Shown here: in pieces, positions 1 through 64,000 of the stretch
Layout of the letters: every line of letters starts with the position of its first letter
Numbering within the stretch: position 1 is the stretch's first letter
From: Octopus vulgaris
Lineage: Eukaryota
Direction of reading: 5' to 3'
NCBI GenBank assembly: GCA_951406725.2
Contig: OX597814.1
Location: 158,286,001-158,350,000, forward strand
DNA: 64,000 nucleotides
Translations under genes and position numbers: made by a program
The notes under the pieces: model-generated
The model's database searches: none
Told to the model about the DNA's origin: nothing
The model's input: the letters and a program-made list of their open reading frames with translations, nothing else

Positions 1-1615
1 TATTTATTCCACACCAAGTGGCCTAGTGCTTCGAGAAACCTGGATTATTATAATATTTTATAACATATTATAATATTTTTACAAAATAAATATAAGAGAG
101 TGGTCACTATATTGCTCACTCTAGCACCAGTTAATCCAAAAGGTTTCAACCACGAAAATACATGCTTACCATGAAAGTCAGTACGATTGTTAGCTCACAC
201 GGACAGGGCAAATAAAAAATAACAAAAATACAGATTATTTTGGGACAATTGTTTCGCTATTAATGAATTAAATGTAATTTTACTTACAAAAAAAAATCCA
301 TTTGTAGCTCGTCAGCCAAGACTATCTGGATGAAATCCACTCAATCACACGCCAGATTTTACCATAACGATAAATACGCGTGTGGTTCAATTGATTACAT
401 CCGACGTTATAATTCAAATGCCCCAACCAACAGCGCGCCAAACTCTCACGGAAAACAAATACAGCATTTAGAAATAAATGCAGCATAATTATAATTAATT
501 AATAAGGGTGAGAGAATTAGATACTAATTTAATAGTATATTTATTCCACACCAAGTGGCCTAGTGCTTCGAGAAACCTGGATTATTATATTTTATAACAT
601 ATTATAATATTTTTACAAAATAAATATAAGAGAGTGGTCACTATATTGCTCACTCTAGCACCAGTTAATCCAAAAGGTTTCAACCACGAAAATACATGCT
701 TACCATGAAAGTCAGTACGATTGTTAGCTCACACGGACAGGGCAAATAAAAAATAACAAAAATACAGATTATTTTGGGACAATTGTTTCGCTATTAATGA
801 ATTAAATGTAATTTTACTTAAAAAAAAAATCCATTTGTAGCTCGTCAGCCAAGACTATCTGGATGAAATCCACTCAATCACACGCCAGATTTTACCATAA
901 CGATAAATACGCGTGTGGTTCAATTGATTACATCCGACGTTATAATTCAAATGCCCCAACCAACAGCGCGCCAAACTCTCACGGAAAACAAATACAGCAT
1001 TTAGAAATAAATGCAGCATAATTATAATGAATTAATAAGGGTGAGAGAATTAGATACTAATTTAATAGTATATTTATTCCACACCAAGTGGCCTAGTGCT
1101 TCGAGAAACCTGGATTATTATAATATTTTATAACATATTATAATATTTTTACAAAATAAATATAAGAGAGTGGTCACTATATTGCTCACTCTAGCACCAG
1201 TTAATCCAAAAGGTTTCAACCACGAAAATACATGCTTACCATGAAAGTCAGTACGATTGTTAGCTCACACGGACAGGGCAAATAAAAAATAACAAAAATA
1301 CAGATTATTTTGGGACAATTGTTTCGCTATTAATGAATTAAATGTAATTTTACTTACAAAAAAAAATCCATTTGTAGCTCGTCAGCCAAGACTATCTGGA
1401 TGAAATCCACTCAATCACACGCCAGATTTTACCATAACGATAAATACGCGTGTGGTTCAATTGATTACATCCGACGTTATAATTCAAATGCCCCAACCAA
1501 CAGCGCGCCAAACTCTCACGGAAAACAAATACAGCATTTAGAAATAAATGCAGCATAATTATAATTAATTAATAAGGGTGAGAGAATTAGATACTAATTT
1601 AATAGTATATTTATT
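1..1615 (-). repeat. Tandem array, 3 copies of a ~537-bp hammerhead-containing monomer (inverted arm; runs off the window start)
   Basis: TATTTATTCCACACCAAG recurs at 1, 538 and 1071, and begins again at 1608. The sequence is the reverse complement of the 1618-8213 monomers. Confidence 0.97.
231..328 (-). ncRNA. Type I hammerhead ribozyme (representative of 3 - strand copies; cores begin at 315, 848, 1385)
   Basis: Exact reverse complement of the 2059-2156 motif. Confidence 0.9.
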
Positions 1616-1617
1616 TT

Positions 1618-4600
1618 TGTATTTTTGTTATTTTTTATTTGCCCTGTCCGTGTGAGCTAACAATCGTACTGACTTTCATGGTAAGCATGTATTTTCGTGG
1701 TTGAAACCTTTTGGATTAACTGGTGCTAGAGTGAGCAATATAGTGACCACTCTCTTATATTTATTTTGTAAAAATATTATAATATGTTATAAAATATTAT
1801 AATAATCCAGGTTTCTCGAAGCACTAGGCCACTTGGTGTGGAATAAATATACTATTAAATTAGTATCTAATTCTCTCACCCTTATTAATTAATTATAATT
1901 ATGCTGCATTTATTTCTAAATGCTGTATTTGTTTTCCGTGAGAGTTTGGCGCGCTGTTGGTTGGGGCATTTGAATTATAACGTCGGATGTAATCAATTGA
2001 ACCACACGCGTATTTATCGTTATGGTAAAATCTGGCGTGTGATTGAGTGGATTTCATCCAGATAGTCTTGGCTGACGAGCTACAAATGGATTTTTTTTTG
2101 TAAGTAAAATTACATTTAATTCATTAATAGCGAAACAATTGTCCCAAAATAATCTGTATTTTTGTTATTTTTTATTTGCCCTGTCCGTGTGAGCTAACAA
2201 TCGTACTGACTTTCATGGTAAGCATGTATTTTCGTGGTTGAAACCTTTTGGATTAACTGGTGCTAGAGTGAGCAATATAGTGACCACTCTCTTATATTTA
2301 TTTTGTAAAAATATTATAATATGTTATAAAATATTATAATAATCCAGGTTTCTCGAAGCACTAGGCCACTTGGTGTGGAATAAATATACTATTAAATTAG
2401 TATCTAATTCTCTCACCCTTATTAATTAATTATAATTATGCTGCATTTATTTCTAAATGCTGTATTTGTTTTCCGTGTGAGTTTGGCGCGCTGTTGGTTG
2501 GGGCATTTGAATTATAACGTCGGATGTAATCAATTGAACCACACGCGTATTTATCGTTATGGTAAAATCTGGCGTGTGATTGAGTGGATTTCATCCAGAT
2601 AGTCTTGGCTGACGAGCTACAAATGGATTTTTTTTTGTAAGTAAAATTACATTTAATTCATTAATAGCGAAACAATTGTCCCAAAATAATCTGTATTTTT
2701 GTTATTTTTTATTTGCCCTGTCCGTGTGAGCTAACAATCGTACTGACTTTCATGGTAAGCATGTATTTTCGTGGTTGAAAACTTTTGGATTAACTGGTGC
2801 TAGAGTGAGCAATATAGTGACCACTCTCTTATATTTATTTTGTAAAAATATTATAATATGTTATAAAATATTATAATAATCCAGGTTTCTCGAAGCACTA
2901 GGCCACTTGGTGTGGAATAAATATACTATTAAATTAGTATCTAATTCTCTCACCCTTATTAATTCATTATAATTATGCTGCATTTATTTCTAAATGCTGT
3001 ATTTGTTTTCCGTGAGAGTTTGGCGCGCTGTTGGTTGGGGCATTTGAATTATAACGTCGGATGTAATCAATTGAACCACACGCGTATTTATCGTTATGGT
3101 AAAATCTGGCGTGTGATTGAGTGGATTTCATCCAGATAGTCTTGGCTGACGAGCTACAAATGGATTTTTTTTTGTAAGTAAAATTACATTTAATTCATTA
3201 ATAGCGAAACAATTGTCCCAAAATAATCTGTATTTTTGTTATTTTTTATTTGCCCTGTCCGTGTGAGCTAACAATCGTACTGACTTTCATGGTAAGCATG
3301 TATTTTCGTGGTTGAAACCTTTTGGATTAACTGGTGCTAGAGTGAGCAATATAGTGACCACTCTCTTATATTTATTTTGTAAAAATATTATAATATGTTA
3401 TAAAATATTATAATAATCCAGGTTTCTCGAAGCACTAGGCCACTTGGTGTGGAATAAATATACTATTAAATTAGTATCTAATTCTCTCACCCTTATTAAT
3501 TAATTATAATTATGCTGCATTTATTTCTAAATGCTGTATTTGTTTTCCGTGTGAGTTTGGCGCGCTGTTGGTTGGGGCATTTGAATTATAACGTCGGATG
3601 TAATCAATTGAACCACACGCGTATTTATCGTTATGGTAAAATCTGGCGTGTGATTGAGTGGATTTCATCCAGATAGTCTTGGCTGACGAGCTACAAATGG
3701 ATTTTTTTTTTGTAAGTAAAATTACATTTAATTCATTAATAGCGAAACAATTGTCCCAAAATAATCTGTATTTTTGTTATTTTTTATTTGCCCTGTCCGT
3801 GTGAGCTAACAATCGTACTGACTTTCATGGTAAGCATGTATTTTCGTGGTTGAAACCTTTTGGATTAACTGGTGCTAGAGTGAGCAATATAGTGACCACT
3901 CTCTTATATTTATTTTGTAAAAATATTATAATATGTTATAAAATATTATAATAATCCAGGTTTCTCGAAGCACTAGGCCACTTGGTGTGGAATAAATATA
4001 CTATTAAATTAGTATCTAATTCTCTCACCCTTATTAATTAATTATAATTATGCTGCATTTATTTCTAAATGCTGTATTTGTTTTCCGTGAGAGTTTGGCG
4101 CGCTGTTGGTTGGGGCATTTGAATTATAACGTCGGATGTAATCAATTGAACCACACGCGTATTTATCGTTATGGTAAAATCTGGCGTGTGATTGAGTGGA
4201 TTTCATCCAGATAGTCTTGGCTGACGAGCTACAAATGGATTTTTTTTTGTAAGTAAAATTACATTTAATTCATTAATAGCGAAACAATTGTCCCAAAATA
4301 ATCTGTATTTTTGTTATTTTTTATTTGCCCTGTCCGTGTGAGCTAACAATCGTACTGACTTTCATGGTAAGCATGTATTTTCGTGGTTGAAACCTTTTGG
4401 ATTAACTGGTGCTAGAGTGAGCAATATAGTGACCACTCTCTTATATTTATTTTGTAAAAATATTATAATATGTTATAAAATATTGTAATAATCCAGGTTT
4501 CTCGAAGCACTAGGCCACTTGGTGTGGAATAAATATACTATTAAATTAGTATCTAATTCTCTCACCCTTATTAATTAATTATAATTATGCTGCATTTATT

Positions 4601-7600
4601 TCTAAATGCTGTATTTGTTTTCCGTGAGAGTTTGGCGCGCTGTTGGTTGGGGCATTTGAATTATAACGTCGGATGTAATCAATTGAACCACACGCGTATT
4701 TATCGTTATGGTAAAATCTGGCGTGTGATTGAGTGGATTTCATCCAGATAGTCTTGGCTGACGAGCTACAAATGGATTTTTTTTTGTAAGTAAAATTACA
4801 TTTAATTCATTAATAGCGAAACAATTGTCCCAAAATAATCTGTATTTTTGTTATTTTTTATTTGCCCTGTCCGTGTGAGCTAACAATCGTACTGACTTTC
4901 ATGGTAAGCATGTATTTTCGTGGTTGAAACCTTTTGGATTAACTGGTGCTAGAGTGAGCAATATAGTGACCACTCTCTTATATTTATTTTGTAAAAATAT
5001 TATAATATGTTATAAAATATTATAATAATCCAGGTTTCTCGAAGCACTAGGCCACTTGGTGTGGAATAAATATACTATTAAATTAGTATCTAATTCTCTC
5101 ACCCTTATTAATTCATTATAATTATGCTGCATTTATTTCTAAATGCTGTATTTGTTTTCCGTGAGAGTTTGGCGCGCTGTTGGTTGGGGCATTTGAATTA
5201 TAACGTCGGATGTAATCAATTGAACCACACGCGTATTTATCGTTATGGTAAAATCTGGCGTGTGATTGAGTGGATTTCATCCAGATAGTCTTGGCTGACG
5301 AGCTACAAATGGATTTTTTTTTTGTAAGTAAAATTACATTTAATTCATTAATAGCGAAACAATTGTCCCAAAATAATCTGTATTTTTGTTATTTTTTATT
5401 TGCCCTGTCCGTGTGAGCTAACAATCGTACTGACTTTCATGGTAAGCATGTATTTTCGTGGTTGAAACCTTTTGGATTAACTGGTGCTAGAGTGAGCAAT
5501 ATAGTGACCACTCTCTTATATTTATTTTGTAAAAATATTATAATATGTTATAAAATATTATAATAATCCAGGTTTCTCGAAGCACTAGGCCACTTGGTGT
5601 GGAATAAATATACTATTAAATTAGTATCTAATTCTCTCACCCTTATTAATTAATTATAATTATGCTGCATTTATTTCTAAATGCTGTATTTGTTTTCCGT
5701 GTGAGTTTGGCGCGCTGTTGGTTGGGGCATTTGAATTATAACGTCGGATGTAATCAATTGAACCACACGCGTATTTATCGTTATGGTAAAATCTGGCGTG
5801 TGATTGAGTGGATTTCATCCAGATAGTCTTGGCTGACGAGCTACAAATGGATTTTTTTTTTGTAAGTAAAATTACATTTAATTCATTAATAGCGAAACAA
5901 TTGTCCCAAAATAATCTGTATTTTTGTTATTTTTTATTTGCCCTGTCCGTGTGAGCTAACAATCGTACTGACTTTCATGGTAAGCATGTATTTTCGTGGT
6001 TGAAACCTTTTGGATTAACTGGTGCTAGAGTGAGCAATATAGTGACCACTCTCTTATATTTATTTTGTAAAAATATTATATGTTATAAAATATTATAATA
6101 ATCCAGGTTTCTCGAAGCACTAGGCCACTTGGTGTGGAATAAATATACTATTAAATTAGTATCTAATTCTCTCACCCTTATTAATTAATTATAATTATGC
6201 TGCATTTATTTCTAAATGCTGTATTTGTTTTCCGTGAGAGTTTGGCGCGCTGTTGGTTGGGGCATTTGAATTATAACGTCGGATGTAATCAATTGAACCA
6301 CACGCGTATTTATCGTTATGGTAAAATCTGGCGTGTGATTGAGTGGATTTCATCCAGATAGTCTTGGCTGACGAGCTACAAATGGATTTTTTTTTGTAAG
6401 TAAAATTACATTTAATTCATTAATAGCGAAACAATTGTCCCAAAATAATCTGTATTTTTGTTATTTTTTATTTGCCCTGTCCGTGTGAGCTAACAATCGT
6501 ACTGACTTTCATGGTAAGCATGTATTTTCGTGGTTGAAACCTTTTGGATTAACTGGTGCTAGAGTGAGCAATATAGTGACCACTCTCTTATATTTATTTT
6601 GTAAAAATATTATAATATGTTATAAAATATTGTAATAATCCAGGTTTCTCGAAGCACTAGGCCACTTGGTGTGGAATAAATATACTATTAAATTAGTATC
6701 TAATTCTCTCACCCTTATTAATTAATTATAATTATGCTGCATTTATTTCTAAATGCTGTATTTGTTTTCCGTGAGAGTTTGGCGCGCTGTTGGTTGGGGC
6801 ATTTGAATTATAACGTCGGATGTAATCAATTGAACCACACGCGTATTTATCGTTATGGTAAAATCTGGCGTGTGATTGAGTGGATTTCATCCAGATAGTC
6901 TTGGCTGACGAGCTACAAATGGATTTTTTTTTTGTAAGTAAAATTACATTTAATTCATTAATAGCGAAACAATTGTCCCAAAATAATCTGTATTTTTGTT
7001 ATTTTTTATTTGCCCTGTCCGTGTGAGCTAACAATCGTACTGACTTTCATGGTAAGCATGCATTTTCGTGGTTGAAACCTTTTGGATTAACTGGTGCTAG
7101 AGTGAGCAATATAGTGACCACTCTCTTATATTTATTTTGTAAAAATATTATAATATGTTATAAAATATTATAATAATCCAGGTTTCTCGAAGCACTAGGC
7201 CACTTGGTGTGGAATAAATATACTATTAAATTAGTATCTAATTCTCTCACCCTTATTAATTAATTATAATTATGCTGCATTTATTTCTAAATGCTGTATT
7301 TGTTTTCCGTGAGAGTTTGGCGCGCTGTTGGTTGGTGCATTTGAATTATAACGTCGGATGTAATCAATTGAACCACACGCGTATTTATCGTCATAGTAAA
7401 ATCTGGCGTGTGATTGAGTGGATTTCATCCAGATAGTCTTGGCTGACGAGCTACAAATGGATTTTTTTTTGTAAGTAAAATTACATTTAATTCATTAATA
7501 GCGAAACAATTGTCCCAAAATAATCTGTATTTTTGTTATTTTTTATTTGCCCTGTCCGTGTGAGCTAACAATCGTACTGACTTTCATGGTAAGCATGTAT

Positions 7601-8213
7601 TTTCGTGGTTGAAACCTTTTGGATTAACTGGTGCTAGAGTGAGCAATATAGTGACCACTCTCTTATATTTATTTTGTAAAAATATTATAATATGTTATAA
7701 AATATTGTAATAATCCAGGTTTCTCGAAGCACTAGGCCACTTGGTGTGGAATAAATATACTATTAAATTAGTATCTAATTCTCTCACCCTTATTAATTAA
7801 TTATAATTATGCTGCATTTATTTCTAAATGCTGTATTTGTTTTCCGTGAGAGTTTGGCGCGCTGTTGGTTGGGGCATTTGAATTATAACGTCGGATGTAA
7901 TCAATTGAACCACACGCGTATTTATCGTTATGGTAAAATCTGGCGTGTGATTGAGTGGATTTCATCCAGATAGTCTTGGCTGACGAGCTACAAATGGATT
8001 TTTTTTTTTGTAAGTAAAATTACATTTAATTCATTAATAGCGAAACAATTGTCCCAAAATAATCTGTATTTTTGTTATTTTTTATTTGCCCTGTCCGTGT
8101 GAGCTAACAATCGTACTGACTTTCATGGTAAGCATGTATTTTCGTGGTTGAAACCTTTTGGATTAACTGGTGCTAGAGTGAGCAATATAGTGACCACTCT
8201 CTTATATTTATTT
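1618..8213 (+). repeat. Tandem array, ~12.3 copies of the ~537-bp monomer (retrozyme-like satellite)
   Basis: CTGACGAG recurs at 2072, 2609, 3146, 3683, 4221, 4758, 5295, 5833, 6368, 6905, 7443 and 7980. Copies differ by only a few SNPs or indels. The array ends in (TA)n at ~8214. Confidence 0.97.
2059..2156 (+). ncRNA. Type I hammerhead ribozyme (representative of 12 + strand copies; last cleavage site at 8053)
   Basis: Stem I CAGAT..TTGG/CCAA..ATCTG; core CTGACGA (2072-2078); stem II GCTA..TAGC; GAAA; minimal palindromic stem III AC-AATT-GT; GUC triplet at 2141-2143. Confidence 0.9.
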
Positions 8214-8215
8214 TA

Positions 8216-8261
<46 letters not shown>

Positions 8262-8372
8262 TACATGACTATATATAAATTCATGCATACACACACACGC
8301 ACACGCACGCACATACACACACGCACACACGCACACAAACACACACACAAATACATGCACACACACACATAT
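8214..8372. repeat. (TA)n/(CA)n microsatellite
   Basis: Dinucleotide runs directly visible. Confidence 0.95.
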
Positions 8373-8373
8373 A

Positions 8374-8606
8374 TAGGAGCAGGTGCTGCTCTGAGGTAAG
8401 AAGCTGGCTTCCAGGCTGCATGTTTTCGGGTTCACTTTAGGCAAGAGTCTTCTACTATAGCCTCTGGCCGACCAAGGCCTTGTGAATGGATTTGGTAGAC
8501 AGAAATTGAAAGAAGCCCGTTGTATATATATATATACATACATACATATAGGCAAATGGCGGTGCCCCAGCATGGCCACAGCTCAAGAGCTGAAACTGGA
8601 AAACAT
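8374..8606 (+). mobile_element. tRNA-derived SINE family A (octopus-type), degenerate
   Basis: A/B-box-like head and GTCTTCTACTATAGCC..GGATTTGGTAGAC body; tail GGCGGTGCCCCAGCATGGCC. Homologous to 11937-12333. Confidence 0.8.
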
Positions 8607-8628
8607 AAACATAATACATACATATATA

Positions 8629-8674
<46 letters not shown>

Positions 8675-8686
8675 TACATATATATT

Positions 8687-8885
8687 ACCCACAAGGAGCT
8701 AAACATAGAGGGGACAAACAAGGACAGTCAAACGGATTAAGTCGATTACATCGACCCCAGTGCGTAACTGGTACTTAATTTATCGACCCCGAAAGGATGA
8801 AAGGCAAAGTCGACCTCGGCGGAATTTGAATCCAGAACGTAACGGCAGACGAAATACAGCTACGCATTTCGCCCGGCGTGCTAAC
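8687..8885 (-). mobile_element. tRNA-derived SINE family B (Meta-domain-like), 5' truncated
   Basis: Minus strand GTTCTGGATTCAAATTCCGCCGAGGTCGACTTTGCCTTTCATCCTTTCGGGGTCG; near-identical to 9616-9836 and 36488-36695. Confidence 0.85.
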
Positions 8886-8920
<35 letters not shown>

Positions 8921-9017
8921 GAGCTGGTATGTGTGCGTGTGCGCGAGCGTAAATACACGCTCATACACACACACGTACACGCATATATGTATACACACAC
9001 ACACACATATATGTATG

Positions 9018-9063
<46 letters not shown>

Positions 9064-9210
9064 GAGAGGCAGAGGTAGGAAGAGAGAGTAGTAGAAAGAT
9101 AGATAGATAAATAGATAGATAGATAGATAGATACATACATACATACATACATACATACATACATACATACATACATACATACATACATAGAGAGAGAGAG
9201 AGAGAGAGAG
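8886..9210. repeat. Compound microsatellite (TA, TG, GATA, CATA, GA)
   Basis: Directly visible. Confidence 0.95.
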
Positions 9211-9583
9211 TGAGGTAGGATAATTGCCAGAGTTACAACAGAGCGTATGTTCTAACTTAATAAATATTTTAAGGAGTCACATCCACATGCCGTTAGTCAT
9301 GTTTTTTAGTATCGTATTGCTGTATTAATAAGCGTTAAGAGCATCTTGACGATCTGTCAGAGAATAATGCAACCGTTTTAATATTTTCGCTGATTTGTTC
9401 GTAGGGGTAGTAAACACAAGGAACCGCAGAAATTTTCAAACGCTGGATGGAAATACGCGATTTACATCCTTGACTGTTTCACTATATGCCGACAACGTAG
9501 CGTATGTAGCTTAGGTGGTATTAAAAGCCACAAGAAGATATTGTGCTTATAGTGAAAGTACTACTACTACTACTACTACTATT

Positions 9584-10362
9584 GATTGTGAGAGCACTGC
9601 ATGCCTATTTCTTTACTACCCACAAGGGGCTAAACACAGAGGGGACAAACAAGGACAGACAAACAGATTAAGTCGATTACATCGACCCCAGTACGTAACT
9701 GGTATTTATTTAATCGACCCCGAAAGGATGAAAAGCAAAGTCGACCTCGGCGAAATTTGAACTCAGAAAGTAACGGCAGGCGAAATACGGCTACGCATTT
9801 CGCCCGGCGTGCTAATGTTTCTTCCAGCTCGCCGCCAGCTCGCAGTGCCTGCCATCAAAGTGACACTGGGGTAAAATATACGAAGTCCAGTATACCCATC
9901 ATGACTACCCGTCTGATAAGGGTACACCAGACACGTATCACAACCATATGTGCACTACATGGTGATCTCATTACAAGATAAACAGCGCATGACCTTTCAA
10001 GTGGGGCCCATGTAGAGTTTTCTGCAGGTCGAGTATCCCGCTCAAAAGGTCCCTGTGTAAGGGTTGCTTAATGATGCTGAACGAATCAACCATGTTTCCA
10101 GATGTGAATTATTCAAACACCAAAGAATTCTTCTCACCATATAGCTATGATGTTCCCCAACTGCCTCTGCTCAAGATCAGAGATGCACATATCGTCAGCC
10201 ACCATGGGGCATGTACAACTGGTTTAGATCAAACAACTGACAAGCAAATCTGTGATAATGAGCAGATTATTTGCTGTAGCCCATCTTTTATTCCAAGACA
10301 AAATAATGTACACTTCCAATCAGTTAAGATCAGAAGTCATGAGAACCACTGCCTGGTACTAT
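9584..10362 (-). mobile_element. ~540-bp non-coding interspersed repeat flanked by trinucleotide tracts, interrupted by a SINE B
   Basis: Reverse complement of 39511-40055. Bounded by (CTA)n on the left and (TTA)n on the right. Confidence 0.8.
9616..9836 (-). mobile_element. SINE family B, full length, nested insertion
   Basis: Head GGCGGCGAGCTGG on the - strand. Imperfect flanking duplication GCACTGCATGCC (~9595) / GCAGTGCCTGCC (~9842). Confidence 0.85.
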
Positions 10363-10368
10363 TATAAA

Positions 10369-10443
<75 letters not shown>

Positions 10444-11936
10444 TTTATTAATGTGGTGAGCTGGCAGAATCGTTACCGCACTGGAAAAACTTTTCAATGT
10501 GATCATTGTCCTCTTGTGCAATGTTATAGACGAGCTTGCGGATATTGACATTTAGATAGACACCCCTAGGATTTGTTTGAAAATTTCAGTCAATACAACT
10601 TAAAACAATGCCGACTAAGAAATTGAATATTCCTGTTCAAGGTGTTGTGCTGAGAAATATGCACTCATTAAATATCTTGGGCATATAATTCTTCCGTAAT
10701 GCTAAACATCCACCTTCGTCTTATAAATATTGTATTTCATCTGAATTCCAAAATACCTTAAATGTGTGGAGAATCTTGTAACAATTACAATTCTGGGATG
10801 TAACTGCGATAGAAAATTTTAAAAATCTATTTTATGTAACATTGTTTCCTGGAAAAATCAGTGGAAAGTATTTAAAAGCATGAGAAATGCAAAACCTGTT
10901 AAACACAAACAAGATATATCCGAATGAGATCGTCTCAATTAGGCTTTCATTTTTATTAGTGAGCAATTTTAAATATCAAACAAAGTCTCTATTATTGAGG
11001 ACGGTAAAATTTATGTAAAATATACCGTCTGCATTACACGGAAAATGGTTTGTTTTCCAAAAAAAAAAAAAAAAAATCGTAAAACATTTTCACACATGAC
11101 AGCTGGAAGAGATTGAAATACAATTTAGATTTTTCTGTCCGACGAATACAAGATGCAATGCAAACTATTAAAGAGATTATGTTCTTACTGAATGCCATTT
11201 ACAATTAGAGACGATCTAAGAATACGATGCATTCAATAGAGATAGGAATGATGATGATGATGATGATGACGACGACGACGACGACAACCACCACTACCAT
11301 CATCATCATCAACTACAACAACAACAGCAGCAAAATTTGCCGAAAATACAATCCAAATTTTACACTTTGTTTCGCAACCACATTGTTTCGGTTTCATTCT
11401 TGCAGCGGACTCTCCGGACAGGAGTCTTCGACTGTAATTCCAGAAACTGTGAAGATTTGTTTACGACTCCGCATCAGAGTGATTCGGTAAAAAGCAACAG
11501 TGGGAATACTTACCACGCATAAAATAAGTATTGGAATCGATTGGATCAAAAATACACTTCAAGGTGGTACCCCTGTATCGCTGCTTTCGAATGAATGAAA
11601 GAAGTAAAGGAATACAATAATAAAAGTAATATAATATTGCACGTATCATAAGATATGACAAAAATTTAACACACACGGACATATTTGTCTTCCGCTAGGT
11701 TTCTCACCACGAAATTTAAATCATAGAATGCTAGATAACTCTAAGCTATAACAAACAACATTTCTCCAAAGTACTGTTCAAAAGAATGAAATTTTCAGAG
11801 TAGACAAAAAATTATTCAAATTTGTTTACCTAATCAGAATATTGTTTAGATTCATGATCATTCAATATTAGGTAATAATACAGTAATTGGTATGTAGCAA
11901 TTTAACAATATTACCAAATATTATATATTTCGAGAT

Positions 11937-12333
11937 AGGCGCAGGAGTGGCTGTGTGGTAAGTAGCTTGCTTATCAACTATGGTCCTGGGTTCGGTCCCA
12001 CTGCGTGGCACTTTGGGCAAGTGTCTTCTACTAAAGCCTCGGGCCGACCAAAGCCTTGTGAGTGGAGTTGGTAGACGGAAACTGAAAGAAGCCCGTCGTA
12101 TATATGTATATATATATATATTATGTGTGTATGTATGTTTGTGTGTCTGTGTTTGTCTCCCCAACATCGCTTGACAACCGATGCTGTAATTTAGCGGTTC
12201 GGCAAAAGAGACCGATAGAATAAGTACTAGGCTTACAAATAGTATGTCCTGGGTCAATTTGCTCGACTAAAGGCGGTGCTCCAGCATGGCCGCAGTTAAA
12301 TGACTGAAACAAGTAAAAGAGTAAAAGAATAAA
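11937..12333 (+). mobile_element. SINE family A, near full length
   Basis: GGCGCAGGAGTGGCTGTGTGGTAAG A box, GGTTCGGTCCC B box, internal microsatellite, and (GTAAAAGA)-type tail. Confidence 0.85.
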
Positions 12334-13168
12334 ACAGCTGCTGTTATCTCAATTGCAGATAGAGAAAGGGCAGTGACTCGATTTGGTATCCTCAGGTGTC
12401 GAACTTGCGACCTTACGATCGTAAGGTCGTGAGTTAGATATCTGACGGTGCGTTATGCCCTTGATCAGGACACTTTATTTCACGTTACCCCAGTCCACTC
12501 AGTTGGCAAAAATGTGTAGTATTTCAAAGAAGAATATTGTGTGAAATGTTGAGAATCGTAATTAAAGTATTAAAATGTTATATTTCACAACTAATACCAG
12601 AAGGTTTAGATTTATAAATTTACTGAACCATTAAACAACTCTATGGGTTTCGTTCATCTTTAATCGAAGAGAAGAATGACATTTGTATAAATATGTAAGA
12701 CAATTTACTTCCGTATTATTCATTGATAAAACATTTATTTACTTTAAATCCTATCATTATAATCGAAAGCATCAAGGGATATCTTTCGTCATTGTATTAT
12801 TTCCAATTATTTTAATTCGGAACATACACGGAATATAAAATAACGAAGCTATCCAAAATGATTTTCTATTATACAGGAGACTCACTTTGAACGTGACTAG
12901 AACAACAAAGTAACATATATAATTTACTGAATAAAATAATCAACAAACCTTGATGGTAAAGGATTGCATTATTTCATATTGTTAATTTATATTAATCCAA
13001 CGTCTTTTTCCTTGTCAAGAGAAATGTGAGTGAAATCAGTTGCATATAGTTTGATTCTAATTATTTTGACAATCACCTTATTTGTGTGCAAAATTCACAA
13101 TCAATTACTCATATATCGCCATACACACATAGGTATGCATGTATTTTCTTTATCTTGATAACATGCGT

Positions 13169-13255
<87 letters not shown>

Positions 13256-13258
<3 letters not shown>

Positions 13259-13460
13259 TAATCCAAACACGAAAAAACTAAGAGAAAACACAACGCGAGA
13301 GCGTGGAACAAGTATAGTATTATTGGACGCTCGGGAAAGAAGGAAAGAAGAAGGGCTTAACGTTTCGAGCGGAGCACTTCGTCAGAAACATAGGAAAAGG
13401 AAAGATCCAAAGAAGGGAAGGCGGAGGAAAAAAGTCGCCAACAGTACACACGGGGTCACA
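13256..13460 (-). mobile_element. Penelope-like terminal-repeat (pLTR) fragment containing a hammerhead
   Basis: Abuts (TA)n. Minus strand CTGACGA-A-GTGC-TCC-GCTC-GAAAC-GTTA at 13355-13389, with 3' end TTTGGATTAAC. A partial second copy lies at 15243-15323. Confidence 0.7.
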
Positions 13461-13464
13461 ATAT

Positions 13465-13765
13465 CACTGTGACCTACCAGGCTATCAGATGTTGCTACAC
13501 ATCGCTGGTCAAAATGCGCTGCGCATTGTTTTAGCCTTCAAATGACGTCGACCCGCTGGCTAAGCGACCAGGCCAACAGAAGAAAGAGTGAGAGAAAGCT
13601 GTGGTGAAAGAGTACAGCATGGATCGCCACCACCTCCTACCGGAGCTTCGTGGAGCTTTTAGGTGTTTTCCCTCAATAAACACTCACAACGCCCGGTCTG
13701 GGAATCGAAACCGCGATCCTACGACCACGAGTTTGGTGCCCTAACCACTGGGCCATGACGCCTCC
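13465..13765 (-). mobile_element. tRNA-derived SINE family C
   Basis: Minus strand TGGCCCAGTGGTTAG A box and GGTTTCGATTCCC B box, followed by a non-tRNA body. Confidence 0.75.
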
Positions 13766-13920
13766 TCAGTGCCTCGTTGCCGGTTGATATTATTTTCTTG
13801 TTCAATATTTTGGATTTTGTTCCGGCCTCTGGAGCATCACTGTTTCTATAGTTTTACATAACTGGTTGAGGGTTTGGATAAATGCCGTTTCTTCCGTTTT
13901 TCTTCCTTCTTCAAGCGTTT

Positions 13921-13965
<45 letters not shown>

Positions 13966-13999
13966 TGAGAAAGTTGGTGTGTGAAAGAACGTGGTTGAA

Positions 14000-14512
14000 T
14001 ATATAGAAAATAGTAAAAAGTGAAAAAACTACACAAGGCTTGTTTTAAAAGGTTAAAAAATATATATTTGAGTCATTATGTCAGAAGAATGTTATAAATT
14101 TTTTTCACACAGTGACAGTTTTTGAAGAAATTACCGGTTTTTCGTGTATAACTTTTCAAATTTCTCAAAACATTGTTATGATTTCGTTCGTGAAGAAGTG
14201 TAAAGGAGAGTTCCAGGTAAGAGGAGGTAATAAGTGATTTCTTCCGGAAGGTAAGGGGAGGTAATAAGTGATTTCTTCCGGAAGAAATCACTTATTACCT
14301 CCCCTTACCTGGAACTCTTTTTCACACTTCTTAACGAACGAAATCATAACAATGTTTTGAGAAATTTGAAAAGTTATACACGAAACCGGTAATTTCTTCA
14401 AAAACTACGTCACTGTATGAAAAAAATTTATAACATTCTTCTGACATAATGACTCAAATATATATTTTTTAACCTTTTAAAACAAGCCTTGTGTAGTTTT
14501 TTCACTTTTTAC

Positions 14513-14520
<8 letters not shown>
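14000..14520. repeat. ~520-bp foldback palindrome between (TA)n tracts
   Basis: Left arm 14000-14279 is the reverse complement of 14280-14520, centred on TTCCGGAA, with a ~34-bp tandem duplication near the centre. Confidence 0.92.
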
Positions 14521-14562
<42 letters not shown>

Positions 14563-14565
<3 letters not shown>

Positions 14566-15075
14566 CGGAATAGAACGTACCAAAGCTATAGATATACAAA
14601 AACTACGATAAACGAAAATCACACCAGATACATTCAATACTCTAACCTTTATTAAACATACAACCCAAGAAACACAGAGGTTTACTATATTGTCCACCAG
14701 AACATCTCACTACTAAAACAAGACCCAAGAATGTAAAAAGCATTCAAAATACACAAAATAATCAAAAGTAAGAGGCAATGAAAGTCACTCTAAAAATTCC
14801 TCACAGGTGCTAAATTACCTTCCACAATTCCTACACCAACAGTCAAAAAGTGTGGCCGCCCCAATTGCTGGATTTGCATCAACCTTATTGAAGACATAAC
14901 ATACAAATTCAAACCAGGACAGACTTTTACCGTAAAAATTAACTTCACATGTTCTTCGAAGAATTTAATATACGCTATCAAATGTCAAGGATGTAATGAA
15001 GATTACATAAGTCAAAGCTTACTCTAAGAAATAGACTGACAAGTTATTGACAACAAATACGAGACTCCCATATCT
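14563..15075 (+). pseudogene. Penelope-like element fragment: linker + GIY-YIG endonuclease (frameshifted)
   Basis: From 14851 translates CGRPNCWICINLIE..FTCSSKNLIYAIKCQGCNEDYISQS (CxxxxCxxC, LIY...YI). Upstream motifs GIERTKAID and IIKSKRQ. Confidence 0.85.
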
Positions 15076-15320
15076 GCCTTCTTTTTAGGCTTAAAATGTA
15101 CTGTCACGTCACACTAACACATGCACGTAGCAGGAACAAAACAAAAGGTTATAACATTCAGGCCATTGACTGTTTGGACGTTTTCAGTCAACCGTGTCAG
15201 CCTCAACTTACGACACCAAACATCATCACGTATATATATATATAGTTAATCCAAACATGAAAACACAAAGAGAAAACACAACAACGCGGGGACGTGGAAC
15301 AAGAATAGTCTTATTGGATG

Positions 15321-15389
<69 letters not shown>

Positions 15390-15597
15390 AAAAAATGAAG
15401 TTCGAAAATGCTGCTGTATTATACAATTTTTAATTTTTATATATATACATTATAACATGTTTCAGTTCCTGAATATATATATATATATATATATATACAT
15501 ATGTGTGTGTGTATGTATGTATGTACTTAAAAGTAAAGTAGATAGTTCTAAAGTCTCTATAAGAGATGTAAGTAGTAACAATACTGAAAAGTAATAC

Positions 15598-15989
15598 TTG
15601 TTGCCACTTCAACATGACTGTTCCGCACGGAACTACGTTACTACCATTTTTTAAATCCCAGGAGGACATCTCCTCCACCTGGTTCTCGACACAACCTGTG
15701 TCCGACATACTGCGGTAAGGAGAGTGAACCCCTAACATCAAGCGGTGACAAGACCAGTATACCAACTTAGTTTCTGGGTATTTCCCTTTGTCAGTACTGG
15801 ACCCCTATCTGTTAGACATGGCAGTCGTTCGTCCTAGCTCGCACCATATAGAAGTTGGTTTTCGGTCCCCTGATCGAAATATATCGAACACAAGTTGTGG
15901 TGTTAACCAGCTAGAAGTGATGTCCTCTTGGGGTTAAAAAATGTAGTAACGTAGTTCCGTACGGAACAGCCATGTTGACGTGGCAACAA
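15598..15989. repeat. Foldback element with ~85-bp terminal inverted repeats (TTGCCAC family)
   Basis: 15598-15685 is the imperfect reverse complement of 15903-15989. Confidence 0.8.
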
Positions 15990-16149
15990 ACATGTATGTG
16001 TGCGAGTATGTGTGTGTGTGTGTGTGTGTGACAGATACAACATATATATGTGTGTGTGATAGATATAACATATATATATATGTGTGTGTGTGTGTATGCA
16101 TAATACAAACACACACATAAATATATATTTATGTTTGTATATATAAATT

Positions 16150-16219
<70 letters not shown>

Positions 16220-16589
16220 AAAATAAATGTATTATAGTAATAGGCGCCTTTCTTTACTATGCAAGTCTATACTGTTGATAAATATTTGCCGTTCGCCATT
16301 CCAATTTCAAAGAAATACCTACTTGTCTATTCTGGGGTCAATATAGTCGATGCTGGCCTCCTCAAAAATGCATGAGCTTCTGTCTATTCAAAAATAAATT
16401 CGCTATTTCATTGATATTAAAAGTTTTAAGGTCGAATAAACAATATTTGAAAAGCGGAATGATACAGGTGGCCCATATAGGGAAAGAAACAATATTCAGT
16501 AAATAGAAGTGGAATCAATTGCACAGTGTATAGGTATATAGGGAAATACTAAAGTGCAGAGGTTGAGCAATATTAAAACCAACATTAAG

Positions 16590-16800
16590 GCTGCAAGGTG
16601 GTAGAATCGTTAACACGGCGGGCAAAATGCTTCGCGGCATTTCGTACGTCTTTACGTTCTGAGTTCAAATTCCACCTAGGTCGACTTCACCATTTATCCT
16701 TTCTGGGTCGATAAATTAAGTACCAGTTGATCACTGGGGCTGATGTAACCGACTCACCCCCACCCTCGAAATCGATGGCATTGTGCTTTGGAAGCAGTAT
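16590..16800 (+). mobile_element. SINE family B, diverged
   Basis: GTTCTGAGTTCAAATTCC..GGTCGATAAATTAAGTACCAG. Confidence 0.75.
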
Positions 16801-16844
16801 TAAAAACAACATATTAAAAATAAAACCACATGAAAAACGTTTCA

Positions 16845-17154
16845 TATATATATAAATTAGAAAAACACCACCTTTTATCAATTCAAAATGAGCAATTAAA
16901 TTACACCATCTAGAAAATTACATGTAATAGAAATATTAAGATTAAAATAATAATGAAATGTCAATGATTAAGTAACGTATTAAAAATAATAATAAAAACG
17001 TATATAATATATACGTTTTTATTATTATTTTTTGCAATTTACTTAATCATTGACATTTTATTGTTATTTTAATTTTAATATTTCTAATACATGTAATTTT
17101 CTAGATGGTGTAATTTAATTGTTAATTTTGAATTGATAAAAGGTGTGTTTTTTC

Positions 17155-17165
<11 letters not shown>
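16845..17165. repeat. ~320-bp AT-rich palindrome between (TA)n tracts
   Basis: Arms are reverse complements around AAAAACGTATATAATATATACGTTTTT (~17007). Confidence 0.9.
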
Positions 17166-17224
<59 letters not shown>

Positions 17225-17298
17225 GTGAAATTTGATTTAGTATTCCTAAATTGAATTTTTTTTCCTTGTAAGTTTGGATTTTATTCCCTCAAATAATA

Positions 17299-17335
<37 letters not shown>

Positions 17336-17590
17336 ATTTGAACAAATCACATTCTAAAATAAAAAGAAAACAATCTGATAAAACTAGTAATGGTCTAAGT
17401 CGGTAAAATTATACTGTGAAGATAGTCAGTGCGGATAAATTCGAAAACCATGAAGAGATTAGTATACTCATATTGCAGAGCTGGCCTCTCGTCTGAAATA
17501 GGATCAAAGCATGATAAAACTAAAGAAAAAAATAGAAATACGTTTCGACACATTATTGAATTTGTGCCTGGGTTCAGCGAAGATTATATA

Positions 17591-17983
17591 TCTTTATATA
17601 TAAAAGTCAAGTTGTGTGTCTGTCTCCTACGATTTAGATTCCTAACTACTCCCACATTTTGCGGTGCAGTTTAACCAAAACCGGGTATCTTATAGTCGTG
17701 ATTCATATCGAGCCCTTCTGGGTATTAGTGCGCGTCTACGATGAGTCTACGATTTAAAAAAAAAATTACCATCATTTTTTTCCATTTTAATGCATTTTTT
17801 CGCTATTATATAAGGGAAGTAACTCTCTAAAAATGTCTACGATGAGTCAACGATTTAAAAAAAAAATTACTATCATTTTTTTTCCATTTTTAATGCATTT
17901 GTTTTGCTATCTTTTGACTCTCTAAAAATACTCATATAGTTATTTCCCTTACAAACCCGAGCAACGCCGGGCGATACTGCTAG
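17591..17983 (+). mobile_element. Non-autonomous Helitron
   Basis: A|TC 5' end, subterminal hairpin CCCG-AGCAACGC-CGGG, CTAG|T 3' end. Internal ~95-bp tandem duplication. Confidence 0.8.
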
Positions 17984-19835
17984 TTATATTATATACACGA
18001 ATCGTAGTTTTGTGTCTGAAGCCGGTATAAATTACATTGCTTCAGAATAGGTTTCATTTGTCCAAACTTTAAGGGGAACATTACAACAAAGGATTTGTAT
18101 ATTCTATAATGCCTGGTATCAAGTTACACAATTAGATTCAGTTACAGGTCTGTATATATCCCCACAGAACACCATGCATGCACGTGCGTGGAAACACACG
18201 CGAGCACGCACACACACAAACACACACATACACACACACATTATTCTATGCATAACTTTATTGTACGTTAAATATTTATCAATACCTCTACTCAAATATC
18301 TATATCAATGTATATTGCTTGCACTGGTGGCAATCTTTCTCATAATCTTCACCGTAACCTTGAGTAGATCATATTACATTATTACTAAGTTCTGAACATA
18401 TCAAATAACTAGCGATATTTTTGTAACAGTTTCAACTGCTGTTGTCAGCTGAGTTAGGCTGAGTTTCACAGGGATGGGGTGGGGGAGAATATTAATTCAC
18501 ACTCTTCACAGAGAATAACATACTAGTTCCTAAAAATATGTTACTCTATGAAAAGAAATCTTAACTCATTCGTTGAAATGTATACCATCTCTTTGCAGTA
18601 TGATCTTGGACATTCTAAGAAAATAGAACAATTATTTCTGTTGCCAAGAGGCAATTCAGTGTTTAAGTATAGTAGGGTAAACATTAAATGCCTTTTCTTC
18701 TTTTATTGAACTTGTTCCTTTCTTTTCTCTGTTTATTTTCTGCTAGTGGTTAGAAAGTCGGTCAGAAGGGCTCAAAGTAGGGAGTTCAACCTAGTTACTG
18801 ACACGTTACTGCACTTAACCAAGTTATTTTTTAATTGGTAAGCTTGATCTGAATGATTAATGATTTCTAAACCTGGCACAGGACCAAATATTTGGGGGTC
18901 TGGGAACAGTCAGTTCAATCAATCCTAGCACTTGATTGGCACATAGTTTAGGAATACCGAATGCTAAATGAAAAGAGTGTAACTAAATATTGTAAGGCGT
19001 TTTATCTAACACTAAACTGATTCTGACACTGTATTGCCCTTTATCTGAATGACTGAATAATATAGATATTCACTCGTCATGCACTTTGTTGGGGTAAAGC
19101 GTTTGTAGGGAGAAAGTTAAATAAGAGGTAATTGTAGTCCTTCGTTGAAACTATTTGTTTCTTCTGACCTTGTGAGTTCCTTTCTAAAATATTATCTTCA
19201 ACATAGCAAAGAGAGTCTACGTGAGTCCTTTTCTTGGTACAACTTAAAATCGAATATCTCTGAAAATAACCCCACCGTATTAAACAAAGCAGGACACATG
19301 GATAATTTGTGTCAAAGGTACCAACAAAAAGACGGGTCAGTCATAGCTTTTAAGTGTGTGATAACATGTCTGATCAATCAGGGCTAATTTGGCCCAAAAC
19401 AGTAACGAAGAAACAATTTATAGTTTAACGACTTATTCTTAAAAATAAAGAGCGTATTATATCTGTAATCATGTTTTCCAAAGGTTCTGATTTAATGTTT
19501 TACTTATTTCAGCCAATGTCGCTGGCCAAAATGGAAATCCAACAACAATGTTGCTATATCGCCCTTCTTGTAGTTTTATATACCAAACAGTGATTTTGAA
19601 ACGCTGCCCTCATATGTGTTCTTGCCACGACGTAGGTGCATTTGGAATTTTAAACAACAGAATGCCCAAGTGTAGCTCGAAATTGTTATCATCATGGATC
19701 CCATATACTTTTCGGTAGAATACTAGGTAACTGGAGATGATAGGGCTTTTGGCATTGTGCAATGGTACTAAGTTAAGTGGTACAAATTTTGTATACTTCT
19801 TAATGCCTAAGTTTGGTGCTAGTCCTTCCAAGATC

Positions 19836-19895
<60 letters not shown>

Positions 19896-21249
19896 TTAGT
19901 CAATCTGCAAGAAATAGTTGTCCTTCAAATTACACCCTTAAAACTCAAAGTAGTTCGAGACACTTTTTAAAAAGTAGTATGGTCATGGCTGTAATGCCTT
20001 TGCTCATAAATCTGTTCGGTCAGGATTTACTTGTGGCTAAGCAACGAAAATAACCAGCATGTGAATATTTTGCTCTTCTACTGAGAGAGATTTCACAAAC
20101 GTTGGCTTTAGATTGTTGTGGTTTAACGTCAAGTTTGTCTTGTTGGAACAGACTTTAAATCAAGTATATTAATTAAAAGTATTTTCGTAGATACAGAATG
20201 CAAAGAATCAGAACAAATACTATAAGGTATCCTGTCCGATGTCCTTACAGGTCTGCTAATCTACTGCTCTAGATTGGTCTATTTTTATGACCCCAAAAAT
20301 ATAAGAGTTGATTGCAGTGGTATTTAAACGTAGATCTGGAATTAATCTCATGAAGCTTCCAATCTGGCGCTCTAATGACTGTGCCAATGTGCAGAAAATT
20401 TGAACCTGCGTGATATGTGCATCAACTGTAAATGAGGTTTAGATCTATGTGCATGCGTGTAAACAATTTCAGTAGGTCATGAAATATGCGCTACTGTACA
20501 ATTAAGTCGGTAGAAAAAATATTGCATGAACTTACATACAAGTGGCTATACAGAAACGTGAACTGAACAATGATTGGTATTTTACAAATATAAACATTGT
20601 TTACTTTCAATGTATCATATCCTCTAAATGGTTGCTAAACTGGTGGGTAAAACTAAAAACTACAGATTGCAAAACGTCTATTGCTACCCTGCTGCGAAAC
20701 TATGTTGTTTTGAGTATTGTTCTTGTGTCCATATCAATGTGCACGCATTTCTGCGTGAGTGAGTGTGTATAGAACAGATCTACATAGAATACATTCATTT
20801 CATCAAGAGAAAAACGCATGGAAAATATGTTTACCCCTTTATCATTTAAGCTAGCCATACATGGCCCAAATATTCTACTTGTTTTACGTTCGAAGCGGCA
20901 AGCTCCAGTCTCTGACACTTACCCTACAATGACATGCTAAAAATAAACAACCACCCCATCGATATCTCTATGCTATGAGATAATGAATGGTTAATTCAAA
21001 ACAACGTGAATAAATAAGCATTATCTGAACGCTAAAGGATTAAACTGTTAAAACGATAAAAGTATTTAAAGAAGCAAAATATAAACTGTCATTGCTTGGA
21101 AGAATGAGCAAAATATAAAAACTATCCCAGAACATAATCTATAAAACTGAGAAATATAAAGGAGTTAAATCTAATTTTAGCGTTTATTGTTTCTTGAAAA
21201 CCGAAAGGAGATTATGAATATATATATATATTGTAATTTCTGTCCTTAG

Positions 21250-21305
21250 AGCGTCTCGTATCAGAGACGGTGGTACTGCTGTATCGTCAGCGATCTGCAT
21301 GATTG
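21250..21305 (+). other. Possible small host exon
   Basis: Polypyrimidine tract + TTAG acceptor and G|GTGAGT donor; one frame reads ASRIRDGGTAVSSAICMI. No homology recognised. Confidence 0.2.
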
Positions 21306-22385
21306 GTGAGTATTTTTATGGTAGTGATAGTGGTAAGTCAAAACACAACATAAATGTTTCGTAGCTGGCACTGTAAAGAAAGCTGTTGACATGTGTAGGA
21401 AACTGTTAACGAGTTTTGTAAGCCACGTGCTGTTAGTTCTCGTGAAAATCTGTAAGCAAGTTCTGTGTCATTCAATCAGAAAAAGAAATGTTTGTTAGCA
21501 AATTTTCAGATCGCAAATCTTTCGACTGTCGACGGTCATTATAGCCGGAAATTAAAAGATTGTTCGTAGATACAATAACTATAATCGCTTATATATAATT
21601 TTCTCTTTCATTTTGTCCATTGCAATACAAAGTAGACCTCTTCCAATCTTATTGCCAGAATAATGCGATGATTACACAACATGTGATTTGTGAATACAGA
21701 TTAATATATCACAACCCAAACAGTAAATTTAACAAATCTTAACCTACAATGATCATGACAAGTTTACGTAATTCTGTGTCGTGAATTTGTATAATTATTT
21801 TCGTGTCTCTACACTTTTTCTTCTTCAAATGTATATTCTATACCCTTTTAAACCCGTAGAACATATTATTTAAGAGTTTTAGCTGGTGTTTCAAAGCAGA
21901 TCAAGGGGCCGTGTAGAAGCTATTATCGTTGAAAGAGTTATATATTTACAAGAGAGACAAACAATATTGTCTGATGTCCACATCTTTCTTGAGTGATTTA
22001 AAAGTACTGAACTGATTTTAAGTCCAAATAGTAAGTTGATCATGTGGCCTTGTGTGAGCTTATATGTGCGTGCATATTTATATTCACACATGCCTTTCGT
22101 GATTATGATAGGATATGTTTGCCCAGATATCTTCGATGCGCATTTTGCAGAAAATACTCCGAGAATCACAATAGCGTCATAGGCATACTACCTACTTTAA
22201 AGCTTGATCACATTTTCCAAAGAGTTATATTTGTTGATTTTATTAATATATTACTGTTATTTACATTATTGAACACAGCTGGAATTGAACTCACAATGTA
22301 AAAATTAGACTATGGAAGGACGAACTTTCATAAATATGGACTTGTGGTCCGAAATTCGAACCATTTCACCAATTAAGCTACGTTG

Positions 22386-23715
22386 TAGGGGAAGCTTGGG
22401 AGAGTTGAGTCACATTTTCATTGGAGATGGAAGCTGAGTTATCGACTAACATAAAGACATTAGCAGAGCAGTTCTACGGACTCACACAAAATAAATGCCG
22501 TGCGTTGATAGTGGAATATGCATTAAGAAACAATGTTACGGTCCCTGATTATTGGCAACAAAACGGAATGACTAGTGAGTATTTTTGGATATCCTTTAAA
22601 GAAAGAAACCATCTAGCTATTTGAACACCAGAGGCTACATCTCTTGCTAGAGAAGTATGTTAAATCGCTATAACGTTGGCAAGTTTTACGACAACTTAAA
22701 TAGTGTTATGGACCTGCACAACTTTGAATGCCACGACATTTATAACGCAGATGAAACCGGGTGCGCACATGTGCAGCAATCTGTAAATGTCGTTGCTGCG
22801 CAGGAAGTAAAACTAGTAGGTCCTGTAACTTCCGGGTAGAAAGGACAACCTGTAACAGTTGTGTGTGCAGTTAATGCAGCAGGAAGTGTTGTTGCACCAC
22901 TACTGATCTTCCCACGAAAAAAATATAGGGATTATTTTATCAAAGATGGGCGTGCAGGCTGTATCGGAGGAATCAATTCCAGTGGATGGATTAATGAAGA
23001 TCTGTTTGTGACTTATTTAAAACACTTTATAGCCTACACCAGGGACAGCAAAGAGAAGTGTTGTTAATTTTGGACAATCACAAAACTCGAGTGTCTCTTG
23101 GAGATATTGACTTGGCCAAGAAAAATGGGGTGATATTATTAACAATCCCACCTCACACAAGCCACAAGCTCCAACTGTTGGATGTGAGCTGTTATAAGCC
23201 ATTCAAAACGGCATAAAGTCGAGCTGTTGATAAGGAGATGCGTTCCCACCCCGGAAATTCGATTACAATATATGACATTCTGGAATATGTTTCACATGCT
23301 CAGATACATGGTCTTACTGCTCAAAACATTATCTCTGGGTTTCAACGAACGGAAATTTATTCCTTTAACCGAGATGTGTTCTGTGAGACGGAGCTTGCTC
23401 TTGCAGTAGCAACAGATCGAGATCTTACAGCATCATCTTATGAAAACCAAGCATGTGTTCTCCTGTCAAGTATTAAAGAAATAATAGTTCCATATTCAAT
23501 GACGGAGTCACCCAAAATTTTACAGGAACCATCAACTTCTACCGAAACTGCTACTCCGAATGTTGAACGAAGTGGAGTTTTCGACGCTTCAAAATAAAAC
23601 ACATATCATTTATATATATTTATGTAAGTGTTTCATCTTAGCGTACAATCAATTAAAATATCACTTAACCCAAGTCCTCCTATGTCCCAACTCGCCCCTT
23701 ATACATGTCCCCCCC
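22386..23715 (+). mobile_element. pogo/Tigger-like DDE_1 DNA transposon relic
   Basis: Broken frames give YNADETG, CAVNAAGSVVAPLLIFPRK, SGWINEDLF, LILDNH and PPHTSHKLQLLDV. Degenerate TIR-like ends at ~22386 and ~23683-23699. Confidence 0.85.
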
Positions 23716-23734
23716 CCAGGAAGGTTGGGTCAAA

Positions 23735-25273
23735 TCACTACCCTTTAAAAAGCATGCTCCCATTTTTTCAGTTCTGGGGGAAGAAAGGCCCATCATTAAA
23801 CCATCTTCTGTTTATGGATGACCTGAAATTGTTTGGGAAATCTGAAAACAGATAGATTCCTTAACCAAAACAGTCTAGAAGTGTAGTAGGGACATTGGTA
23901 TGGAATTTCGGATTACCAAATGCTCAATACTTAATATGAAAAGAGGGAAGAAAGCAGCCTGTAGCGGATTGCGGTTACAAACAGGAGAAACCATGGGTGA
24001 ATCCGACGGTAGTGGGTATAAATATTTAGGGATTTTTGAGCTGGATGACATTCTACACAGAGAAATGAAAGTCAAGGTCAGTGAGGCGTATCAAAAAGGG
24101 TGAACATGATGTTGAAATCCAACCTGAATGCCAAAATTTTGATTACCGCAATGAATATCCCAGCAAATCAACACTGGATAGAAGGACGAGGAAGTTGATA
24201 ACGCTGCATGGGGTGCTACACCCTAAAGCAAACGTAAACAGACTATATATGAAAGGAAAGAATGGTGGCATAGGACTAATTAGTATAGACCATTGTATAA
24301 AGAGTGAAAGGAGAACGCTTGCCGAGGATTTGATAAATAGTGATGAAGACCTGCTACAATATACCGCGAAAGATATGGGTGTAAATGCAGATGAAATGAT
24401 GGGCAAGGAAGAGTTTAACGAAAGAGCTGAGGAGAAGAGAAAAGAAGACCTTCTTGAAATGAGAATGCTTGGACACACAAGGAATACACAAGACTTTAAG
24501 GATAATATAACATCGTAGGCATGGCTTGAGCGAGGTGATTTGAAGCGTGCCACCGAAAGCCTGATCTTGTTGCAAAAGACCAGGCTCTTGCTACCAATTC
24601 AGTGAAGTATAACATCTATAAAACTTCTGACACCTAGAAATACAGACTCTGTGGAAAGAGTGTGAAAAATGTGACCCACTTATTAAGTAGATGTGAGAGT
24701 CTTGCACAAAAAGAATAAAAGCGTCTCCAAGATAAAATGTGTGTAACTTCGTTGGTTCTCATGTCGTAAATACCAATATGAAGTAACAGAGAACTGGTAT
24801 GAGCATGTACGAAATAAAGTTATGCCGGAGGATGGAAAACTAACGATATTCTGGGACTATAATTTTCAAATTGATCGTACATTCGGACACAGTCGACCGG
24901 ATATTGTCATGATAAGTAAGAGAAACAAATACTGTTGCCCTATAAAATAACATGAATGTTATGAGTAAAGAGGTTGAAAATATCACCAGGTACTCGAAAG
25001 TGAAAGTGGAAATGGCAAGACTGTATGGAATGCGAGAGGGTAATGTAAAAGTGATAACACTGGTGATCATAGCGCTGGGGTCAATCCTATTGAAACTTCA
25101 AAACTTCTTAAGGCAACTGGAAATCCCATGCAAGATTGATGTCTTGCAAAAAGCAGCCTTATTGGGCACAGCGCACATCTTAAGGAAAGTATTATCTGTC
25201 TGAGATCCTTGTTGTGATTTGACAGATGACTAAAGACTCCGGCGCATTTTTACCTACACTGTGTTACGAAGAG
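23735..25273 (+). mobile_element. R4/Dong-type RLE non-LTR retrotransposon, 5' truncated, degenerate
   Basis: LNHLLFMDDLKLF (RT), YKYLG, LHPKANVNRLY, RPD endonuclease region, terminal LQKAALLGTAHILRKVL, then (TAA)n. Confidence 0.88.
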
Positions 25274-25371
<98 letters not shown>

Positions 25372-25395
25372 TATTATTATTATTATTATAATAAT

Positions 25396-25463
<68 letters not shown>
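25274..25463. repeat. (TAA)n with a short internal (TTA)n flip
   Basis: Directly visible. Confidence 0.95.
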
Positions 25464-25464
<1 letters not shown>

Positions 25465-26772
25465 CCGATGCTGAGGATCATCAAGTCTTTCCATGATGAC
25501 ATGCAAGGCACCATACAGCACAACGGTTCAACATCAGCCGCCTTCCAAATAAAAAACGGGGTAAAGCAAGGCTGTGTCCTCGCTCCTACATTGTTTGGCA
25601 TCTTCTTCTCACTCTTACTTTCACATGCCTTTCAGATGGAGTGTTTCTGCACAGTAGAAGTGACGGGAAACTGTTCAATCTCTCGCGTCTGCGTGCCAAG
25701 ACCAAAATCAGAAGGGTCCTGATCAAGGAGATGTTATTTGCTGATGATGCCGCTCTGGTAACACACACAGAAGAAGCCCTCCAAAGGCTCATTAACTGTT
25801 TTGAGCAAGCATGTAACGACTTTGGCTTAGCTATCAGCCTTAAGAAGACCAACATCATGGGCCAGGCTACATCGGACATCCCAAACATACACATTGGAGA
25901 CCACAGATTACCAAAGGTGGAGAAGTTTACCTATCTGGGCTCTACCGTCACCCACAACCTATCCCTTGACGCTGAGCTCAATATACGCATTGGCAAGGCA
26001 GCTGCTGCGATGGCCCAACTCTCCAAACGGGCTTGGGACAACAATAAGCTGACCAAGACCACGAAAATGAAGATCTACCAGGCATGTGTACTCAGCACTC
26101 TACTGTATGGAAGCGAGACCTGGACGCTATACACACGCCAAGAGCGTCGCCTAAACATCTTTCACCTGCGCTGCCTCCGAAAAATCCTCCGCATCAAATG
26201 GCAGAATCATATCCCCAACAAAGATGTCCTCAGGCAAGCAGGAATACCAAGCATGTTTGCACTCCTCACCCAAAGACGTATGAGATGGCTTCGGCATGTT
26301 AGCCGTATGAAAGATGGCAGAATCCCCAAGGACATACTCTACGGAGAGCTTGCTAGGGGTACTAGGTCTGTGGGTAGACCGATCTTACGTTACAGGGATG
26401 TTTGCAAAAGGGATATGAAGGCCTGCAACATCAATATTAGCGGTTGGGAGGCAGTTGCCGGCAACCGTGGAGAATGGCGACGTACAGTAAAAGAGGGAAT
26501 ACAAAAGAGTGACAGAGAGAGAGAGGAGAAATGGAAAGAAAGGAAGAGACGTAAACAAGAGACTATGGCACTACAACCAGCCAGGAACAGTCTTCGCTAC
26601 ATTTGCGGTACCTGCCAGAGGGAGTGTTTGTCCAGGATAGGACTACACAGCCACAGCAGGAAATGTATCAGGACATGAAATATAAAAGCCGGACTAGACT
26701 ATAAAAAAAAAAAAAAAAAAGCGCAACTCCATTGTCTCCCGAGACAGAAAGGATGCCAATACAATACAATAC
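25464..26772 (+). mobile_element. RTE-clade LINE, 5' truncated, young (ORF 25641-26678, 345 aa)
   Basis: GVKQGCVLAPTLF, LFADDAAL, FTYLGS, TLLYGSETW, DGRIPKDILYGEL and C-terminal CGTC..HSHSRKC. 3' hairpin TGTCTCCCGAGACA and (ACAAT)n tail. Confidence 0.95.
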
Positions 26773-27573
<801 letters not shown>

Positions 27574-27622
27574 CGATGATGACGACGATGATGATGATGA
27601 TAATGATGATTATGATGATGAT

Positions 27623-28252
27623 AGGTACAAGCACCACTCTGAGGCTGTAACTGATGTAGAAAACGTAACTATTCTTTGGGACTTCGCAGGTATCTACAGC
27701 CCGTACTATCAACCCAAATAAACTAGATATTGTTGTGAAAGACCAAAACAATAAAGTCTTTTTATTGAGTGACATGAGCATACCTTATTTCCATAATATC
27801 TCGGCAAAAGAATTTGATAAGCTCAGAAAATGTAAATATTTGCTAATCGAATTGGAAAAGATGTGGATTCTCAAAACAGTAACCGTGATTGCGGGAGCAC
27901 TCGGAATGATCAAAAAATGAAGTGAAAATTATTTAAGAATGATCCCTGACTTACCATCCATACAGGAAGTGCAAAATATTGTCTTAACTGGTACGTCACA
28001 CGTACTGAGATCACAGTCACTGTGAATTTTCTTCCCTCCCCCCTTATTTTATTTATCTAGTGTATTATTTTTTTATTTTTTCGTTGTTGTCATTGTTTTC
28101 CCCCTTTTCTCTATTACATGGCTTTGTAAATGAGCAATCTGGTGTGTTTATTTTAATGGTCTATCAATGTATACAGAGCGTTTCTCTGCCCTAGGTGTCA
28201 AGAAGACACTCAGCAAGAAATGGAAACACATTTGAAAGAAAATGCTATTGAA
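27623..28252 (+). mobile_element. R4/Dong-type LINE 3' fragment, degenerate
   Basis: ILWDF, DIVVKD, IELEKMW, GALGMIKK, VLTGTSHVLR; (TAA)/(CAA) tail. Confidence 0.8.
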
Positions 28253-28354
28253 AATAATTATAATAAAAATAGCAACAACAACAGCAACATCAACAACAAC
28301 AACAGCAACAATAATAATGATAATAATGATAATAATAATTTCTATTAGTTTCTA

Positions 28355-28965
28355 TGTATGCTTAAACTTTCAGATGTTTATATATTTTATATCTTATCTA
28401 CGATGTGATTTTCGATAGACAGATTCCTTTATCGTAAATAGGATGTGGTCTTTTATAGATGGATTACTATACATTTTTTAAAAAACATTGAATGTTCTTC
28501 ATAGATTTCTGTATCTTAGCTATGCTAGTTCCAACTTGTCGACGCTCCTTTCATAAATTTCATAAATTTCTATATCTTAGCTATGCTAGGTCATCTAAAA
28601 AAGATCAGATTTCTATAAACAAAGGCGTCCCCACGCTGGAATTTTGGCGAGCTTACTTGCATGCTTTCTCTTCATCCTCTCTCTCTTCCACTGTCTTTTC
28701 AGTGACGCAGTAAGCATTCACACGATAGGATGGCCATATAACAGCTTTCACCAAAAGTGTGTAAGCCTCTTCTATTACTTTCTGTTGTCTAAAACTTTGA
28801 GATGTTTATTGATTTTTATACTTTACGTTGTCATTTTCATTTATCGTAAATACGATGTGGGTGTTTTATAGATAGATTATTATACCGTTTTAAAACTTTG
28901 AGGTGTTGTTCATAAATTTCTATATCTTAGTTATAACAGTTCCAACTTGTCGACGCTCCTTTCAA
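28355..28965 (+). repeat. Diverged ~190-bp direct duplication
   Basis: 28363-28553 resembles 28791-28963; both end in GTTCCAACTTGTCGACGCTCCTTTCA. Confidence 0.75.
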
Positions 28966-29279
28966 AAATCTCCCCAAGCTTTCCCCAAATCCACAGCCAG
29001 TCATGTCAACTAGTAGTTCAATCAAACATCCTGTATTAGTAGACACAAGCCTGCTCCTCTATTTAACGTTGCACATCAGCGGTATCTAAAGCAACAGCAG
29101 TAAATCTACCATCATTTGTTGTCTAAAGAAATCAGGAGAAACAATATTAGAATCTCTAAATCTTATAGTAATAATATAAGTATAGTAATAATTGCGAAAC
29201 TATAGTAGTGAACAAGTAAAAAATAAGATAAGGATTATAGTAGTAATAGTGAAGTTATAATAGGGAGCAGATGGATAAT

Positions 29280-32200
29280 TACCCAGAACGATTAACAAGT
29301 CGCGTTGGGAAACCGTCGAGTCGTCGGCGACTAAACCGGCAATCCCACTAAACTTGCTTGGTGAGGAGGATGAATTTTTCGACACCCTGCAGGATCAGAA
29401 GCAGAACTCGGCAGAGGAGCTCAGAAAAGTCAATGGCCATTCTGGAAACGGGTAGACATAACTCGAGAGCTTTGGTCAACAGTCTATCAACGATAAGGAA
29501 CTCTCTGATTTAAAACCGGGGTAGGTAGAACTCCTTAGTTACAGTGGTGACAACCTATCAGTGTCCAACGCCTCTATGCGTGGGATGAAGGTGAATGAAC
29601 CGCGAATCGGGACTTAACTCCGGAGCAATATTTGGATGAATATACGGGACCAACTGACGCTCACCTGTCTCCTAGTGAGAATCACGATCATAGTCCTCAA
29701 CACACAGAAATGTGAATGGAACAGATCGAACATAGTAAGAGCACTGAAGTCTTGGTTGGCAATCTTACTAGAGATGGTGTGTCGATAAAAATAGCGATTT
29801 GTGGATAACCTTAAAGCTCATGCTTCAATGTTGAGTGAAAATGTCTAATACAAATGTATCAAATAATGGTGATAATGCGGCTGGAACCAAAGGTGAAAGC
29901 GTTCCGCACGTCAGGTCCCCTGTAGTTGAGCAGCGCACGCCCGATCGTCATCCAGAGACTGCTTGTACACAAAGCCAGAGACCGGGTAGAAGGTGGAATA
30001 AGGAGGCAAACCAAACGGTAATTGCATGCTGGATCACGAGTGAACCCTGTAAAGGAGATTCTGACAACGTATGTAAGCAAAATGCCGACCAGGCAAGAAC
30101 AATTCGAGCAAAAGGGTGGTTAACAGACATGGAAATTGAAGGGTTAAAAAGGAAAGCAGAAGATAAAAGTAATACTTTCCCAATAGATAACATGCCCAGT
30201 GAGAACAAAAAATGAAAGCGGTAGTGAAGGCGTAGAGCAAAGTGCAAATGTAAATGCATTCTCATCAAATAAAGCAGAAGTAATAGGAAGAGCTATATCA
30301 CAAGAATACGATGATGAACAACAAGATATGGTGATGACTCTGTGCCGATATATTAGAGAAGACCAGGATCAAGTAACCACCAGCCTGAAGTACAGGGATC
30401 GTCACAAGCTCAAAGTTGAAACCGAAAAGATAGATTCGGTTCTTGGGCTATTCGAGACGAGAAATATAACTGAAACTAACAACAACATTTGGGCTGCAGC
30501 TGTAGTTGCTGCAGATAGAGTTGGATACAAAAAGAAAAGAACAAACAGAACGCAAAGAACCATGCAAGCATAGACGAATTTGTTAGAAACAAAGTTAACA
30601 AGACATTTAGGAAAAGTTGATAGATTGAGAAGAGGGGAATTGCAGAACGAAAGCATAAGAATAATCACGAAAAGAACATATAGAATAAGAAATAAAGGTT
30701 ATTATGTGATAGTGGAAGAAATGAAACAAAGTGTAGTAGCAATCAAAGCAAAACTGGAATGATGTGACAATAGGAAAAAACAGTTCAGGTAAAGCAGATG
30801 GTTTGAAGCAAATCAGAAGAAACTACTTCAGGTACTAGTTGGGCATGTACACGTAACAATGATACCAGATGCAGAGGAAAGCATGGTATTCTGGAGAGCC
30901 ATCTGGCATCAACCTGTAGGGCATAATGATGATGTAGTGGAGTGGATACATAGAATCCTAGATATGTTAAAGAATAGAGAATTCCAAGAAGACATAAAAA
31001 AAAAACATTTAAGATAATTCTCAAATTGGAAGAGCCCAGGACCGGATGGAGTTCAAGGTTATTTGGATGAAGAAGCTGAACGAGCTACATGAAAGGATAA
31101 TACAACAGTTAGATGAGTGCTTACAGGAAAGCACGGCGCCGAGCTGGATGACTAAGAAATGACATTGTTATGTGCCAAGGATCCTGAAAAGAGAAATGTT
31201 GCATACAACTTTTGGCATATAACATGACTTCTGCTAATGTGGAAACTAATGTCAAGTGCTTTGGCCAGTGAACTGTGTAGATTCTTGGACAAATGTGGGC
31301 TGCTACCCATTGAATAGAAAGGGTACCGATAAAGTAGTCGGGGAATGAAGGATCAGCTCTTAATTGATAATCTAATGATCAGGAACTGCAAGAGAAGACA
31401 TACAAACCTGAGTATGGTATGGGTTGTCTATCGCAAAGTATACGTTACGATACCACATTCCTGAATAATAAGAAGAATGGAAATGTATGGAGTATCAGAG
31501 AATAAGAGAAGCCTTATATGGAATAGCATGAAATGCTGGAGAACAGAATTGACAGCAAGGAAGCAAGTATTAGAAGAGGTGAAAATCAAGAGCGGTATCT
31601 TCCGGGGGGACAATGTGTCCCCACTGATATTCATGCTGGGAATGATCCCCTTGAGTGAAATACTACAGAAAGCAAAGTTGAGATATGATCTAGGAAGAGA
31701 TAAGGGAAAACTGAACCATTCACTATTCAATGATGAACTGGCGCTATTCACAAAAACTAAGACAGAACTGGACAGCCTAGTCCAATCTGTGCGAATTTTC
31801 TCCACGGGTGTTAAGATGGAGTTTGAACTCTCAACCTGCGATACGATGGTGATGAGCCGAGGAAAGCTTGCCAGGACTGAAGGCATATGGTTGCCAAGTG
31901 GTGAAATGATAAAGACAATTTAATTTCAACCCAACTATAAATACCTGTGAATACTTGAGGAAGATGGAATCAAACACCACGACATGAAGACAAAAAGTGA
32001 TTGGCTGCGGCGAGTGAGAATAACATTGGCCTCAAATCTGAATGTCAGAAACATAATTTCGGTAAGAAACTCATGCGCAGTCGCAGTAGTTCGGTGTCGG
32101 GATAGAATTCTGAAGTGGACAGAGGAGGAGCTAAAGGAGGCGGATAGGAAGTCAAGGAAGCTCCTAACGATGCATGGAGCCCATCATTCACCACGTGCAG

Positions 32201-33285
32201 ACACTGATTGCCTATACATGAAGTGAGCAAATGGGGGAAGGGGACTGATAAGTGTGGAAGACTGAGTGCGTATCACACTCGAGAATATAGTGAGATACCT
32301 AGCCCAAAGTAAGGAAACCTTGTTAGTGACAGTTAGGAACGAGGGTGTATTGTGAGCAGAGAAAAATGGGACAACAAAGAAAAAGTACAAAAAGTACATG
32401 AAGTACGCAAGAAGAAACTACACAATCAATTCCATGTAGCCACAACAGAAGTTGCTGGAAAAAATAGATGGAATTGGCTGATGAAAGGGCCCCTACAAAA
32501 AGAGACCGAGAGCACTACACTAGTAGCGCAAATCCAAGCTTTGGCCAGGAACTGGAGGGTCAACGTTAGGAATGAGCAATTGTCTCCATTGTGCCGCATC
32601 TGCAATAGAGTGGATGAAACCATTACCCATATTACGAACAAATACCCTAGATTTTCCCAAACCCGCTACAAGTTGTGACCACACCACCACGTAGCGAAAG
32701 TGCTACACTGGGAATTGTGCAAAAAGTGGGGGTGGGTATGAGAGAAGTAAGACGTGCTATGAGCACAAACTAAAGAGAGTGGTGGAGTCGGAGAGCAACA
32801 CAATCCTCTGCGTTTTCCCAATCTAAACAGATCATGTGCTAGATCATAACAAACCTTACCTAGTAGTGGTGGGCAAAGTGCATCACGTATGCTATACAGT
32901 TGATGTTGTATGCCCATTTGATCCACGACTATTAAAAAAAGAAGACGAAAAGATAGACAAATACAACCCTCTTAAGTACAAAATAGCCCGGCTATAGAAA
33001 ATGAAGAAGGTAAAGATAGTGACAATTATTGTTGGGTCCTTGGAAACATATCAGAAGGTATCAAGAGGAATATAAAGGAAGTTGGAATAGAGTGCCCAGT
33101 AAAACTGTTACAAAAGGTTTGCCTCCTATGCACGGCCAGAATAATCAGGAAAGTATTAGATAGCTGGTAAGAACATATAGCATGGTACCGTAGACTGCAG
33201 GTAGTAAACCCGCTACGCATACAAGACTCCATGAGCTCGAAGAAAACCTGCGCTAAAGAGAAATAATAATAACAATAATAATAAT
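29280..33285 (+). mobile_element. Near full-length, degenerate R4/Dong-type RLE LINE
   Basis: 5' UTR; N-terminal RRWNKEANQTVIACW and ADQARTIRAKGWLTDMEIE; WKSPGPDGVQG; GIFRGDNVSPL; CRICNRVDETITHI; EKIDKYNPLK; (TAA)n tail. Many stops and frameshifts. Confidence 0.9.
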
Positions 33286-35007
33286 GATTTCAAAATTTTC
33301 CCCCAAGGGCAGCTTCGGGAAAGGGATTAAGTTGAGTGCTCCTCTCTCCATCCGTAAATTACAGCTTATAGGTGCGTGCTTAGTTTAGGTCCACTTACTC
33401 AGACCACTTACTCACCCACCTTTCAACAAATTTACTGTGAGAGAGCACCTCCCTACATACCTTCACTTTCCTTTCTAAAGGAAACTCGAAAAAGTTGATG
33501 TGGCCGGAGACCAAATTTCATCAAACAGCCAATTACTGATGAAGCGAAAACATACAGAAATCGTGATACAACTATCTCATATAAGCCGGTGCCGACGAAG
33601 TTCGTCTGTCAATATGATATATCTTTTTAGTACAATACATCTACATAAGATGATTTTTCAGGACGACTACTGCAGTTTATGGTGTTTTCATAGCAATCCC
33701 AAGTTAAGTTGGATGTACAAATCAACATAAGAAAAACCATTTTCTTTCTTACAATAAACATTACGCCAGTAAGAAAAAATGGATTTTAGAATCTAATTTT
33801 CTACTTTTCCGATCTTAGATATTCCTCAATAAAAGTCTAGGAAGGGTTTTGTGCTCTGCTTTGTTTAAATGGTTTAAGAAAATAACATGCAACCTAATAT
33901 CATTTTTTGTTGTGTAAAGTACTCTTAGGATAATTAGATAAAAATATATCTTACGAGGTAGTGAGTAAACAGATTCAATTTACTAGGCAGTGAGCAGATG
34001 AACAGATTCAACTTATAAAATAAGCCTAACCATTTTGACTGTATATTTAATAGCTTTTATTAAAGCAGTGTCTCAAAATGAAGTGTAATTGTTTTATGAA
34101 ATAGAACTTTTTGCAAACGATACAATGATAAAATTGTGTAGACTGGAAATTTAATCTTATATCATTCTTCTTTATTGCTGGAATACGTGAAGTTCTTTTA
34201 TTTTGCAATTTGCAGATATATCAATTTTAATTGTTGGATAAATAGTTTTCTCAAATGATATCTTGTGGATTGTTCTGCATAACGTCATTTAAACAAGTTA
34301 ACTTATAAATCTTAATTTCATTGCTTTATTATGCTAAAATATTACACACTTTAAGCTTGTTTTAAACGCAAGACTAGAAATTGTTTCCCTTCGGTAAATA
34401 ATTCGATTATGCCTTCGATGTCGTCCCGTAGTTAAAGTTGCTAATTATATGATACTCGAGCACATATAACAGGTAAAATAATATTGAATACATAGGTGGA
34501 TAGATTTCTGGAAAAATTATCGATAATATTCCTAAGGAAAAATAAAAAAAACTTATTTATATCAAAGTGACTGTAAAACTGGAACTTGTTAGTACAATAT
34601 AATTACAAACAAGGTAATGCATAAATTGGATTGTAAACCACCTTTTGGTCACGTGCACAACATTTATTCTAGGGTTAGAATGATAACTTTAGTACTGAAT
34701 GTTTCTCAAAATAGATTACTCTCCTACTCGTTCACAACTAGTGTTCAGGCAGCAAAATGATAACTTTCTTCTTACTTTGCTGCTTTATTTATTAGATTCT
34801 TCTTGTGTTATCTGATACTAATATTAAATAGCTAAAGGGACTGTTTCTGCTTTCACGAGGTAAAAATTCTGTCATGTAGGCTAACTAGATGGAAGCCGCC
34901 GCAATATTTTCCTATTATAATACTTCAGCTGAAACAGAGTTAAGAATAGTAATTACAGAACGACTCGACAAGTAGTCGGCTTCTTGAATATTGTTTAAAC
35001 AAATCAG

Positions 35008-35095
35008 AAAGAAGAAGAAGAAGAAGAAGAAGAAGAAGAAGAAGAAGAAGAAGAAGAAGAAGAAAAAGAAGAAGAAGAAGAAAAAGAAGAAGAAA
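35008..35095. repeat. (GAA)n microsatellite
   Basis: Directly visible. Confidence 0.95.
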
Positions 35096-35889
35096 ATCAA
35101 CTACAGTGTATTTTATACTACGTATATTAACAACGTGCACCTGATACCACTCGCTGTATTTAAGTAGGCCATGAGTAGAGCGAAAAGAATAAAAGTGACT
35201 CAAATATAAACAAGAAATGTATCTTGCCATCTGGTGCCATTATACACTGGTTCGCTATAATCAGAAATAATATGCCATATTCAGAAAAGGAATCCGATCC
35301 TAGTAAATGTTTAGTCATTGTTTATAACTACAATGTCTTTCTTTTAATCATTATAGCAGTATCGGTAGAGCATCAGACAAAATATCATATGGTGATAGTC
35401 ATTCTCCATTACATTATGTGTTTAGATCCCACTCAGATTGACTATAAATATATACATGCAAGCATGTATGTGAGCGTACGTACATACATGCCCTGCTTAA
35501 GTACCGATTTTGAGAAATTAGGCTTCTCAAAACCAGAAACATTAAAGTAATTTCGAAGACTACAAATTCAATCCATTAGTGCAACTATATATATATACAT
35601 AAAACAAAACATACAAATCTACGCATGCACAGACTCCAAATAATTCACACATCACACATATATATACACAAATACCCAGTTGATGGATATTTAATACCCA
35701 TCAAAGCTGATGTTGCTGAAATTCCAATGAAGGAACCTTGGATTTAGTGTTCAGAGCCCGGTTCTTTCTCTAATGCCAAAAAATTTTTGAAATAAAACTG
35801 AATAATAGCATGCATACATATATACATACATACACACACAAACATATACATACATACACACATACATACATACATACATACATACATAC

Positions 35890-36430
35890 ATAAACACACA
35901 CACACACACATGCATGCATGCATACATACATACATACATACATACATACATACATACATACATACATACATACATACATACATACATACATACATACATA
36001 CATACATACATACATGTAACACACTGCGTAAATACCAATCTTGAGAAATTAGGCTTCTCAAAACCAGAAAGGAGAAAGTTAATTCGAAAATTAAAGATCC
36101 AATCCATCACTGGAACTGTAAAAAACACACACACACACACATGCATGCATGCATACATACATACATACATACATACATACATACATACATACATACATAC
36201 ATACATACATACATACATACATACATACATACATACATACATACATACATACATACATACATACATACATACATACATACATACATACATACATACATAC
36301 ATACATACATACATACATACATGTAACACACTGCGTAAATACCAATCTTGAGAAATTAGGCTTCTCAAAACCAGAAAGGAGAAAGTTAATTCGAAAATTA
36401 AAGATCCAATCCATCACTGGAACTGTAAAA
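35890..36430 (+). repeat. Tandem duplication (~307-bp period) of (CATA)n plus a 108-bp unique segment
   Basis: 36015-36123 is identical to 36322-36430. An older diverged copy lies at 35497-35585. Confidence 0.9.
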
Positions 36431-36487
36431 AGCTGTAAAAGTTGCCAGAAGTTTATCTTTTAAAAATATATATGTATATATTTATTG

Positions 36488-36695
36488 CCCACAGGGGGCT
36501 AAACATAGAGGGGACAAACAAGAGCAGACAAAGAGATTAAGTCGATTGCATCAACCCCAGTCCGTAACTGGTACTTATTTAATCGACCCCGAAAGGATGA
36601 AAGGCAAAGTCGACCTCGGCGGAATTTGAACTCAGAACGTAGCGACAGACGAAATACCGTTAAGCATTTCGCTAACGATTCTGCCAGCTCGCCGC
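36488..36695 (-). mobile_element. SINE family B
   Basis: Same family as 9616-9836. Confidence 0.85.
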
Positions 36696-37484
36696 TAAAC
36701 ATTTCGCCCGGTATGAGAAAACATGCATAAAACAAAACATACAAATCTGTACACATACATACATACATACATACATACATACATACATACATACATACAT
36801 ACAATAAAACCTTGTTGTTGATGTTGCAACTCCAATGAAGGTACCTTGAATTTAGGTTAGAAACCGACTATTTCTCTATTGGCAAGAAATCTTGAAATAA
36901 AGCTGAACAATGACATACCTAAATAACAATTATCTTCATTAATAACCAGATACAGAGTTGGCCAAAACGTCTGTTCAGTTTCAGTCGACACTAAATTTCA
37001 AGCGCCCTAATTAGTAACTAACTCCAGTCTGTCCTTTGCGCATGCGCACGCGTTAGATACTTGTCACTTTAATGTAGTTTGACGCGAACTTGCAACCAAA
37101 CAAGTTGTATTTTGTGTGCTTGGGATCACCCTGAAAAAGCGACTCAAAACGAATATTATGGAAACCCCATGCGTCGCAAACCTGTAAGAAGTTATGCACT
37201 GTGTACAGAGAGTATGCTGTTACGGAACGTATGAGCCAGAAGAAGTTTTCAAAATTTCGATTTGATCTCAAATTTGGCTGAGTTTGACTTTGCATTTCAT
37301 TCTTACGTGGATTCATATTAGTTGAGTATTAGAAAAGACTCTTAACCACTAAGAAAAAAACTGTAATGAAGACCCGTTAATGGATACTTTTAGTGACGGA
37401 AACCCCAAGTAATTGACTCATCTTATCTGTATTAATGATTATTACAATTGAATAGTGACATTGTAATATATAATTAAGGTTACA

Positions 37485-37680
37485 AGTTGCCAGAGTCGTT
37501 AACACGCCAGACAAAATATTTAACGGCATATCTCTCGGGTACAGGTTCAAATTCTGCAGAGGTCGACTTTGTCTTTCATCCCTTCGAAGTTGATTAAATG
37601 AATACCAGTCAAGAGCTGAGGTATATATAATTCACTTGTCCCCGAATGTTGCTGGCCTTCGCCAAAATATGAAACCAATA
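37485..37680 (+). mobile_element. SINE family B, diverged
   Basis: GGTTCAAATTCTGCAGAGGTCGACTTTGTCTTTCATCC. Confidence 0.65.
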
Positions 37681-37887
37681 TTGTAATATATAATATAGAA
37701 ATAGAAAGGATGGAGAGGTGAAGAAGGAGAAAGAAGAGAAGAAAGAAGAAAGAGAAAAAAGACAAAAAGGAAAGAAAGAGAAATGAGAGGTAACAAGTGT
37801 AAGTTATCGAAGAATGATGAAGTTTCTGACTATTGCTGCCAGCCAACGTTTTACCTGACATTATCTTTTCTAAATATATTTCTGTAG

Positions 37888-37956
37888 GAGACACTACTTC
37901 CGAATGACTGGATATAGAATTGCTATCATTGGAAATTGTAAAAATGCCTGTAATGT
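37888..37956 (+). other. Possible 69-bp host coding exon (phase 2-2)
   Basis: TTTCTGTAG acceptor, GTGAGT donor, length a multiple of 3. The single open frame reads RHYFRMTGYRIAIIGNCKNACNV. Confidence 0.3.
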
Positions 37957-38562
37957 GTGAGTAAAACTTGTTTCCTATAAAAAAAAATGAATAAATAAAA
38001 TACAATAAAGAGATTCTATAATAAGAAAATAAGTTGGTTGCCTGGCAGAATTGTTAGGGCGTCGGATGTGAAGGTACCAGTCAAGTTCTGGAGTCAATTC
38101 TTCTTTCATTCACATTCAGAATCAGCTATATTGCATTGTAACTGGCCGTTGGGGACTACTCAAGATATCAAGTTCAGTTCCTCTAACAAATAATGGATGG
38201 TAGAGATAGGAGCGAGCAGTATTTTCTCATCTATCAGGCAACACAAACACTCCTAAAAAACCAAAGTTGGCGGATTTGAAACGAGCAATGTGATGCGCAG
38301 AACGGAAACGACTGAACAAAAATATAATGAAAAAATAAACTTTACTGCTTTTATGTGAATTTATTTGCACTGCGTAAGAGTAAATTATCTATAATAAATT
38401 ACTCTTATATTGTAGTGTGGGCAGCATATTTGATTAATTCTGTTTGTAACGAAATTCAATGACTAAAAACAAATGTTTTGATACTGGTATTTGGCACAGC
38501 TATTTGGGCGCTAAAGCTGTGTTTGGCGTAAATTTTGGGCACAGAAGGAACACACAGACACA

Positions 38563-38619
<57 letters not shown>

Positions 38620-38895
38620 ACACACAGACACACAGACACACAGACACAAACACACACAAGTACACACACACAAACACACACAAGCACACATACACACAAA
38701 CACACAAACCCACATACTCACTCTCTCTCTCTATCTGTATATCTACCTTTCTTTTTCTCTGACACAGAAAGAGAGGTATGCTCAGAGAAAGACATGACAA
38801 TTTAGCACAAAAAGCACTCAGAGAAAGGAAATTAAATTTGTATGACAAATACGCACCAGAAGGCAACTACTACTGCTACTACTACTACTACTACG

Positions 38896-38965
<70 letters not shown>

Positions 38966-38977
38966 GTAATAATAATA

Positions 38978-39500
38978 ATTTGCAAAAACCTGGATTTGCC
39001 CCATGAAAAAAACTGGTTGGAACACAATCCACCTCCAGTTCTTGAAAATGACCACATCTCACTCCTCTGGAACTTCACCATTCAAACTGAGAGAAAAATA
39101 GATGCAAACACGCCAGACATCATATTGAAAGAATATCAGATCAAAAATGTGGAACCTGAAGATTAAAACAATACCTGTTGTCATAGGTGCCCTGGGAATG
39201 ATAGCGAAAGGAGCTGATTGCTACCTAGCTCAGATACCAGGAAACCCCAAAATGGCAGAAATTCAAAAGATAGTGTTCATGGGAACTGCTCATATCCTAT
39301 GCAAAATACTCTCTATGTAATCTCAAGGTTTAAAACAAACTTTAAAATTTATTCACTAGTACAACACACAAAAAAAACAAACAAATATATGGCACACTAG
39401 GCATAACAACAACGTGAACTTCCAACCTGTTGTCTCTTGAGGTCTCTGGGTGAGACTTGGAGCCAACTTGTACAAACAAAAAGCAAAAGTCAAACATAGA
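38978..39500 (+). mobile_element. R4/Dong-type LINE 3' fragment with an internal deletion
   Basis: Same family as 62135-63012 and 63054-64000; preceded and followed by (TAA)n. Confidence 0.88.
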
Positions 39501-39510
39501 ATAATAATAA

Positions 39511-40055
39511 ATGCCCTGATGCAGTACCAGGCAGTGGCTCTCATGGCTTCTGATCTTAACTGATTGGAAGTGTTATCATGTACATTGTTTTGTCTTGGGC
39601 TACACCAAATATTCTGCTCAATACCACAGATTTGCTTGTCATTTGTTTGACCATAACCAGTTGAGCATGTCCCTTAGTGGCTGACAATATGTGCATTTCT
39701 GATCACAAGCGGAAGTAGTGGGGGAGCATCATAGCCATGTGTTGAGAGGGATTCTATGGAGTTTGAATAATTCACCTCTGGAAACATAGGTGTGTCATTC
39801 AACATCCTTAAACAACCCTTATTCAAGGACCTTTTGAGTGGGATGGGTTACTCGACCAGAAGAAAATTCTAACTGGGCCCCACCTGCAAGGTCATGTGCT
39901 GTTTATCTTGATATGAGATCACCATGTCGCGCACATATGATTGTGATGCATGAGCCTGGTGTACCCTTATCAGACGGGTAGTCATGATGGGTATACTGGG
40001 CTTCGTATATTTTACCCCAGTATCACTTTGATGTCATGCACAGCTCTCTCACTCA
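39511..40055 (+). mobile_element. ~540-bp non-coding element inserted in (TAA)n
   Basis: Second copy at 9584-10362 (-). Starts in the TAA tail of a Dong fragment and ends CTCACTC(AAT)n. Confidence 0.8.
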
Positions 40056-40094
40056 ATAATAATAATAATAATAATAGTAATACTTCTACTACTA

Positions 40095-40138
<44 letters not shown>

Positions 40139-40141
40139 ACT

Positions 40142-40180
<39 letters not shown>

Positions 40181-40205
40181 GCCCTTATGGCATAATTTGA
40201 AGCCA

Positions 40206-40590
40206 TCTCTCTATATATAAACGGCAGTTTGTCTGTGCGTGTTTCTGTGTGTCTGTTTGCTTGTACCCTCACCCTGACCACGGCTTTCAACCGATTCTGA
40301 TGAAACTTGACACACACATAGCCCAATGTCATAATTCAAAACTAACGCAGCCAAAATTTTGAAAAGTTTCCCCAGTTCTGAAAAAAATCGATAAATTCGA
40401 CATGGGGTCGAGAATCAGAAACACGAACCACAAACTGTCTAGGGGACGCAACTCCATCCTTTTTTAACTCTCAAAAAAAATTTACCATCATTTTTTTCCA
40501 TTTTTTTGCTATTTTTTGGCTATAACTCTCTAAAAATGCTTTATAGTTATTTCCCTTACAAACCTGAGCAACGCCGGGCGATACTGCTAG
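40206..40590 (+). mobile_element. Non-autonomous Helitron
   Basis: A|TC..CTAG|T ends and subterminal hairpin. The last ~120 bp are shared with 17591-17983. Confidence 0.8.
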
Positions 40591-40594
40591 TTCT

Positions 40595-41455
40595 TATTAT
40601 TTTCCAAATATTACAGGTTTTGTTGGAGTCCTGCACGCGTAGCGGTCTTACAACCTGCAATCTACGGTACTATGCTATCCGTTTTTTCAGCTATCTAATA
40701 CTTCCCTGATTATTCTGATTGTGACAAGGAGGCAAATCTTTTGTAACAGTTCTACTGGGCACTCTATTTTAATTTCCTTTATATTCCCTTTCGTGCCTTC
40801 TCATAATATTCTCAAGGATCCAACAATAATTGTCACTATCTACACCTTCATTTTCCATTGCTGGGGCTATTTCGCACTTAAGAGGGTTGTATCTATCTAT
40901 CTTTTCGCCTTCCTTCTTGACTATTCGTGGGTTAAAGGGGCATGCATCATCAACTATATAGCATATGTAGTGCAGCTTGACCACCACCACTAGGTCCGGT
41001 CTGTTATGCTCTAGCATCTGATCTGTTTAGATTGGGAAATCGCAGAGGATTGAGTAAGTCCCGGACTCCACCACTCTCTTTCGTTTGTGATCATACCACG
41101 TCTTGCTTCTCTCTAGCCCTCACAGTGTATGGCATCCGTTCGTGATATGGGCAAAGGTTTCATCCAAACTATTGCAAATGCGGCACAGCGGAGACACTTG
41201 CTTATTCCTAACGATGACCCCCCAGTTCCTGGCCAACGCTTGGTCATCCTTTGCCAGTATAGTGCTCTCGGTTTGTTTTTTTAGGGTTCCTTTCATCACC
41301 ATTATAGTACATTTTGAGAGACAAACTCCATCTTAACACTCATAGAGAAAATCCACACAGACTGGACTAGGCTGTCCAGTTCTACTTTAGATTTGTGAAA
41401 AGCTCCTGGTCGTCAATGAAGAGCAAGTGGTTCAGTTTTCCCTTATTTCTTCCAC
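40595..41455 (-). mobile_element. R4/Dong-type LINE 3' fragment with deletions (same family as 29280-33285)
   Basis: LEHNRPDLVVV, DDACPFN, EKIDRYNPLK, CRICNSLDETFAHI. Nucleotide match to 31690-31830 and 32480-33260. Confidence 0.88.
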
Positions 41456-41459
41456 AAAA

Positions 41460-41785
41460 CTATACTCAGAGACTGCAAGAGGAGGAAAAGTAACTTAGCC
41501 GTGTCATGGATCGACTATCGTAAGGCGTACGATATGATCCCACATTCTTGGATTATGGAATGTATGAACATATTTGATATTTCATCGAATGTTGAGCGAT
41601 TGGTTGGAAAAAGTATGGCGAATTGGAGGACGGACTTGACAGCAAACGGAAGAAGTTTAGGGACAGTAGAAATTAGGAGGGGCTTCTTCCAAGGGGACTT
41701 CTTGTCCCCACTGATCCTTGTACTGTGCTTGATACCACTGATACTGATTCTGAGGAAAGCAAAAGCTGGGTATGTATTCAGATAT
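41460..41785 (+). mobile_element. R4/Dong-type RT fragment (different subfamily)
   Basis: SWIDYRKAYDMIPHSWI, RRGFFQGDFLSPL. Confidence 0.88.
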
Positions 41786-41995
41786 ACTCTTTTACTCTTT
41801 TACTTGTTTCAGCCATTTGACTGCGGCCATGCTGGAGCACCGCCTTTAATCGAGCAACTCGACCCCGGGACTTATTCTTTTTGTAAGCCCAGTACTTATT
41901 CTATCGGTCTCTTTTGCTGAACCGCTAAGTAACGGGGACATAAACACACCAGTATCGGTTGTCAAGCAATGCTAGGGGGACAAACACAGACACAC
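41786..41995 (-). mobile_element. SINE family A 3' half
   Basis: Reverse complement of 12140-12333. Confidence 0.85.
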
Positions 41996-41997
41996 AA

Positions 41998-42081
<84 letters not shown>

Positions 42082-42083
<2 letters not shown>

Positions 42084-42385
42084 CGGGAAGCTTTATGAAA
42101 ATAGACAAAAGACGAAGGCAGGTGGAAAACAAACAAACAATTGTATTAGTATGGCGCTCAGGAAATATAAATAAAACAAGTCTTTAACGTTTCGAGCCTA
42201 CGCTCTTCAACAGAAAGATACACAGAGAGAAAAAAACACAGAAAGAAGGAGAGAAAAAAATGCGTGCAGTAACTAACGAATCAACATGGCGATCTGATTT
42301 CGGCCAGAGGTCAAAGATCAAACATGAGACGCGAGAGCGAAATAAGGGGAGATAATAGGGTTGATAATAGGGTTGAATGACCCTA
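42082..42385 (-). mobile_element. Penelope-like pLTR fragment with a variant hammerhead
   Basis: Between (TA)n tracts. Minus strand TCTT-T-CTGTTGA-A-GAGC-GTAG-GCTC-GAAAC-GTTA-AAGA at 42181-42218. Confidence 0.7.
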
Positions 42386-42387
42386 GG

Positions 42388-42482
<95 letters not shown>

Positions 42483-44677
42483 ACTTTAGTTAATATATAA
42501 ACTGGGCAAATTAGACCAATTCCATGGAAACAAGCAGCCAATCTGTTTCCATCACCAATAAATTTTGTAGCTACCAAGAACCGGATCAAATAATTTCCAT
42601 ATAGTCTATCAACAGGGTTCTCAATTTACACAGTGTCAAGGCATTATATACTATATGTAACGTATATAGTAGATATATAAAGACGCGCGCGCGCGCACAA
42701 ACACACACACAATTTCATGAATTCGCACATCCCGTGGAATTTCCACGTTTAATTATTATTTTTATTTCTGTGTTGGTGTACACGCTTTCATCTTCATAAC
42801 ATTATTTCACTATGTTAAAACATTTCCATTACATCTTTAAAAAAAACTTTTTTTTGGCTTTTCTTCTGTTTGTATATAGAAAGCGTTACGACCGAGTATG
42901 TTTCCGGAGGAACGATTGTTTAAAGCGTAGCATTCACACATATATTGTGACAAGTAGAATAACATAGATGGCTACATTAGCAATACAGTGAGAGTTAAAT
43001 GAAACGTAATTAAAATAAATAATAACACCATCAAAAATACACGACTATATTCATATGTATATAGGTAAAGATCATGTTGCCTTTTTGGCAGCTCGGAATA
43101 AGTATCGAACCAATTGGTTTCACTGTTTTTACATTTCAATATGCGCTTACAGTATTGACTACATTTTAAAAAGTAGCTTTTGCTTGTATCCCTCGGCAAA
43201 TCGAGACGAAGACTTAAACGTATTCTGATGAAATGTAAAGAACAGAACAGATCTAATGTTCATTTCAAGTTGCTTAAAAATTCTCAAACTTGGGGCCTTA
43301 TTAGTTGGATAAATCGGGAATTAGATAAATATTTTTTTATTGTTGTTTGGGTTCTAGGCAGCTCTGAATGAGTTAACTTGTCGTCAAAGGAGTGTTCAAA
43401 CCGTAACCATTCTATATTTACTTGAGAGACAATATATGCAGGACTATAGACTATATTCAGTATGACGTCTGACTAGGGCATTTAGGTGTTATTTGGAAGA
43501 ATTTGAAAAAGTGCGCAGAGCATCCCTCTATCGATTGACTATGCGATAAAAAATTTTTGAACGAGGAATAGCGTATAAGCTGTCAAACTTTGGTTGATGG
43601 AATACCTGTCCGTCTAGCACGTACTTTATTGACCCCGAAAACGGTAAATCAGTAAAGGTAAAACTCAGTTTCAGTAGGATTTGAATTGAGAAGGTGCATG
43701 TATAAAGTGCTTTTAATCAGTCGCAACTCTGCCCAGCAACCGCTATGAAACCATAGCTACACAAACTGAATTTTTTTATAATTAGATATAGTTAACCTCT
43801 TATCGTTTGTGTTTGAAACCATATCAACACTTCTTTCACATTTTTCAATTTAACTTTCTTTCCCCAGAAACCATGAGAACTTTTAGATGATCCAACCAAT
43901 ATTAATAAGTTCATTTAAATTCTGTCCACCAGCAATTAATCTGAGCCGAATTAAATTCCCATACCCATACTAAAGAACAATTTACAGATTTCACAGTTTT
44001 CAGCTACTCACAAACTATTCAGAACATTCAGAAAACCTGTTAGTGAAAGTAACTATATTATTACAATTTATGTCAAGTATGTTCTGTCCACCAGCAAGTA
44101 ATATGAACTGCTGCCTTTATTTTGTTTTGCTTTTTAAACATTTGCTTGTTAATATTCTGCAAAAACAAAAATCTTGGTGTTATTTGTGCACACTTGTTCT
44201 GAATAACATTCATATCAGGATCAACGATTTTGGCATGATGTTACTAGAATTAAGTTAGTCTTTAATAAATAACACGCAATAGGATTCGAAATTTTAATTA
44301 GAATTTTGAAGAAAAAAATAGCTAAAAGGACAAAGTAAGCGCTTTTATAATTATGATTCTTGATTAATAAGTGAACAGATGTATACTAAATAACAAATAA
44401 GATAAATTCTCCATTTATTGATATTATTTTCACTTACATTTATACATACACATCTACGTACGTTCAAATATGCATACATACATACATACATACATACATA
44501 CATACATACATACATACATACATACATACACACACACATACACTTATACATACATATATACATATATATACATACAGCTATACATACACACACACACCTT
44601 CACATATACATATATATATACATACATGCATACATACATATAAACATACATATAAACATACATATGTGTGTGTGTGT

Positions 44678-46707
44678 AGGGGGCAGATGGGGCTCCTTAG
44701 CCATGGTGAGGGCAACCCATCAAGGAGAAGGAAAACTCTGATATAAACCAGGTTTGTAGTTGCTGACTGTCCTCTTAGTTGATGAGCACTATCAGAAAAT
44801 ACCACCATCATGTTTTGATGGAGGTAGTGTACCTCCCATCCCAACACTAAAAAAAAAACGCTATGACAATGAAGAAATAGCGTCATGAACAAGTGAAGTG
44901 TCACTAGAAGTTCTTAGCTTGAACATCATACATAGGTGGTAAAAGGTAGATCACCGCTTCACACAACATATGCAGGTAATTGTACAATTCGTGTCCTCCT
45001 TTCACAACAAAGCAGTTCTGCTTAGGATGGCACTGCATTCCTCCTTCGGAGGCGGGGATCAAGAAAATATGACCTAAAAATTGCTTATTCGCATTGCTTC
45101 TTGTTATTAGGTGCAAATGATGGGCATCCAAACCTGCACCAAAAAATTAAGCAAACCGTAAACAGAAAAACTTTTTATTGCATCTTGGAATATGAGAACT
45201 ATTCAGGACAGCAAGAAAAACATAGAACGTCGGACCTCTTTTCATACAGAAAATATATTAGCGGACTGTGTCAGCAACTGGAAGATGATGATGATGATGG
45301 ATGCACTTTTTTCTGTATGGGTAAGCCTCGCGAAGTAAGGAAAGAGGTAGGTGTTTGGTTTGCTATTCGGAATAATCCGGGTGAAGCATTTTGAATCTCT
45401 GCTTGTTGGCAATAGTGAAAGACTCCTGTCATTGCGTTTCTACATTGGCAAAAGTAAATATGCATATACTTTCAGCAGTATGCTCGAACCATGTACTCAA
45501 ATGAAAGTGTGACAGAATCTCAGTGAAGTAGAGGCACGGTGGGTATGACTTTTTAGCTTAAGGCAGTTGCAAGAAAAGGCTCGTGAGCACAACCGAGATC
45601 TTTCTGTCTCTTTTGCATATCTAACTAAAGTTTCCGATTCTATTTAGGCATGCTCTTTCGGTTGTCCCCAGAAAGCTACTTGTTCCTGAGAGGTTGCTCC
45701 ATGTCATCATTTCTTTCCATCAAAGGATGACGGCACCCATTAGAACTAGCGGAGAAGTGTCCGATTAATTCACAATCTCAATGGGACAAAACACCGCTCT
45801 TATTTGCTTTGTATTTCCCCATCATGTTGGAAACAGCGTTCGAGAGTGTTAAAGACGTAAAGTTTGAGTACAGAAAAGGTTATGGTCTGTTCAACTAACA
45901 GCGCTTCAAAGCAAAAACTAAGACTTTGGTGCAAACAGTTCGAGATTTGCTCTTAGCAGACGATTGTCCACTTGTAGCACACACTCTTGAGGACATGAAA
46001 TGGACTATAAACAACTATTGCACACTTGTATCACACACATCTGAGGACATGCAATGGATTCTAAAGAACTTCTTTGCGTCCATCGAAAGTTTTTAGTCTG
46101 ACTATCAGTATCACGGAAACTGAGCTTATCCATCAGCCCATTCGTGACCATCATCCCTCTGTTGCCCCTACTGTATATGATGATGGGAAAGCTTTAAAAA
46201 CTGTTACCTCCTTCACTTATTTTGGTTTCATTGTATCCAATGATGCTAAGATGGATAAAGAAATTGAGTCCAGAATCGGGGAGGTTAGCTCCGCTTTCGG
46301 TAAGCTTCGAAGACAAACTAAAAGACAATCCGAAGCGATGCACTATTCCCTTATCTTCCCGGGTAAACGGAGCATCAGAACGCAAGATTTGGGGCCAGTC
46401 CTGCTTCTGCTTAAACATTTGTGCTAAGTCGACTCCAACATTGAGACCAACTTCGTATAAGCATAAAGGCACGCTAGCAAAACATTGCTCTCTAAGTAGA
46501 AACCTTACCTATTATTGTAGCTTTGTGGCATGAATCAAAACAGGCTTTGCCATCCACTCCAGAAAGCATATTGTGAGTTATCAACAAGCACTCAAGCAAA
46601 TTGAGGTCCTCAACTTGATCCATTTGCCAATTGTTACAACGCACCAGCAGACCTCAGCGCATTATTTCACAGAACCCTGATTTATCGTTCATGACAAGAG
46701 AATCTAT

Positions 46708-46710
<3 letters not shown>
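44678..46710 (+). mobile_element. Degenerate, internally deleted RTE LINE with its 5' UTR
   Basis: 5' motif GGCAACCCATCAAGGAGAAGGAAAACTCTG; APE remnant GCTFFCMGKP..EVGVWFAIRN; RT remnants LRQLQEKAREHN, LLLADDC and VTSFTYFG. Confidence 0.82.
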
Positions 46711-46751
<41 letters not shown>

Positions 46752-47654
46752 CATTTAAGTAGGCACACAGTTAAGACGTTCGCTGCTTTGAAACTACGAG
46801 GTTATGCGTTCAATCTAAGGCGTAGTATCTTGGTTGCAGGTCATTGTCATTATGAGTGAATTTGGTCAGACGGAAACTGTACAGATGCCATTCTAATTGG
46901 TTTTTACTTGTAATTCCAAAGGCACTGTCTTGTCACATTTAATTCTGTCTGAGAATAAGAATTACCTTAAAGATGCGCGTGTCTGTAGAATGCTAAACCA
47001 ATTACATATTTGCTACGGGCAGCATATTCTAGTGTATTTTCTTCAGCGCGGCACAGTGTGGTTTGAATGGTAGTTTGTTGTTTTTCTCAGCAGTCCACCC
47101 AAATACGTAGCGACTCTCTCACCGGCTGCGCTTTCATGAATTTTACAAGTAAGTTCAGAATTTTAAGAGCAAATATGAAACTACATGTATTATTTATACC
47201 TCATATAACCACACACATATTCACAGGCACAACTGTGTTGTTAAGGAGTACACTTCGTAATTAAGTAAAAGCAACTGTGCTGATATATGCATAGATGATT
47301 ACACTTAAAGATATTCTTTCACAGTCATACGGATTAGGTTTCAATCCACTTCGGTCGTATCTTGGACAAGTGTTTCTATGTATTATTTTGCTGTCTGTCA
47401 ACAAACTAGATATAAGAATTTATTTTAGTCTTTTACCGAGCTGGTAAGCGACATGGATATAAACAGACCAACACATGTTGTCAAGTCATGAGTGACAAAC
47501 ACATGCTTACATGCATGCACAAGCACACAAACATGCACACACACACACATACACACATATATATCTTACAGCGTGTACATATGTACATATACTTATATGA
47601 ATGCATGCAGATATATATACGTATACACATACAAACACACACACACACATACAT

Positions 47655-47728
<74 letters not shown>

Positions 47729-47802
47729 ACACACATACATATCTATCATTTAATCAATCAATCAATCTGTCTATCTATCTTTTTATAAAGAGGAAACTTA
47801 TC

Positions 47803-48270
47803 AATCTGAGCGAGTAGTAACATTACTACAGAGTAAAATCTATTTGCCAACGTAAAGTGGCAGTCCTGATTAGGACGATGTTACTATCCTTTTTAGCCTC
47901 AGGAAAACATATTTTCCTGCTGACTACCGACGCACAACTACGTCCTTATACCTCGAACAAGAGAATTAATGCCCCACGCAACCTTAAACTGAACCTGCGA
48001 TCCATGGGATAACCGTTGGCTACAGATAGCAGCACTAGGCCTTACTTGTGGTGTTTCCTGATGCTAGAAATAGGTAGTAACATCTCTGAGTGTGGCATTA
48101 GCTCCCTTATTCGAGGTATAAGGACGCAGTTGTGCGTCAGTAGCCTGCTGGAAAATATGTTTTCCAGAGGCTCGAAAAGGTAGTAACCTCGTCCTAATCA
48201 GGACTGCCACTTTACGTTGGCAAATAGATTTTACTCTGTACTATTGTTACTACTTCTCGCTCACAGATTT
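47803..48270. repeat. Foldback element with ~165-bp inverted arms (TTGCCAC family); third arm copy at 48436-48553
   Basis: 47803-47966 is the reverse complement of 48102-48270. Confidence 0.88.
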
Positions 48271-48584
48271 ATAACTAATTGGTTTCGTCTTTACGAGATC
48301 AGTGACTGTGTGTCACTTTAAAAGTATATACCTCGAGCAAGGCCTAGCGCTGCCATCTCGAGCCAAAGGTTATCCTGTGCCCATCAAGAGAAATAACCCA
48401 GAAGCAATGGTCCACAGGTACCGTTTAATGCTGAGTTGGTATAAGGACGCAGCTGTGCATCGAGAACCAGCTGGAAAAGATGGAGCTAAAAATGGTAGTA
48501 ACATCGTCCTAATCAAGACTGCCACTTATCGTTGGCAAATAGATTTTACTCTATCGGCATATATATATATATATATACATACAT

Positions 48585-48850
48585 ATATAAAGAAAATACA
48601 AATACAAAACAAAATCCATTAAACAAATGTACAAGAGATTATTTGTTTCATGTTCATGGAAAGAGTAAAATGTATAATATTTCGGACACAGTCCTTCTTC
48701 AAATACAAAGTGTAAAATCCAGGAGAAACCGGGAAGAGAAGAAACATAATCAAGAAGCGGAGGAAAGAAGTGAGCCAGGAAAAAATACAGGTACGACTGA
48801 TTCACATGATTGCTCTTCCGCGAACCAATATCATTCCGAATGTATTTTTT
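48585..48850 (-). mobile_element. Penelope-like pLTR fragment with a variant hammerhead
   Basis: Minus strand TGTA-T-TTGAAGA-A-GGAC-TGT-GTCC-GAAA-TAT-TA-TACA at 48671-48707; adjacent to (TA)n. Confidence 0.6.
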
Positions 48851-50093
48851 GATCCTGAGTGATTGTAGAAGACATATGCCCAAGTTTCTCAAGGTACCTC
48901 ACTGTGGGACTGAAAGGTAAACCACGTGGTTGCGATGCGTACTTCTTAACCACTCAGACTGTAAGAAATTAACTACTTGAACTGTAATGACAACTTGGTC
49001 GATATGATCGATTAGAAGCCTTTGAAGGTTGTATCCTGACAAAGCCCTAATACAGTATCCAGATTGAGCTTAAAGACTATGACACAAGTGGTCTTATCGA
49101 TTTCTATGCTTTCCTCGAAAAACAAAAACAAAAACAAAAAAGATATAGAGTATGGTTCTTTTATATCTATGCTGTAATTCATATAGCAGTAACTTGTGTA
49201 AAGCAGACGTTAACACTGAAAGGCTTCAGGCTTTCGGTTGCTTTTGACATATGTACAAATACTTTAAGAATTAAAAAGAGAATCGCTCTAAGCCAAAGAA
49301 GAAGAATATAATATTACATTCTGAAGAAATATCACTGTAGTTTAAGTGTTAGCATCGCCAAGTAAATACGTTTGGTTCGATTCTTATTTGTATGACGTTG
49401 ATATTTGTATATGTTAGGTTTGAAGTTTTGTCATGTTAGAAATATCTTTTATGGCTTCGAGTTAAATCTTTAGTTCATATACTTTAAACTGTTATGCTGT
49501 ACATATATAAAAAGGAGAGAAAAAGTTCTTGTTGAACAAGAAACTATAGCGATGTAGATATCTGTAAAACTTAGAGGCACATGAAATCGAGGAGTCTATG
49601 AATTAAAGAGTCAACAGTGCTTAAAAAATTAACACAGGGCATTTAAATCTTACTGGAGTCAATGCTGATGATAGAACATGTAACAGCAAATAGCTGGAGC
49701 GCTAAATCCGCGACACACCCTGTAAGTCACGTGAGTGATGAAAACATCGGGAGTGGGGGAATCTTACAGTCATTTAATGTGTAACATTTTCAGGAAACAA
49801 TAGGCTTGATCGATATCTATATACAACGTTCTCTTGCATTTTAAAAACAGAGATTAAAAGGAATTAACAGCAAATTTTACTTTTTATATATATATATATT
49901 TTAACACATTACTGTTACTAGTGCTGTTATAACAGTTAATCGCTGAATCCCATCCATATTTCCCCACATACCACTTCTAATATCAAATTTATTGTAATAT
50001 TCTGAAAGTAAAGGGCAAAATTTCTTCTCTGTGAGGTATCCTCTTCACCTCAGAGTTCTTTAATCGAGCATCCTGTCGCTGCTACAAGACCAC

Positions 50094-50096
<3 letters not shown>

Positions 50097-50180
<84 letters not shown>

Positions 50181-50187
50181 TTATATA

Positions 50188-50234
<47 letters not shown>

Positions 50235-50385
50235 GTATATATATGTATGTATGTATATATGTATATATATATATATGTCTGTATATATGTATATATATAT
50301 GTATATCTGTATATATGTATATATATATATATATATATATACATATGTGTATGTATATATATATATGTATGTATGTATATATGTG

Positions 50386-50419
<34 letters not shown>

Positions 50420-50512
50420 CAAACATACATACATACATGCATACATACATACACGCATACACTGATAGACATGTACGCGCGTAGATAGACATTTCTCTCT
50501 CTCCATCAGTTG

Positions 50513-50544
<32 letters not shown>

Positions 50545-50575
50545 TACACACACACACGTACACATGCAAACACAA
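50097..50575. repeat. Long degenerate (TA)n/(CA)n tract
   Basis: Directly visible. Confidence 0.95.
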
Positions 50576-50849
50576 ATGTATAGGAGAAGAGAAAATAAAC
50601 GGAAATAGGCGCTACGTAAATAATTACAATAGCTTATTTTATTGTATTACGGTTAGCAAGTAATTTCTCACACACGCACTACTAGAAGTCATGTTTCAGT
50701 AACTTGAGTAAGTTTATTGATATAGATCTTCAAAGTGAGCTGTGACTTCAGAATGTGTTAGGCTGCCTTAAATCAGACTGCACATTTCTATAAGAGTGTA
50801 TGATACTGGTTCTAATGAATATACAAATATGACAGCACATACACATATA

Positions 50850-50896
<47 letters not shown>

Positions 50897-50897
<1 letters not shown>

Positions 50898-51117
50898 GTG
50901 AAGTATGTTTGCCACCTAAATGTGGGTGTCCCATATCGGACGATGCTACTGTAGTTTATAACCCGAGGAAGATATCTTCTTCAGCTGGCTAATGACACAC
51001 TGTCTGTGCCCGATCGGTTTTTGCGTCAGCGAGCTGGAGATGTCTTCCTGGGGCTATAAACTACAGTAGCATCGTCCCGTATGGGTCAGCCACATTTAGG
51101 TGGGATAATACTTCACG
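50897..51117. repeat. ~220-bp foldback (TTGCCAC family) next to (TA)n
   Basis: 50897-50990 is the imperfect reverse complement of 51030-51117. Confidence 0.85.
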
Positions 51118-51209
51118 ATGTCATCCTGCTACTGTTTACATCTCAGAGATTTATTATTGCTATATATATATATGTGTGTTTGTGTGCGTGCGTGTATATA
51201 TATATAGTT

Positions 51210-51975
51210 TACTTTTCTCTCTTGGTAAAATGAACAAAAAAGTACGCCATCTGATGACAGATAAATATTGTTTAACGTATGCAGTATTTAGTTATGAGCT
51301 ACTAATCGTTTCATACATTGCATAAAACATCTAGGGATGCTTTAAAACACGCATAATATCTCCAAGTACTCTCCAGGCTCTGGGCACATGGCCTATAGAA
51401 GTTAGAAATTAGGATAATGAAGCAAGAGAAATCATGATAAAAAAGAAAACGAGGTGAAGGTGGGGGAAAAAGGCGGAACGATAAAAAGATGGAATAAGAA
51501 AGGAAAAAAAAGAAAAGAAGTATGGCTCTAATGCTAGATGGTGTGGAATCAATGGAAGATGTATAAAACCTACGATACGCCTGCTCAACCCGGAGAAGAT
51601 GGTGTTCTTCAATTCCCCCAAAATAATCTGTCCATATGTTTGCATTTGATGAAAATTTCTGATTTGGAATGTAGCAGTGTGGTGGAATTGTTAGATAAAA
51701 AGCGTATGCGATTTTTCGGTTATGCATAACTTACATTTTTTTATCAACTAACATAAGGAATGGATTTTTCAATCATATTCCACTTGATTGTATGACGCGC
51801 AGGGCTGGTCTTCAAATCCCATAAGTGGCTAACCCACTTAGCGGCTTGATTTTTCTCCATGTGCTGGAAAGGAGACAGGTGGTAAGCATAGTGACTTTTG
51901 AAATCGTCTTCGCACAACCCGATGTAATTCTTCTTTTCGGTTGTTATCATGTAGGACTGCTATAACGTCTGCTTT
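51210..51975 (-). mobile_element. Penelope-like element 3' end: GIY-YIG remnant + pLTR with hammerhead
   Basis: ORF 51744-51950 KNYIGLCEDDFKSHY..HLWDLK..IKWNMI. Downstream hammerhead-like motif at 51296-51380. Confidence 0.8.
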
Positions 51976-52612
51976 ATACAGATACCTAGGCGTCACCAGC
52001 TTCCTGCCCAATCACGCCGTAAAAGAAATTCCCTTTCCTAAAGGAACTGTTGTTGCTGAGCAACTGTGCCAGAAATACAGCCTTGAAGCTGAGAACACAT
52101 GGTACAATCATCGAGAAGAAAGAGTACTGGAGTCGAAGAAATGTAAGATTTTGTGGAACTTTCCTATTCAAACAGACAAGGAGTTGGAAAATAATAGACC
52201 AGACATAACGATTATAGATAAGGAAAAGTCAGGTTGGTTACTTATCGATCCATCATGTTCGTTTGATTCCAGGATCGCAAAAAAAAGAGGAAGAAAGAAA
52301 AAAATACAATCCCTTTAAATTTGAAATAGGAAGAATTTGGAGCATGCAAACAGTAAGCGTCGTGCCTATAATAATTGGTGAGTTGGAAAGAGTAAGAAAG
52401 GGATATAGACAAATGGTTCAAGGAGATTGAAATAGAATATCCGGTAGAGCACCTACAGGAAGTTTGTCTCTTTGGGACAGCAGGGATTACCAGGAGGGTT
52501 CTAAGCACATAAAATACTGGTGAAAGCTTGTGGATAACTAAAGTTACTCGTTAACCACAAAAATCTTATCAGGAATGAGACAGAACCTGAGTCAAACCAA
52601 AGTGATAATAAT
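51976..52612 (+). mobile_element. R4/Dong-type LINE 3' fragment
   Basis: WYNHREERVLE, KILWNFPIQTD, NNRPDITII, LIDPSCSFD; (TAA)n tail. Confidence 0.85.
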
Positions 52613-53057
52613 AATATATACATATGCATACATACATACACATATATATTCATACATACGTGTGTGTGTGTATATACGTAGTGTGCTCCTTATGTTTAAT
52701 TACCATAGGGGAAACAATCTATTCTAAATTAAACTAAGATAAGTTTCAAAGATTGGAATTTAAATTAATGTGTAATGAAGGTGTAGAGAGCGAACACATT
52801 TTTTCTACACTTTATAAAGTTCTAACTGTAACTACTCGTTGATAGCCATCTATCGCCCTATTTCATCTTGTTTTGGAATCGTCAGGACGGCATTACTTGA
52901 GAAATAAATTAAGCCGAAATAAACACTTTACGATGTCAGGCATATCTTATCGAGAGAAAATATATATTTTAAAAGGCGTTTTCTATTTTCTTTCTTGTAT
53001 TGTTAATTGTTCTACAAAAATAGAGAGAAGGAGCGGGAAAGAAGAGATAGCGAGAGA

Positions 53058-53103
<46 letters not shown>

Positions 53104-55869
53104 GAAATGTTTTACATTTAGATTAATATATCCATGTGGGGGCGGAGGTTACATGAAGAGCGACAGTGAGAAAGGGAGAGAAAGAACGAGAGGAAATAAA
53201 CAACAAATGGCGTTACGAATTCTCAGAATTTTATGGATTTGGTGTTAAACTTGCTGCACTAACAGAAAGATCCTTAGGTAGATTTTTGCATATCATATTA
53301 GAGTAACGGGAAAAGGAAATCAAGACTGAACCACATAAATGACTTTCTACTTGAGATGCCTATATGGATGTCAGTCATTTTCAGTGAACCTCTTGTAAAT
53401 TTAGAACACAAGAGAGAAGTGCCAATCATAATGAGGAAATCACAACATTCTGTCCATAACTACCCACTACTTAAGCGAATCTCTAGGGTTCTTTGAGCCG
53501 ATATCTAATTACAGCTTTGTTGGCATTTAGCAGTTCTGAAACAAATCTCATACCGTAACACTGTGATGCATCTAACGTTCTTAGATTGCTTCCACTGGAT
53601 AATCAGAAGATGGAAAGTACCCAGAAACTTTCCAGGCTCTCTTAGAACGGGATATCGATGTGGTTTATATTAAGATTGAACATCTGCAAGCTGGTATCAG
53701 TAGCATAATGTAGAGAGGAGAGGAATTCTAAAATATTACAGTTCTGGACTGGATAACATATCTTGATCCCAATTAAGTGGACCTAGAAAAGGTGACCTAG
53801 ATAAAGCTCGTTTTGATTTTTGTCTCAGTTGGCTGACTCAAGCTGCTGGAAGCAATAATTCACAAATGCGATCGGACGACGATAATGTAATGCGTGTAGG
53901 AATTCAAACGCTCGTACTTGAACATTGAGAACATACTCAATGCAGTAGACAGTGGTCGTCCAGAAAGAAGCTCCAATACGGTTGCACAAGGATGCATGTT
54001 GAGATCACTGCATTTGGCGAAGATTGCTTCCAAAGACAAGGAAGCCTTAAAAAGAACATGGGACCATCAACACGCACAAATAGTCCAGGAGGCCAGAAAC
54101 AGAAAGACATCTGTCTGTAGTAGGCTTTATTTGCAGGAACTCAAATGCCTCGAAGTCTACCAGTAGTTTACTCTGGCTGTATCGAATCCGTCACTTCCCA
54201 ATTCGAACCAAGCAGCATACAACACTCATAAGTTTATACTCTCCACTCTTGAAGTAGATCCTGCTAAAGGGATAAATTTTACTACGGTTTGTGCGACTTC
54301 CAACAGAATACATCTGCAGATGACAAAGTCAGCATCCATCGAATTCATTGCCATACCAAGGAAGACATTTCGGATAACCACCTGACTCCCAGTCTAAAAT
54401 TTCTACTTAATATTGTAGATACCAACTTTCAAACAGATTCCTCTTCAGAATTCAGATCTCTGACGAAGTCCAAAAGTTTTCCGTAATGACATAAAGGTTG
54501 GTTCTCTGAAAACAACCAAGAGATCTAAAATTTTTTGAATGAAAAGAGATCTACTACCCATTGCATTTACAAAAGTTACTTAAATATAGATATATATATA
54601 AAGTAGAAAGACAGTGATTTACACTGAAGAATTTGAAAAATTCGGAGCTTAGTTTGGAGAGAAAATATTTTAGGGTTAACGATGGGACTAACCAAAAGAA
54701 ATGTATTTTGTAACTTTATCTCTCCATCTCACAAATTCATGACTAAATATCATGCAGCCTAACTTTGCAGGAATCTTTTATCAGATGCTCCGATGACATG
54801 CAGAAAAAGAATTTTAGTGCATCTCATGAAAATGCTAATGAATGAAAAGGCCTTTAGGAGCTTTGGAAACTGAAAATTAATGTTTTTCAAATAAAGGAAC
54901 TCACGATATTTTTAACAAATGTTTCTCCTCAAGAAAACTAAGCAAAATCTATGGATCTGTTGCATTTAAATACCAGATTCTGAAACCTTGTTGCCGCAAA
55001 TTCTGTTACAGTCCTGGAATCTGTAACATATCGGTTCAGCAAATGCACCAATTGAATATATAACAGACTTTAAAAAAAGTGTTGACGTCGATTCATACCC
55101 CTAAAACCTCTGTAAGGTGGTGTCACAACATGGCCGCAGTCTAGTGATCACAATAAATTAAGGATTAAAGATAGGATTTTATTCAACAATGTGCACGTTC
55201 TATCAGCCCTATTCGAATTCCGTTTTGTATTCCGTTTTAATAATGTTTCTTCGTAATAATTCTATTTCCCTGCAAACATTTTAAGCAATAATTAATTCTA
55301 AACATCTGCAGAATTTCACGTAAAATTCCAACTATAATATTAAGATTACTAATCAATTCCTTCAATTCCAGATTAATTTCTTTCTATATTTTCCATTCCG
55401 TAATGAAATCTAAAATAACATTGCTAAGCCTATGGTGGCATGTAAAGAAAATATAATCGTCTTTCGTTGAACACAATTCTTCACATATTAGTTTCAGTCA
55501 ATGAACTTTGGCTATACTGTAGCGCCACCGTTCGAAGCTTTTAGTCGATCATACTGAGTGCAAGCTTTGTTTAAAAGCTAGAATACATTTCATTAATTAC
55601 TAATTAATGACGCCTTTTATTACAAGGTTGAAATGGTATAACATAGACAGTGAAACCGGATTTTATGTCGATGTAACAATGTAATCGTAAACACAGACAC
55701 ATGCATATACATACATCTATATACAGACATCTATATACAAAACACACACACACACACACATACATATGTGCGTGTGTGCGTGTGTGTGTATGTGTATGTG
55801 TGTGTCTGTGTGTGTGTCTGTGTGTGTCTGTGTCTGTGTATATGTGTGCGTGTGTAAAAATATGCCCAT

Positions 55870-56845
55870 ATTCTCCATTTATCATATTTATGAGCTGAAG
55901 GCAACATGTCAACACGAAGAACAAAATCAAGCAGAATGTCAACTTAATTTGACGAAAATTATGTTCAAAAGACAAACAATACTGTTACCAGCTAGCAGCA
56001 AAAACATCGACCTCTGCTTCACCAACTACGTGAAATTTATCCACAGTGTGAAAGTGTCACTGGCAATTTCCCAGATCGCAACACAAAACTTAAAATTTAT
56101 AGTATAAGCAAATCAAAGATGTTTACCACACAGGGATTAGCCAAAGCGTTTTCAGCCTGAACTTTTAAAATCCTGACTGGATTAAAAGTAGGCCTCCCTT
56201 TGCAAGTATATATCCTTTTTCCAATGAAGAAATGTCACTGATATCGAAAAAGTGTAAACAAGCAATAATAAATCTCTGAGCAAGGTATAAACAGTAGCTG
56301 CAACACATTGTGAAGTATATTTGCCACTTAAATGTGGCTAACCCCTAAGTGTGGATGCTACTGTAGCTTGTAGCCCCAGGAGGACACCTCCTCCAACTGG
56401 CTGACACTTCAACGAAAAAGGAAGCGAAGAAAGAGAAACCAGATCAGTCGAAAATATAAAACGAACCCCTAAAGTTCTCTATAAATTTTCAAAAGATCCT
56501 ACGTAGGTGAGCTATAAGATACCGTCCTGTTTCAAGAAAATGGCATACTCATTGCAAATCTCGAAAGGATAAATGAAATGCTAAATAAACACTACCGAGG
56601 TGTTTTCACTTCCCCACTGGGATACATAAAACAATAAATGAGCCTGATAAGCTTTTCAACACTGCAGATACAGCCATCGATTACATCTACATAAAAGAGG
56701 ATGTAATATCGACATTTGGTCACATGAATTCAGCAGAAGGTCCTGATGGTTTTCCAGGTTTAAAGATATGCAAGAAAACTCTCGCAAGACCACTACACAT
56801 GCTTTTACAGAGCTCCTTTGTATATGGCAAAATACCCAAATATTG
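55870..56845 (+). mobile_element. CR1/Jockey-like LINE remnant (APE end and RT start), interrupted at 56310-56406 by a TTGCCAC-family arm
   Basis: NIDLCFTNYVKFIHSVKV (APE C-terminal motif) and SAEGPDGFPG..LARPLHMLLQSS..GKIP (RT domain 0). Confidence 0.7.
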
Positions 56846-57357
56846 ATTTTAAATTTTCGGACAAGACCAACAAATTCGTTGTAAACTAAATGTTGGCATT
56901 TACTTTCAGTACTAATGTGAATGGCGGTTTGAATTTATGATTGTGAAAATTAGGTGAAGAAATTTAAGTTGTTTATGTTCAGCTCCCAATCAGCCGTGAT
57001 CGAGACGATCTACTAGCACAGACGCTCCAGTTGTGACATCAAAGTTGTTTGTATAAGCAGGACAAAATTCTTTAATAGTTTGATGTAAGGGAAAATAGAA
57101 TATAAAAAGATCACGCTATGGCTTAGATCTTTCCTCATTAGCCATAGGGCTATAAAAAGAATGCTATAATGGAGCGTTACATGGTGGAGACTGAGCTGGT
57201 GGGGAGGAGAGCGAAAGGAAGACAGACAATGAAAATGTTCGGCTGGATGAAGAGAACGAACGTGCTGAGCAAGAAAGGCCTGGGTGATGTTGCCAGAGAC
57301 AGAAATGAATGGAGGAGGGACAAACCATGATTCATTAATGGCATGAATATGCCATAG

Positions 57358-57421
<64 letters not shown>

Positions 57422-58589
57422 GTATGTATGTGTGTATATATACATAGTATACTATTCCTTGAAGAAAAGTGAACACAAAAGGTATTCCATCTGATGAGAG
57501 ATAAATGTTGCTTAATAAACACAGATATTGTCTGAGGTTTGCTTGAAGGTACCGGGCGTTATAAAATGCTGAGTTGTTTTCATCACAGGAAACTATTAGT
57601 ACCTTATAAAATCAGATAGTGTTTATTAAGGTAGATTAAGATGCAATTAAATCATACATACATATACACACACACAGACACACATATATATATATGTATG
57701 CATGTATGTATGTATGCAGACATACGCATAGCAAACGAAGTTTGCTTTTTATTGATTATTGAAATTCAAATATTTGAACATAATGATTAATATTGATAGT
57801 AGCTGAAAAACATATAACTTCGAAAATTTCTTATTGCTGATAATCCCACAAATTATCTGTGTGAATAAATGCTGAATAGTAAAATAGAAATGCAAAATTT
57901 CTTTGTTGAAAGGGTAAATACGTTGTAAATTGCTGCATTAAATGTAACTGGGATAAATATGTGATTAGGCAGATTATTGTTTGAGAAATGAACTTAAAAT
58001 GCTGCTTAAAAGAATTTCCTTCCACTTTAGAGCAATAAAATAAACATGAAATAATTTGGTTTTATTATTTAAAACACTTAAATGTAAGATTTGCTTATAA
58101 AAGTCAAATTTATTCAGCAATTTCTTTCTCTCATTCCTTTACAATTTAGAAATACAAACTAGCGACCTACGTGCACTCTTAGGAACACATTACCACTTGT
58201 AGATCATTAACGTCGTAGGTCAATAACTGCCACTATAATTACCTATAGTTAAGTGTAGCTATAAGTAACTAGTAAAAAATATCATCTAACTTTAGTGTTG
58301 AAGTTGCACTAGTCATTTCCAGTAAAGTAAATCAGCTTCGACTACCAAAAGAGCTGATCTTTAGCTTAATTATAATTTTTCAAGAGCAATTTATTTTCTG
58401 AATATTACTATATTTCTTCATGTGTCATAAGTGATTGTCATCGCTACGTCGATGATACACATAATGACTGAGGGCAAAATGCACACATAAACAAGAATAT
58501 AAACACAGACACAGATACACAGCAGAAATGGAGATGGTTGGCGTATCATTGGAGGAATATGAAAAGTTGACAGAAGAAAACTTAACCCA

Positions 58590-59812
58590 GTAAAATCGGT
58601 GGGCTTTTAACTCGGCACATGGAGAAACAAGGTCATGCCGTCCAACAGACGGACCGATAAAGTTGTTCGGGGTTTGGTTCGGACCAGACCTCCAGGTGGA
58701 TAAGAACTAGCATGTCGTGGCTAATAATGCGCAGACATGCGCTGAGGCTGAGGCATCTCCAGATATTCTGCCTAAACGGGAGCAGGTGTGGTCGCCTTTA
58801 AACAGGCTTTTCCTCAGCTCATCTCCTTGACTGAGCTTCAATCCTAAGTCAAGAAGAGACCGAGGCAAGGTCACTGGCATTTGGAATGTTAACAGGCATT
58901 CACTGCCCTCTATCAGTCGGGCATGCGATCGGTGGAACATCCACTATAGAATTCTATAGTGGGCTAGCTGAAGGAAAAAGCGATGACGTACTCGGAGAGA
59001 TGCTAGGCGTCGACAAAGACGAACTGATCAGTCTGTTCAAGACTTTCGAGCCGGGGACGATGGATAACTTCCAGAAATCCCTAGCTTGGCATTCCTACCG
59101 GGCGGTACTGCCGGTTCGAGATAAACTCTACAGACACGGAAGTGCTGTCAGACGGACCTGCCAGAGATGCGCGTAGAGCGACGAAACCGTTCTACACGCA
59201 ATAGTATAGTATCTTTGCTTTACTGACTTGTGGAGTTATGTTGAACAGCTGTTATCACGTGTAGCACGGATCCGGCTATCACCCGAGTCCATACGATCGA
59301 TCCTTCGCCTTCCATTGGTCCAGAAGGGCAGGCAATTTTCCGCTGTCTGATAGCAGTAGCGAAAGAGGTTGTATGGTGGACAAAGTTGCAAGGACTGAAG
59401 ACAGACACTTATCTCTTCAGCCAATCTCTCATCAACTTTTCTAGATTTCACTTGTTAAAGAAGATAAGGATGGAGAGAAGAGTGCTGCCTCCCAGTATAT
59501 TTGCTAAAAGATGGGTGAATGTAGCGTAAATGGCACATGAGAGTGGACCTACTCTAATAATGCGCCTTTAGGCTAGTGAATTTGAGAAGGAGAAGGATGC
59601 CCTTCCCAGATGCCCTCGAAACGGCGAGTGATTGGTGGAGTACCTGAGCCAACTTCATGTGGTTACCCTCCTACTGGGGAACTTCCATTGTTATATTCTT
59701 TTTGTTTGATATTGTAATTGTTTTAACTGCGTACTCGTTGTCTTGTGTAAATTTCCCAGTCGACGTCTACTGCATTGTTACATATATGTCAGCCCTGGTG
59801 GCCAATAAATGA
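58590..59812 (+). mobile_element. L1/Tx1-like LINE 3' fragment
   Basis: GPIKLFGVWFGPDLQ and zf-RVT-type FQKSLAW..LPVRDKL..CQRC..ETVLHA. Ends in AATAAA followed by TAA repeats. Confidence 0.75.
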
Positions 59813-59915
59813 AATAATAATAATGATAATAACAACAACAACAATAATAATGATGATGATGATGATGATAATTAATAATGATGATGATGATGATGATAAT
59901 AATAATAATAATATC

Positions 59916-59962
<47 letters not shown>

Positions 59963-59980
59963 CAACAACAACAATAATAA

Positions 59981-62027
59981 TGCAGTTAACAACTATAGAC
60001 CAATCATTTGCTTACCATTAGGGTGGAAACTGTTATCAGGAATACTTTCAGAAAGCATTTACGAGCACCTTCACAACCAGAAGTTACTACTTTAGGACAG
60101 AAAGGTTTCAGGAAGAAGGCTAGAGGAACGCATCTTCTATTATACATAGACAAAGCAGTTTTAAACAAAGTAAAAGTTAGAAAGAAAAATCTAACAATAG
60201 CATGGATAGATTATAGGAAAGCCGATGACATGATCCCACACTCATGGATAAGTGAATGTTTGAGTATATTCAGTATAGGAAACAACGTAAGGGAATTAAT
60301 TAGCTTTAGCGTGATGAAATAGAAAGTAGATCTATACTCATATGACACACTCTTAGTGGATGTTGATATCAAAAGAAGAATTTTCCAAGGGTCTCGTTGT
60401 CCCCTTTAATATTTGTTCTGTTTGATCCCTCTAAGTCTAATATTATGGAATGCAAATGCAGGTATTATTTCAGAAATAGTAATGGAAAAATTAACCATTT
60501 GCTCTACATAGATGATCTGAAGCTTTATAGTAAGAATGAAAAAGAGATACATTCCTTACTACAGATTTCAGACTATTTAGGAAAGATATAGACATGGAAT
60601 TTGGCATTGATAAGTGTGCAATATTAGTTAAGAGAAGGAGACAGGTAATCAACAGTGAAGTCTTCCAGATACCAGATGACCAGACATTAAAATTGCAAGG
60701 AGGGGAGAGTTTAAGTATCTAGGAGTATTAACTACAGAAATGAAAACGAAAATTGACAAGGCGTACGTCAGAAGTTAGAGGAAGCTAATGAAATCAAAGC
60801 TAAATAGTTTGAATCTAGTGAAGACTAAATACTTAGGCAGTATCATTACTTAGTTACTCAACAGCATTTGTAGACTGCACAAAAACTGAATTAGCAAAGC
60901 TACACAGAAGAACTAAGAAGGAATTCAAAATGAATGGAGGATTCACCCAAGGGCAGGAGTAGCAAGATTATCTACTTAGAAAGGAAGGTGGAAGTGAGTT
61001 AATATCAGTGGAAGACTGCGTGGAGTTAGTTAGAGTAGATATAGACTCCTATGTAGGTAATAGTGAAGAAAGTTCATTAAAAGCTGCTAGAGTCACAGCA
61101 AGACAGGGAAACCAAAGCACCAAACGAACTTAAAAACCAGAAAAAAGAACAGAAATTATCTGACTGGCAGGAGAAGGCGTTACATGGTAGATTCCCCAAA
61201 ATAGTTTCAGCAAATAGTAGTAGTGAGGCATGGTTATGGCTGCAAAAGGGAAAGCTGAAGAAGGAGACAACGTAAGTTAGTCGCTGCACAAGATCAAGCG
61301 TTAAGGATTATTTGGATAAAAGCCAAAATAGACAAAAACGAAGTAGATTTCCAATGTAAATTATGCAAATCAAAAGAAGAAAGCGTTACTCATAAAGTAA
61401 GTGAATGTAGCAGGCTGGCACAGAAAGAATACAAAAATAAGACATGACAACCTAGGGAGAGTATTCCGCTGGGAGTTCTGTATAAATGTAGGATGTGACA
61501 TACTGATAAATGGCATGAACATGAAACTAGTAAAGTAGTAGAAAGTAAGAAATATAAGATGTGAGACTTCAATATTCAGACTGACAAAGTAATAGAAGCT
61601 AGAAGGACTGATTTGGTAGTAGAAGAGAAAGAGAATAGAAAGTGCCATATAATTGACTTAACAGTACCAAATGGTGAAAAAATTAATACGAGAAGAATTT
61701 AAAAAATAGCAAAGTACCAAGACCTAGCTACTGGATTACAGAGACTATGGAAAGTGCGAGTAAAATGTATCCTAGTAGGTATAGGTGCATTGGGAGCTAT
61801 CCCTAAAGATCTGAACATATGGATAGAGGAAATAGTCATAACCCAGTTTAGTGCAGCTGCAGAAAACAGTGTTATTAGGGACAGCTAGGGTACTTAGGAG
61901 GGTTCTTGGCATCTAAGGTCACTTGTCGTAATCCAATAGGAGACTTCTTGGCATTTAAGGCTACTTGTTGTTGCCCGAAGTTAGCGTTCTATTCTTTTCC
62001 AGCCATCTAATCTGTTGAGTGTATATG
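59981..62027 (+). mobile_element. R4/Dong-type LINE (RT + RLE), 5' truncated, degenerate
   Basis: NYRPIICLP, QKGFRK, AWIDYRKADDMIPHSWI, NHLLYIDDLKLY, CKLCK..ESVTH, LQKTVLLGTARVLRRVL; (TAA)n on both sides. Confidence 0.9.
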
Positions 62028-62043
62028 AATAATAATAGTATTA

Positions 62044-62115
<72 letters not shown>

Positions 62116-62134
62116 ATAATAATAATAATAATAA

Positions 62135-63011
62135 AACCCATCAATGGTTAAAGGCCTCTGGCTTAAAATCTGAAACAGAAGGGTCTATCATAGTAGCTCG
62201 AGATCAATGCCTACATATAAGGAACTACCAGGCCAACATATTAAAGAACGGCAGTAGCCCAACATGTCGTGTATGTCAACAACAAAATCAAACCATTGAT
62301 CATGTTGTCTCCAAGTGCAGTCTTCTTGCGCCTACAGAGTATCTCAACAGGCACAATATAATCACAGGGTAATTTGCAAAAGCCTAGACTTGCTTCATGA
62401 TAAAAACTGGTGGGAACATAAACCACCCCCAGTGCTTCAAAATGATTACATCTCACTCGTCTGGAACTTCACCATTCAAACTGATAGAAAGATAGACGCG
62501 AATAGGCCAAACATCATATTGAAGACTTCAGATAATAATCATGCCTCCTCATTGATATGACTGTCCCAATCGATATAAACTTATCTGTCAAGACCTACCA
62601 AAAACTGAGCAAATATAAAGATCTTGAAATAGAAATCAGCAAAATGTGGAACCTGAAGATTAAAACAATACCTGTTGTCAAAGGTGCCCTTGAGAATGAT
62701 AGCAAAAGGGGCTTATTGCTACCTAGCTCAGATACCAGGAAACCCCAAAATGGTAGAAATTCAAAAGATAGTGCTCATGGGAACTGCCCATATCCTACGC
62801 AAAATATTCTCTATGTAATCTCAAGTTTTAAAACAAACATAATTTTCTTACGGTTTCTTAAACATTCTCTAGAACAACTCTATGTACAAAACCAAATATA
62901 TGCCACCCTAGCCATAACACCAACATGAAATTCCAACTTGTTGTCTCTTGAGGTCTCTGGGTGAGACTTAGAGCCAACTCGTACAAATGTAAAGCAAAAA
63001 TCAAACATAAA

Positions 63012-63012
<1 letters not shown>
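62135..63012 (+). mobile_element. R4/Dong-type LINE 3' fragment
   Basis: GLKSETEG, CRVCQQQNQTIDHVVSKC, NRPNIILK, KLSKYKDLEIE; (TAA)n tail. Confidence 0.9.
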
Positions 63013-63055
<43 letters not shown>

Positions 63056-63056
<1 letters not shown>

Positions 63057-64000
63057 GAAAAATAAGGAAACTGTTGACAATGCATAGAATGCACCACCCT
63101 AGGGCAGATACAGAACGACTCTATCTGCCAAGAAAAGAGGGAGGCCGTGGTCTTTTGCAACTGGCAATAACAATGAAGATTGCTACAATTGGCCTAGACA
63201 CCTACCTGAAAAACTCTGAGGACTGGATGTTAAAACTTGTCTCAAAACATGAAAACAAGAAAGCATCATACTCAGTCACAAAACAGGCAAAGGAATATCT
63301 AAGTGAATTCCGAATACAACCAATTTCGGAATTAGAGATAGACATACAAGAAACAAGCACAGAAAAAGCTAGGCGCATGAAAACCCGTGCCAAAACTGCG
63401 GCCTTAGATATTCTGAATAATAAATGGCAAGAAAAACCTCTCTATGGCAAATACCCAAAGAGAGCGAATAATGCAGATATCGACAAAGCCCTGACCCATC
63501 AATGGCTAATGGCCTCTGGCTTAAAATCTGAAACAGAGGGGTTTATCATAGCAGCTCAAGATCAATGCCTACCAACAAGAAACTACCAGGCCAACATATT
63601 AAAGATCAGAAGCAGTCCAACGTGTCGTGTATGCAAGCAACAAAATGAAACCATTGACCATGTTGTCTCCAAGTGCAGTCTTCTAGCGCCTACAGAGTAT
63701 CTCAACAGGCACGATAGAGCTGCACAATATATTCACTGGGTAATCTGTAAAAACCTGGATTTGCCCCATGAAAAAAACTGGTGGGAACACAAACCACCCC
63801 CAGTGCTTGAAAATGACCACATCTCACTCCTCTGGAACTTCACCATTCAAACTGACAGGAAGATAGATGCAAATAGGCCAGACATCATATTGAAAGACTT
63901 CAAACAAAGAACATGCCTCCTCATTGATATGACTGTCCCAATCGATATAAACGTATCTGTCAGGACCTACCAAAAACTGAGCAAATATAAAGATCTTGAA
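63056..64000 (+). mobile_element. R4/Dong-type LINE, 5' truncated, with an uninterrupted 315-codon frame running off the window
   Basis: RKIRKLLTMHRMHHPRADTERLYLPRKEGGRGL..CRVCKQQNETIDHVVSKC..RHD..NRPDIILKD..LIDMTVP..KLSKYKDLE with no stop. Absent from the ORF track, probably because it has no stop in the window. Confidence 0.9.

Follow-up and report, generated by a model that had tools for sequence, protein, structure and literature searches.

The window analyzed here, a 64,000-nucleotide stretch of the Octopus vulgaris genome, begins inside a single insertion of ~8.8 kb (C1:158,285,416-158,294,214) that carries arrays on both strands and extends 585 bp beyond the left edge of the window. 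The element consists of two diverging arms marked by hammerhead ribozyme cores, with three cores on the minus strand within 1-1615 (1385-1314, 848-778, and 315-244; region 244..1385), 12 on the plus strand within 1618-8214, and a 16th in the 585-bp part left of the window. The left arm (1..1615 within the window, minus strand) totals ~4.1 units and runs from an inner end at monomer position 236 to an outer end of the "long" type, ~+290 after the predicted cut, which lies 585 bp outside the window, on its left, in a (TA)n run. The right arm (1618..8214, plus strand) contains ~12.3 units, starts at monomer position 12, and finishes with an outer end of the "short" type at ~+161 after the cut, adjoining the (TA)n target at 8215..8254. 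Both outer ends are fixed monomer positions set in (TA)n. The arms meet 5'-to-5' within 1612..1620, where the aligned sequences stop at 1615 and 1618 with 2 bp between them. An initial annotation had described an 8-kb tandem array. Its 15 intact cores stand, but the inversion at 1615/1618 means that they do not form a single head-to-tail array. We also abandoned the label "satellite", since a static satellite would have one orientation and unconstrained ends. The inversion here and the fixed ends across the mapped loci instead describe a two-armed insertion of the type made by Penelope-like elements (PLEs).

As a reference we used the monomer from cut site to cut site at 2144..2680 (plus strand), which is 537 bp long and lacks a long ORF. 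No stop-free frame exceeds 58 aa in sense or 73 aa in antisense, in keeping with the non-coding character first ascribed to it, and its circular fold has z = -5.3 relative to 40 shuffles. One hairpin (2265..2290, plus strand) lies immediately 5' of the short end and recurs at the same place in sister family B. The two fixed ends are separated by a "tail" of ~130 nt (2305..2433, plus strand), within which a second hairpin (2372-2417, plus strand) lies immediately 5' of the long end. In the right arm, a four-unit pattern of locus-private variants at monomer positions 193/285/335 occurs twice over eight units (2681..6977, plus strand).

The first plus-arm hammerhead is of type I with an extended stem I (2059..2156; core 2072-2143), and the other plus-strand cores end at 2680, 3217, 3755, 4292, 4829, 5367, 5905, 6439, 6977, 7514, and 8053. 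All 15 CUGACGA...GAAACAAUUGUC type I cores in the window are intact and spaced 534-539 bp apart. The predicted fold contains every pairing proposed for stem II (GCUA/UAGC, AAUGGAUU/AAUUCAUU, and UGUAA/UUACA) as well as the palindromic ACAAUUGU of a mini stem III, with the predicted cut after C2143. Of 20,000 shuffled monomers, one gave the complete hammerhead topology. The Rfam hammerhead search suggested in the initial annotation found no hammerhead at either the gathering score or E<=10, for which the long stem II is the probable reason. The predicted active fold lies 5.6 kcal/mol above an alternative that pairs the core with the cut site (-17.5 vs -23.1). Intact cores were found in 170 of 170 units from 40 loci, which does not go beyond chance given the 2.4 variants expected. 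Covariation lends weak support (95.7% of cells paired, two compensated pairs, 28-280 of 500 shuffles equally high; alignment A4, which leaves out the mis-cut rows L104 and L109, and L133). As modeled, the hammerhead may probably cut as a dimer via its palindromic stem III, a route known for salamander-type hammerheads (Cervera and de la Pena, 2020; PMC7229834).

The other arrays anticipated from this locus do exist, as 832 exact copies of the motif were found genome-wide against 0 for the control. We mapped 60 loci, 40 chosen as best matches and 20 by position. The loci are dispersed over many chromosomes with 96-100% identity among those mapped, which supports the description of a young retroelement that encodes no protein, carries hammerheads, and belongs with the retrozymes. 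Monomers have a GC content of 0.31-0.33, under the 45% limit for metazoan non-LTR retrozymes, and no LTR. No PLE ORF is attached to the arrays at the 40 best-match loci, and the RT plus GIY-YIG ORF of an autonomous PLE is absent from both the monomer and the sequence attached to the arrays. The core and the pattern of two ends are retained in two sister families, B (506 bp) and G (508 bp). The proposal that the monomer is unusually long holds relative to the ~170-400 nt reported for invertebrate retrozymes (PMC7229834) but not relative to the 51-972 bp of vertebrate ones (Li, Clavereau, and Pollet, 2026; bioRxiv 10.64898/2026.07.22.740005). With that published range and sisters of 506 and 508 bp, we do not regard monomer size as a novelty. 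Our verdict is that the octopus family is a new member of the animal non-LTR retrozymes, a class already known.

Divergent arms were found at 41 of the 60 mapped loci (27 of 40 best-match, 14 of 20 position-picked). The median arm is ~1 kb. At 39 of these 41 loci, one arm ends short (~160 nt after the cut) and the other long (~290 nt); an atypical end occurs at the other two, and no locus has two ends of the same type. All 67 outer ends at the best-match loci touch TA runs, and contigs from other sequencing runs carry loose TA ends at both positions (2304 and 2434). Among the 39 loci with both ends recognized, 11 have a non-AT letter in the flank, and at five of those 11 the same interrupted word stands beside both ends, as expected from target duplication. 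An inverted arm, fixed 3' ends, and a tail, as expected of PLE-mobilized elements, are present in the family, as is the (TA)n target bias of Hydra, Neptune, and Naiad PLEs. Inner ends lie near the cut in eight of 67 arms (p ~0.005 for that particular interval, 0.39 for any interval) and in three of 35 in the second set, which hints at some linear, cut templates.

Units resemble each other most within an arm. In 131 units from 40 loci, the mean number of substitutions was 0.47 for units of one arm, 1.04 for units of different arms, and 3.89 for units of different loci; the corresponding values in a second set (55 units from 16 loci) were 1.39, 1.69, and 7.91. Nine alleles private to a locus are present in every covering unit, and for six this holds in both arms. 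Of 178 cut-site junctions, 175 are exact, and none has an indel at the scissile bond. At L014 and L036, arms of 10-11 units are identical except for T-run length, and these loci together with L205 have long arms free of between-unit substitutions over both arms, which suggests that such arms were already long at birth. That the units of a locus are mostly of one variant favors a single RNA template, perhaps a circle. The locus in the window fits this reading less well. Its units form a mosaic, with a mean of 1.88 differences, the four-unit repeat, and variants private to the locus in each arm; L200, with a scattered shared variant, resembles it. Neither is the product of a single pass round a single circle, and long arms such as those in the window were probably reshuffled afterwards at the DNA level.

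Some sequencing runs, which come without an RNA record or matched DNA, differ from the family in A>G (59 places) and T>C (25) for X12 and in A>G (27) for X20, with all others at <=5; these changes look like edited RNA of both strands. We considered whether such edits had become fixed in the genome but among variants fixed at a locus A>G was not overrepresented (4 of 20). X20 also yielded a wrapped 566-nt contig, equally compatible with a circle and a tandem. X2 has high depth. All runs consist of contigs, from which starts, ends, strand, and level are unreadable, and we do not count the depth in X2 or the wrapped contig in X20 as evidence. Release of a 537-nt linear or circular RNA stays a prediction.

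The two-armed architecture, ends fixed at ~+160/+290, one-short-one-long rule, TA targets, occasional target duplications, and variants common to both arms are direct observations. The element is one insertion of a young, non-coding, non-LTR retrozyme, and we consider it likely that it was written by a borrowed PLE RT/endonuclease that would nick both strands of a (TA)n target and prime one cDNA from each nicked strand. Very probably, a paired enzyme would begin reverse transcription internally at two sites, ~+160 and ~+290, each directly 3' of a hairpin, and the two cDNAs would end at variable points and then be joined 5'-to-5'. We lean somewhat toward a single monomeric RNA circle as the usual template, cut by the hammerhead (probably as a dimer via stem III) and ligated by the host; repeated passage of the RT round it would give the multi-unit arms, with later DNA-level reshuffling of the long ones. 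Our assessment is evenly balanced for the fullest version, in which each insertion would be the fossil of a single reaction: a PLE RT dimer on a self-cut, ligated 537-nt circle, its subunits priming at sites 130 nt apart on the two nicked (TA)n strands and rolling up to twelve times. Counting against the main model are the active fold lying above the lowest-energy fold, the weak covariation, and the chance-level core conservation.

The template need not have been circular. A homogeneous parent array could have supplied a linear multimeric transcript, either uncut or cut in part, for PLE-type double priming, with the ribozyme trimming transcripts or riding along. We find this possible but doubtful. 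The mosaic long arrays and the inner ends close to the cut site would suit it, and of nine Xenopus retrozyme dimers one cut in vitro and eight remained uncut (Li et al., 2026). In the reported Poseidon experiments, moreover, uncut RNA was the main substrate and ribozyme mutants inserted equally well (Frangieh et al., 2024; PMC11167929), so the ribozyme is dispensable for PLE insertion in vitro, which also counts against our main model. Against a linear transcript, locus-private alleles fixed over all units and both arms would need a one-monomer bottleneck followed by multimerization, and arms of 10-11 units identical except for T-run length occur although the median arm is only ~1 kb. Growth after insertion is a further alternative, in which PLE-type pieces of one or two units per arm underwent later minisatellite-like tandem expansion and gene conversion in DNA. 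The four-unit repeat in the window and the scattered variant of L200 point that way, and local amplification is what Li et al. (2026) favor. We judge it unlikely as a general account, since several long arms lack between-unit substitutions across both arms (L205, L014, L036). It also leaves the ends unexplained and could at most supplement the main model.

L1 twin priming is known to leave inverted 5' pieces, and LINE fragments are plentiful in this genome, which could suggest that a LINE moved the element, or that template jumping by an RT joined cut linear monomers. Both are very improbable with no indels at 178 cut-site junctions and no poly(A) tail, and twin priming does not give two fixed internal outer ends. 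Long near-perfect repeats are also difficult to assemble, and the unit number and mosaic order given here are as assembled. That the palindromic array itself is an assembly artefact is, however, scarcely credible, given that 41 loci share the architecture but differ in flanks and variants and that contigs of other runs contain both fixed ends.

If the preferred reading of a PLE-written insertion is right, its enzyme might be sought in the same genome, where coding PLEs, too, are found at TA targets with inverted arms and a pair of ends. Their end pairs are +66/+104 for Neptune/Nematis-like elements and +37/+152, ~+45/+111, and +61/+214 for Hydra-like elements, the latter with tails of ~65-155 nt. 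A search that scored 150 of 6,136 and 93 of 20,816 candidates found no PLE with detectable monomer similarity among 40 GIY-YIG loci and 40 Hydra-like or other hammerhead-bearing loci. Similarity was absent for the Neptune/Nematis-like family (16 loci, 781-aa frame), six further GIY-YIG clusters, and Hydra-like family D, family F, and five Hydra clusters. The nhmmer matches in L147, L159, and L160 are retrozyme-type copies in neighboring TA runs, and we interpret the PLE fragments next to B-type copies (L129, L130) as co-insertions. This lack of a sequence-matched partner counts against the PLE copying model. The long end of Hydra-1 showed a weak likeness to the long ends of G, B, and A (p = 0.004, 0.024, and 0.07, post hoc among 66 tests), which is only a lead. 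A Hydra-clade PLE is our leading guess for the partner, about as likely as not.

The return of animal retrozymes to the genome has so far been a proposal (PMC7229834; Li et al., 2026), and the making of PLE tails and inversions is partly worked out (PMC11167929). The one-short-one-long rule supplies precise start sites that can be tested (+160, +290), a target, and the prediction of different sites per strand. The insertion sites also furnish evidence for PLE copying that starts from both strands of the target. Through within-locus uniformity, the idea of a circular template also becomes testable. If the circle reading is true, these loci would indicate, from the genome itself, that a viroid-like RNA undergoes rolling-circle target-primed reverse transcription in an animal, and the insertions would serve as a readout of how PLE tails and inversions are made.

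By description, the octopus family resembles newt satellite 2 and Schistosoma Sm-alpha, which are tandem type I hammerhead repeats. We found no papers on cephalopod retrozymes or on such an end analysis in the literature covered, to which subscription journals were mostly outside. Metazoan non-LTR retrozymes, as reported, likewise consist of AT-rich tandem monomers that encode no protein, each contain a single type I hammerhead, and are scattered as dimers to multimers (PMC7229834). Their circles have been demonstrated, whereas that of the octopus family is predicted. Copying of the circle by a PLE RT was proposed in that work, whose main text does not contain the words inverted, target site, or octopus. 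Vertebrate retrozymes are described as non-autonomous PLE derivatives and share with the octopus family a proposed PLE origin, co-occurrence with PLEs, and the monomer size range (Li et al., 2026). There the PLE link comes from pLTR homology and co-occurrence; here no pLTR homology was found in the 80 PLE loci compared and the link comes from insertion ends. The available portion of that preprint makes no mention of a tail, target site, octopus, or mollusc. In Poseidon of Anolis, the PLE protein cuts both strands and extends them from two internal sites, which correspond to the tail seen in the genome, and no difference between the strands was seen in where extension starts in vitro (PMC11167929). 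The octopus family lacks an RT or GIY-YIG ORF, has arms of up to 12 whole units, and carries a tail of ~130 nt compared with the 30-40 bp published for PLEs. It nevertheless shares with Poseidon (PMC11167929) and with Hydra, Neptune, and Naiad (PMC8557442), as described there, the partial tandems, inverted 5'-truncated arm, one-end tail, (TA)n targets, and minimal palindromic hammerhead.

All 15 hammerhead cores in the window were intact, as the initial annotation had stated, and the stems it described agree with those of the predicted fold; the monomer also lacks a long ORF, again as described. Complete hammerhead topology appeared in 1 of 20,000 shuffled monomers, and the circular fold of the monomer exceeded those of 40 shuffles in stability (z = -5.3), with the predicted active hammerhead fold lying 5.6 kcal/mol above an alternative fold. 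The proposed Rfam check of the window left the family A hammerhead undetected. The proposed genome-wide search for further arrays returned 832 exact matches to an 18-nt core motif (416 per strand; control, 0) in the 2.8-Gb host genome, of which the window covers C1:158,286,001-158,350,000. We conclude that the 537-bp hammerhead repeat, here family A, is genuine and constitutes a new family among the animal non-LTR retrozymes. The length of its monomer, previously singled out as unusual, is ordinary (range 51-972 bp; Li et al., 2026). The point of interest is instead its insertion anatomy, of which we found no published account in the main texts searched.

The earlier reading of a tandem array was right about the 15 cores but overlooked an inversion: three cores lie on the minus strand (1-1615) and 12 on the plus strand (1618-8214). 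When the sequence upstream of the window is included, the element is a single 8.8-kb insertion bordered at both sides by (TA)n, whose arms of 4.1 and 12.3 units are joined 5'-to-5'.

We mapped this anatomy in two sets of loci: 40 taken from among the best matches, where 40 of the 771 candidates were scored, and 20 chosen by position from 26 clusters within the first 100 listed matches, four clusters being already represented and two skipped. The first set held 27 two-armed, divergent loci and 13 single arms. Twenty-five of the 27 paired one short outer end, about +160 nt after the predicted cut site, with one long end at about +290, and two had an atypical end; the second set of 20 contained 14 two-armed loci, every one of them short plus long. 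Loci with two like ends were absent from both sets (40 + 20 loci), and one short and one long end in 25/25 has a chance probability of 3e-8. All 67 first-set outer ends touched TA runs, while inner arm ends were scattered. Contigs from other runs showed TA loose ends at the identical two monomer positions, and a hairpin is predicted immediately 5' of each fixed end, likewise in family B. Both ends could be recognised at 39 loci, and the flank was interrupted at 11 of them; the interruption recurs beside both ends in five of these 11, likely a target duplication of roughly 8-15 bp.

Sister families B (506 bp, ~70% identical to family A) and G (508 bp) form two-ended insertions like those of family A by locus mapping (L091-L135 and L176-L195, ranges that also hold the older family B subfamilies, at 82-95%). 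Family B and its older subfamilies keep the core and inverted arms, with ends near +160 and +264; those of family G lie near +168 and +255. A comparison of 11 A- and B-type hammerheads found pairing in 95.7% of cells and two compensated pairs, both in stem I, a result not clearly above shuffles. Short palindromic TA-flanked elements are abundant and share the long-end motif common to the three families (L058:2560-2800, L088:6400-6640, L133, L150, L169); some are without a hammerhead and resemble two-armed insertions of minimal size.

Under the circle model proposed by Cervera and de la Pena (PMC7229834), a single monomer-length template would be read over and over. One such template is favoured by the likeness within loci (substitutions within arms, between arms and between loci of 0.47, 1.04 and 3.89 in the first set and 1.39, 1.69 and 7.91 in the second), by nine locus-private alleles fixed across every covering unit, six of them in both arms (99 others are unfixed, mostly single-unit, some being end-alignment noise), and by cut-site junctions that were exact in 175/178 cases, with no indels. 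Against a circle stand the window locus, whose mosaic of units includes a four-unit repeat and whose two arms each carry private variants, and a comparable mosaic at L200; a weak clustering of inner ends at the cut (8/67 first-set and 3/35 second-set arms); the active fold, which is not the lowest; and PLE insertion in vitro, which was independent of the ribozyme in Frangieh et al. (PMC11167929). We read the window locus as reshuffled after insertion, and on balance lean towards a circular RNA template for family A.

Two-armed insertions would give rise to double-stranded transcripts of both strands. In contigs of run X12, from organism B, 84 of 109 listed places were either A>G or T>C, A>G made up 27/40 in run X20, and the large run X15 gave 8/24, none of the three being recorded as RNA. 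In two organism B runs such changes cluster across the whole monomer, including the catalytic-core GAAA; one X12 loose end, compared by eye with window 2109-2138, read 11 of 14 A as G over stem II and the GAAA core and was otherwise unchanged. These changes are only suggestive of edited double-stranded transcripts from both strands. A-to-I hyper-editing of the hammerhead core is possible and, at GAAA, would silence the ribozyme.

Elsewhere in the window, open frames of 392 aa (25500-26678) and 330 aa (63011-64000) look like reverse-transcriptase fragments, of what we take to be the LINE class. By its repeats the genome looks octopus-like, and one element resident in it has an Argonauta protein among its best homologues. 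A Neptune/Nematis-like PLE ORF fragment (14656-15018; 51% identical to residues 581-702 of protein P0001) is TA-flanked and separate from the hammerhead array.

The host genome also carries young coding PLEs. A Neptune/Nematis-like family combines RT and GIY-YIG domains with a CX4CxxC linker, and Hydra-like families have the motifs RWK, DKT and CxCX5C. A young two-frame family (L071-L086, e.g. L074:989-6290; frames of 479 and 781 aa, pLTR about 500 bp) has a variant core, UUGAUAA, with a predicted cut after GUU, and a six-letter motif that recurs before each of its two ends. Distinct PLE and retrozyme families are stacked within common TA runs (L083, L159-L162, L133); TA tracts are therefore shared landing sites.

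The insertion footprint of the family A retrozyme is that of PLEs, as the following shows. Coding PLEs of this genome carry hammerheads in their pLTRs, insert at TA targets with inverted arms, and have paired ends at +66/+104, +37/+152, about +45/+111 and +61/+214; Craig et al. (PMC8557442) describe tandem, inverted and tail structure with a TA bias as PLE traits; and in Frangieh et al. (PMC11167929) a PLE protein nicks and extends both strands, two internal start sites matching the tail. Sequence shared with family A was undetectable in any PLE family compared, within an incomplete PLE census, and in a post hoc comparison the long end of one Hydra-like family was weakly similar to that of the retrozyme. 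Hydra-like families resemble family A in their long tail and long-stem-II hammerhead. At least six such groups occur (L136-L145, L156-L175), several with copies 97-99% identical, and their tails of about 65-155 nt far exceed the published 30-40 bp.
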